This document shows, one piece after another, positions 1 through 64,000 of a stretch of DNA of 64,000 nt. Within the stretch, counting starts at the first letter, position 1. Each line of letters begins with the position of its first letter. A program made the position numbers and the translations under genes. The notes under the pieces are model-generated. The model saw only the letters and a list, made by a program, of their open reading frames with translations, searched no databases and was not told the origin of the DNA. This DNA comes from Polymyxa betae A26-41. Taxonomy: Eukaryota; Protista; Endomyxa: Phytomyxea. The stretch covers positions 148,697 to 212,696 of the forward strand of contig RBZT01000415.1 of the NCBI GenBank assembly GCA_003693705.1, written 5' to 3'.

Positions 1-3000
1 CCACCGGATGTCTCAACCTTTTTCGGCACGGTTGATAAGATATTATCTTGATGACCCAGGTGAGGACCGGCACTTCCCCATGTCCACAGTTCTCCTGCTG
101 CGGTGATTGCTGCAGAGTGATCTTGGCCGCCATCTATAGAAACAATTCGTTCGCGTTCAAAATCATGAACAATGCGGCTGGGTAGGAATTCGTGCTGGGA
201 GCTCTTTCCATTGCCCAGTGAGCCTAAATTAAGTTAAAATTCAAAATAAAAAAAACACTTAGAAATAATCTCTTTCACCGTATGTACCTGAATTGTTGCC
301 TCCCCAGCAATAAACTTGGCCACGTTTCGACAGAGCAAGCGAATGATCCCAACCGCATGCGATTTGAACGACAGTCTCATTGCAAAGCGATTGGACGAGT
401 TTAGGAAACAACAGCGCATCATTAGTACCATGGCCACAGACTATTCTGTAAATAAGTAACAGACGTGTACGAAATATTTACGAATATACCTGGCCGGCGC
501 CCCTCATAGCCCGCTCCCCAACTGTAAACACGCCCTTCGTTAGTGAGCGCTAAGGTATGGTCCCAGCCACCAACGATCTGAACGAAGCGGGAAGCCTCTT
601 TGGGGACGGCTACCAGAGTCGGAAATTTCTGCAGAACAGTTTTCTTTCCAATGCCTAGTTGGCCAGCCTAAATAATATTTTTAATATCTTCAGTCCATCA
701 GTTTTCCAGGCTCACATGATTTTTTCCCCAGGCAAAAGTTTCACCCGATGACGATATCGCAAAGGAATGATATCCTCCAGCACCGATGACTTCTATTTTA
801 ACGGATCCTAATCCATTCGCCTCGACCACAATAGGTGAATGACGGTCTGAAATGGTCCCATCGGCGAGTTGTCCATTCGAACCTTAACAAAAGTGCATCA
901 GCCACAACAGCAGAAGAGGAGACGCAGACAACCTTGACCCCAAGACCAGATCCTGCCATTATCTTGTAGAGCCAACGAAAAAGCATTGCCAGCCGCAACT
1001 TGTACGAAATGTTTCGCTTCAAATGCAGCAATCTGTTTGGGGTTAAGCTGAGGAGTAGAATCGCCATGTCCTCTAAACATAGTGAGGTAACAGTCAAATA
1101 GGCTAGACTGACTTACAATCTTCCATGGTCGCCATTGCCAAAACTGAAAACCTCCCCTTGGTGCGTAAGCACCAAGCAATGAGCTCCGAAAGAACTCACT
1201 TGTCGCACAGTTCGGTGTGACAAAAAGGCGACTTTTCTGGGTAGAGGGACAGACAACGTCGATCCTTGTCCTCTGAATTGGAATGAACAATTCACAATTG
1301 AAATCTTTCACAATGCTCACTTACAGTCTGCCTCCATCCCCTTTCCCGAAGGAGAATAAACGATGTTCTTCAATCGCAGCATTTGGATTACGAGAAATGG
1401 AAAATAACGAGTCTATGTTTGTTGGTAAGGAAGCCTTATCTACCTGGAAATTACCGGGAGATATTATCTTGCCATCATTATCCTGAAGCCAACCAAAAAG
1501 CTCAATACCTCCCAGAACCAAGTGCCACGAGCTACTGGAGTTTGGAGCAGTCATCGTCAGGCGAATTCGTCGATAAAAATGTGATGAGTCTATTGAGAAT
1601 GTCGTTTGACATCCGGCTTTGCTCAAGGAGGAATCAGCGAAATGATGCCTCAAACAGATCCAGCTTGAATTGGAGTCAACGTGGCCGGCTGCTGCTGGCT
1701 GACCTTCGATTTTCCAGCTTCGCAGAGCACAGCGATCTGATTTTTTCCAATGTCGCAACGCGTAAGCGCTCAGCTTGACAGAGCGAGGACCGAAATCAAT
1801 TACGACATGTTCGTCTGTAGAGGCTATGGAGCTGAACGATGTTGCTTCAGGAGCCATCGGCAGAAGCATATTCAGAATAGAATGAATGGGATGAGATTGA
1901 GGAAGCTGTGAAGAAGCAGTGATGCAAACTTCTGAGAGCTCATGAGGGTTGGTGTAATGAGATAAACCGAAATTCGTGCCGAGATAATACAGAATGCCTA
2001 AATTATTTGCACTAAACGGTGAAAATTCGCTTTCATTTGAAGATGGATTTTCGAAAAGCGGAACCGGTACCGGGCGCACAAGCCGCTTTCCACCAGCTCG
2101 CTTGCGCTGAAACTTAGTTAGTGCTTGAAAATTAGGTAATCGGGATCTGTTCTTCTTAGATTCAGGTTGCATGATGACTGATAGGCCTAATTGAGCATCG
2201 CTATTTCTATTAAACGAGCACTTGTATGAAACAGAAGAATGTCTTTCAATGTGCAAGATATCATTCTTCTTCAATTCGTATTTGACAGAGCTGACGATAA
2301 AATCGCTGATAGCACGGAACGCACCACTGTCCCAGGCGGTACTTGCCCAGGTATCCTCCTTGAACAAATTCATTAACATTCGAAGTGCATCAACTTTTAG
2401 GCGTAGTAAATGAATTGGATCTCTTGATGCTTCACTGATACCACAGCACATATCCTTGTCACAAATGAACGAGATTAATGCTTGAAGTACAGAATGGCGG
2501 ATATTCAAAAGCGCATCGGCGGCCACTTTGCACCAATCTAAATAGCGAATGCACGATTCCGCCTCGCTTTTAGATATTGTAATAATTTTGCCTTCAGTTA
2601 AGCATACAGATATATGGTCAGGATGGGAGACGTTAGCGATGACACCTGTGAAAACGTTCAACAAGATGGAGTACTTATGAAAGCAAATGACCTGGAGCAA
2701 GTACCAAGCCGTGAATATGAACAAAACACGCTCGGTTTTCTTGGATATGATTTGTGGACCTTCCGAGAAGCGCTAATAGAGACGAAACAAGCTGCACACG
2801 AACATAATGACGATCCAATGCCGAGTCCGAGACAGCGTTCGACGAAAAGTTACTGATAACCTTTTGAGTGATGGATTCACGCCAGATAGGGAGCGTCAGC
2901 AGCTTTTGCAGGACATCAATAATTTCCTCACTTAGCATTATAGAGTTCACATCATCCAAATGCTCATTAGGATTATAAATCTGCAGTAAAGCGAAAAGCT

Positions 3001-6000
3001 GGTCGATCATAATCTTTGCTTCTTTCGAATCTGCATTTACTATATCTGCATGTTGAGATAAGAATGTCCTGAAAATTCTCAAGCAAATTCGCCTGATCGA
3101 ATAAGAGCTTTCAGAAATAAGCTCCGATAAGAGAGCTAGCCAAGGATACTGGAACTGCTGCAAAGCTTTTGCAGCATTTCGTGGAGTGATACATTGCAGA
3201 AGAGATAGAAGAAGTTGCTGTAAACAGTTTCCCGATGATGAATGGCTATGGGATAGCGGGGACTGCTGTAGCAACCTATAGAAAATATCAACAGTTAGCA
3301 AATAGCGAGTTTCTGCACTACCATCGTGATTGAGACAGCTCTGGCTCGAAACAGCAATCAAGCACTGTCAATCTAGTATCAAGCCCAGTGAAACACGCTG
3401 CAAGTCGAACGGGGCAGTTTAAATTGCGAAAAGCAACACCTTGAGAAATGCCATTTCGAAAAAAGGTTATGGTTCGGTTATCGAAATCAAGCACGATCTC
3501 GATTATATCGCCAGAAGCATACGTCTCTCCGTACCGCTGAGAAGCGGATGCATGATATTTGAATCCGGTTGCAGCAACGTAACCCCATCCACCTTGCGAC
3601 CCGCCAATACAGTTGCTGACCAGACTGTCCACTTTAAATGAAAGAGGGACAAGACCGACTACGATTTTCCAGGTATTGAGGGTGTCTCCGCTACGGTCGA
3701 CAAGGACCCTTAACTTGTGTACTCCTGATGCATAGGTCTGTGCAGATCGGACAGCCTGCCAGGTATGGGTTCCTGATTTGTTTGTGATCGTGACTGGACG
3801 ACTGGCGACATCTCCAGAGAACAGAATATCGCTGCTGGTATTTGTCTCCCAAAAGTCCCATGGGTTGATAGAGTGACTTGGAACGTGTTGAGCAAACGAA
3901 ATGCGGTTGGCTTGAAAATCATGAGGACTCGGAACAATGACATTTTTTTGTAGGAAAGGGTACTTTAAAACTCCATACAATTCAATGCCACCTAATGCAA
4001 GATGCCTGAAATCGAGATTAAGTTCCAGTTACGAGATCAATGATATTGGATACCAGCTGTTATTGGAATTTGGCCCTGTCATGTAAATTCTGAACATAGT
4101 ATAGAATTCATTTGCTGACAATGCCCAAGAGTGAGATTGCCCTTTCTGATTTAGCGCAGGATCGTTGCAATGATTCCGTATAACATGCCAAGACTGACCG
4201 TCTATCGAGCCTTGGAGCTGCCAATTCCTCAGAGCCTCTACTTTATATGTTGTGTAATGGCGAAGAGTATAATAATTGGGGCGAATTAGTCTTCCCAGGA
4301 AATCGATAAGAAACCAAGAATTTGCAGTCGGTCTCGAGACGCATCTGCAGGCTGTGCGTCCAACAATGGAACTTGCAGGAGCCGATGTAGTCAGAACACC
4401 AGATGTTCGAACCTATAAATCCGTTAAAGCCAGTTGATAATTGCTCCAAAAGGCAACCTCTATCAGTCCAGAAAGTGCAGGGTTCCGAAAAGTGTCGTGC
4501 CCAGCATTTGTTGCCAGCCAATATATGATTCCGTTTCGATCAAAGTCGTGCTCATAGTGAAACTCATTATTTGAGCTTTGTATCAAAAGCGATGAATTGG
4601 ATTTTTGTGAAGTGTGAATTGTTGCAGGACTCTTTATAATTCTCTAAGCATTAAAACTAAGCAAGAGTATCTTCTATATATTGGACGTACCTGATTGAAT
4701 CCCGAGTCAGAATTCAGTTCATCGAAGTTCTTGCCTTCTTTGCGAATGCGAATCTCGCAAATAAGGGTAGAGGTCATCGCCTTGAGCATTTCATGGCAAA
4801 CTTTGTCATCGGGATTTTGTGATACAATGTATGTGATCTGACTTAGAAACATTCGGAAACATGCCCAATAGAAATATGGATCCTCCGACTGATACGCTGA
4901 CTCCACAGAAAGCCACGTGGTCTCAGGCCCATTTGAGTTACCAAAGCCACAAGAATTGATCACATATCGTAACAAGTTGCAATTACTTAGAGAATAGAAA
5001 TCGCCAGGTTGCAAAAAGAACGAGCACATCGCGAACGGGATGTATTTAGGAATGCAATCTTTTGATAGCAAAAATAAAAGGATTGAGAAATGCTGTTCCT
5101 TCAATTCCTGGTTCGTTTCAAGTGCAGAATGAAAAATTTCTCGACCCTGGCTCTGTAGAGAACCCGAACAATGTAAACTCGCCTCTAATTGTTGCGATTC
5201 GAAGTTCTTGGCGGAGAAATCTGCCAATTGCTTTAAGTGGAAAGATTCATCAGCAAAATCCTTCTCACTGGTTTCAATCGGGTCGGCAGGATTCCCACAA
5301 GGATTGTCTTGCCAACGCTGATCCTCTGAAATTTCTTGGAGGCCAAATTGAATACAATCGATTAGAGTTTTCCTAATTTGGAATTGCGATTGTCCAGAGC
5401 AGTTCTCCAGATTTAATTCTGTCTCTCTGTCGAAATTCAAAGTAATATTGGACATCGAAGCGGCAGAGTTCTCTACGACAGATTTAGGGTCAGAGATCAG
5501 ATGCTTCGCTAGTTGGTAGATCCCAGTCTCTGACTTCAGCGAAAGCAGAATGGTGGAGAAATCTTGATAACAAGCCGACCGAAAACCAGCTAAGCATCGA
5601 CGATGAAGTAGGATTTTCTCCACATCATTAGCAGATATAGTTTCATCTTGACAAAAGGTTACAAGCTGATGAACAACAGCTGGCATTTCTGAACAAATGT
5701 CGGAAATATCCAAGCTCCGCTTCGATTTGACAAAGGTAGAATGTCGCCCATCGAAGACCATTGGATAGAGCTGAAAGAGAAATGAAAGTTTGTCGATATA
5801 CGAATGCAAAAAAGATCCACTTTTTGAATCGTTTTTCCACGATATATCAGATTCAACCTGTCTGTAAAAGCTTATTGCTGACTTGCCAATGCTCTGAAGG
5901 AGTGGTTGGGTACCAATATGATCTGCTTCGGAACAAGCGGACAGAAAACTACCAGTTTCTCTAGAGATTATGTATGAGCGAAAGAGCTCTGTCAGATCAC

Positions 6001-8543
6001 AGTGATAAACGAGAAGGGATAAACAGTAAACGAACACAATATTCTCAGAAAGTTGGAGCAAGTGCCGACATAAAGTTGCATCTTGCAATCTTGACAGTTC
6101 AAATACTGTTTTCTTTAAGGGTTGCCTTTTGATAAATTGAGAGATTAGCCATTCCCGGTTGTCAGCGTCTTTATCGTGATCAACAGGCTCAGTAAGACCT
6201 TTCCTCCTCGGTGTAGTTGATGGTTGACAATCGCTATGCATCCCATAATCAGAAACCAGTCCAGCAGTCAAGATATCAGTATATGGTCTAGGTGGCAAGG
6301 TTGGTAGGTCGAGGTTCAAAACAAGTGCAGTACATCGACCGTATAGCCATAAACTACATTGATAGATATCCTCTAGCCAGCCTAGCATATTTGTGCCAGC
6401 AGAGTTGTTGATGATTATCTTCGACGTTGTCTTAATCAGGAGCCATCCATAGCGTTGACAGATTGCGAAAAGAACATCTAAAATTGGAATGATTGGCTTC
6501 AGTTCAGTCAGAATAGAATTAACGAAATTGAGCCCACTGCTTTCTATCAGAGCAGATAAAGCAGCAAAGCATGGGCGAGCAACTTGACCAATAAATAAAT
6601 CATTCATCGACGAAAGCAATTGGAAAAGTGGCTGCTGATTTGCAGCATCAAAGTTGTTAATCTTCATCCAGATGCATTCCAAGAGGACATTGAGGTTTTT
6701 TAAGACAGCCTTCGAGTAAAGCCCAAGCAGTTCATATCTCGATTCCAGATTTTGCTTTTCGCTGAGGCCTTGTTCAGCTGTGAAGATGAAAAGGGATGTC
6801 TGCAGCCTTTGAAGAATTAACAGCATGCTAGAAGCCTTGGAATAAATATCATGAGACTTTAGAAAAGAGAGGCTTTGCCGTCCAGATATATTTACGAGCT
6901 GAATCAACCCGAAACGATCGTTCTCGTCGAATGTGCCAAATTCTTTGATAAGTTTGCAGATTACGTCAGCAGAAGACGTCTTGGTGATCAAAAATTCAAT
7001 CAATTTACTTTTACCAACGTGCTTGCCATTGACATCAGAAACCAATCGTACTTCGAGAAAGCCGACATCTAGCAAGTCAACAAGACATTGAATCTGCTGG
7101 TTTAATTTTGGACAGAGGAATTCCAGTCCAGCAGACAATGCTTCGGAAGCTTTGTCCATTATAATGAACTGTTTTTGTGACATCAGATCGTTTCCAGCAC
7201 CATTGCGTTCTTTCGGAAACTCTTTCAAAAAGCGCATTAACCATTCTTTCAGTCCATTTATGCATTCATGTTTCATTCCAATTGCATCCATACTTAACTG
7301 AAGCTTGGTCACTTGAGATAGCTGGCCTGTGAGCAATTGCAGAAATGATATTGTCAGATCCATGAGCAAAGGCAATAACATCTCAGGGCAGCTTTTTGGT
7401 GTGAAATACCTGCCACCGGCCATCTCAAGTAACAAACACAAGTTGTGAAAAGTAGATTGCCTGGCTTCAAAGACGAATTCGGAGCTGGAATCGCTCATGC
7501 ATTCGCTCTCGTGAAATGCAGGTAGCAAGAGTAAGCGTTCAAGTTCACTAACAATCAGCTGGACCGCTTCTTCGGCCTTGACATTCTCAGAGGATTCTGC
7601 ATCACTTTCTACATTAGACTCTCGCAGTTGGGATACATGCTGCAGATGAGATGCAGCGCAAGGTGACTGTTGTTGTTCTAAAAATTGTTTGTTAGCTTCA
7701 TTAATAAAATACAGTGGTCAAAATCGAGGGCGACATACCTGGCTCGTGTTTTCTACAGAGTTTATAGTTTTGTAGAAGAGTTATCTCTCGACGAATTCTG
7801 TATACTCCATTTTTGGAATTAAGTATGTCGTCAAGAAGACAGCAAACAACAGACAATACAGCAGATAAAGAGCCTCTTGCAATGGCTAACTGAAGCCCCA
7901 GTTCCGTTACCCGTTCGAAATTTGAGTTTTGTTCTTGAGCAACACCCTGAAAATAATGCAGAAGAGGCTCCATAACCACAGATATGTCGATGTTATCTCT
8001 ACGAGAAGGTAGCGATGGCAGGCTCTTCAATAATTCCTCAGACAAGTTGAGTATTTTGTCGAATAGACATTTATCCGACTTGGCAGAAAGTTGAATCAGC
8101 TTGATTATCAGGTCTGTCATTGACCGAAGCCCAGACTCTGAAGTCTGAATTCTGGGAGATTCGACCTTAAGGACGACAGATTGCATTCCAGTCTGCGATT
8201 CCATCCCTATTATGCTTCTGCCACGAAATGATTGATAAATTCTAGCCATAAGGTAATTACGTCGGTGGATCTCAATTGTTAGTGCATCGTTGAAGGTTTC
8301 TCCTGCAAAGGCAAGTACGTCGCGAATTGCGTTAATGACGATTTCTCTGGCCTCATCTTTGACAATTTTTCTATTAAGACATTCGCTTAAATTTAAGCAG
8401 CGAGGGTTAAGCTGTTTTGTCGTCTCCTGGAAATTCCTAGTATAATGTCGGACAAAATCGGACTGGAACAAGCCCGACGTCGCATCCAACAATATGGGCA
8501 GATCCTGAGCATCGATCAGATCGTTGCTAGCAGCATTGCCCAT
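1..8543 (-). CDS. Giant HERC-like protein, probable E3 ubiquitin ligase (5' part; continues beyond window start); RCC1 repeats, SPRY domain, two HECTD1-type SUN/discoidin-like domains
   Basis: Spliced chain of ORFs 7701-8543, 4634-7528, ~3990-4630, 3318-3980, 2675-3361, 1321-2724, then RCC1 exons. LAIARGSLSAVL resembles the large-HERC N-terminal motif. DFDRNGIIYWLATN...YTLRH...ALRNWQLQGS...LGGIELYG and a second copy GILYYLGTN...YALRH...ALRSWKIEG...LGGIELFG. SPRY: GGWGY...YGETYASGDIIEIVLDFDNRTITFFRNG. RCC1: FSFGKGDGGRL, HCLVLTHQGEVFSFGNGDHGRL. No HECT domain lies inside the window. Confidence 0.8.
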
Positions 8544-8743
8544 CCAAGCAAAGCTGGAAGAAATCTAGAATGAGGGCGGGCGCCAGGTCTGTTACAGAGG
8601 AGACACTCACAGAAACGTTACCAACCTGAGTGATAGAAAAGACCGTTCGATGATTTGACTGGGTCGCTCATTGGAGCAATGTCGTCATGGCTGAGTTAGA
8701 TCGACTGGTCACTTTAACTGCGGTTTATCACCTTCATTGTTTA

Positions 8744-10181
8744 TTAACTGTTTTCGAAGGTGAAAGACAGACGAGGGTTCCTTGGCGTCGACAGTGATTG
8801 ACGCATCGACAGCGATCGGTCCATAATGGAGCTGCCCGGTGCAGCTAAGTGATACGTTGGGTAAGCAGTCGATTTTCGTTTCGGGGAGAGGATTTGGTTG
8901 GACAGCTCGTTTTCGAATATTTCCAGGTCGAGTTTTGATGTGAGCTGCGTAATCCGTTTTTGCTGCATCATAGATGCCAGCCTCACTGCCTTTAGATCCT
9001 CTTTCAGTCCATGTATGACTTGAAAAGGGCCTTGTCTATGAGCGGAGCTAGCAGAAATACTTCTCCAACCAAAAAATGCCTTGATAAGCGTGCTACGATT
9101 GAATATTTTTGTGCACGCTTTGGTTTTGAATGTCTCTATTTCTTGGTTGAGCTTTTCGTAAGACTCTTTCAGATCGGCATGACTTTGCATCAAAGAAGCA
9201 GTTACGCCATTCAATGTATGATATATACGGTGCGAATTGTTTTCGAAAACGTCGTTGAAGTTATTGATTACAAACGATAACAATTTCTGTCAAAAGTGTA
9301 AGCATTCAAGTTTTGATAGAAAAGTTTCAACCTGGCACGAGATTAAATCATCATTATTCCTTAGGTTTCCCAGATTGTTATGCTTGTTGCCAGATTGAAT
9401 AATGATCATCGGCAGCTGACAGATTACAGGTCCCATAACCTATAGCGACTTTCATCATTAAAAATCTTCATTCATTGGAGATGCTTTAACCTCAGCAGTT
9501 TCTCGCGCGACGCCTTGATCATCAGCTCGATGCGATAAAGTCGAAAAGCATCGAACCAGCCGGCGAAGTAAATCAAAATTTGCCCTAGGCAAGGATAAGA
9601 GAATTGACTGAAAACAATTGTTTAGATGATTCTTTGGAAATTAATGAAACCCAAACCTGGATAATCAAAATTCGGTCGAAGTTATCTCTGGAGTCGGAAC
9701 ACAAATGAGACGTGATCGACGGATCCGCCATTGAATTGAACAGTTGGCGTTGCTGTTTACGAGGCAATAGCGGCTCCGGAAGCTCAGTTAAGAATTTGGA
9801 AATGAAACAGGCGCACGTCTCGGGATAGAACAGCTTCGCTTGGATCTCTCCGTTCGGATCTGTAGCTGCTGAAATGAGTTAAATGAAATTGGCGCATTAA
9901 ACTCATACCAAGCGATTCAGCATGCTGGCAAATGTCTTCAAGCTGATCGCAATGGCGGTCAGAAAAACCAGGCTGCAGCGGGTTGGCATCAGACCCGACG
10001 AAATCAATGGGAACACTAAGGAATCGAGGACATTGCTGTTGGTGATTCCAGAATGTTTGAAGGGGTACTCCGAAAATCTTCGATTTCCCTGCATTTCCGC
10101 AAGACGCTTGCCCCTGTCACCTGTTGTCAAGCTTTTGTTGACCGATTGATGTATATTGCTTACGAGTACACAGTTACCCAT
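8744..10181 (-). CDS. RhoGAP-like domain protein with C-terminal coiled coil, N-terminal MGNC acylation motif
   Basis: Exon ATGGGTAACTGTGTACTC, intron gtaagc..tgacag, then GQASCGNAGKSKIFGVPLQTF and later KFLTELPEPLLP. IFGVPL and ELPEPLLP are typical RhoGAP motifs. The last exon is ORF 8744-9283. Confidence 0.55.
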
Positions 10182-10275
10182 CTACTTCGAGAATTTATTA
10201 CAGCTATCCGCTTACTTGTGTTTTGTGGCAAAATTCCGGTACGTTATGGATCGATCGTGCTTGCTGTGTTGTTAT

Positions 10276-11026
10276 TCAATAGTTGGGCGGCGTAGAATTC
10301 GGTCGTTTTAGCCGACGTCGAAGTGGCTCTGTGTGATATCGGTCTGGTAAGCGATTATACACAAGCATCGGTTCATCGATCCATCGTGAGCCGAAAGCGA
10401 ACCGCATAAATCTGGGATTGCAATTGGCTGAATTCTGTGGCATTCTCATCAGTTGGAAAGTTTCACTGATATGCGGATACGACGGGGTAAACAGGCAATC
10501 TGGTAGAGCTACCTGACCTCCAGCGGGAACCCAGCTTGCCTTGATCTGCGGTTTGTCTTTCTGGTCTTCGTTGAATTTGCCATTTGAAAGTTCCATTTCC
10601 AGATCGCTGATATACCGAGCGACGGTAAACCCCTGATTGATCACGTTTATAAACGGAAGTTGGCGGCCTGATTATCCTACCGACTGGACGCTGAGATAGT
10701 GCCAGGGCTCTAGAATTAAATCGTTATTGGAGCCATTGACTGGCTTTGAGGATGCCGTCTGAGCAATAGGGATGGTTGATCGCGGCTTCGTTCTCTCAAC
10801 GACTTTGGAGCCTCTCCATGGAACCACGGGTCTGTTTTCAGGAGTATAATTTTTAAGAGGATGTGGTGGTAATCTGAGAATACAGATTCATGAGCATCAA
10901 TTCTAAATTCAAATTTCGGCTTTACTCGGCATCATGGATGTAAGGAAAATATTTTCTGGCAACGGCTGACGATGCCCGAAACGGCTTTGGGTGGCTCGGG
11001 ATGCGAAGACCAGATTTTGTCTTCAT
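10276..11026 (-). CDS. Hypothetical Pro-rich protein (three exons); may instead be a C-terminal extension of CCDC39
   Basis: MKTKSGLRIPSHPK... joins through two phase-compatible GT-AG introns to ORF 10276-10644. No family recognised. Confidence 0.45.
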
Positions 11027-11124
11027 TGTGACACAAAAAGAAAAAAAATCAGCTATCGCGTGCCATCTTCCATAGCATCAGGAGAAGCTGCAAGCATTGG
11101 CCGAAGGAGACAGTCAAACAGCTA

Positions 11125-14100
11125 TCACGTTGTATTAGCAAACAGATTGATCTTGAATGAAGGGATGATAGATCCGCTTAAAGCGTTGTTGATAGTATCC
11201 ATTGCGGATTGCTTGATGAAAATCAAAACCGATCGAATTTCAGATTCAGGTCGGATATTTGATTCGACCAATTCGCGAACTTTTGCCAACATTGTTTGGA
11301 TCTACATTGTAGTGTCATTTGATTAAACTATACACGTTAAGAGGATCTGCAAACCTTAGCCGTTAACGAAGCGATTCTATCGGTAAGCTCGACATGCCGT
11401 CGATTCTGTGCCGATACTTCAGCGTGGAGGTTTTTGATGTCGTCTTCCATTTCGTGAATTAATCGAATTCTTTCCTCGCAATCGGCTTGCAGCTCTCGCA
11501 AACAGAGTTTCTTCTTTGTCAAGATTCCTGTAAACGGTTTCAAATATTGTGATTACTGAAGACCTCTTGCAGTACCTTCATAAGTCTTCTTTTTTTCTGC
11601 CAACTCAGCCTTTAATGATGCATCAGCACCATTTGGATCTGCTTTCTGGAAACTTTCACGATATATGTTGTTGTGTGTCTAAGTCTCTATTAGGTATTGA
11701 AACAACATTGACAAATAACACACTTTCAGTTCATCTCTCATTCTATACAGCTGTTTCAGTCTCTTTTCTTCTTCTTTTACGGCAGAGTTTAGCATATCGC
11801 CAGTTCTAATAAGCTCCTCCTTCTGTTGAGCTGCTTCGATGATGTACCTTGCCTGAAAAGCTCTATTTTTAATGGGAGATCTCAAACATAGAACCAAGCA
11901 AAATAGTGTCCCTGAGATTTTGTAAATGAATAAGAGGAATAAAATATACCTGTGAATAAGGTTCCTCTCCACTACTGCCACGAAGCTTGCCGGCAATGGC
12001 ATCGTATTTGTTTCGAAGGGTCTCGATTTTCTGCTCCCGTTCTCTCACTTCAAGAGCAACTTTATGGCGCCTTTCTTCTTCAAGCCGAAGCTCACTGCGA
12101 ACGACGCCTTCCTCTAAATCTAATTGCCTTTCTCTAAGCAGCAATTTGAGCCCGGAATTACGAAAATTGACCAAATTACCTTTCTTCCATTTCCAACTTC
12201 AGCTGATTCTTGCGATTTTCTAAGAAATACACCTGATCCACGTGTTTCATCAAACTGTCCCGTAACTGTTGTGCCTCGAACCGCAACATGTCGCATTGTA
12301 AAACGAGGTCGTCTTTTTGGTTCTAATGTCACGCTATAACAAAATGCTCTCATTTTTGTGTTTTCACATTACCTGAGATAGCATTAACTGTCGTTCAGCG
12401 GCTTGATTCTCCAACAAAATCTCGTTAAGCGATTCATTGAGATTGAGAAGTTCAGTGGTCTTTTGAGCGAGTTTCTTTTGGCGATTATCCACAGCTGCTA
12501 AAATTGCTTTCAGATGAGATAACAATGATTTTTCTTGGCTTTTTTCTTGATCCAACTCTTCCGTCAATCTAAAATAAAGATTCAGCAAAAAACGCGCTCA
12601 GCATGCAGCATTACAATACTTGTTGATCTTTCCTGTAAGTTCAATCTTCTCGTTGAAGGTCCGTTTTCCACTGGCACGAACGACCTTTCGCTCCATTTGC
12701 TGCAATTGAAATTCAATTCCATATATGATTTCTTGCTGCTGAATTGATTGCTGGTCTAGCTCCATAATTTGGCTTTGGACGTTACGAAGTGATACTTGGG
12801 CGCCATTGATCAACGCAGCCGTATTCGCTTCTGTTTTGCGAATATCAAACAATTTTTGATTTGACCTAGATATGACAATTTTGAGCACAATTGACGACAT
12901 ACAAAAGCAGAACTAACTTGAACAGCGTTTGCATGAGGGAATGGAGCTGCTTTTCATATGTGGCATTCTGTTCGACTGATTCGTCAAACAGTTTTTGCAC
13001 TTGCTGGCTTTGACCTTCAATATTTCCAGATTTATCAAGCTCGGTTTTTAAACACTCTTTCGCCACAATAACTTTCTGCTCGTGCGCATCAAGCCGGGTA
13101 AGTTTCTCAACCTGAGCTTGCTTATCGGCAGTTAACGCTTGCTGAGTTTGATGAAGAAGTGAGACAGTCTCTTGCAGCTCCCGTTTCCTGGTTTCGGCTT
13201 CGATTTCCAACCGTTGTAAACGAGTTTGCTCCTCCTAAATCAGTTTTGATAAGCTGAGAAATTCGCCGAGGTGGTAACAAACTTGAAGTTGATCACGAGC
13301 TTTCTCCGAGTTTTTTTCGGTGATTTTGATCTCCATTTCAATGGCTTGGTTGTTGGCTCTCTCCTGCTCTAAGATAGTAGTGCCGTCTGTTATCAGCCCT
13401 CTAGTATATCTGATCTCGTTCTTTAAATCTTGCACGGTTACCGCTGCCTGGCAGATGTCTTGGTCTCGTTTGATCAGAAGGTTCTGAGCCTGTTCCCACT
13501 GAGACACAATTTCTTGTCTTTGGAAATGCATCTCCTTGAAATCAATCGCCATTCGGTCTAGTTCGATTTGAACCGAAACGGTCTCCGTTACTTCAAGATC
13601 AAGGGTGCCTTGTAGTTCAAACGCCTCCTGTTTGACATGCAATCAGAGTGAAGAATTCGTTAACAGCAATATGACCTTTGTTAATTGCTCAATTTTCATG
13701 GATGCGTCCCTGATTCGTAAATCGTCTTGCTTTCGATAACGCGCTAATGCGGCAGAATCTTCCTCATTCTGTTTCGTTGCCAAAATCCATTGTTCCAGTT
13801 CCTCTGAACAGCGTTATGAGCGGAATTCCAAATTTCTTTAAATTCAAGCCGTATTTTATGAAAATGCATCTCTTTTGACCACAAGAGGCCAACATTCACA
13901 ATTGGAGTAAAATTACCTTGATTCCAGTTCTTTTGCATCATAAAGCGTTCGATTTTATCGTTTGCCGAGAACAAATCATTTTGCATGGAGTGGATTTTCT
14001 CGTTCGCACTTCTTGTCTCTTTATCCATTTTGCCAATATCTGATCGAAGCCGAGATAGTTCTTGCTCAGCGATGCGTTTCATATGGTCTTCACTCTCAAT

Positions 14101-14498
14101 CGCTTTTGCCTATTGGTTCAAGGTTGAACAACAAATTTTCACGTATATAGCTCAGGAAACGGAATGAGCAAACATTCCTCAAGTACAACGAGGAATACTT
14201 CAAAGAAGTGGGAACATACTTTAGCATCGAGCAGTTCTTGGGTTTTAGCAAGCTCATACTGAACATTCCGAAGATGCTCAGCCATAATATCGATACGTTC
14301 TTTACAGTCAGCAATCTGTTGCGTTCGCTTCTCCAACCGCTCCTCTTTTTTCTGCAGTCGCTTGTGCAAGCTGCGGTAGGATTTCGATGCCCATGACGGA
14401 ACCAAGTTGGTATCGACATTGTGGCGGTAAGTGGATTCGGCATCATAGTCGTCTGACTCCGATGGCGGTAGAACGCCAGGAATCGGATCTTCGGCCAT
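11125..14498 (-). CDS. CCDC39: Coiled-coil domain-containing protein 39 (FAP59), axonemal 96-nm ruler
   Basis: ERIDIMAEHLRNVQYEL, IAEQELSRLRSDI, QKNWNQ, QIELDRMAIDFKEMHFQRQEIVSQWE, IEFQLQQMERKVVRASG, SQARYIIEAAQQKEELIRTGDMLNSAVKEEEK across many exons. The 3' end is uncertain. Confidence 0.9.
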
Positions 14499-14984
14499 AA
14501 CGGCCTGAGCACCCGGATGGAATGCCTGGATCGAAATATGGTACCATAGTTCGATAGTGCCCGATTCGGCATAGGCGGCCGGCAAGGCAGATCTCTGCAA
14601 CCAGACATGAAAGACTACTATTAATACTGACAAGCATAATAAAACGGAGTCGCAATTGTGGCTACCTATATTGGTCTTCCCATAATCGCATCATTTTCAC
14701 ATTTTGATACTCACAAACTTTATAACGGAGTTACAAGCTTATGATTCACTGGGTTTTGTTGTGGTTGGTAGCATCGATCTAATCTAGTCCAATCCAACGC
14801 AGGCCAGCCTGATCATGCTGTCGTTGTATGTACAGTGAAATACCATCCAGTCTTGGATTCCTTTTGCTTGGATGTGATCTGAATGTGATCTGAACGTTCA
14901 TCTGGTTTTTGCTTGTTAAAACCTTGGATTTCCTCGCAACTATTTTGCGCATACTGCCTACTGGTTCTCTGAGGTTCGGCGACA

Positions 14985-16564
14985 ATGTCAAATCAGGCCG
15001 AAATTCCCGATTCTGAGATGTCAGCTGCCGAGCTAAAGCGTTTGCAGAAGGAAGAACGTCGCCGGCAGTTTCAGGCGTCTCGCCCGGATTTGGTTGGGAA
15101 GACGAAGCCCGGCAAAGCTGAGCGTAAGTCGGCAACGAATGAAGCAAAATCCCCTGCTGTCGAATCACAAACGAAAGATTCGAAGCGAAGATCTCCAGAC
15201 GCTGTGGTCAAAGCTGATGGTAGTCGTAATAAATCTGTTCTCGTGTCAAACCAAGTCGACAAAGAGAATCTGGAACGAAAACCAACAAATACCTGTCGAG
15301 GCTTATTCGATCATCTCCCTTCTTACAAAAAGTTATCGTCTTCGGCATTGCATATTAAAATGGGTGCAGCTCATGATATTCATCCTACTTTTTTGTCGCT
15401 TGGGTTGTGTCTAGCAAAGCAAGTGCTTACTGGTAAGTCTTCTGTCAGATCGTTGGACAATCTAGTTGATCTCTATCTAGGAGCAAACTCTAGATCGCTT
15501 GCTTTATTGAACTCGATAAAGCAGTTACTGGATGGCTATGAATGCCCTGCTGAAAAGAACTTCTCTCGTGATTTTGAAGCAATCTTGGCCAGGCATATCG
15601 CCTTCATCAAGAATATCACGTTAGTGGACTGTTTGCCCTCCAGACTGCCTCTGATTTTACGCTCAGTCCTCTATCGGTTGCGATGAAAAATGTGGCAACT
15701 GCTATCAGTTCCGCCGTTTCTAAACTTGATCCTATGATTGCGCATTCGCAGGTAAAATATACCTTTCTGCTAAGAACTGGAGTTCCTATTGTTTTGCAGG
15801 CGAAACGCGAACTCTTTGAATTCATTGAAAAATACTCTGACGAACGTATAGTCTTCGCTATAAATGCTATTGCTAAATTATCAGAAGACAGGATTAAAGA
15901 TGGCGAGGCTATCATGATCTACTCGAGGTGAATATCCGAAAACATTATCACAATTGTCCCCAACAATTTCCGTAAAGGTGCCATTTGATTGAGCAGATCA
16001 TCATCAACGCTTACAACAAAGGCGTCGTGTTTCGCGTTATAGTCGTGGATTCCAGCCCATGTCTCCATGGCCGGCGAACGCTTCGAAGATTGATTCGGGA
16101 ATGTCCTGGACTGAGCTGTTCCTATGTTTTGATCCAATCCGTGACCTTTGCCATGAAAGAGGTTTCGAAAGTGTTCTTGAGTGCCACTGCTATGATGTCG
16201 AACGGCGCTGCTCAAGGTCGTGTTGGCACTGCAGTCATTGCTGTTATGGCGCAGACCTATCATATACCTTGCATAATGGTCTGTGAAAGTCGAAAGTTCT
16301 CAGAAAATGCTCAGGTATTCGGAACCTTTTAATTATGCAGCATGTTCATTTATTCTTGAAAATTAGGTCAATGCTATCACCAGAAACGAACTTTGCGATC
16401 CAGAGCCGCTTCTGCATGGGAAGCTTCGAGATATGCCTGGTTTAAGCATATTAAATTTGGCTTATGATATAACCCCTGCGCATCTGATTACCATGGTCAT
16501 TTCTGAGGTTGGCTGCATTCCAGCAACAAGCGTGCCTGCTGTGACTCGTGAGTTTCATTCCTAA
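14985..16564 (+). CDS. EIF2B4: Translation initiation factor eIF2B subunit delta
   Basis: MSAAELKRLQKEERR N-terminus, LFDHLP, IHPTFLSLG, FRVIVVDSSP, SNGAAQGRVGTAVIA, VCESRKFSE, LNLAYDITP, GCIPATSVP; TAA at 16562-16564. Confidence 0.92.
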
Positions 16565-16875
16565 ATCCACATTCAGGGGAATATTTTCCAGTATTCAGTA
16601 TGAAACAATTAAAATTGATATGCCAGCCGTCGTGCCTATTACTTCTCCTTTTCTTGCCCGCTGCCGTCCTTGTAAACTTTTGTTTGTCTAATTTGCATAT
16701 AAATACTTGTTTAGTCGTGATCTGAATTCATCAAAGCACAGAATGGCTAACTTAGACTTTGGTTTAGCATGAATTGGAGAGTGTGTACCAGCTAGATAGG
16801 CTCATGACTTTAGCGTAGCCGTGAACGGTGAGCCGAAGTTAACCGTAGCGCTCAGTGTGCCATCAACGCTTTCAA

Positions 16876-18833
16876 ATGGCACCCGATTTCATGCCTCCAA
16901 GTCTGGGTCTATTTCTTGTTCTCCTAGTTATACCCATGGGGGTAGCGTCGTTGGATGATCTGCGAGATAGTGTTTCTGTCATCATGCCGACGACGTTGGC
17001 CGAACAGATCGGGGGCAATGGAAGGATTCCAGCCAAATCTGCGCTTTTCGGAAAGGTTTCCAATCCTCATTAGCTTGTTGCTCACTGTTAGACCTATTTA
17101 CTCTAGTTTTATTATGGAAGGATACTGGACGCACCCTTCAGTTTACTGAAGCAGAATGAAACCGACACTGCGTATCTCGCCTGCGATAGCTTCAAAATGG
17201 ACGTTGAAGATTTGGAGCGACCGTAATGTATGTTATCAAAACGTAGTAGATACTCATCCTGATTCACAGATTCATTGCATTGGTACGTCGTGGCGGCGGA
17301 TGCACTTTTGTTCAGAAAGCGCGGAATGTTCAAGATGCTGGGGCTGCAGCTATGGTCATTGTTAACGATGACACAAAAGAGCCGGATTATATGGGTTAAC
17401 ATATCTATCTACTATGCTGTAATTGAATAATGTCAACTTAGGAATTTCACAAACGGAATATGGACTGAGCACAACCATTGATATTCCAGTTATGATGATT
17501 CGACAGGTAATTTATACCATTTTTTAAGTTACGATATCGGACCAAGGTTATAGGCTCCCGGCGATCAAATCATCAAAGGCCTTGTTGAATCCGGTAAGGT
17601 TCGCGGACAACTGCAGGTCCTTAAGCCAAACCCTGCAATGAATCAAGTAGGTATCATACATCGGTTTGAATTTTATTAACTCCCGTAATAGCGTTTGAAC
17701 GTGGATTTGTTTTTACGCTTGGATGGGATTCATGCTGAATTCATGAAAACGTTTTCCTTGGCGTTAGCGAGCTTAGGAGATACCGTAAACCCATCAGTTC
17801 ATTTTATCATCGGTTAGCGATTAACAGTAATTTTACATCTGTATTAATGGTGCCATTAGATGAATGGAAAGACTGGCGTGATTCTGAATCCTGTACAAAC
17901 AATAAAAGATATTGTGCTCAAAGCCGAGATGTAGTTGTAGAGACTTTGAGACAGCTTTGTATATTCAAGGAGAAAGGCTGGAAATCATGGGCATCATATT
18001 ACAAGTAACGCTTTATCCTTCGAACAATTTCCGACATTTACCTTCTGCTTAGCGAATGGGTCGGCAAGTGTGGCTCAGTCAATGATTTTTCGGACACTTG
18101 CTTTCGGCAAATATACAATGAAGCTGACGGTATTGAAAGCTGTATTCGTCAAAGCGGGGGACTTGAAGCCGACCAACCTAATGACCTGCTCGAACCTCAA
18201 GTCAGTTTAAATTTCATCATTGATTAGTGGCGATATCTGATTTTGTCAGCTTCGTGATCCGCGCCAAATTCGGTACGCTCCGCTACTGCTCATCAACGAT
18301 GCGGTTTTTGAGAGTCAGCTTACGTGTAATTCGGTCCATGATTGTGCACCTCTATCCTTTCTTTGCATGATGTTCGCCGACAGTGATCAGGTATATTTGA
18401 AGTTTCATTCGCTTCTTTTAGTGGTTCCATTATGACCATCTTTAGCCTTCGACCTGCTTTACATCATCAGCTTGTGAATCATTTGGTGAAGTCCCAGATG
18501 TTTGCGGCACTTGCCGGCCTTTTGGAGATATTGCTGCGATATCAGATCCTTTAAAATGCCAGACTTCTTCGTCATCACCTCATGTGCGATTTGCTACAAT
18601 CCTGATAATATTTGTGATGGTAACTCTATTTGTATTCCTCCTCATTGTTTCCATCAATCGACATCTACGTAATCTAATGCGTCGCGAGGTAGTAGGTCTG
18701 ATTCACATAAGTATTTTCTCTCACCAGTTGTTAGGTCGATGCTATTATGAACGAGTATACCCCACTTCATGATACAGATCCCGATCATGTGTATTCCACT
18801 GTTAAGGATCCTTACAGAATTCCTGCCGCTTAA
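16876..18833 (+). CDS. Vacuolar sorting receptor (plant VSR/BP-80-like): signal peptide, PA domain, thioredoxin-like domain, TM helix, YxxL tail
   Basis: Hydrophobic signal; ALFGKFYYG; ALVRRGGGCTFVQKARNVQDAGAAAMVIVND (PA); VVETLRQLCIF...W; TM helix at ~18590-18655; tail MRREVDAIMNEYTPL (compare the plant VSR EIRxIMAQYMPL). Confidence 0.8.
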
Positions 18834-19142
18834 TGATTTTTCATAAATTGCAATTTATCAATACATTTCGTCTAGAATCTGTGCTTGGACACTGGGCTGT
18901 ACTTTCCGCTTGCGCACACTTTCTTCAACAAAGTGACTTTTCTATCCGCTTTTACCTTCTCTTTGATGGCAATTACCCATTGCTTTCGCTGTCACGATCG
19001 TCACAGCGAACCAGGAGGATATAATAGCAACCTGAAATCACTTGGAAATATCCAACCTTTCAAGTTCGAGTCCACCCATATCAGGTCAACTCCATACTTT
19101 GAGCGTCCTTCTTATCGCCATAGTCATTGCCAAAATTTATAT

Positions 19143-21000
<1,858 letters not shown>

Positions 21001-21185
21001 GACCCATTGTATCTTGATCTATAGATGATTTTGTCAGTCGTGCAATAAATTTCGATATTATACTACGTATACGCTCATATGTGCTCATTTTCACATTCTG
21101 TAACGGGAAAAGGCCGAATCTGCGGCTCTGTCGTGTCGTGAGGTTTATCTGCTTTAGAAGTTGTCGCGTAGACTTTGTTTTCTGT

Positions 21186-23754
21186 ATGAAATTCGGTAAA
21201 TCTATCAGGTCCTGGATAACACTTCGGTTCGATGCCATCAAACTGACATTTATGAAGGCTTGAAGCCAATCTACCATGGAACACCCGCTGGACCGATTAC
21301 TACTTGAACTATAAATATTTCAAGCAGCTGATCAATCAGCTAGCTCAATTCAGTATATAACCATTTATTTAAAAAATTGACTGACTAATTTATACATGTC
21401 AGCGCCTGATCAGGAAGAAAAGGCGAGAGAAGCGATCGCGGGCAACTGCCAGAGCAAATTACATCGAAAAATTTCGTTGCCTTATATAGAATCCGAATCG
21501 GATGTTAATGGAATAGACGAGAGAAAGTTTAACGATGGTTTGTAAATTTTAACAACTTGATGTCTATCGCTAAATTCATTTAGACAAAAAATCGCAAAGT
21601 ATTCAACGCACGGGGAGCGAGTTGAAGTTCAAACTTGAGACATCGTCTGACTTTCGATGTCGTTACTTTTTGGAAGAGTTCCGGCGAGAATTTGTCAAGA
21701 TCGATCTGTTTTGTGGCAATAGTTTGGCCAGTATAAAGAAGAGAATTGATACTGCACGAGATGATCCTGAACGAATCCGAAAATCTCTGTAATTCGTGTC
21801 TTTGTGAGTTCTGGTACACTTCCTTATTTTTGGAATCAGATTATCTACAACATTGCTCATGATCCGCTTGGAACAATTTATTATTATGAATTTTGCCGGC
21901 CTTGATAAAATTGTCAAAAAGTGGGTTGTCGGACTATAAAATACTGGGAGTTTAACCATTTTTCAGGTTTGATAAAATTATCGGCGGTAAGGAGCCGTAT
22001 CCGAATAGCTATAAGTATTCATCTTCCATGAAACAAACTACCACATTTCTCATTTGCTGTACATCATAGGCGGATATTAGATGAAACGAGCCCTCGTGTT
22101 GCTACACAAAAGCATCATCATTTAAACACACTTGCAGAAATTCGAGCTCTTGTAGCCGAAGAAATGGTACAGTTTGACTTCAGCACATTTCTCGGGTAGA
22201 GTTCCCATGTTTACAGATTAAATGCGGACCTTCGTCAGCGCTTGAAGAAGACGAAGCTACTCAAAAGGAACTTGACGAAACTGCCGTTGAAGATGACATT
22301 CCGACCTTTACCCAGCTTAATATTGAGGCCCTGCCTCCCGCCAGCGTCACTCGGATGAGGATCGTTCTTGGCACGGATGCGCTTGGTTTTAATATGACTG
22401 TTCCCGTCGTTGTTGCTAAAGGAGCATTTGCGGGACCTGTGCTAGGTGATTTAACATTTTTCCGGCAATGGCCTTCGACGGAATGGTTGCCGTTGTCATC
22501 CTGTAATCTAAATGCTCATTTGGTGTAGGAGTTACATCGGCGCTGCACGGAAATGAACTGAACGGGATTCCGTTGATCTTCCGTCTTATTCGAGAACTGG
22601 AGGTTGAATACCTGAATGGGACTGTGGTCGCCATCCCAGTTCTCAATCCTCCCGGATTCTTAATGCATCAGCGTGGCTTCCATGATGGCCAAGACCTCAA
22701 CAGGCTGTTTCCTGGAAATCCTAACGGAAACTGCGGCCAGGTTTGGGTTTTCAGTATTTTTATCAACAAAAGTTTGAAAAGGCATTTAATTATTAAAACG
22801 GGCCTTTAGCAAACTAATTTTGCCTTTCTGTACAGGTCTATGCGTATAATGTTCTGAACATAATTGTACGAAAATTCAACTATCATATTGATCTACATAC
22901 TGCCAGTTTTGGTCGTGTCAATTCCTTGTACGTTCGTGCTGATATGAACAATCGCATTACACACCAGATGGCATTACTTCAAGAACCTCAGATTATTGTA
23001 CACAACACTGCACCAGATGTGAGTACTGATTTCCATTTGATTCGGGTTTATCAACTATAATGCAGGGTTCATTAAGATCGGCTGCTATGAATCTGAACAT
23101 TCCGTCAATTACTGTGGAAATTGGAGACCCTGTAAGTGCAACATTTTTTCTCTTTCTAACTTTAGGTTGGGAAAGGTCTCTCCATTAGCTTTTTTTAATT
23201 CCATCATTGCTGCAGTCGAGAATTCACCGCAGATTCGTTTCGTCGGCGCTGTTGGGCGTTGAAAACATCTTACATTCCCTTCATATGGTGATTAGGGAAG
23301 ATCCTGAACCAAATTCCGAAGTCACTGTGCCAACAAGTAATGGTCATGATCTTTCATCCTAAGTCATCCTCACGATTGCTTACAGTTTGCGCCCGATCAT
23401 TTTGGATATTCGCTAAGCACGGCGGGTTATTAACGGTGCGACCTGAGATAAACACATGGGTTGAGAAAGGCCAGGTAATGTGAAACGTTTTCGCTTCGTT
23501 TTTGCTTATCGTGCTGTGAAGTTCCTTAACGTCTCTCTTGCTAGTGCTTTCACATGAGTATTTATATAGCTTTTTAGGTGATTGCCCAAGTTCGCAATGT
23601 ATTCGGCGACATCACCGCCACGTACCGGGCGCCTCTTGATGGAATCGTGGTTGGGAAATCTGTCGATCCCGTATGCTCTACTGGTGATCGCGTTATCCAT
23701 TTGGGTGTTGTTGAATCGTCATTTCCGGCTGTTGTTAATGACGGCCACACTTAA
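21186..23754 (+). CDS. SPX domain fused to succinylglutamate desuccinylase/aspartoacylase (AstE/AspA, M14) family deacylase
   Basis: Spliced MKFGKSIRLEANLPWNTRWTDYYLNYKYFKQLI, FLEEFRREFVKIDLF and LEQFIIMNFAGLDKIVKKFDK (SPX). In frame through intron 22167-22216 to VTSALHGNELNG, DLNRLFPG, IDLHTASFGR and SITVEIGDP. TAA at 23752-23754. Confidence 0.85.
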
Positions 23755-24214
23755 TTTCAAGGGTTAAGGCTATTTCAACGCAAGGCCTTTTATCTTCATC
23801 GACAATTTCTTCAGCCATTTATAAACTGATTATATTCGGTTATGCGGTTCTTCAGGTGAATTAAAATCTAATCCTGCCCAGTCGATGGAATCTATTCACG
23901 TTACCACTCATGTAACGTTTCTGAATTGGGTCCCCACATTTCCATTTGGAGATCAACTGTAGAGGACTTCATATTGAAATACTGTCGATTCTATGAGGGC
24001 TTTACAGACCTTACCGGCTTTGCAGGGTTGGGTTCGAGACCTGCAGGACGCAGCGAACAGCGAGGAGTTTCAAAATTTGATAGGTCACATTGAGCAGTGG
24101 ACCCGCCGTAGGTTTTTAATGTCAGACCATTATGGTAGCAACAATATGGGTTTGTAGGAGCACATGATGAACTGGGCAAAGACCAATTGAGAGGAACCGT
24201 TCCCATTTTGCTCA

Positions 24215-27200
24215 ATGAAGCCGCTGTTGAGCTCTTCAATCTTTCAGTTTATAAAGGAGAATCACTCTCGGTGTCTGCAAAAGCAAAAAGTAACTTCCTG
24301 CGAAACGTTGTTTGTAATCAAGCCTGAACACTTGGATTTGATAGTTCGCTCAGCCGCTTGCTCACTACTAAATCTGCCATCAAACGATGATATGAGTTGT
24401 AATGACTCTTGGCTTCGGATACACTACTTCACTGCTGCAGCATGGCATGATGCCAAAGATTTCGAGCAAGCTGAACTTTTTTTACAGATTGCAATTGAGA
24501 GTCGCCTTTTGACCTCCGATTCGCGCGAGCTGCCACCTGAGATTCGAGAGATTGCTTTTAACATTTACAGCTTGCGATCAGATAACGTTGTTAGATCTAG
24601 CGTCCTTAACTTAACCGCTCATAGCTATACTGCAGTTTTGGGCCATGGACCGACAACCAGACGCAAAATTAATGGCTTTGAAAGCTTTGAAGAACTTGGA
24701 TCTCTCAGCAGCAGTATGGCTCCACGTAAAACTTTATAATAAAGGTAAGACAGACGCCAATGTTTTCGTTTGAATATTCGTTTAATGCTTTGTCTAGGAG
24801 TAAAATTGTATCAAAGTTCCTCAATGGATAAAGCGGCCGAATGGCTTAAAATGGTAAGTAAGCGATTGTGTCCGAGCTTCATTTTGACACATAGCACAGA
24901 GCCTTGAAGCATTAGCAAACGAAACGTCCCATCCTCAAGCAGAAGAAAAGCGAAGTCGGACGCTTCGGGCTCTCTCTTTAGCTCTGAAAGCATCCAATAA
25001 ATTCAACGAAGCTTTGCAGATAATTGATCGTTGTCTTGAATCTGGAAGCAACGATGTGGATAGTCTGTATCTGAAAACTGAACTGCTTATCCGATTGGAG
25101 GTGGGTCATCTGACTCCCCTTGATGTTTTAACATGTTGCTTGTTCAGAAATATGACAACGCTTCGGATTGTCTTCTTCAGACTATTCGCCATTCAGGATG
25201 CGGCCAAAAGATGTAATCGGTTTGCTTCTGGAAAATCGATCATTGAATCTTTTAGGGGAGTGGCATTATGCCAGTTATTCAAAGAGGCAGGCCAACCGAT
25301 GAAAAGTATTTTAGGCTACAACGAACTTTTAGTTAAATTTCCGGAATCTTCAAGATTAAAGATTTTGAAGCTTCGGTGCTCATTTGCAACCGACGATGTC
25401 GAAGCAGGCGCGCAGATAGCTGACCAGGGTAAAAGAACGTCTTTGTGCAATTCTTGTTGGCAAACTGGTATTCATTGTCCAAGTCATATCTGATCATTTA
25501 TCCGCCCGGAGAGAACTCAGCGATGAAGAGATAGAAGAATTTCGGAATGTCTTGAACAATGTCGCCCTTCATTTTTTCGAGGTGGGACACTTCGCAATTT
25601 TGCCTTACAGCTGAGTTCCTAAAGATCCGAATATTTCACTCCTGTTCCGAATGGATTGCAAGAACCGAGCGATTAGCTATGTGCAGACAGGGTGATAATA
25701 AGAGCATCTATATGTGTAGATGCGCTTTGTCGATAGCGGAAGTTGAACAAGGAAACACAAGTCAGGACCATTCCAGCTTTAGTATGAAAACCTGATTTGT
25801 TTGTAGATGAGGCTCTTCAGTGTGCGTTGAAAGCCGATAGTCTGTGTCCTCAATTGAGCCTAGCGAAATTGGTTGCAGCTCATTGTTATATAAACCTTAA
25901 CGATCCGGAATCAGGTATGCTTTCAACTAAGCGAAAGCAATCATATCTTAAACTGGAACAGCCACACAGCGCTTGAAAGATGCATTCAGTTGTCACGAGT
26001 TTGATCGCAAATATTTGTCCATAGTTCTTAGCCAGAGCATAAAAGTATATATGGACTGAACAAAATGGTTATGATTTCACCCTTTTATTAGGCTAATTTT
26101 TCAGAATGTGCTGCATTATGTATAGAAGAGCTGCTTTCTTCAAAGACAGATCCTTCCGATCAGGTTGTAGGGTTGAGCAATCAATGGTCTTCCTGATAGA
26201 TTTAGGTGACGTTTCTACAATGTGCTGTCGACTTGCAATACAAAATCGCTTGCTCAAACTCTGAAAGGTTACAAGGAATTATCAGCGTTTGTTTGATTCA
26301 AAATCTGTTTCACAGTCCTGAATCTGGCAATTTGCAGCAAGCATTGAACCGTATATGCCAACATTTACGTTCCGCTATCCACCTTAGTCAGGAGAGGCAT
26401 TTGGAAGCTTCGACGAGTCCAAGTGCCTTCGCAGATGTTAAAAGAGATGCAGATTGGTTTGGGAAAATTGCATGGAATTCTGGGTAACCCTATATTTCTT
26501 TTGGTTGCCATTTTTAAAATTAAAATTTTCTAGGATCCTTTGCTCAAAAAATAAGCTTATGCTGGAATGTTCTGAGTTCTTTCACATATCGGCAGTTTTT
26601 TGTCAGGTTTGCTCTGGGTTTACATTCCTCCATTGCAGATAACTATCAGTATAGATGATTCTAGGAGAAAATGATAGCGATACATGTAACCGGTTATTAA
26701 TAAGCTTATGTATGAGCGGTTCTGCAGTGATGCAGCATTTATCGCGATTGCAGCAAAGCCCAAAATTCGGAAGCGATTCCGAGAACCTATGCAATTTTTG
26801 TCAAAATCGAATTCGCGAATTTCATGTTGCTGCGAAATCTACGCTGGGGAATGGTCTGTTGAATAACCTGTACCCAATTATTCATATTCTTGAATTACAA
26901 GTGAAGCTTATTCTTGGGGATCCTAACATTGATATCCACGTCCGGGTCAGATATCTTCTGAGTTTATGTCCCGGGTCTAATAATGAGCTCTTTAGAATGC
27001 TGTTAATATTCCCGGATGGAAAGCCACATTATTTGAAGAAATTGCCTCTATTTGCTTGATGCCACCTTTTCTTAGGCGTGATGGTATGCCGATTTACCAC
27101 GAATCGGACTGACTTTCAATACGATTTTTAGTTGCAGTCTCTGCTTTGCGGAGCTTGTTGTCAATGGAAATGGCACAAAATCAACATCAAGGACTAACTC

Positions 27201-27601
27201 TCAACATCGAACACATTTCGAAAAATATTCGCCAATTAATAACTCTATCTGATAACATTGATAGACAGCTTCCTTTCTTTGAGCAAGCACAGAGTTTTGT
27301 CTTACACATTGCAAGTTCAGCTACCTCATACCCAAGATTGGAAGCTCAGTGGCTTGTTTCCCGATCGTGGAATAATGGAGTCATCGCATACAGGTACTAT
27401 CTATCGCGAAACGTAACATTTTTCCTTCTCACAACTGCTTTTAGGGCAGGAAGTTGGGAAAGCGCAGAAATGTGGATGTCGAAGTCTATCCAATTGTCCA
27501 ATATGTTCGGTGATAGCTGCACCAGTAACCAAGAGGAGATGATAAGGTCGCATGCATTTGTTCTCTCAAGACTGCAACAATACTCAAAAGCTGCGAAATA
27601 A
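24215..27601 (+). CDS. ZIP4: Meiotic TPR protein ZIP4/SPO22/TEX11
   Basis: Long helical/TPR multi-exon protein with DADWFGKIAWNSG and C-terminal YPRLEAQWLVSRSWNNG...AEMWMSKSI, characteristic of ZIP4/TEX11. Confidence 0.75.
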
Positions 27602-27698
27602 ATTGCCAGCCAAGTAATAACCAATATTAAGTAGATTAATTAGAAACATGGATCTTCTTTACCGGAATCCTGCTTGACACAACGATTCTTGCAAAAGC

Positions 27699-28807
27699 TC
27701 AACTTCTCCATAGAAATCTCCAGAAACTGTTGTAAGACCATGAAGGTCCTTTGTTGCTCAAACTGGGGCCGTTTTCCATTTCCGGAGCCATCTTGTCAGC
27801 CAAGCGTGTCCGGACCCAATGATTGTATTGATAGAAAGGAACTGCACTTGCTTCTTTAGCCAGGCTTTCATACAACTAGTCTAAATCAGTAATGGCCAGA
27901 GAGATCAATGAAAAAATTGAACCTCTTCGTTGGAAATCGTAAAGGCAGCTCTCGATAATCCTCTCTCAACAAGATCAATTTTACATGCCATCGCTGTCTG
28001 CCATAAATTAAACATCATTCGCATACATTCAGAGGTTCTTACAAGAAAGAAGAAATCCAAAAGAACATCATTTCCGTGCCGTTCGTCATCAATTTCCACA
28101 TAGCCTTCGGAAGTAAACCGTTCAGAGGCGCCAAGCTTCACAGCACTTGATCTTCTTATTCCTGTTCGCTTGTGATGACATTGATTCACTGTGCTAAAGG
28201 ATACATCGCGAGAATTTTCTATCTGCTTCAGATTAGTTTCAGCCTGTAGCAATTTGATCTTCGTGTTATTCAATTCCTGCTCAAGTCGACGTATTCGAGC
28301 GTATGACTTTAACACGAGCAATGAGTTCGCCATGGACATGGTATCGACTCGGGATTCGAGCTGGAAACAGTGCGCCCGGATGGCTTCAATATCACGACAT
28401 CTATCGCTCTCTCTAGCCCTAATTGCTTCCGCCTGATCTGCGATCGCTCTCCTTTCTATCTTTAGCTTTTTTTGGTCAGCGTGGATCGTAGACAGCACCG
28501 CTTGAAGTGACTTCTCCATACGACTTGCGCGCCCTTCATCAACGGATGAAGATCTGGCTTGCTGCAATTCAGCGAGCTCTGCTGATAGCGTTAAGATCTC
28601 TTCATCACTAGATGTTAGCTTTCGCCGAAGGTCGGCAACCAGCTCGCTTAAAGCACGTTCTCGTTCCAGAGCTTCACGAAGCTGTTGACGAAGGTCCTCA
28701 TTGGCATTCAACAAACTGGTGCCTAGTTCGGCGGCCAAACGCAGGTCTTTGGACATTTCAGTGACAACTGCAACTTCTTCTTCCTTAGGGGCGCGTGATA
28801 AGACCAT
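27699..28807 (-). CDS. Coiled-coil protein with CC1-box-like motif (candidate dynein adaptor) and small C-terminal helical domain
   Basis: SKDLRLAAELGTSLLNANEDL, then a long coiled coil. After two introns: DFFFLTAMACKID...ISNEELYESL...VPFYQYNHWVRTRL; TGA at 27699-27701. Confidence 0.65.
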
Positions 28808-29184
28808 AGCGACGGCAAAGATTGAGCAAAGGGACGCGCGGATGTGTGCTGATAGAGTATCTCAGGACGTTGCTGTTTATCAAACTTCGTTTTTGAGATC
28901 GATTCTGTCACCAAACGGCCAGATGCCTGCCGATGTCTGAAACTGCAAGATACTTTCCTCACATGTTATCAACGACCAGAAGCAACAGCGCACAGTCAAT
29001 CTGGCCAGAGTAGGAAACTCTATCTGTTTTTTGTGATTTGATTCCCTAAATATCCTCTTTGAAGCTTCTAATAACACTTAAATATCAACATGTGTAGGTC
29101 TAGTGTTAAGCTAATGAACTTAGAGTGATTCACATCATTTGATCTCAGAGCGAATTCTGTCATGCCGAGATCAGGTTCTGATTT

Positions 29185-29499
29185 GAATTGCACGCCATGC
29201 ATTACAAACTACGGAGTTCTGCCGTTGACTGCCAATTGCCGAGAATAGGGTGAGAAAATCTTAATAGAGCGTTTTAGTTTTTTAGGTATTTCTACGCAGC
29301 ACTCTGAAGTTTTTCCGATCCGTTTGATTTTCCTCCAACTTGGCGACCAACGGTGAAATATGCGCACATAGTTGGCATTTATTACTGCTAAGTCCGTAGT
29401 AAATGCGCACATTATTACGTCGCGGGTCCCAGGTCCCAAAAGGGATCGCAGACGCCTGCCAACGGCACTGGGAACACAGACACACATGGAGTGCAATTC
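29185..29499 (+). ncRNA. Candidate structured non-coding RNA or foldback element, unidentified
   Basis: Nested inverted repeats: 29185-29199/29485-29499 (14/15 bp), 29208-29215/29393-29400 (8 bp), 29230-29238/29369-29377 (with G-U pairs), plus a three-way junction at 29427-29473. It lies in a gene-free gap. Confidence 0.35.
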
Positions 29500-29983
29500 G
29501 TCAATGCGTGAAATTAACTTGACTCCAATATTATGATTTACGAATTTCACTCGTTCCAGTGATTAATTGCTGTATCGGCTCGCATCGCAGAAATCTGGCC
29601 CATTCAGAAGCAAAATTGAACGCTGAAATAGACGAAGAACGGAAAATTCCACGTTGGCAGCCAAGTCTCCTTAGCTATCTTGAATCGCGGTTGCAATACT
29701 CCATCATTGTCGAGTTGAAATGTATTGGATTCGAAGGATGCCTTGAACATATTCTACAGCAGCCCTGAACTTCAGATATCCCTTTCATAGACGATTACAC
29801 ACGTCTACAATACATAAACGGCCAAAGTTCCAAATATTTAATCACATTAGTGTATTGACATTTCGGCCTGATTAATATTAAATCTTGGACCGACTACCTA
29901 TCCCACCACGCTCCAATTCATACTACAATGAAACTGAGTACAATCCGGAACCATTCCGAATTGTGCTGAGAATGTGTGATTTG

Positions 29984-30931
29984 CTAGAATTTGAATGACT
30001 TCATCGATGACGAACGTTGCCTTTTCCGAGTGGACGCGACATTATCGTGCATCGATTGTAATCGATCCAAAGATCCATCTAGCTTCTGAAGACAGTCTGA
30101 ATAATGTTGGACCATGCTATGGTTCCTATTTTGAACAGAGCGCTGCAATGCCGACCTGATGCGATCTCGTTCTGACTCATTTGCAGCAATAGCACCACCC
30201 AAAGTCAGCAAATTTTTCTGACAATCTTCTTCAGATAAGACCCTCGGTTTTTGTTTCGCCTTCGCAGCGCTGGGACGATTTAGCTTGTCATTCATAAAGT
30301 TAAAAACATCTGGCTTCGGATCAGCTTTGACGACAACGGGATTGTTGATGATCGATTTCTTCGGCTTTATCCCGAAATCAAGCCCAGCTCCTGGTTTCCT
30401 TATTTGGATGTCGATAGGTTCGACGCGCCCTTGCTGGGATTTACCCAAACCGGCTCCAAACATATAGCCATGCTTTTGCAGAAGTTTCAATCCGATTCCT
30501 TTGGTGTGCGCCATCCATGAGCAGAAGTTTTTCGAAACTTTCTCAGGTTGTCTAAAGGTAGATGTTTCTTGACTTATTCTGGTGTAGTTAAGTCGACTGT
30601 CGGCTGGCAGAGAATCGTTGTCGAAGTTATCGGTTTCGGAATCAGGGGCCTCTTCATTGCCAGAGCATTCGGAGACAGAAGCATTCTAAAAAGCACGAGA
30701 TGAATCGTTTTTGGGTCTAAAATTTCGTAGACTAACGTCTATGAAGCTGCTGATCAATTGCCGCTTACGAAGCTCCAAGGCCTGAGATTCAAACGACTCG
30801 ACCTCGCACAAAAGTGAACATCTTAAGGCGGATATATCAGCATTGTCAGGGCCTGCAGCAAGTATTTCATCCAGTTCACGGATCTGATCGTTCAGAGCAC
30901 TCAAAGCCGTCTGCAATCCAGATCCTGACAT
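29984..30931 (-). CDS. G-patch domain protein (ZGPAT-like, no zinc finger or Tudor domain seen)
   Basis: WMAHTKGIGLKLLQKHGYMFGAGLGKSQQGRVEPI...GLDF, DVFNFMN, C-terminal coiled coil ending FKF; one intron at ~30686-30737. Confidence 0.8.
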
Positions 30932-31271
30932 CGAATGTAGCAATCAGAAGGAGCCATATCAAATCTTCAGAGGACGCACTTTTTGGCCTTGAAATTTATC
31001 ATTTTGCAAAAAAATGCGTTATTAATAACAGTTTCAGTACCGGTACATAAGCTACACTTTTCCTGAAAAAGTGCTCAATCAAGCAAAGCTGCTGTTGTTA
31101 CCATGAACGAAGCTCATCTTTGAAGACGATAACATCATCACGTTGAGGAAAGGCTCTGTGATCGATCTGTCTTCTGTTAAGAAAGTTCAACCAATTCCAA
31201 TCTCAGATTCTCAAGATTTGTTCAATGTATTCAGGCCTATTCTCAAGCTTAAATGAATGTCCATAATCAAG

Positions 31272-31805
31272 CTATGGCTGTTGGCCTCCTTGGCCTAGGG
31301 TCTCGTTGCCGGCGGTACTTTGGGTGCGCTGGGGGGAAGCTCGATCAATGGATGGTCTGGCCTGTTCGATTGGCCATGAAGGGACGGGAGGCAATGGCCT
31401 GCGGATCGCTTTCTGTCGCTGGTATCTTGTCATCATAGCAGGCGCCAGCACCACAGATCTCGGCTCAGAATCGCCAACCTCTGCTGTACGTTGGCCTGGC
31501 TCGAGATTTTCCAGGTCTTGTTCCGGCCGATGAAGACCGAACCGATCCCGGCCGAATACGTCTCCATGATCAACGGACAGCTGCTCAACGATATTTCTAT
31601 TAGGGCGGGTCCGTTTCCGTATCCAGTAGCAGAGCAGAGCGATGCCCACTCCGGCTATCGCCAAAAACGAAATCAATGCTTTCAGCAAACTGTAATCGTG
31701 TAAATCCCTGGAGTATAGAATGCCCATGATCATCGCCATTGTCAATCCGACTGCTATAAGCAACAAGGAGCAATTGAATGTGAGCTCGTTCCGTTGTAGC
31801 GGCAT
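31272..31805 (-). CDS. Hypothetical small membrane protein (two hydrophobic segments); start uncertain
   Basis: ORF with AVGLTMAMIMGILY and ALISFLAIAGVGIALLCYW followed by basic RKR. Confidence 0.45.
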   Translation of the reverse strand: MPLQRNELTFNCSLLLIAVGLTMAMIMGILYSRDLHDYSLLKALISFLAIAGVGIALLCYWIRKRTRPNRNIVEQLSVDHGDVFGRDRFGLHRPEQDLENLEPGQRTAEVGDSEPRSVVLAPAMMTRYQRQKAIRRPLPPVPSWPIEQARPSIDRASPQRTQSTAGNETLGQGGQQP

Positions 31806-32337
31806 AAGAGCTCCTTACTTAATAGGACATAATCGCTATATCGAAATGAAACCTGACATGAAGACCAACAGATGCGGATGGGCCAGAAACTATAAAATCA
31901 GGCTTGTTTTGCCCATCAAAGTAAATATATGAATGCGGGATAGCCTGACCGAGAGTCAGAAAACTCATTCAGGTCCAGGTCTATTTGCAAGAGGCAATCG
32001 GGTCAGAAAACTAGGATTACACCTGATTGCCATAGAAAGCGAAATAAATGGATGTGGGAGAGCTTGCAGAGAGAAAGAGAGAGAAACCATGCAGGTTGAA
32101 CTCCATTTGCAATTTATTTTGGCTCGTCTGTACGCATCAGCGGTTAACATTAGGCGCGTCCTGTACTTACCAACGCAGGGATAAAATATTAATGGATGTC
32201 GAGTTTGATGCCCATACATTGACGATAGACAAATATGTCATATCAGAAAAGCGCTAGGTTCCAGGATGAGCATTAAACCTGAGTTTGCCGCTTTGGAACG
32301 CCGTAAAAGATAGGTTGTTAGATAAAGCCCATGAGAA

Positions 32338-33329
32338 TCATTTTCGTAGCGGGAACAGACACGCCGGCAAAGTGCCATCGGGGCCAGCAACTGGATAAGG
32401 CCGATAGTAAACAGTGGTAACAAACTTGTTATTATATCTCTGTGTCATTCCCAAAACGCAGACCTGAGACAGATATACTGATTAGCATTGCAAACTAGAA
32501 TGGGCAATGCCACAGACCTCTTTTGCTTCAGATTTGGAGATGTACATATGATTCAAGGTGACATGCTGAGGGACTGGTAGCATCACAGCATCATTCTGGC
32601 CTGCTATTTCTTCAGAATTGAGCAGAATGATGCCTAGATGAGGAGGCAAAGGCGGCGGGTCTTTCGCGTAGTCGTCGGGAGACGGTTCGACTTGAGAATA
32701 ATTATCATTGCCATCTTGATCATCGAAATAGTTAAACGTCGGATCAACTTGGCTTGCAGCACGGATCTCCATTTTGTTGTTGATTACCCCTTGGGCATCT
32801 GTCACGGTTGGCTGGTCAGGGGCGTACCTCCTAGTAACAATCTCAAAAACAGACCAACTGAGTCAAATTAACTTAGATGAAAACCTGGTGAACAAATTCG
32901 ACCTCGCAAAAATTATGCGATTGAAAGGGCAATAATATAAAGATTGAACTAGAAAACATACCACTGATCGTCAACAATAAACTTATATTCAATAACGCCC
33001 GGTGGGAGCTCCAGAATCACAGTGAAATCCTTAGTTGAGCGTTGCATCGGGATCTTCCCCGACCACTGATTGAACGAGCCAGTTATAAACACCTGCTGCC
33101 CCCCATGCGACCAAGTAAATACGGCCGGGACCGGTTCCAAGTCTTTGAGTGGCGAGGCGATCGCGTTATCGCTCGTACCCATGACGACATCGTCATCGGT
33201 TCGCAAGCATTGCCGAACACGGTCGGTGAGTAGATCTGGGGATGCCCCCGAGGCTGCATCATGCTGTGCGATGGAGCTCGTGGCTTCATCGGACGAGCCT
33301 AGTCCAGCAGACGACTGCCCTTGACCCAT
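32338..33329 (-). CDS. PRKAB: AMP-activated protein kinase / SNF1 beta subunit
   Basis: MGQGQS myristoylation start; CBM VFTWSHGGQQVFITGSFNQW...YKFIVDDQW; DPPPLPPHL; LPVPQHVTLNHMY; TQRYNNKFVTTVYYRP. Confidence 0.95.
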
Positions 33330-34412
33330 ATACAAATGAGAGGCTGTTAACAGCAAGATCTGTAGACGACACTATAGATAACAGTTGTAAAGCTGTGTAA
33401 AGCTCAGAAGCAGCGTGTGAGGCCGAAACAGCGTCGCAAACCCTAATACTGTCTGAGCTTCAGTCTGCATCCAGCAGATGTCTTTCCGTTCCCAACTTTG
33501 AGCTGATAGGGGTAGTTGAGCTATAGGGTAGGAAATACACAGGTACATCGATGCCAAATGACAGTTATTTGATCGAATTTGACCCTTCTGCAGCTTCAAG
33601 CGTGTAGGACAAAATTAACGATATGGCTAAGACTGGATTTTGCTGATCATGATTGCATTGTTGCCTCCAGGTTGCGGTTAATTAGCTGCAATGTTCACGA
33701 TTTCAAGGCTGCTGAAGCAATCTTGACCAAAACTCTGCTTCCAGCGACTCAGTTGAACTACGAATGGAGCCAAATTTTCGCATTCGGGTTTGTCGACAAA
33801 CTGATAAAAATGAGGTCTGCAGAAAATCACGTGATTGCTGAGATTTAATAGATCAATGGACAAAGCTATCAAGTAAAACGGTACACATGAAAGAAAGATT
33901 GGGCAGGTTGAAGTAGATCTGAGTGACTGCGTTTGTTGAACTTTCTGAACCGCCAAGATCTGGGCCAGCTCGATGTGATTGATCACCGAGGATCCATGAT
34001 CCCTGTTCTTTTCTTACAGCTGACTTCGCATCAGTTGCTGAACGTGAAAACTTTAATTAATGGGTCACTAAGCCTGGTATAATGTCATTAATCGTCGCTA
34101 TAATATTGGGTTATAAACAGACAGCTCTTCTCTATTCTCTGCATCCTCAATGACTTCCTTCATGGTTGCTTTCCTTTTTCTTTGGTCATCATTTCTGTTC
34201 ATATTGTTTTATTTCATTTCGGAGCTGATAAAGGCAATTTTGAATTCGGTTGATATTATTGAATGTGACATATCAGCATTTGTGAACTATTTTCAGCATG
34301 CTTTTCTCCGTGCAGTATGGTCTTCATAGTGATATTGTCATCCGTTAACGTCATCGAAGACGACATTCCATCTCAGTCGTTGACGGCGCTGGCCGCCGCC
34401 TAAACCTCGGAT

Positions 34413-36728
34413 ATGGCCCAGACTAGGAAGCAGCAATCCGAGATCGATCGCGTCCTAAAGCGTGTCCAGGACGGCCTGATCGAATTCGAATCAATCTGGC
34501 AGAAGGTGTATTCAGCACCGACTGCCGCCTTAAAAGAGAAGCATGAAGCCGACCTGAAGAAGGAGATTAAGCGTCTTCAACGCTATCGAGATCAAATCAA
34601 GACATGGCTTAGCAGTCCAGAGATCCGCGACAAAAACGAAATGCTCCAGGCTAGAAAGCAGATTGAACGGGATATGGAACGCTTTAAAGTCTGCGAGAAA
34701 GAGACCAAAACGAAAGCATTTTCGAAAGAAGCGCTTACAAATACGCCAAAGAAGAAGCTCCTGGACAAACCCAAGCTTGAAATTAAATCCTGGATTGATA
34801 AGCGAATTGTCTTGCTGAAAAATCAGCTTGGTGAGCGTGAATCCCAACTCGACGCCGAGCAACGAAAAGGCAAAAAACGGAATAAGGGTCAGGAAGAAGC
34901 GCATATCGACCATCTTCAACGCCTCGTCGAACGCTATAAGTTCCATATTGAACATCTTGAAATGGCCTGGGAAATGCTTTTTGAAGATGAAATTGTTGTG
35001 GCCGATGTTGAAGAAATCCAAGAAGACGTGGATTATTTCATCGAAAACAATCAGGTGCATATTTCGGGTCTCTTTACATGACTGATTGGAGAAGAAATTG
35101 GAAAATTCTGTCGATTTTTTTTTGGGGGGACCCGAGATTTGAAAAGATTTTTTCTGTAATCCGTTTTGCAACGATGTTTGAAATTCAAGGCTATCGCTGA
35201 CATTTTTCGAAAGGATGAGGACATGGAGGATTTCGACGATGCTTATATGTACGATTTATTGGCGTCTAAGCGCAATGCTAAGCCTCCACCTCCACCACCA
35301 GCTGTTTTGCTTGCTGAGGATGAAAATCTTTCCGATATCGAGCTATCCGATGACGATTACGATTCTCTGGCCGATGAAATCGCTGCCGACGAAAATGATC
35401 ATGATGCCGAGTCGGACTCGGATTCAGCTGTGCCTGCACCCGAACCAGTCGTCGAAGAGTCACCGCGGAGAGGATCTTCGAAGAAGTCAACCTTGCCTGC
35501 TCCATCTCCGCCGACGCCTGCTGAAGCGCATTCCAAAGATAAGCGAAAAGAAAAGCCATTGGAACAGGAGAAGCCCGTTCCCGAGCCTCAACCGACCCCG
35601 AAATCTACGCATGTAGCTAAGGCAGAGCGTGAAACACCGAAAAAGTCGTCAAAGCAGAGGAAAAAGATTGCTGTTGTTCCGGTCCAGGTCTCTGCGAATT
35701 ATCAAGACCCATCCCCTCAAGCGACACCTGTTATATCGAAATCTATCTCAGCTGTTGCCGCGAGCTCGCCCAAACAATCCCCTAGTGCACCCACTATTGT
35801 TAATCGTCCATCGGAAGCGGTTCAAGCACAGCCTCCAGCACCGTTCGCTAATATTGTCAAAGCCCAGCAACTCAAACAGGCGGAACAGGCTGCGTTGGCG
35901 CGAGCTCAGGCGGAGACAGCCTCGAGGCAGATTCCGCCAGAAACCGATACTCACGAACCGGCGACGAAAAAGGATGAACAAATTGAGAGCCAGCTGCAAA
36001 GCCTTCAGATTAATTCTAAAGTGCCGCCCACGACATCATTGTCGCCGCCGCCTGGTCTGCGGTCCGCTTCGCCGTTTGCAGGAGGTCCACCGCCAGGATT
36101 GGCTGGTCCCAGTAAGACGACTCTCGCTACGAAGCTTAAGCAAAAGCAGCACCAGGCCGCAGCTGCTGCTGAAGAGCCGGCTGCCGACCCTTCTTTACTT
36201 CGGCCGGCACGTCTCGCTGCTGTTCAAGCGTCGACGCAGCGTGAGGCTTCACCTAGCGTCAAGCAGCCTCACCTGTTCGATGCACCATTGTCTGAGGAGC
36301 AGCAGGCCAATTTGGAGATTTTGGAATCCAGTTTCAGGCATATGCCGACACCGGCCGATTCCGATCGACCAAAGCAATATTTACCTCGGAATCCTTATCA
36401 CACTCCAGCGTCGTGGCCCTCTACGCCGTCCCCTATATTCGAAGATCCGTCGTTCTTCGTCAAGTACGACACGGACACGCTGTTCTTCATATTCTACTTC
36501 CAGCAGGGAACGTATCAACAGTATCTTGCTGCATCGCAGCTAAAGAAGCAATCCTGGAGATACCATACGAAATATTTGACCTGGTTCCAAAGACATAAGG
36601 ACCCCCAGGTGACGACGGACGAATTCGAACAGGGTACGTACGTGTATTTCGACTACGACCATTCGTGGTGTCAAAGGATCAAATCCGAATTCACGTTTGA
36701 ATATCGATACTTGGAAGATGACCTTTAA
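34413..36728 (+). CDS. CNOT3: CCR4-NOT complex subunit NOT3/NOT5
   Basis: [45 protein letters not shown]; NOT box [20 protein letters not shown]...[14 protein letters not shown]; one intron at ~35054-35213. Confidence 0.96.
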
Positions 36729-36914
36729 TATATTCGCTGGACAGCCTCACTTTCGGTTTGCTTCGTCATTACATCTGTCTGCTAACCTCATACATTGTAT
36801 TTCGTGAAAATGCTTCGAGACCCGGGATGCATATTTCTGAGAAAAAAGAATTCCGGCTTTAGATCATTGCAATATGTTAATGTATTAAGATTAGGTTGAT
36901 GTCTGAAGATTGCC

Positions 36915-38254
36915 CTATAAGGCTGGTAGAGCTTTAACCAGAGCCTGGTCGTGAGCTTTCTCTTGCCTTTCACGAATCTCACGCAGGCTTGGCGCCTTTT
37001 TCGACGACGCTTGTGATCGGACTGAGTTTGTCGTTGACGATGGCGGCGCTGAAGATTTTCTCCAAACCATTGACGATATTTTCTGGTTGCTGTCCATAGC
37101 TCTCGTTGTTTTTGGAATGATTAACGCCGTACCAGCCAGCGGCATCGTTCTTTTGCTGGACGCCATCGTTATCTCAACTTCACCAGTTTCAACCAATTTC
37201 ATTCCTTCGCCAACATCTTCCAAGTCATCGATTAAATCAGAGCCTGGCGAGCGCAGCCGTTGACGTTCGGCGTCCAGATACAGCTCGTGAATATCGAGCC
37301 CGATATTCGGCGCTGCCAGCGGGTTCAGCGGCGGGTCGCCACGATCCAGTGCCTGATAGTCGGGGGCCAACGGGTTCGTCCTTCGCGTCCAATGCCACCG
37401 ACCGGACGTGTCGGCCTGCGCTCCGTCAATATCATCAGTGGCGTTCATCCTTCGAACGCCCAGCTTCATCTGACGATGGACGCGCCACATCGGTTCGTTG
37501 CCGTCGATATCGCGTGTTAAGAGTGTGTACGTCTGCACTGGCCGTGTCCGAATCGTCTTGGGATGAGATCCGGGAATGTCGCCGATCACGACCTCTCCCT
37601 GCGCCTGTACTGACGACAATCCGCTCACGTCAGCGCTATTCATCACATAACGTGGCGACAGCGGGTCGGTATGACGTCGGGAACGAAACCGCCCGCAATC
37701 GTTGATATCGGCGACTTTCATGATGGGCCGGACAGGTCGGGCCGCCCATCGCGCCAGGGCATGGGCCGCGACCGATCCCGAGACGTCGTCGTAGTTGATG
37801 TGATCGCGCGTCTTCATCCGCAATACGATCGGGACGGTGGTTCGCGTCCCTTCGATATCGCTGATATCGAGCGTGTTGCGAGTGAATCGCATCGGTTCAG
37901 GCGGTTCGTGAACGAACGAAGGTAGTTGATAGATTGGATTGAGCGGATCTACACATCGAGGCCAGCGTGTGCAATGCCGCCCGGCTTGTGTTCTGACGAT
38001 ATCGCTGATGTCCAGACGTTGATCAAGACGGCGGAAACAGTATCGTCGCGGCCGTTCATTGATATCGTCGGTGGTGAAGCGACGATCGACCCGATTTAAG
38101 AAGGGATGCCGAGGTGCATCTAACGCCATGCTGATGGCGTCAGAGGATCTGGGTCGATGGTACCGCCTTCGAGATCAGGTACATCGGCAATATCGGGTGG
38201 CGGCCGATGCTGGTCCCGAGCGTGTGAATGCCGAATGTTGGTCGGACGATTCAT
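36915..38254 (-). CDS. Repeat protein with alternating DIxG and (T/V)(D/N)PLxPxY motifs; probable flagellar protein
   Basis: ORF 36915-38129 plus a probable upstream exon (intron gtacca..ttag, MNRPTN start). Motifs VDPLNPIY, TDPLSPRY, TNPLAPDY and LDISDIEGT, GDIPGSHP, RDIDGNEP, DDIDGAQA. Confidence 0.7.
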
Positions 38255-39199
38255 TGATGTGTCATGAGCGACCACAAGAAGGTGAGCTGCGCGTAATCTC
38301 ATCGGGCTCTGCTGATCGGCGTTGAATGATAGCTGCTGGAGCGTGTCCGGGATGAGTGTTGCATATGCCTGGCGCCAATGGTGTCTCTTAGGGCAAGGAC
38401 CCGTAAGGTAAATGATCTAGGTGGGGGCAGGATGGGGCCAGTTTGGGGTCACTGTTATGTTAGGAGGTCGAGCGGGAGATGAAATCGAAGCGGGTCTGCC
38501 AGCTGGTTTGCTCGCATTGCATGCATATCGACTGCATCGATCTCCTAATTAGACGCGTTTGCCCGATTTGCGATGCCGTTCTATCGGTGTTGTCGAAATA
38601 GAACAGACGATATCCATTCCCTGCTGCGTTTCGATGGATTGCGAATAAATTATGTTCAAGGAATGCATGCTTTAGGTTCTGTTGGTAAAATAGTCGGATC
38701 TGAGGCCTGTTTACAGCATTTCTTGCAAACTGAGGTGACTAAGACTGAACCAATGCGTTTTCAAATTATATAGAACTAAGTTAATACAGGAAAATTGCAT
38801 TGTTAGAAATTGTCATATCTGACATCCAAGACTCTGGCAAGAAACTGAGAGTGTTTAGCAACCAATCCATATTGATATTCATCAAATTGAAAGCTATTGG
38901 TGACATAACATTTCACCTCAAATCACATCCAGGGCGTTATCGACTCTGCTCTATGTGGCAGACGCCGCCGAGACCAGTAGCTTTGCAGTTGCCCTTCACT
39001 TTGGTCATTCCCTTGATGAACAATTGAACACCATTATCACCTTTCGTTGAACGGCATCGATCAACCTGTTCTGAGCATCTTCCTCTACTAGAGCTATGTT
39101 TAGCGACACCATATACATAGATATCGCTTCATTGATCGCGAATTGGTATCGAATATGCTACATGACAAAGTGAATAATTGATAACGGTGATAATCTTTA

Positions 39200-39343
39200 G
39201 GGCGCGTTTGGAATTTGGATGACACGGAAAAACCGGTGTTTGCGCCAAATCCGATTGTTCAGTCGGAAATCGAAATCCAAGTCGGAGAAGGATTTTTAAA
39301 ACCGGATCGTTGCGAAAACCGGATTTTCAGTGGCAACGAGGCC
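39200..39343. mobile_element. Possible degenerate PIF/Harbinger-like MITE relic
   Basis: Ends GGGCGCGTTTGG and (reverse complement) GGCCTCGTTGCCACTG; TTA on the left flank only; three internal AAAACCGG motifs and several short hairpins. Confidence 0.25.
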
Positions 39344-40006
39344 AAAAATATTTGGGAGTTATTTTTAGAACATTGCGTACGCAATTAAGAATTACAGGAA
39401 AAGATCGGATGGATAGTTGAGTTTTCACATAAAGTTTTTTTCAGCTCGGTGTATTAGCGCTCATGCATAAAATGGATCAATGACGGCGCGGCCTTCTAAA
39501 CGGCCGCCACGGACCCCGTAGCCCTTCTCACATGGCCCTGGCGTTGGCCTTACCAACCTCATTGATCATTTCGATAGCGTTGTCTGAACATCAGCATGAC
39601 GTCTTGACTCTTTTACCTGGTGTCATGCTGGTGAGAACAGCATCTATTTGAGGTTGGCTGCGATGATGAAGAATATCTTGGTCCGTGTTATTGATGGTCC
39701 CCCTCGGGGTCAAATGAGCACAACCCTTACCACTTCTGAGCACACCTATCAACTAACAACCTACCAGTTTCTGCTTCCGAAATCAGACCAGCTTCCATCA
39801 CGAATAGATAAACTAATAAAACTAAATTTGTGTTAACCAACCCTTTTTAGAAAGAAATTTTGTGCTTGACAGATCCATGAGTAGACACGCTTTGAATGCA
39901 GTTAGAAACGGCCCTTGAAGCGACTTGAATCATTCCAGGCTGATTTAACTCGCGTGTGTCGATTATGTAGTTGATTGGTACTGTACGCAATGCCATCTCA
40001 TAACCA

Positions 40007-40696
40007 ATGTTGGTGCGGGCTGTGAGATCGTGGTGTGCCGGCAGCGGCCATGTCGGTCGGCCTTTCAGCTCGCTGTTCAGCAAGGCTGGTCTAGACGGCG
40101 TCAAAGGTTCGGCGTCGCTGCTGCTTGCTTTCCAGGTTCATAGCTGATGCCTGGCTGTAGTATGGCTGCCGAGGACACATGGCGAGATTCCAGACGATTA
40201 TGTTGCTTCGTATCCGAAACCAGGTTGGAGACGACGCTGAGGCGTGGTCACTCGGTTCTAACGTATTTATTGCAGATGAAACTGAAGAGATCAAGGAAGA
40301 GGTCTGGGAAGGCGACCCATCCGGTTCGGGATTGTTTTCAATCAACTTGGTGTCGTACTGATCCAGTCACCACGTGTAGGGATCCCAGTTATGATCGAGA
40401 CGCAGCGTGTGATTGAATCAGGGGCGCCATCTCTCGAGGTCCCCGAAGATCGAGTGGTCCGATTGTATGCGAAGCTCGGCGACCTGAAAATGAACGAGCG
40501 CGACCAGGAAAATCTGGTGGCGATTCTCGGGCCGCGTTTCGACGCCAATAAAGGTCTCATCAAGCTGACGTCGTCCAAGTATCCCAGTCCTGATGAGAAT
40601 ACTCAGCACTGTATTACCACTTTAAAAGACTTGATGGCCGCTGCCAAAGACATGACCAAGCAGCTTGGAAACCAATCACATTCAGCCACTGCTTAG
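40007..40696 (+). CDS. MRPS35: Mitochondrial small ribosomal subunit protein mS35 (Rsm24, MRP-S28 domain)
   Basis: Mitochondrial-presequence-like start MLVRAVRSW; RVVRLYAKLGDLKMNERDQENLVAILGPRFD...IKLTSSKYPSPDEN. Confidence 0.75.
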
Positions 40697-41009
40697 GTAT
40701 TCCAATGTATATCTTGATTGTAAAAAATGCTGATAGTCTTCATGTCAATTTTGATTTCAAGGTCGATTCTGGGCCGATATCCCAAATCACAGCTTTCGCG
40801 CATTCAGTAGAACTTGCATACCATACATTCATTTGCCGAGCCCTTCATAATGACCATCCAAGCTTTGAGACATTTCAACACATATTAACTCTCTGGAGAA
40901 CGAATTTTATTGCCATGGATGGCACCGAAACCAATGCTACGTTGTCTGTTCAACAAAGCAACATTGTAACCGTTTTATATTCTATGATTGCTATTTAGGG
41001 CAAAACAAC

Positions 41010-44000
41010 TCATAGCTTCCGCTTGTCCTTGAAATTGCCTCCCCAGAACCTGCTCAAAATGCTCCCTCTTTTTGGTGGAGCATGCTCAGAGGGCGTACCC
41101 CTCTGTGTCGCTGGAATCGCTTTCACATTTGGCGTCACTATCTGCACCAAATCGCTGTCTTCGTCATCTTCTTCCTCAGCAATTGCATCGCCAAAAGAGG
41201 GTTCCGGTGGTTGCCCCAAGTCGAATTGTGTGTATGACGACAGAGCCGCAGACGTCGCCGTAACACTTGATGACGAGTTATGCTCCGTTATAGGTTGCAT
41301 CTGGCGAGAGCGCGAATTACTTCTTTGAGCAGAAGTGGCATTTGCTCGCACGAATGATTCGAATAACTGCACAGATGTTATTATGGTTAAACTCTTGAAA
41401 ATTATAAATAACTCATCGAATCATAACATGAAAACAAAATATACAAAACGGAACAGAGCCAAAGAGTACGAAACGAAGAGAACGGCACAGTAAGTAAACC
41501 GAACAAGTTACCTGGATCGAGCTCTTACGATTCTTAATTGGAACATTTGGAGATTCAGCTTCTTGCATCATCTCGTCAAATGATTGCATACGACGTCGCC
41601 AGCGTTGCTCCTCTTCACGCTTTTTATCCGGCGGCAGGTTTGAGTTCGAGATGCTTCGAACCAGCATGAAATCCCATTCCTGCCGATTGTCCCGCAACGA
41701 TCGGCAGGCGACTACGCAGCCTGGTAGCAATTGTGTGAGCGACATGAACAGAGGCGCCACGACAAAATCGAGGAAGTTCAGGGCCAGTTGTAGGCGATCG
41801 GTCGTAAGTCGGTCACAATTCGGCGAGATTGACAGTCCGGCCTCGCGTTCGATATCACCCTGGTTGTAGAATTCTAACAAGATGCAATCACTCCATCGCT
41901 TGGCAGTCGGCCAAGGTTTGCATTGGTTCGATATGTCAGCAGCATGCAGCAGCATGTTAACGACGGTCTCGCGATCGGCGGGAGAAAACAGCATTTGTGT
42001 CACACTGGGTCGCGGTGATAAAGTTCGATTTGGAGTCTGCCCGACTCGCGAGAGCAGATTGGAAAATTTCTCGCTCAGAGAGAAATGACAGTTCATATCG
42101 GTCGACAGAATCGAGGAGATAATAATCTTGCGAACGGTGCGAAACTCGGTTTGAGATAGACCGGCGAGAATGTTCGTTTCGGGCTTCTTCAGGATATGGA
42201 ACGTCATGGCGCAGTGGTGCTGCTCCAGTACGGCCTGATCGTTATACAGCAGGGCCAGCCGAGTTCCGGCATTAACTTGGTAGGTGTTCCCCAGACCTGG
42301 ATGTCCAATATCATGACAGACGGCGGCGATTATTAGCGCCAGCGATTCGAGCGGCGACACCAACGACGACGCCCCGTACGTCCGTAAGAGGCAGGCGGCG
42401 GTCTGGGTCGTATCGACGGCATGAAACAAATTATGATAAGCGTTATCCAGGTACGATGTGGCCACCTGCTGAAGGAACGCATTAAGAGTGTCTCGATCCA
42501 TACGAAATGGTGTCAGCAAGTCCAGACTCTCAAACACATTGAGTAGAAGGGCGGTCAGACCGGGTTTGTCGTAGGAAAATATATCAAAGTCCCAGGTGAG
42601 AATCGGGGACGGCGCTTCCACCGGAGCAATGACCAGCGATATGCGACGGTCTTCAAACTCAGAACTTGTGTGATCTTCATCTAAAGACAAGTAGTCCAGA
42701 TCACTCTGCAAAGAGCTAACATCAGACATGGCACGAGCGTTCCGGCCGATGAGATCGGAATCGCGCCGAAGGTCTTGAAGATCGTGGCCGTTGTTTGTGT
42801 AGCAGCGCGACAGCCATATTTTCGTCGATTCGTCGATTTCGCATTCATCCATGATCTTCATGATCCAGTCAGACGAGTGCATATCGTTGTTCAGAGGTGA
42901 CGAGTTGAGACTGGCGGCGATAAGCGGTGGATCGGTGGTTTCTGTCTCCGAGGTTGGCGGTATCAGCGACAAAACCAACGATCGCAAAGTGGACAGCTCT
43001 TCAGCAACGTTGTCAGAAGCAACACGACCGATGTTGACGTCGTCGATCAGATAGCGAACCACCTCAATGGCGTTCCAGATAGGGGCCTTGGCACGATCGC
43101 TCGGCGAAGATTTGCAGAGATGCCCAGCCCAGTCCCGATAGGTTGTCTCGTCATCTAGCCGCAATGAGGTGATCACCGGGCGATCATGTATGATGGTGGG
43201 CCCATGGAGCGACAAACTTGAGTGCACGGTCATGGTCAGTTCGCGGTCTTTAGAAACGATGCGAGACGATAGCAGATGGAATGCATCAACAACATCATCT
43301 TCATACTGCGATGGAGTCACGATCAGTGCATCGGTCGTGATCACCACCCATCGACGGTGCCAAATTCCAGCTGCGAGAATCTGCGCGAATCCCGCCTTGA
43401 TGGCTCCGTTGTCGGAGGCGACCGGACGCAGGACGTTTTCGTCGGTGACGTTTTCGTCGGCAGTTTGGAACGAGGTACCCTCAAGAAGCCACTGCTGAAT
43501 GCGACGCTTCAGATCTGGCGGGGTCGGTAACGCCTCGATTTGGGCGACAGGACGCCATGGGACGCGCTGCGACGCAATTTCCGAGATCGAAGAATTGACC
43601 GATTGCGAAGGGTCCAAATCCAGGCTTTGGCCGCGTCCATTCAGTTTCAGTGACAGAAGACTTCGGCGGACGCTGCTGCCGCCGGCACTGCCGCCGTTCG
43701 ATGCCGAACTTTTCAAGCGGCGAAGGATCTGGACGCTGCTGGCGAAACTCGAGCGTAGTGTATGTCGGGGCTGCATGATCGCGATCTTGTCGCTGCTGTG
43801 CGACGCTTCTTCCGAATTTCGATGGCTGTTTGGTTCGTTGATAACAGTGGCGGCCTCAGCAGCGTGCTTTTCGCGAACGGAGAACTGTTTTTCGATGGCG
43901 TTCGTGATTTTTAACAGCCAATGGCGGGCATCATCCATGGATGTGGCGGACAGGAAGAACAGGCGAGATGTATCGCTCGGAATGCCTTTCTTCGTCCAGT

Positions 44001-47000
44001 ACTGGGCCTGGACCTGGATCGTGAAATCTCGACCGACGTTTGGCGGCGCCATACTAACGCTGGCGCCATCCAGATAGATAATGCCCAAAACCTTGTTATG
44101 ATTCGGGTGGTAATAAAGCGCCAAAGCGTTCTCATGTAATGTCACCCAGCGCTTCTTCCATTTCGATGTGCTGACCCGTATGCGCATTGCAGAGCCGTTT
44201 ACAGGTTCTGCTTTCCGAATGGTCAAGAAACCGCTTTGTTTGACGCCGCCTTTGATCTACAAAAATTCAATCAAAACTTGAGTTAGTGGGACAAAAAAAT
44301 CACAACAATTTTGCTGTTCAGCTTGTATAAACACTGCATCAGAAACATTTTAGAAACATATTAAATATCAGGAAAAAAAGGGAAGATTGATTTTACCTGA
44401 AGACCAGCAAAATGATTACTACGAGTTTTCACTTCGTTTAATCGCGTCAGAAGAAGCTGCTTCTGGCTCAGCAGCAAGCGAGATAGGGCGACGTCACGCA
44501 TAAACCCATCGACAAATTGGTAGATGTTGCCGGCGCCGTTCGAGACATCAACCGATGCGTGAGCGATCGAAAACACGTTCAAATTAACGAGATCGTTCAC
44601 GACGTCCGGCAGCTGAGCAACATGCTCGAGAATCGGGTACGTTTTTGAAAGTAGGTCCATCTGGAACTCGTTTCCGATCACGCTGGCGACTTTGAGGGCG
44701 ATCTCATGAATGTGTCCAAGACGATCAATCCGACAGCCGAGAATGTTTTGAAGACAGATTGGGACCGGAACGGCCGACAGATCGGCGAACTTATCGCTGA
44801 GGACGCAGATCTTCCCCGACTTGTCAGAGCGAATATCGATCAGTTGCGCTTTCCTCAGCGCATATAAGATCTCTTTGCAGACGAGCGGATTCCCATGCGA
44901 TCTCTGAATTAAAATAATCCCCAATGTGTTCGGGACTTTGCAAACGCCAAGCGTTTCGAGAGCGATCTGATGGATCTCGTCGTTACCCAGAGCACGCAAC
45001 AGCAGACGGTGACTAATGGCCTGATTGAGAAGTTCAGTGTAATCAACGGGAACTTCGAGGTCGAAGGCGCCCAGATTCGATTTGTTAACAGGACGAGTTC
45101 CCAGAATCAGCACGATGTTGCTGAAATCGCAGGAGACGCGAAGCGCGAAACCCCAGGAGAGTTTATCCATCAGCAAGGCATCGTCGATGATCATTATCAT
45201 TCGGCCGAACTGACGAGAGAAGGCGCCTAAAAGAGCCAGCATGATGGCGGTACAGTTCGATAATCGCTCCATTGGAGACATTGCCAACGTTTCATCTGAT
45301 TCATCGAGTTCTAGAGGCAAGACTTCGTTCAGGACGCCAGCGATCGGAATCGACGATAAATATTTCGACACGAACGCTTTGCGATTCTGAGAAGGATCGC
45401 CCAGGCCGCGGTTCGTGATTTCGGTATCAATCAGGCGTAAAAACAGTTCGCGCCAGATGCCAAGCGGAGTTTTCGATTCGAGAGGATTTGCGGCGCGAAA
45501 CAGGACAAACGCGGGCGCCTCGCGTACGACCTGGGCAAGCAGACGTGACTTCCCGTATCCAGCCTCGCCTTCGACGATGAACGTAGCTCGATTCCAGCTG
45601 CTGACAGATAGCGTGATGATTTTGATGATTTCGGCAGCACAAAGTCCAATCTCGGTCTTATCATCGGGTTTGCGTTGGAGCAAAAGCTCCAAAACAGGAC
45701 CGAGCGTACCGGCCCGGGCCAAAGCGGCCAAGGCAATATGTTCGTTCTGGAGCTGGACGTTGTTTTCCAGCAGAACTGAGAACTGATCGGCTGTGGCCGC
45801 CTGTGAAATCAGCATCTTCTTCTTGAGGCTTTCTATGAGGCGTTCCTTGACCTGGACGACAGTTTGCAATTTGACACAATCGACAGAAACATAGCCGCGG
45901 TTCTGGATGAGAAACTTGGCAGTCTTATACGGGTGATCTCCGAAATCGGAATGACGCAGGCGATATTCGGAAGGGTCGTTCCGTGGTGACTGTTGGCTCT
46001 GTTCGAAACTGGATGCATCATGTCCAGAGAGAGTTCGAGACCCATTCGACTGAATCGGTATGGTCGCAGGCGGGCCCGGATTCGCAACTCGATCCATCTT
46101 GCGGGCCCAAAGTTCAGCCTCGCCGGCTGAAGGCGAATAGATTGTCGGCGAGTGCGGCATATCCAGCAGCGGTGGCTCGTCCTCATCAGCCAGCCAGTTC
46201 CGGGCATGTTCAGCCCAGGCAAGATCGTCAACAGTTGTCGCCGGAGAATCATGCGAGAGATCTTCGATGCTGCAGGCGCGCGGCGGAAATGAATCCCAGA
46301 GGCTCGACAAAGTAGGAACTTGTGGCGGCGTCATCAGCTGCTCGTTCGGCATCGTCGCCGGCATCTTCAGCGATCGTGACAATTCCGCATGCGGGTTGTG
46401 CATCGAATGGACGAACTGGAAGGCCGACGGTGACACCGTCCCGTTGCTCGTGACCTTGTGCTGATTCCAGATCCCGTGCGGCGCCACGCTCGAAACGATC
46501 GGTTTGAAAACTTTAACAAGGTCGCGTTTGCCTTTGACGTTGATGGCCTGCAGCTCTTCGAAAGCCATTCCCTGACGGGACGAATACTGCGTCGTCTGGT
46601 CGCAGAGGACGCCGCCGCCTCGAGATTTGGCATACTGCATCAGACGAGCCGATAGATTCACGACGTCGCCGAGAACAGAGTATTCACGGCGTGACCTCGA
46701 CCCAACCACACCACAGAACGCTGTCCCGGTCGTGATGCCAATGGCGGGCGTAAACCCAAGACGAGTTAGTTGCTTCGACATGACAAGCGACGCAAGAATG
46801 GCCCGGTTCGAATCGTCTTCGTGCGCCACCGGGGGCAGCCCGAAAACAGCGACCAATGTTGAGCCTTTGTCATCGAGAAGGAACTTGTTAACCGAACCTT
46901 CGTATTGATAAATCGCAGTCTGCACTGAGAATATCACCTGTTGAACGCGATCTAATTCAGTCGACACATCATTACTGGCAATCTTGGTCAGCTGCTCCTC

Positions 47001-47912
47001 AGTGAAGCCCAGATTCGCAAATATTACAGCGACATGACGCAGCTCAGACGCCCAGCGCTCTTCAGTAGCGTTCAGAAAAGGTAAGACGGCCCCGGGGACA
47101 TAGTTCGAGATCGATTCAATCAATCGAACGTCGTTGACAGCATCGAGATTTGCAGTCTTCACGATTCCGACTTTCCTTAAGCGATCCGTGCAACGAGTAA
47201 CGAATGCATGTCCTGACGGGATAAGAGAGGCGACGAAATGGTCTTGAATGACGGACCAGGCTTCAGGCGAGCATACAACCTGTCCAGCAATGGCTTTATG
47301 CTCGCTGGCGAATGCCTGAATCAACGGCGATCCCGTTGCAAGATACTCCATTCGGGAAAGAACGCCGCCAACGTGAACGATGGAGCACTCACCGACGCCG
47401 ATGCCCAACTTGACGCTAAGAACAACGTCTTCTTGCAACTTGGCGTTGTGCATTTTCCTTTGAATTTCTAAAGCGCTTTGAACAGCGCGACGGGTGACTG
47501 TGCAGACATCATCGTCGCTTGGAGGCCAAAGAACTAATAAAGCATCGCCGGCGAATTTAAACACGTCGCCGCCCTGGCTGGCGATGACTCGAACCAATTG
47601 TTCAAAATACGAATTTAAATGTTTCGCCAATTGTTCACAACCTTCACGTCCTTTCATTGCTAGTCGTTCGGACAAGTCTGTGAAGCCAGACACATCGGCA
47701 AACAGAGCAACGGTTTCATAGCTGTGACGCCATGGCGGAGTCATAGCAGGGCTTCCGCCACTAGCATGATCACTTAGAAAGCGGATAATCGATGCCGGAA
47801 CATAGGAGCAGAGCGCATCGATAGAGATTCGAGCACCCGATTTGTGAAATTCAGCGGTTGGTAGTTCTAACGGTGGTTCTATTGCAAGTTCAAGAGCGCC
47901 GTCGTCGCTCAT
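41010..47912 (-). CDS. Bifunctional soluble adenylyl cyclase (ADCY10-like, tandem class III domains plus P-loop) - PH - PH - class I cyclic nucleotide phosphodiesterase, ~2205 aa
   Basis: Exons 47912-44397, 44256-41512 and 41366-41010 joined by phase-0 GT-AG introns. Motifs: FADVSGFT, KFAGDA, NKFLLDDKG, YSVLGDVVNLSARL, GEAGYGKS, IIDDA, WKKRWVTL, YHNLFHAVD, HDIGHPGLGN, LEQHH, HAADISN. Confidence 0.88.
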
Positions 47913-47984
47913 CTAAAAAACATTACGATAGATCACTTAAGGTACCCTTATATCATGAGACCAAATCTAAATCATTCTTATAGG

Positions 47985-48599
47985 CTAGCATAACGGGCCG
48001 ATGTATTTCGTGTGAGGAAAGCGCTCATGTAACGCCGGCCACTGAACGTAGAACTCATCGATAATGGGACGCATAAGTCGTCCAGATAAAGACAGAGAAT
48101 GAACTCGACAGAAACTTTCGATAAAGACCAATTTACAGGGCCGAAACAAAATCGCACGCAATAAGAACGCCGCCAGACATACAGGGAGACATGTTCCAGG
48201 TCCATTGCAGATAACGATTTGCGGGTTTATATTGTAGACGACTTTAAGTACGTGGAGGAAAGCATATAACGTTGTTATGATTGATTGTGAAAATGACTGG
48301 CCGACCTGACGTGCCCGAGGAATACTATGGAGCTGGGCGAAATTGAAATCTACAGCCCGGGCGACACTATGCGTGTCTGTATTGGCGATGAAGAAATGGA
48401 GCGGTTGGTAACGGTCTTGGCTGAGATGACGAAGAAGTACGAGCAGTTCTGCAGTATGACCACCAGAACCCAGAACTGCCGCTGTCGTCAGGCACGATCG
48501 CCTCGCAATGATCGGACGAAGATCGGCACCTACTAACAAGCAGTATGCGAGACGAAAGCCAAATGCTATGAGTGCAGCGAGTAAGATGTATAGCCACAT
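47985..48599 (-). CDS. ALG14: UDP-N-acetylglucosamine transferase subunit ALG14
   Basis: VLGSGGHTAELL, IPRARQVGQS, CNGPGTCLP, FIESFCRVHSLSLSG, FYVQWP; intronless. Confidence 0.95.
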   Translation of the reverse strand: MWLYILLAALIAFGFRLAYCLLVGADLRPIIARRSCLTTAAVLGSGGHTAELLVLLRHLSQDRYQPLHFFIANTDTHSVARAVDFNFAQLHSIPRARQVGQSFSQSIITTLYAFLHVLKVVYNINPQIVICNGPGTCLPVCLAAFLLRAILFRPCKLVFIESFCRVHSLSLSGRLMRPIIDEFYVQWPALHERFPHTKYIGPLC

Positions 48600-48859
48600 C
48601 GTCAATGTATTCGTGATCGAGACACAACGAACACGCAATGAACCAGAACCGCGCTTAGTCTCGTGGCTGCGCTTCCGCTATTAAGGTCAACGGCTACCTG
48701 ATCAAGAAATGCTGTGGCAGCTGTGCAATCAACGATAGAACGAATTTATGGCTCTAGAATCATCATTGAATATCAAGAAGGGAATGATGTTGGATAAGAC
48801 ATGCACCGTCGCTTACTAAAGCATTCGATTGTCGTTTATAGCATTTCACTACGGTAGTT

Positions 48860-49170
48860 TCTAAAGTAACAAACACATAGGTAGACGGTACAATTGGATG
48901 GGCAACAAGGTATGACAAAGAAGATGTAGCGAGTAGATTGAGATACCAACTCCAGAAAATGGCAAAATGATCTGAAAAGGATTAAATCAAAATCAACGCT
49001 GACAGAACACAGATATGTACGGTTTAATGAATACCGTCGAAACGACTGCATACAATATTTCACGAAGTCTATCGGATATTTGGGTGCATAGTTCACAGCC
49101 AATAAGAGAAAAAGGAATGCAACGTTCCTGATAGACATAATAAACAGACGCAGAGATGCCATTAAATGAA
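48860..49170 (+). mobile_element. Decayed non-LTR retrotransposon (LINE) reverse-transcriptase fragment
   Basis: Frame from 48878 reads *VDGTIGWAT...LQKMAK*SEKD*IKINADRTQ. TAG GTA GAC GGT is three substitutions from YADD, and the rest fits the W..N..IN..KT motif. After a +1 shift it reads YLGA*F. Confidence 0.6.
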
Positions 49171-49255
49171 AAAAACTCACAAATATTGCCTTTTTGGCAT
49201 AAAAAAAGGAGAAAGGGCCGCTCTCAATTTCATTAGGCTTACAACAGACATCATT

Positions 49256-49699
49256 ATGATCACAATTCTGCAGTGTCAAGACCCAACGTGTTTTGATGAT
49301 GATTTGCAAAAGGCTACAGAGATGGCCAAGCATCAGGGAGCTGATCTGTTCCTGATCGCCCTTGCTGAGCGCTCAACTGAGACTGGAGTGAGCTGGTGCC
49401 CTGATTGCCAAGTCGCGTATCCGAGCATCATGGCTGCCTTGATGCAGCGAGAATCACCCTCTGTATTACTGGAGCTGACTGTACAGAGATCTAGGTAAAA
49501 AGAGATTCAAAATGGTGTTTAACTCTTTCCCACTTGAACGACTTTTTGTAGTTATAAAAATAATCCATCATACCCTTACAGAAAGCACGAAAAATTGCAT
49601 CTAAAGGCCGTTCCACAATTATTTAGACTGTCAGATTGGAGAACATTAATCGAAGACGAATGCAAAGACTTTCAAAAAGTTCGTGATTTCGTGAAATAA
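49256..49699 (+). CDS. TXNDC17: Thioredoxin domain-containing protein 17 (TRP14/DUF953)
   Basis: GVSWCPDC active site; second exon YKNNPSYPYRK...LKAVPQL...LIEDEC. Confidence 0.9.
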
Positions 49700-49708
49700 A
49701 CTGTTTAA

Positions 49709-50786
49709 TTAATCGGAATGAGATCGGGGCACTTCTTTTCCTAAAATCCTATATTCGGCGTCCTCAACCACAGATCGGAATTTACAGATTTCCAGCTCAA
49801 TTTTCTCTTGTTCGAAAGGTTTCTGTGGTTCTTGCTTCAAGGGCCCAGAGACAGAAGCACCAGTTCCGCCAGACGAAGAGGGCAGGATTGCCATCTGTGG
49901 ATACATGGATTGCATCTCATTGACATCTGAGTTGAAACATTCAGGAATGTGCTAAAGAACGCGGATTATCCTACTGTATTGGTCGAGAACAAGGGAGAGG
50001 ATCCCTCGAGTTCCGAACAAATTGATGAAATACCAGCTGAGCGAACTAACATAAGAAGGATCAAGATTCAGAATAGAAACTCCTTGCTGCAACATGCTTT
50101 TGAAGCTTTCGGTTAACGGGAAAGGTAGCTTGACAAGAACGAATCCTGAAAAAAAGTAGCTGATCCAGGCCATTGACAGCATGTTTGGAACAACGTTGGC
50201 CATATTCTAAAAAGCTGTATCAATAAAAAAAGTAAAATCTATCGCAAATCTAATGAAATTTCAATAAACTTAACTCCAAATGACATGTGAAGCAATCGAA
50301 ACAATGGAGTGCAAGCAGGCACAAAAAATCGAAAAATGGAAATTCGACCTGCTTCATCATGCCAATCATCGATTGAAGCTCATCAGGACTTTGCATCGGG
50401 ATTTGAGGTGGAGCATTTGGGTCGGTCTCTTGTTGTGTAGGCGTAAGCTCCTGAATATAAGAAGACAGGGTATTAATATAGGAAAAACGTCTTGAATGGA
50501 ATGAATCTTCAGTCAGAACACAGGCATTCGAACGAAGAAGTCTCGATCGCCTTAAAAATTCCCCATGTTTCACTTCATCTTTCTTCGGCTTCCTTGGCTG
50601 ATCCTGTAGTAATATATTGACGTAATGACGCAAAATACCCTGAATGAATAAGCAATCGAGAATATTATAAAAAGAGACGAAGACTACCTGCATAATGACA
50701 ATGATGGAAATTGGAATGAGGACATAATTTCTAATCCTTGGATCCAACGACAGAATGTCAGAATCTGTTGCTCCCAGTCCAGTCAT
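49709..50786 (-). CDS. EMC3: ER membrane protein complex subunit 3
   Basis: LDPRIRNYVLIPI, GILRHY, WISYFFSGFVLVKLPFPLTESFKSMLQQG, YVSSLSWYF. Confidence 0.95.
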
Positions 50787-51184
50787 ACTGGAACCCCAAA
50801 ACTAGCGATGCAATCGCTAGTGCCTATCGCTAGTCCCAGTCCAGATTTTAGACTCGATTCGTCGGAAGGTTGCCGGTATACAGACTCAGTGGTCATAGCG
50901 CACAAACCGCCGGACGTGCAATTTCTCAACACAAAAAACAACAGATATGCAGGATTATGATGATAATCCGATTCTTTAATGGTGGCTTATGCTGTACAGT
51001 TGGCATCAGCACAAAAGCATAAATGGGAATTAGAGATAGAATTGCCCAGAAAGCCATCCTGTGATCGCATTTTCGTTATCAGAAAAATATTACTGTAGCA
51101 AAGGTGGGATCTGATTTTAGCTGGATAGGTCTAAATATAACGGAATAAACCCGATCGAGTAACAAATTCAAAGATAAAGCTCCT

Positions 51185-52774
51185 TTATAAAAGCGGATTG
51201 TATTTTGATGAGGACCTTCGGCGACATCTCGAACTCGACCACTGGACAAACGTGTTAATCAGATTTGAAACGGCATAGACACCACCAATGATGGCACAGA
51301 GGCTGGTGAGGAACGACACGAATGATGTACGACGATCGTCAACCTCAACCATGAAAGGGGAGTACCGATACTGAAAGGCAATCAGATGTGTGCATTTTTA
51401 GAAATTCAAGTAAAGAAAACCTGGAAGAAGACGCCAGGCATTGCTGTCACACGCTCCAAGCCAGAGTAGTCAAGAGTTCGGTAATAATCACGAACAGATA
51501 TCTGGTTTGTTTGCATCACTCTCCCAAAAGAGCTCACATACGTTGTGGGCGTCAACTCGATATGATATTGAAACAAACCTGATATAACTGCCTCTGAAAC
51601 GAATTATCTGAAAATTGCGAGAGCAATAATGGCACAAAACAACCTTGGCTAGCTGAAGGAATGAATCGGGTCCATTCAGAAAGTGGACTTGGACTTTGGC
51701 CTGAATATCGAGGACCGAAATTCACGTAGTGGATTGTGTGCGACGTGTTAAAAGCCGCAATATCGCCTGACAAAGGTAAATAACAGGGTTCGTGTTCATC
51801 CTTGGCATATTATACTTAAGCGAAAGTTGTGAACATGGTGACCTAAAGAAAGTTTCAGAACTAGGAGTTCAAAAGTAAAATTGCTATCTTTACCTTGAGC
51901 TTTGTGAGACCTTCCAACTGCAATGTGAAAGTTGCCTTCAACTTTGTTAACCAACAGAGATCCCCGAACAGAACATCCTTCTCTTGCAGCCCGCTGTTCA
52001 GCAATACGGTGATCGGTTCCAACCAATGCCATTAAACCGAAGCCAGGCATTTGAACATCTTATAGGCAATCAAAAGCAAATAGTTTGTACGTCAGAAGAC
52101 TAACACAGCTTAGAAGTAGCATCTTTATCGATAAATTCGCGACCGATACGATATCCCGAGCTGTCCAATCTTTGTTTCAAAACACTTTGTAAAACATTGA
52201 CCTAAAGCAGATGACGAGGAAAGCGAGTAGCCTAAGCTAATCTAACCTGTTGTTCTCCAGTGACATCCATAGAATCAATGTGTACGTCAGCGCAGCAAAT
52301 GTGAGGAAAAGTCAGATGGAATTCGATTTCAGTTGTCTGCATCCGACTTGTATCAACCTAGCACCGAATCTGAAACTGGTCTGGTGGCGAAGAATATCTC
52401 TACTTTCAGATGTTCTGATCGTGTTGGGAAAATAAAACCGACTAACTCTGATATAAACAAAATGGCAATAAATACGTAGCATATAATTGACACTAAAAGA
52501 GATCCCGTTATTGAAGTCTTAACAATTTGACAAACATCTGCTTGCCTATTCCTCCAGCTGTTGTAAACTGCTGCATATCGCCATATTGCTTGACATCAAT
52601 TTTTGAAAAAATATCAGCTGTCTGAACGCGCCTGGCCCAGGCCGGTTCATATGATGATCGTTTGAGCCGATCCGGCGAATCCTCGACGTTGCGACGGCGC
52701 ATTGTAGAGCCAGATTCCATTCTGGAGGTGGGCGACAAAATCGTCTCGCCGACGTCATAGTCTTCAGCTTTCAT
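51185..52774 (-). CDS. ER-Golgi intermediate compartment protein (ERGIC/Erv41-Erv46 family)
   Basis: DIFSKID, TTAGG, EGCSVRGSLLVNKVEGNFHIA, FNTSHTIHYVNFG, SFLTSLCAIIGGV; many short introns. Confidence 0.88.
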
Positions 52775-53556
52775 TACGACGTCTTTAATATCAAATTACT
52801 AATGAATGATGCCTATGGATGGCGGTGAGGAGAGGCCGCAACCACCTCATCACGTGTTTGCCAGATTGCAGAATACAGAATCGTTGATTGTTGGCCATTC
52901 TCCTTGCTTGAACTGGAATCCTTGTACATTAAAGTGGATACTGTCTCAAGTTTGAAGTCCAAGAGCTAAGATCAGTATGGTTAATATCGAATTCCTCTGC
53001 CAGCTTCTGACAATCTCGAATTACATCAGACGAACCGGAATTGCTATATCTTAGATGAATAAAATACAACCGCGAGATGATTGATCACTAAATAAAGACA
53101 TAGAATTCGATTGATATCGCCGACTATCTTACAGGGTTTGCGCCGTGGAATGCACAACTTTCATTTGAATGAATACCACGTTCGGTGTACAAATTTCTGG
53201 ATGTTTTGAAAGGCTTGCTGATATCCTTTGCTGTTGCTACAAGCAGCGATGTCGAGTTTCCAACAGCTGCCCGCTCTCCGATGAGAGGCATATTAAACGG
53301 CAGTGTGATACACGTTTTGGAAACTATTGAGAATCACCAAACCAATTTTAAGATTAACCTCCATTCAAGCACATTTATGCATTAGGTATTCAACCTGACC
53401 GATTCTTGGCGTTCTTCCCCAGAACCGAAAGCATTAAACAAGCAGACTTCTGGTTGGCTTTCTGTGACAACAGGCGTTGTTTTGAACATTGTTCATCGTC
53501 GAGCCAGTGGAGCCCTCAAGAACAGGGGTTCGGCAAATGATAGGGCATGACTGCTG

Positions 53557-56500
53557 ATGATGATACTATCCGAGTCCCACAACACTGAGATCTCATCAGA
53601 CTTCTTTCAATACAGGCGCCAGTTGCAGTTAGATCTCATTACCTTTGTCCACATCTTGAGCGAAGCTCAGCTACTGCCGACGTCCTCATGGCTCACCTGC
53701 CTATTCACCGCTGTTTGCTTAAAACGATTAACTGCTGTGCTCACGAGTGAATTGCATGTTTAGATCGAATTGCTGCAGAGCGCTTCTCTGTTCTTCTTAC
53801 CAAATACAAGCTGGGCGGACAATAATATCGATGTGATCTCCAAGCTGCTGAGCGTTTTAAGGCTCGGATTCATTACAGATTCTATACAATACGATTCGAT
53901 GCTCCTTTGGATTGTGCACGTAATAATTTTATCGATATTGATATCCGGTATCATTATTGGCAGATGGATCCGTCAGGTATTCAGCTTTGCATCTTTCGAT
54001 GAAGACTGAAAGCTTCTCAGTACAACTGGAATCCATCATCCATTGTTAAAGTAGTTCTAGCTATCTCTTGCCAAAGTATTTCTGGCATTTTCTTTATTCC
54101 AATAATTTTGCTGCTACTTAACAGTCTTAAATGCCCAGTTCACGGCTGCAATGGTTCGATGCACTCATCTTCACCTTTCTCTTTGCTAATCGTTTCCAGA
54201 TTCGCTGTACTGGGCCCTGATGAGTGTCACATTGATAGTCTTGAGTCTGTTTACAGGCTTGATTTTGATGATATCGTTGATAATGATTCACGAGCAACCG
54301 AATAAATCAACGTTATGTAGTGGACCTGTCACCTCAGCTGGATTTTCTCGAGCAATGGGGACCATCGTTCTGGGTAATGTCATTCATTTTGCTACTAATC
54401 GCTAATCGTTTGTTCCCAGCTGTGCTTATGCTACTTTGTTCATCATCTCGAGCTCTTGTGACAGTATCGTCATTGGCTGCTGCGGCTATCGCGGCTTACG
54501 TGGCGTACATATACACAATGTACCAGCCTTTCTACTCAGCCTCGTATCGGAAACTTCTGGCAGCGTCACTTTGGGTAATTTCCTGGGCAGCGGTCTGCAA
54601 ATTTGTCAATTCTATTCTTGTTGCTTTGTATGTCTTCTAGTGCTACTGAAATGAATTTTGACTCTTCTCCAGCGATGTTGAACATACAGGGATGCTTGCT
54701 CCATTTCTTATAGGATCGATACTGTTAGCAGTTTGCATTTGTTTGATTTGTGACGTCCGTTGCAACAACATTGCGATTCGACCGAATGAGCAGTTGCAGT
54801 CCCCAATGGAATATGAGCTAAAGGTAAAAAACTGTGTCAATTTTCTTTCGGGATCTATCATGCCTCTGCAAAATAACCAAATCATAAGAAATGCTCATTC
54901 CGTTGTAGATTCGCCTGCTGTTTCTAGCAGATGGTGCAAATACAGAATCCATTAAAAGCCTCGATACTATGTGGAACGAGTGCACAACAAGGTACATGCT
55001 TATTTTATCATTTTGAGTATAGATGTTTGAAGATCACATTATAGATTTCCTCTCTTATTCACCGCCTTCTTGCATCGTGGCAATTTTTATAAGCTGTTTA
55101 CGCGTCGTCCATATATCGCCCTGCAAATGTTTAACAAGGTAATCGCGTACCGTATCCATCTTAGTCTCCTGATTGCTGACATGTTAAAGGCATCTAGTCT
55201 AACAACTTCGCTGATTGAAGACATTCTCGTTAATCGCGCTAGAATAACAATCGTCAATCTGCACCTGGATGCTGAATTCTGTCGAATTTTGAACCATGAA
55301 AAAGAGGTCAAACGTGCCAGATCGCTCGATTCAGCTGCTGCTTTCAGCTTGGTCAGTCTGCTCTATTTAGTTGTTCATAATCGTCGTTACGCTCACTATA
55401 ATGCAGATGTCATTCTGGGAAGAGGCAAGCTTAATAAGCCCGGATGTGTATAAAATCCAACACCTCATGTCCAAACTATCAACTGATATAACAGCGGCCG
55501 AGGCTTGTTATAAAGCTATTCTGATTCAATTTCCGAATGATGTGTCGATATTGCGCTCTTATGCTGGATTTTTGATCGATACTGTCAGTAAATCTTGTGT
55601 GATTGTACCAAACTCAGACATTTCGCTGTTCAGATGAACGACACAGTTTCAGGACAAGAAACCTCATTGCGAGCTACCGATCAGGATTTCCTCCGTCAAA
55701 GTGGATCTGACCATTCTTCTGTATGTTTGCGAAATGTTCTAATTAAAATTCCACTGAACATTATAGGGCTTGAGTGAGAAATCCATGCATGTGATTTTAT
55801 CAACCGATGAGAAATCCTTTGGCATCATTAAAGCAGCGAGCCAAGCAGTTTGTCGGCTATTAGGTCAATCCAAATCGGAATTAGAAGGAAAGCATTTTGC
55901 TGCTCTGTCGTTTAATGCATTGAAATCATATTACACCGAAATGCTCCAAAAGCTCTTCCAAGATGTTGAAGCTGATTCTAACAAAGAGACTCAACCGGTC
56001 AGCTCTACTTGATTTTTTTCTAACAGACAACAACCAGTTTTGACATGCTTTCCAGAAACTGCTGGCAATGCATTTGAATCGATCGCTGATCGTAACTGAA
56101 ATCAAATTACATTGCTTTATCGATTCTGATGAGTTACTCATCGTTGGGGAGCTGAGTTCCGTTGTCTCTGATGATCATGTCCTTCACCTCCTGGTCGACA
56201 TCGCTGCAGATGATAGCGATCCGAGAATCATTGCATGTTCCCTTCAATTAAGCAATTTAATTGGTCTTAGCCCTGGTAAGTTGTCATCATCATGCCAAAT
56301 CTTGAAATGAGCTCCTTTAGATTTTGTCTTTCATGAGCGACTACCAGTATCCAACATACTTCCAGAATTCAGCGAGCAGTATGAATCTTATTTAAGTTCG
56401 AAAGGACGCATCACAAACCTCAAGGTGTCTAGCCGTCAAGGTAGTGAATTAGTCATATTTCTCTAGCTGTGTTCCTTATTTGGAGTGCTTACTACGTTTA

Positions 56501-59279
56501 CATGTTTCGGCGCGACTTCTTTTCTGGATCTTCTGTATACATGCGTCTTTAATCGTAGTTACAGATGATGATAAGATATTCAGCACAGTTCCTGTTACAA
56601 TTCAAATGGAGCTAATGAATATCGAAAGCCGCTCGATAGGACTTGTTTGCCTCAAATGTAGGGCACTGACACACTGCAATGTGAACTCTAAGGATTCTAA
56701 ATCATCTGCTTAGCCGAGCCTGTATCATCCGATGATATCGTTATTGATAATGAACCTGATCGAGTAAATATCGGAAATGACCGCCTCGATTAACTAATGA
56801 AATTCAAAATTAGATACACGAATTGAAATTCCATGACGACACTGCGATTTCGAGCCAACATCAAGAAGATGCTCTATCGTCGCAGGCCGAGGGAAGCTCG
56901 GAAACCGATCAAAAAGATCCATTTCAGCTTCTCGATGAATCAGAAAGCAAATCCGGTTCTGATAGTTACGACTTGGAACTTGATGTCACTTCCAACCGAT
57001 TAACGCCACGGGACAGACAGGAAGATGATGTTTCATTGAATCTATCTTCATCGCATCGTTCCGACGATCCTTCGATGTCTTCTGCCGTAACCAAACGCCT
57101 GATGTACTCAGCCAAGCGCCTTGGTTTGAACGAGACGTTTCTTCGACAGAATCGAAAACGTGATCGACTGGTATTCTCCACGGTTTATGAAGTAATTTTA
57201 ATGTTCCTGAGTTTGTGATAGAAGAGGATCAGAATTTATCTTTTGCTGATCACCCTATTTGCATTTGCTTCAGCTGTTACCATGCATTCTTCTACGAGTG
57301 CCTTACTGGATTCTTGGATTTCCAATCTCCGGTTGGTGCAGACCTCAGGATATCTCAGGTTAAGCGAATCTTCAGTCCTGAATGCTTTATAACAGTGTCT
57401 GTTTAGATACTTGTTGATATCAATTGTTATGATGACAAAGCGAATAATTCAAGGAGAGGAAGTCGAATCTGCTCGTTCCAACCTCGTAGAAATCTCTAAT
57501 CAATTTGATATGATTAGTAATAACCTGTTCGCCAACCGAATGTCTTTGCGTTCAACACATCGTGATCTGTTATTTGCCAATGCGCTGACCGTACAAAAGT
57601 TGATCGACTCGCAAATCATCTTAGACAAGGTGACTCTTTGGGACGCTGCACGCCTAGTGGTTTCTTCTACAAGATCGATAACAAATACGGATGCTGTATC
57701 GCATTCTGATCGTCATGCATTCTTTCTCCTTCAAAATTACGAAAGTAACGACGTCATTGATATCACGATGGACAGTAACATGTTCTTGTAGCACCTATTC
57801 TTCGTGGCCTGAACGATAGTACTTTTCAATATGAGACAGCTGGGCAGCTTACCAAATCGAAAATCAACCAAGTGTTCATCGCGGTGATCTCGGTCTCCCT
57901 AACCGCCTTGTTATTAATCGCTCTGTTTATGATCAGACCAGATATCTGTCAGGTTGGATTGTTTGTTTACAAAAACCAATATTTGTTTTCAGTTTTCTGA
58001 ATGCTCAATTTTTTTTGCTGCTTCAAGTTATTTACTCAAACTTAATTGATTTTTGTTGGCAACCAGGTAGAGCAGGACAGTACAAATTTGTTAATTCGGA
58101 TTTTGCAAGTCGCACCTAAGGTCATGTCCGAGAGAAGAGCAAAGGCTGTGAACCGGTTGGTTCTTCTTGGTGAACTGGAAAGCGATGAAATATACCATGT
58201 TAGATAGCTTCATAGTTTTGATTTCAAAAATTCATGTGCTCTCTTAGCGTGATAAATTGAGACAAGCGGAAGATATAAAAAGCCATAATAGGAATGTAAG
58301 GATTGTTATTAAAAAGCTAAGAACCGTTTCCGTTCATGAGGTATGTTGAAATTGTTCAGATAGAAGTTGATCTGCTAACATTTGTGTAGAAAGTCTATAT
58401 AACGATGAAGATCGTCATCCCGATTGTCTTGCTCTCAGCTTACTATGCCTTATTTTACATTGTTGATTACAATGCTATGGGCCCTAATCTGTCTCATTCG
58501 TCGTCGTTAATTAACTGGAGTTCGTATGAGCAGATGGCTATCAGGCGCGTGCTGTTGGACGAATTCAACTTGGTCATTTGGAATAATGATTCCGGTACAT
58601 CTGGTGACGTGATCACGGCTGTTAATGAACTTCAGCGAGTCCATAACGATCTAGTGTATGGTGATCAATCAGCAAATACTTTAAGTTTGATTCGGTATCC
58701 TTCATTCTCTACACAGGTTTTTTCCCATTGCGTAATTTCAACAAGATCTCTGAATGCGACTTACAGGACAATGTATTATTTCGAAGTGCTTGCGATGCAC
58801 AAGATCCTACATGCTCAAATCTTTATAACGGCTTGTTAACAAACGGCCTACATGTTATGATACTCAATTATCTTCATCAAACTCGGCAGCTATTGCCGAC
58901 ATCGAACGAAACATGGACCAATCGAGAATCTCAAATTGATCAGTTATTTAACCTAGAATCCGAATATATTCAGGTAGAAATCTTTTCAATTATTTTTGTG
59001 TGGCCTTATTTTAAACGGGACAACTATCATTCTATTTCAAACTGCAATCATTTCTCTGAGGACCCATGTTAGGGCACCGTGACAAGAGGAATAGTTTCGC
59101 TGATTTCCGACATATCTGATACTATTTCAAAATATCATGCTACATTCGGGCTGGTTTTGCTGCTGAGCTTCATTCTGGCTCTCGCGATGACATATTGCTG
59201 GATTTATTCTCCGCTCACTGCCAACGTGGCAGTACGTGAAAAGCACATTGATACCATCACGAAGCTGTTACCAACATGA
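53557..59279 (+). CDS. TmcB/TmcC-like multi-pass membrane protein with TPR-like region and PAS domain
   Basis: N-terminal TM bundle; FWEE...AEACYKAILIQFPNDVSILRSYAGFLIDT; PAS-like GIIKAASQAVCRLLGQSKSELEGK; two C-terminal TM-flanked extracellular modules; about 25 short introns. Confidence 0.7.
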
Positions 59280-59388
59280 TCTAAGCAAGAAGCAGCTGCC
59301 GCATATCAGCGAATGGTTGGGAGGAGTGATGCCTTCTCTCGGTAAATGCCCTAGCTTTGTTGGCTATCCAGATAAACAGCGATATGGT

Positions 59389-60151
59389 TTAATCAGATAC
59401 GAACATGTGCTCGTAATCTAAGCAATCATGAGGGAAATCATCAGGATTGTCAGATACGGGAATGTCATCAGGTATTCGCTGGATAAATTCTTGGAATGCG
59501 GCCAGGTCCTGTAGGCGCACCTGCGACACGAACAAGCCCATCTGCCCATATAAATCGATGCGAATTTCGGAAAGTACGAAGGTCCCTTGAATATTGGCTT
59601 TAAGAACGTACAACAATTGGCCGCCATCACCTGGGATCTTCACGAATCCGTCTTCTCTCATTGTGATCAAGCTGAGCACCAGCTTGTACCATGCCGATTT
59701 CACTGTGTGGCTGAAATCGATACAGTTCCCAAAGCCATCGACAAAACAGAATTCACGATTGGGTTCTCGTTCCGATTTGTGAGGTTTGAGTGCTGCCAGT
59801 AATGGAACCAGAGCGTCCGTATCAATTGGGCAATTAGCAGAAGGCTCCATGGAAATCTCTACGTCGGTCATCATTGTCAAAAGAATCAGGCATAGATCTT
59901 GGATTCGAGTATCGTCAGCAGGTCCAAAATGCGCATAATCAATTTTCAGGATTAATCCATGATGTCCTTCGTTTGGTTCTTTGCTTGAAGTTGAACGCAG
60001 GCAGGTTTCCACATTATCGAATAGGCTCTCTTCGTCCCCAGTTGACGTGCTTAGAAACTGAATTTCCTTTCTGTATGTTCGCGGACTCTTAGGGGAATAT
60101 GGGTTTCAGGTAATAATCCTTTCCAATCTGGAAACTATAGCAAGACACCAT
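59389..60151 (-). CDS. Hypothetical protein
   Basis: ORF 59389-60012 stays open up to an acceptor near 60089. The ATG at 60151-60149 is followed directly by a gtgtct donor (phase 0). Confidence 0.5.
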
Positions 60152-60186
60152 CGTACCAGTTGGTGCTTATGTAACTATGCCTATGG

Positions 60187-60490
60187 TGGTACCCGCCATC
60201 TTAACTCGAAATTTCCCTCTGTGATAAATAAAGCTGCGCAACTGCGCACTTTTGTGTAATCATGGAAAAGACTTGGGAAGATAAACATGCGTGATAGAAA
60301 TTTCAAAGCTTTTTGTGAACAAACACCGTCAAAAATATTGAAATCTGAAATTTGAATACGCAAATCGATTCGTCTTGACGAGATCTTTTAAATACAGTAA
60401 CTAGGTCCCGTCCTTGGACTCAATTGGCGGACGAGTTTCAAATCTCAGTGGCTCCTTAGTAAAATTGTCGTGTTACGGTGGCGGGTACCA
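60187..60490. mobile_element. MITE-like element with ~28-bp imperfect terminal inverted repeats
   Basis: TGGTACCCGCCA at 60187-60198 and its exact complement at 60479-60490, extending imperfectly (tcttaactcgaaattt vs ccgtaacacgacaattt); AT-rich non-coding interior. Confidence 0.6.
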
Positions 60491-60995
60491 TACCAATTCG
60501 ATTAAGACTTTTTAGATATGCAGAATAACTAAGGCCCAGCAAGTTCGGAAAAATGAGCCATACGAGTGCGATTAAGCTTATTCCCGCGGTTCTGATGCCA
60601 TTGAAGAACATTATGCCAGGTATTCATGATTGGCGACAAAATCATATGTATAGATCAAGGAAACTTCGCATATAGTTGCTCGCACTGAAGCGACAATGGT
60701 GAGGATTGGATTCGGGTACGGCCGTTGATACGAGAGTTCGGCGTTTGAATTAAAAGTCCAAAAATTTACTTCCAGCAACAGCCGCCTTATACTATCGATA
60801 CTTTTGTCATTGAACCGGGAAGGGTATTATCAAAGTTTAGACGGTATTGGGAATTTGAAAGATCGCTTGATTAATAAACTGGTTTAGGTAACAATCGGCC
60901 ATTGAAAAAGCATCATGGTACATGCCAGTGATTTTAGGCATGCTCTCGTCCCGATAAAGATGCAGGGCTGAATGATGCCATTTTTGAGAGTACAA

Positions 60996-61806
60996 TCACG
61001 GTTTGATAATTTCAGTCACTTCTGAACCATCATCCACAGAAATGCCATAGACCCGGATTTCGATGACTTTTGGTCCCAACAAGCCGCTTTTTGCTTCAAC
61101 GAAAATCTTTCGAATATAGGCCTTCTTGTCAGATATCACACCTTGTGCCCGAGGATATTTTTTCCCGCTTTTTCCTTCTACTAGGACAAGCTCGATGTCC
61201 TTCGAGGGCAATGCAACCAAGATAAGCTTGTAAACGTTCTTATCAGTTTTTTGAGGCCAGATCCCATCTGCATTAAAGGTTAAGCGTCAGACTAAGAAAA
61301 CAAACTCATGTGACATTGGAAGTTTAAAACCACAGAAAATATGAACTGCCATTAGCAGCACTTTTAAAAAAGATGTCTTCAAATGAATGTCTATTCAACA
61401 ACATAATTCTGTAGAAAAACTGAAAACCAAAACCAAATAAAGAGTTGATAAATTGAAAGCTCCTCAATACATACAAGCCATTTTGCTTTCGACCATATTG
61501 AGGGCAGATTTGAAACTGGTCTGCCCCTTAGCTTGTAATTTCTTCATATATGCATCATCAATATCTTGCCAGTAAACAGTAATTGGATTAGAAATATTCA
61601 GGTTATCATCATCCATCATCGCCTCATACACGACGATGTTTTCGTTCGTACTCCTCTCAATAATAAACACAATACTGCCACCCATAATTAATTTTAGAAA
61701 ATTGCAAGAATAACCGAAGATTCCAGTACTTTTCATTAACTAATTCTGGGCATTTGGCACGCTGGGCTTCGGTTGTGCAATAGAAGGGCTCGGGTATGGC
61801 AGCCAT
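60996..61806 (-). CDS. DUF4833 family protein
   Basis: Introns 61675-61729 and 61268-61474. VFIIERSTNENIVVYE...PITVYW...LNMVESKMAYG...LVALP...IRKIFV...PKV...YG. Confidence 0.75.
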
Positions 61807-62379
61807 GGCGATCCGATTGAAAAGAACGACTGAAGATGAATAGCTATGACGAGCAGGCCGGCAGAAGATGACAGCCAAGAGCAAAAGAGAAGATGCTGCA
61901 GAGAAGTGATGAGAGAAACGATGGAGGCCGAGACCCCAAGACCCCAATATTGACCCCACTACCCCAGGGACCAGCTCACCAGATCAGAACACAATCATCT
62001 CATTTAACTGGTGATTTGATTGATTGATGCTTCAAAATCTTGGAACCAGGAGCACCTGTCTGAAGGCATCATACCGTAACGACTTCTGGCGTTGCAATTT
62101 GGACATATCGCTGTCTATTGACCTTAGGTCAGCAAACTACAGCAGTCGTAATTGAATAGAATCCATCACTACTGACACCAACAGTCTCGTCCTAGATTTG
62201 TTGCTGAACGCATGGGGGTGTCAGGATATATCTTTTTTCACAGCGATAAAGAATGTCAGAAATCCTTTTTTGTTCAATTACTGAAATACCTTTGGATATG
62301 AGCAGCCAGCTGGAAAGATTTGACGCCAGAAAGGTTTAGGTGCTTTCAGACCGTGCTTAGGGGGACGCTAGAGGCACCA

Positions 62380-62790
62380 TGCGAAATGTTCCAAATATCT
62401 TTAAAGAGCTTGGAAACAGACTTAACCAGTTGAAAAATTTTGATTCTTGAAGTGACTTCAAATGTCATTTCAGCCCAGTTTTTCTGCAATAATTTCTTCA
62501 AGAAGACGTTTGCGTTTTCGTGTACCGTCCGGTTGTATTTTTGTGGCAAAAAGGAATCCAGTTGAAACAAAACGAATCGGGAATAAAACACAGTCGGGTA
62601 CTGCTCGGCCAATCAATCGTTCCCGCCTGTCAACGTCGCTGCAGAATACCACCACTTATGTTTGAGCGGCCTTCATTTGATGCTCATCCAGTCGGAAACT
62701 TACCTTTTGGCAGCGGCAAGCGGGTATGGTGGCTCTACCATTTATGCACAAAATCCCAAAACTACCCTAGGTAGGTTGAACGTTCTTTGT
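62380..62790 (+). pseudogene. Decayed cytochrome P450 fragment (K helix to heme-binding loop)
   Basis: FFKKT/LRFR (K-helix ExLR-like, frameshifted) at 62494-62521; R...IG...GT...IN; PLMFERPSF (PERF-like); LPFGSGKRVW at 62700-62729, with TGG where the heme Cys belongs. Confidence 0.55.
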
Positions 62791-63065
62791 ATAATAATCC
62801 TCTATGTAAAACGGCCTAACGCAGACCAGATGTCAAACACATCCGACTATCGACCAGTCTGCTGTGAACCCGTTACCTCATTCATTTCTCTTCACTCCAA
62901 GGCATTATATGAATCCAACAACGCTCGAACGGAGCCTTGTCGATCGAAAACGGTGTTGCAATTCACAATCCCAACCAAGCGTTTACGATTCGACTCTTTT
63001 CGAAAATGGGAGCGAAACAGTAGCCAAATCATGTATTGAAGGTTCGAATGAAAGTTTGAATGCGT

Positions 63066-64000
63066 TTACAGGCAGAAATCCTTGGGATAGGCCTTCCGCA
63101 GCTCCTCCTGTAAACGGCAAACTTCAGAATACAGCGAGGACGCATCCTGCGAGTGGCCCTTATGTTTGTGCGCAGCGATTCCGGTTCCAATTGAAGTAAG
63201 CTGGCCAAGAAATGGAACTAACTGGAGATAGAGGGTGGCTGTGGATTCTGCTTCCGATTTCTGATGCATGGATTCTGAATAATCAGAAAGAAATTTGCCA
63301 AAAAGGCGGAGCTGCTGGTCGACCACATACTCGTACCGATTTTGCAGAGTTTGAAGATCTGGGTAATTCGCGATAGGGTCAAAATGTTGCCCGTAATCCT
63401 TGGCGTGTTCTTGGAGATATTTCGAAACGTCCAGCAAGCGATCATGAGTTTTGCACCAGGGCGAGCTTAAAATCGGACCTGGAACTTTGATAGCTCGGTT
63501 TCCAGAAGCACGGATCAGGTCGGTAACGAGAGGGCGGAGGCAGCCGTTCGCTGAAGTCAACACGACCGATTCGGGAGCGTAAACGGAAGAGCGCCAGAAC
63601 TGGTTAAAGCGACCAGCGATGGTCTTACGCCATTGCACGAAATCATCGCGTGACAATCGATCCTTGAGGACGTCGCATTTGCTGACGACGAAGACGATAT
63701 CGAATGGTTGAGTCACACCATAGGCCAACGTCATCATCTCCAGGTTCGTTTTAATGGTCTCCGGGACTTGACCACGTGATTGTGCCAGATCCAGAAAGAA
63801 GTAGATGCGCCGTACTGGAGCCCAATTATGGTGTTTGGCGAGCTGGACGGCCTTATCCATGCCGACCATGCATTCCTCACGCTTTTTGCTGGTCGGATTG
63901 CCGAACCCGGGAGTATCGATCACGACAATGGAATGTTTACCAATGAGGATCCTCTGGAGCGTGGTTGTGGTCGTTGGTTTGTCAGCGATGTTCCGACCCG
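63066..64000 (-). CDS. TRAFAC-class P-loop GTPase domain protein (3' part; begins beyond window end)
   Basis: PTTTTT (G2-like), VIDTPGFG (G3), VVSKCD (G4), TSANG (G5); open to the window edge, no introns seen. Confidence 0.7.
   Translation of the reverse strand, partial: GRNIADKPTTTTTLQRILIGKHSIVVIDTPGFGNPTSKKREECMVGMDKAVQLAKHHNWAPVRRIYFFLDLAQSRGQVPETIKTNLEMMTLAYGVTQPFDIVFVVSKCDVLKDRLSRDDFVQWRKTIAGRFNQFWRSSVYAPESVVLTSANGCLRPLVTDLIRASGNRAIKVPGPILSSPWCKTHDRLLDVSKYLQEHAKDYGQHFDPIANYPDLQTLQNRYEYVVDQQLRLFGKFLSDYSESMHQKSEAESTATLYLQLVPFLGQLTSIGTGIAAHKHKGHSQDASSLYSEVCRLQEELRKAYPKDFCL

What the first reader, a model, noticed from the sequence alone, without database searches (positions are those of the whole stretch)
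41010..47912. One polypeptide that may both make and destroy cAMP: soluble adenylyl cyclase / P-loop / PH / PH / phosphodiesterase fusion
Seen: the ORF track splits this into three ORFs. CAG|gtaaaa (44396)...tttttgtag|ATC (44257) and CAG|gtaact (41511)...gtgcag|TTA (41367) are phase-0 introns joining them into ~2205 aa. The PDE ORF as tracked starts at TTG in the middle of a PH domain's first strand. Established: tandem class III cyclase domains plus a Walker A/B module is the ADCY10/sAC architecture, and HDxxHxGxxN is the class I PDE signature. The known cyclase-PDE fusion CAPE of basal streptophytes has the PDE at the N-terminus and a membrane-type cyclase, so order and cyclase type differ here. 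Inference: a membrane-recruited (PH), NTP-regulated cAMP pulse or microdomain generator, possibly for zoospore motility. I cannot confirm that it is undescribed.
Basis: partly seen in the sequence, partly recalled or inferred. Interest (0 to 1): 0.88.

Follow-up and report, generated by a model that had tools for sequence, protein, structure and literature searches.

The report
Cyclase-phosphodiesterase fusion gene in Polymyxa
A three-exon gene of the sugar-beet root parasite Polymyxa betae most likely encodes one 2205-residue protein that joins a soluble-type adenylyl cyclase, a P-loop switch module, a lipid-binding PH domain and a cyclic-nucleotide phosphodiesterase; the same layout is conserved in other protists, and no paper I could search describes it.

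Summary
Three minus-strand ORFs are linked by two phase-0 GT-AG introns (44396-44257 and 41511-41367) into a 1172+915+118 = 2205-residue model.

**Domains.** Exon 1 holds tandem class III cyclase domains. Their best solved relative is human sAC, and every catalytic residue is present. A Walker A/B STAND-type NTPase follows. Exon 2 opens exactly at the first strand of a PH domain and ends in a class I PDE (272 bits).

**Organism.** The genome matches the Polymyxa betae draft assembly (1001 contigs, 27.09 Mb).

**Expression.** There is no transcript evidence from this organism: four RNA runs laid no reads.

**Comparative support.** At least 15 homologues of 2100-3300 aa carry cyclase x2, AAA_16, PH (some also C2) and PDE in one uninterrupted ORF. 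They include MMETSP transcripts (Paraphysomonas) and Hondaea fermentalgiana GBG26248.1. All are colinear with exon 1 followed by exon 2. Cyclase and PDE trees each place the fused proteins in one supported clade with the same deep split, so the fusion is old and inherited as a unit.

**Weaker points.**
- The second PH domain is unconfirmed.
- The bicarbonate-site arginine of sAC is a phenylalanine across the family.
- The "invariant" substrate glutamine of class I PDEs is Ala here and Ser in most relatives, so PDE specificity is open.

**Novelty.** No paper describing this architecture was found. It is a new variant alongside plant CAPE. Exons were never joined for any search.

The parts
44397..47912 (-). 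Exon 1 (1172 aa): the start ATG at 47912, tandem cyclase domains, a linker, and a STAND-type P-loop NTPase with a helical tail.
   Evidence: It is an open frame whose length is a multiple of three, followed by a GT donor at 44396. Homologues align from aa 31 to about aa 1160.
47244..47720 (-). Cyclase domain C1 (aa 65-223). It carries the metal-binding Asp73 and Asp123 and Lys119, which matches human sAC Lys95. Phe201 stands where human sAC has Arg176.
   Evidence: Pfam PF00211 scores 35.3 bits. The alignment to human sAC 4cm2/4clf supports the residue mapping. These residues are invariant in 21 relatives, and their coordinates were verified.
46515..47132 (-). Cyclase domain C2 (aa 261-466). 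It carries Lys343 (adenine-specifying), Ser412 (Thr405 of human sAC), Asn419 and Arg423.
   Evidence: Pfam PF00211 scores 35.6 bits. The alignment to human sAC aa 258-455 supports the mapping, and the family alignment agrees.
45153..45581 (-). P-loop NTPase module (aa 778-920), with Walker A GEAGYGKS at 45546-45569 and Walker B IIDDA at 45177-45191.
   Evidence: AAA_16 gives E 4e-5 at 24.5 bits, below the 32.6 cut-off here but above it in relatives P0036, P0049 and P0040. There are weak NACHT, AAA_22 and nSTAND hits. The motifs were verified.
44257..44396 (-). Intron 1: 140 nt, phase 0, GTAAAA...TTGTAG.
   Evidence: It is 29% GC against 52-53% in the exons, has stops in all frames, and has CACTAAC 25 nt before the AG. 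There is no direct RNA evidence.
41512..44256 (-). Exon 2 (915 aa): PH domain, linker with a possible second PH-like region, and the PDE catalytic domain.
   Evidence: The frame is open from the acceptor to the donor.
43894..44241 (-). PH domain 1 (exon 2 aa 6-121). It has a basic K...WKKRW signature in strands 1-2.
   Evidence: PF00169 scores 44-51 bits against a cut-off of 25.1, covering profile positions 2-104. It aligns with the PH domains of 11 relatives, where W33 and K34 are nearly invariant.
43111..43365 (-). Candidate second PH-like region (exon 2 aa 298-382). It is unconfirmed.
   Evidence: PF00169 gives E 0.025-0.035 at 15 bits, below the cut-off. hhalign against the family PH profile gives probability 22% over 24 columns. 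The atlas score is 0.75. The AF2 single-sequence model has pLDDT 36.
41746..42468 (-). Class I PDE catalytic domain (exon 2 aa 597-837). His608, His612, His648, Asp649, His652, Asp774 and Asn777 are present. Ala825 (41782-41784) stands where other class I PDEs have the invariant glutamine.
   Evidence: PF00233 scores 272 bits. The best solved relatives are PDE4B, 4C and 4D at E 2e-58. The family alignment gives the residue mapping, and coordinates were verified.
41367..41511 (-). Intron 2: 145 nt, phase 0, GTAACT...GTGCAG.
   Evidence: It is 34% GC and has stops in all frames. It is predicted only: exon 3 has no homologue match.
41010..41366 (-). Exon 3: 118 aa plus the stop codon, a low-complexity acidic and serine-rich tail.
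   Evidence: A 119-codon frame is open directly after the acceptor. The chance of this is roughly 0.3% per frame at this composition (my own estimate). It is 50% GC, like the other exons. No relative aligns to it at E 1e-5 or better.

Best explanation
**What it is.** This is a single protein-coding gene of Polymyxa betae (Plasmodiophorida, Rhizaria). It is a member of an old protist family in which a soluble-type adenylyl cyclase has been fused to a class I cyclic-nucleotide phosphodiesterase.

**What the sequence shows**
- The cyclase is a tandem C1-C2 of class IIIb type, followed by a STAND P-loop NTPase.
- One secure PH domain comes next. Relatives have PH plus C2 at this position.
- The cyclase half has every residue needed to make cAMP from ATP.
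- The PDE half has every metal ligand and the general-acid histidine.
- Both halves are inherited together across deep divergence.

**What I infer**
- The protein is recruited to a phosphoinositide-containing membrane by its PH domain.
- It makes cAMP there, and its own PDE acts as a built-in sink, so the signal stays brief and local.
- The NTPase module serves as the regulatory switch.
- The glutamine that normally clamps the purine is replaced across the family by Ser or Ala. I infer that the PDE binds its substrate weakly or less selectively. That would suit an enzyme meant to remove only the high local concentration made by its own cyclase.
For: **Gene model.** Both introns are phase-0 GT-AG, AT-rich and closed in all frames. 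The PH domain starts at the acceptor, and no in-frame ATG could give a whole PH domain.

**Same order in single ORFs elsewhere**
- P0036, P0039, P0049 and P0101.
- P0308, P0310-P0312, P0314, P0315, P0317-P0320 and P0353.
- All are colinear with exon 1 followed by exon 2.
- P0310 and P0312/P0410 are MMETSP transcripts.
- L002 and L003 are two 6.7-kb contigs from two runs that start and end just outside the ORF, with AATAAA near the end, so they look like mRNA.
- In the nearest relative, P0034 (57% identical in the cyclase region), the cyclase ORF is followed by a PH-PDE ORF in phase across a ~66-nt GT-AG gap.

**Trees.** All fused proteins lie in one 100* clade on the cyclase tree and one 96* clade on the PDE tree, with the same deep split.

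**Catalytic residues.** The cyclase residues D73, D123, K343, S412, N419 and R423 are invariant. The PDE residues H608, H612, H648, D649, H652 and D774 are invariant.

**Genome context.** This is the only locus in the genome with both a cyclase and a PDE. Five runs from two studies hold 92-94% of the locus's sampled words.
Against: - There is no RNA evidence from this organism. Four RNA runs labelled with the species laid 0 reads, which is no test.
- A metagenome scan found no near relative.
- Exon 3 and intron 2 rest on sequence features alone.
- The AAA_16 match is below Pfam's cut-off here.
- The invariant PDE glutamine and the tyrosine that orients it in PDE4 are missing, so cAMP hydrolysis is not assured.
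- Arg176 of the human sAC bicarbonate site is Phe, so sAC-like bicarbonate control cannot be assumed.
- Membrane targeting, NTP control and the source-sink logic are inference only.
- The assembly was binned from a root-culture metagenome (PMC6328671). Assigning this contig to P. betae therefore rests on that binning.
Confidence: 0.7

Rival explanations
1. These are two adjacent genes: a sAC-like cyclase/NTPase ending 11 codons into the '140-nt intron', and a separately transcribed PH-PDE gene.
For: The genome is compact. The upstream Alg14 gene ends only 72 nt before the cyclase ATG. Reading through the donor meets a stop after 11 codons. Unfused cyclase/NTPase paralogues exist in relatives: P0035, P0037 and P0038 have no PDE downstream. 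No RNA reads are available.
Against: The first ATG in the exon 2 frame is codon 24, which would cut off the first PH strand. The donor, branch-like motif and acceptor are all present and in phase 0. At least 15 relatives have the junction region inside one uninterrupted ORF. The two halves have congruent trees.
Confidence: 0.06
2. It is one gene, but the PDE domain is not a cAMP hydrolase. It might hydrolyse another cyclic nucleotide (cGMP or a non-canonical one), or act mainly as a nucleotide-binding regulatory domain.
For: The glutamine conserved in all reference class I PDEs is Ala825 here. It is Ser, Ala or Thr in every member of the fused clade. The residue aligned to the PDE4 tyrosine that orients it is also changed.
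Against: All metal ligands and the general-acid His are invariant over a deep clade, which argues for catalysis under selection. The Asn aligned to Asn321 of PDE4D, an adenine contact from my memory of PDE4 structures, is kept. The closest solved relatives are the cAMP-specific PDE4 enzymes. The linked cyclase has the Lys and Ser/Thr pair typical of adenylyl cyclases, not guanylyl cyclases.
Confidence: 0.2
3. The cyclase half makes cGMP, not cAMP, as does the Dictyostelium sAC homologue sGC. The protein would then be a cGMP source-sink.
For: From memory, Dictyostelium sGC is a sAC homologue with a P-loop module that makes cGMP, so sAC-like architecture does not fix the product.
Against: Lys343 and Ser412 align with Lys334 and Thr405 of human sAC, the adenine-specifying pair, and are conserved across the family, with Ser or Thr in all but one of 22 sequences. 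The PDE is nearest to cAMP-specific PDE4.
Confidence: 0.08
4. The locus is not from P. betae. It would instead be a binned contaminant from another root-associated protist.
For: The assembly was selected from a metagenome by GC content, coverage and tetranucleotide composition (PMC6328671). I tied the genome to plasmodiophorids only through HSP90, which lies on another contig.
Against: The contig is longer than 212 kb in an assembly with an N50 of 61 kb. Its window GC of 41-46% fits the reported 45.1%. Runs from two separate studies under the species label hold 92-94% of the stretch's sampled words.
Confidence: 0.05

Closest known systems
Mammalian soluble adenylyl cyclase (ADCY10/sAC), full-length isoform
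   Same: Both have tandem C1-C2 class III cyclase domains in one chain followed by a P-loop STAND-type NTPase region. Human sAC is the best solved match for both domains (E 1.6e-42). The metal Asp pair, Lys/Thr(Ser), Asn and Arg are all present, and Lys95 of the bicarbonate site is kept.
   Different: Here there is no Arg at the position of Arg176; it is an invariant Phe in this family. A PH domain and a class I PDE follow the NTPase module, which sAC lacks.
CAPE (COMBINED AC with PDE) of Marchantia and other streptophytes with motile sperm (PMC5159850, PMC8115329)
   Same: One polypeptide carries a class III adenylyl cyclase and a class I PDE. CAPE is found in organisms with flagellated cells.
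   Different: CAPE has the PDE at the N-terminus and one cyclase domain at the C-terminus (PMC8115329); by my recollection of the CAPE papers, transmembrane segments lie between them. Its PDE groups with PDE9. Here the order is reversed, the cyclase is the tandem soluble type with an NTPase module, PH replaces the membrane segments, the PDE is nearest PDE4, and it lacks the invariant glutamine. PMC8115329 also mentions uncharacterised 'CAPE-like' AC+PDE proteins in Saprolegniales. Whether those belong to this family I could not tell.
Hondaea fermentalgiana GBG26248.1 (UniProt A0A2R5G8Z7, 2639 aa), Paraphysomonas MMETSP1103 transcripts, and unnamed metagenomic proteins
   Same: They share the domain order: cyclase x2, AAA_16 in most, PH, PDEase_I. 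They are colinear with exon 1 then exon 2 at 35-54% identity in the catalytic domains. They show the same Gln-to-Ser/Ala change and fall in the same clades.
   Different: The stramenopile branch has C2 (and sometimes GYF, GNAT or WW) after the PH domain instead of a second PH-like stretch. These proteins are named only by automatic annotation, as 'cAMP-specific PDE' or 'class 3 adenylate cyclase'.
Bacterial GGDEF-EAL proteins (by analogy only)
   Same: Synthesis and breakdown of one second messenger sit on one chain, often with sensor domains that choose between them (from established knowledge).
   Different: The folds and the messenger (c-di-GMP) are unrelated. There is no homology.

Membership tests
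Class III nucleotidyl cyclase | A match to the Guanylate_cyc (PF00211) model above the curated cut-off. | tested here: met
   There are two stretches of 35.3 and 35.6 bits against a cut-off of 21.9; the whole protein scores 66 bits.
Class III nucleotidyl cyclase | Two metal-binding Asp residues, a substrate-specifying Lys plus Asp/Thr/Ser, and the transition-state Asn and Arg. | tested here: met
   D73, D123, K343, S412, N419 and R423 align to D47, D99, K334, T405, N412 and R416 of human sAC. All are conserved in the family alignment (position 412 is Ser or Thr in all but one).
sAC / ADCY10-type cyclase | C1 and C2 in tandem on one chain, without transmembrane blocks, followed by a P-loop NTPase region. 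| tested here: met
   Both domains align to human sAC aa 32-199 and 258-455. Walker A and B motifs are present. AAA_16 scores 24.5 bits, below the 32.6 cut-off here, but 35-36 bits in relatives.
sAC / ADCY10-type cyclase | The bicarbonate site, Lys95 and Arg176 in human numbering. | tested here: not met
   Lys119 is kept, but Phe201 aligns to Arg176 and is invariant in 22 family sequences. Bicarbonate regulation therefore cannot be assumed.
Class I cyclic-nucleotide phosphodiesterase | A match to PDEase_I (PF00233), the HDxxHxGxxN signature, and the metal-binding His and Asp residues. | tested here: met
   The match scores 272 bits against a cut-off of 24.8. HDIGHPGLGN is present, as are H608, H612, H648, D649, H652 and D774.
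Class I cyclic-nucleotide phosphodiesterase | The invariant purine-recognising glutamine (Q369 of PDE4D2). | tested here: not met
   It is Ala825 here. It is Ser, Ala or Thr in all members of the fused clade that are aligned at this position and Gln in all 8 reference PDEs aligned. The HMMER alignment to PDE4B agrees.
PH domain | A match to PF00169 above the cut-off. | tested here: met
   The first PH domain scores 44-51 bits against a cut-off of 25.1, covering profile positions 2-104.
PH domain (second copy) | A match to PF00169 above the cut-off, or a confident PH fold. | tested here: inconclusive
   It scores 15 bits at E 0.025. hhalign probability is 22%. The AF2 model has pLDDT 36.
CAPE | An N-terminal PDE, transmembrane segments, and a single C-terminal cyclase domain. 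| tested here: not met
   The order here is cyclase x2, NTPase, PH, PDE. PMC8115329 describes the CAPE layout.
sAC-NTPase-PH-PDE fusion family (unnamed) | The same domain order in one gene, and placement inside the fused clade for both catalytic halves. | tested here: met
   The pieces are colinear with 16 relatives. The protein lies inside the 100* cyclase clade and the 96* PDE clade. A single transcript in this organism was not shown.

The most novel reading that the evidence does not exclude
An ancient family, spread across stramenopiles and Rhizaria, of self-limiting cAMP 'source-sink' enzymes. The built-in PDE has given up the purine-clamping glutamine found in every reference class I PDE compared here. 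It would therefore be a low-affinity sink tuned to the output of its own cyclase, producing membrane-anchored nanodomain pulses gated by a STAND NTPase.
Probability: 0.3. Interest if true: 0.8.

Novelty: new variant of a known kind. Interest (0 to 1): 0.6.

Why it matters
Cells are thought to keep cAMP signals local by placing phosphodiesterases next to cyclases. Here evolution appears to have hard-wired that pairing into one chain and kept it across a deep split within SAR (stramenopiles and Rhizaria).

The family offers a natural test of how a source and a sink on one scaffold shape a second-messenger signal. It also offers a natural experiment on what the 'invariant' PDE glutamine is for.

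It is a second, independent invention of a cyclase-PDE fusion beside plant CAPE, in organisms that also have flagellated stages. For Polymyxa and its relatives it points to a candidate regulator of zoospore behaviour. That role is only inferred.

Tried and rejected
- **RNA evidence.** The look-up of sequencing runs listed no RNA holder. Read laying on four RNA runs from four studies under the species label (X15, X10, X13, X19) over 40850-46849 laid 0 reads, which is no test. Both caps are used.
- **Near relatives' transcripts.** A metagenome-contig scan with exon 1 found none.
- **Joined protein.** I did not search or fold a joined (spliced) protein. Every search used exon 1, exon 2 or exon 3 by reference. 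As a result search for homologous proteins could not see full-length relatives directly from the window. I reached them through the length-free representatives search with exon 1, and then with the natural full-length relative P0036 as query.
- **Exon 2 alone.** It found only PDE4-type proteins at 35-38% identity and no stand-alone PH-PDE relative of 503-1601 aa.
- **Second PH domain.** Pfam, the atlas features, profile-profile comparison and a single-sequence AlphaFold model (pLDDT 36) all failed to settle it.
- **Sources of the relatives' runs.** The sources of SRR20314590, SRR33549325/6 and DRR671455 could not be named.
- **Literature.** Ten full-text searches found CAPE and a passing mention of CAPE-like proteins in Saprolegniales, but nothing on this architecture.
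- **Rejected.** Membership of CAPE (wrong order and wrong cyclase type). An oomycete or chytrid origin (HSP90 is 88% identical to Plasmodiophora brassicae, and the assembly statistics match the P. betae draft).
Full report
**1. Observation**

The ORF list gives three minus-strand ORFs: 44361..47912 (1183 aa, ATG), 41413..44226 (937 aa, TTG) and 41010..41372 (120 aa).
- Intron 1 runs CAG|GTAAAA, with the first intron base at 44396, to TTTTGTAG|ATC, with the last intron base at 44257.
- Intron 2 runs CAG|GTAACT (41511) to GTGCAG|TTA (41367).

The exons are 47912-44397, 44256-41512 and 41366-41010. They are 3516, 2745 and 357 nt long, so both introns are phase 0. The pieces give 1172 + 915 + 118 = 2205 residues.

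The introns are 140 and 145 nt, 29% and 34% GC against 50-53% in the exons, and closed in all three frames. Intron 1 has a CACTAAC branch-like motif about 25 nt before the AG. Other genes of this genome also show short GT-AG introns.

The TTG at 44226 is codon 11 of exon 2, inside the first PH strand. From the acceptor the Pfam PH match covers profile positions 2-104. From the TTG it covers only 15-104. The first in-frame ATG is codon 24.

Upstream in the same frame, an Alg14 gene ends 72 nt before the ATG at 47912.

**2. Domains**

| Region | Residues | Result |
|---|---|---|
| Guanylate_cyc x2, exon 1 | aa 65-223 and 385-466 | about 35 bits each, cut-off 21.9 |
| AAA_16, exon 1 | aa 778-920 | 24.5 bits, below the 32.6 cut-off |
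| Walker A GEAGYGKS / Walker B IIDDA | aa 782-789 / 908-912 | motifs present |
| PH, exon 2 | aa 6-121 | 44-51 bits, cut-off 25.1 |
| PDEase_I, exon 2 | aa 597-837 | 272 bits |
| Second PH-like stretch, exon 2 | aa 298-382 | 15 bits only |

The second PH-like stretch is not confirmed. Profile-profile comparison gives probability 22%, language-model neighbours score 0.75, and a single-sequence AlphaFold model has pLDDT 36. Exon 3 is a low-complexity tail with no homologue.

**3. Organism**

The window's genome has 27,085,814 bases in 1001 contigs. The Polymyxa betae draft genome is reported as 1,001 contigs, 27,085,946 bp and 45.1% GC (PMC6328671). Its HSP90 is 88% identical to that of Plasmodiophora brassicae, the best named hit. 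The organism is therefore a plasmodiophorid (Rhizaria), most likely P. betae, and not an oomycete or chytrid. The assembly was binned from a root-culture metagenome, so the assignment of this contig rests on that binning. Five runs from two studies hold 92-94% of the stretch's sampled words.

**4. One gene or two**

Direct evidence failed. No RNA run holds the stretch, and four RNA runs under the species label laid 0 reads, which is no test.

The comparative evidence is strong. I searched exon by exon and never joined the pieces. A length-free search with exon 1 found P0036 (2097 aa), P0039 (2194), P0049 (2294) and P0101 (2483). Each carries cyclase x2, AAA_16, PH (two also C2) and PDEase_I in one ORF.

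Using the natural full-length relative P0036 as query found more:
- P0308 (2204 aa)
- P0310 (MMETSP transcript, 2304 aa)
- P0312/P0410 (MMETSP1103, Paraphysomonas, a chrysophyte)
- P0314
- P0315 (Hondaea fermentalgiana GBG26248.1, 2639 aa, annotated only as 'cAMP-specific PDE')
- P0311, P0317-P0320 and P0353

All are colinear. Exon 1 aligns to about residues 1-1200, the exon 2 PH aligns just after, and the PDE aligns at the C-terminus.

L002 and L003 are two 6.7-kb contigs from two runs. They begin 67-94 nt before the ATG and end 50-66 nt after the stop, with AATAAA near the end, so they look like mRNA.

In the nearest relative, P0034 (57% identical in the cyclase region), the cyclase ORF on a 14.5-kb genomic contig is followed by a PH-PDE ORF in phase 0 across a ~66-nt GT...AG gap.

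Unfused cyclase/NTPase paralogues also exist: P0035, P0037 and P0038, the last from the same sample as P0034. In the P. betae genome this is the only locus with both a cyclase and a PDE.

**5. Age of the fusion**

On a quick maximum-likelihood tree of the cyclase region, all PDE-bearing proteins lie inside one clade of 42 rows (SH-aLRT 100). The many ~1350-aa sAC-like proteins lie outside it, and P. betae sits next to P0034.

On a PDE-domain tree, all cyclase-linked PDEs form one clade of 19 rows (SH-aLRT 96). It is apart from PDE4, apicomplexan and other PDEs, and it shows the same deep split into a P. betae/P0034/P0039/P0036/P0311 branch and a Hondaea/Paraphysomonas/P0101/P0310 branch.

Rows labelled as unfused inside these clades are mostly fragments or split gene calls. 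For example, P0063 is nearly identical to P0320, and P0309 to P0310. This pattern fits one old fusion inherited as a unit, with some later losses.

The limits are these: the searches were quick, support is SH-aLRT only, labels were set by motif, and most sequences are unnamed.

**6. Catalytic residues**

For the cyclase, the alignment to human sAC structures (4cm2/4clf, E 1.6e-42) maps the residues as follows:

| P. betae | Human sAC | Role |
|---|---|---|
| D73, D123 | D47, D99 | metal binding |
| K343 | K334 | adenine specification |
| S412 | T405 | adenine specification |
| N419 | N412 | catalysis |
| R423 | R416 | catalysis |
| K119 | K95 | bicarbonate site |
| Phe201 | R176 | bicarbonate site, not conserved |

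The cyclase residues in this table are conserved in the 22 family sequences (position 412 is Ser or Thr in all but one), including the Phe at the Arg176 position. An active adenylyl cyclase is predicted. Bicarbonate control is not.

For the PDE, the best solved relatives are PDE4B, 4C and 4D (E 2e-58). H608, H612, H648, D649, H652, D774 and N777 are present. The glutamine that is invariant in the reference PDEs is Ala825 here. It is Ser, Ala or Thr in every member of the fused clade that is aligned at this position, and Gln in all 8 reference PDEs aligned. The residue aligned to the PDE4 tyrosine that orients that glutamine is also changed. The catalytic machinery is therefore conserved, but base recognition is altered across the family.

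**7. Mechanism**

Shown by the sequence: a conserved single-chain pairing of a competent-looking adenylyl cyclase and a competent-looking metal-dependent PDE, with an NTPase and a PH domain between them.

Inferred:
- The PH domain has the basic K...WK-x-R signature in strands 1-2, nearly invariant in the family. I infer that it docks the enzyme on a phosphoinositide membrane.
- The cyclase makes cAMP there, and the tethered PDE limits its spread and duration.
- The STAND module gates activity.
- The missing glutamine would make the PDE a low-affinity sink that acts mainly on its own cyclase's output.
- A role in zoospore behaviour is plausible, since the named holders have flagellated stages, but it is untested.

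**8. Comparison with the known**

The protein works like a sAC joined to a PDE4-like enzyme. It is not CAPE. In CAPE the PDE is N-terminal and a single cyclase domain is C-terminal, with (by my recollection) membrane segments between them, and the PDE is nearest PDE9 (PMC5159850, PMC8115329).

PMC8115329 notes uncharacterised AC+PDE proteins in Saprolegniales. I could not tell whether these belong to this family.

Ten full-text searches found no description of the sAC-NTPase-PH-PDE layout. That library lacks most subscription journals. Members of the family are already in public databases under generic names.

**9. Verdict**

The fusion reading is well supported by comparison, but no transcript has been seen in this organism. 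The second PH domain and cAMP specificity of the PDE remain open. The finding is a new variant of a known kind (cyclase-PDE fusions and the sAC family) and one member of a conserved, apparently undescribed protist family. Interest: 0.6.

Noticed in passing
window 41782-41784 (Ala825 of exon 2); relatives P0036-P0320: The 'invariant' purine-recognising glutamine of class I PDEs is replaced by Ser, Ala or Thr in every member of the cyclase-linked PDE clade. It is Gln in all reference PDEs aligned. All metal ligands are kept.
   Followed up: yes
window 47310-47312 (Phe201 of exon 1): The position of Arg176 in the human sAC bicarbonate site is an invariant Phe (QAF motif) in all 22 family sequences. 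Lys95's equivalent is kept.
   Followed up: yes
window 45762-45896 (exon 1 aa 673-717): There is a weak Plexin_RBD (ubiquitin-like fold) hit at E 0.004, below the cut-off, between the cyclase and the P-loop. The unfused relative P0038 has a weak Ubiquitin_3 hit at its C-terminus.
   Followed up: no
window 47985-48638 (-): An Alg14-family ORF (E 3e-57) on the same strand ends only 72 nt before the cyclase ATG, so intergenic spacing here is very tight.
   Followed up: partly
window 35166-36728 (+): This ORF carries a NOT2/NOT3/NOT5 C-terminal domain (E 3e-38). Several other long ORFs (1321-2724, 4634-7528, 7701-8543, 27905-28807, 63066-63923) have no Pfam match.
   Followed up: no
L004 8738-14527 and L009 8001-11954 (both from run DRR671455): One unnamed organism carries both a fused copy (a cyclase ORF, then a PH-PDE ORF across a short phase-0 intron) and an unfused cyclase/NTPase paralogue that abuts a convergent gene.
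   Followed up: partly
relatives P0311, P0353, P0101, P0049, P0061: Family members carry extra modules: GNAT acetyltransferase (P0311), WW (P0353), GYF and C2 (P0101), C2 (P0049), and FYVE in the PDE-less relative P0061.
   Followed up: no
G000 C467:77988-79193, C720:144670-145341, C621:168916-169416, C355:22763-23221: There are other cyclase-domain loci in the same genome, including a second tandem pair on C467 with no PDE nearby. Earlier notes of the scan describe a flippase-cyclase chimera with DEP domains elsewhere in this genome.
   Followed up: no
runs X15, X10, X13, X19: Four RNA runs listed under the same species label as the DNA holders laid no reads at all on 6 kb of this locus. Either the label is broad or the parasite's share of these libraries is very small.
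   Followed up: no
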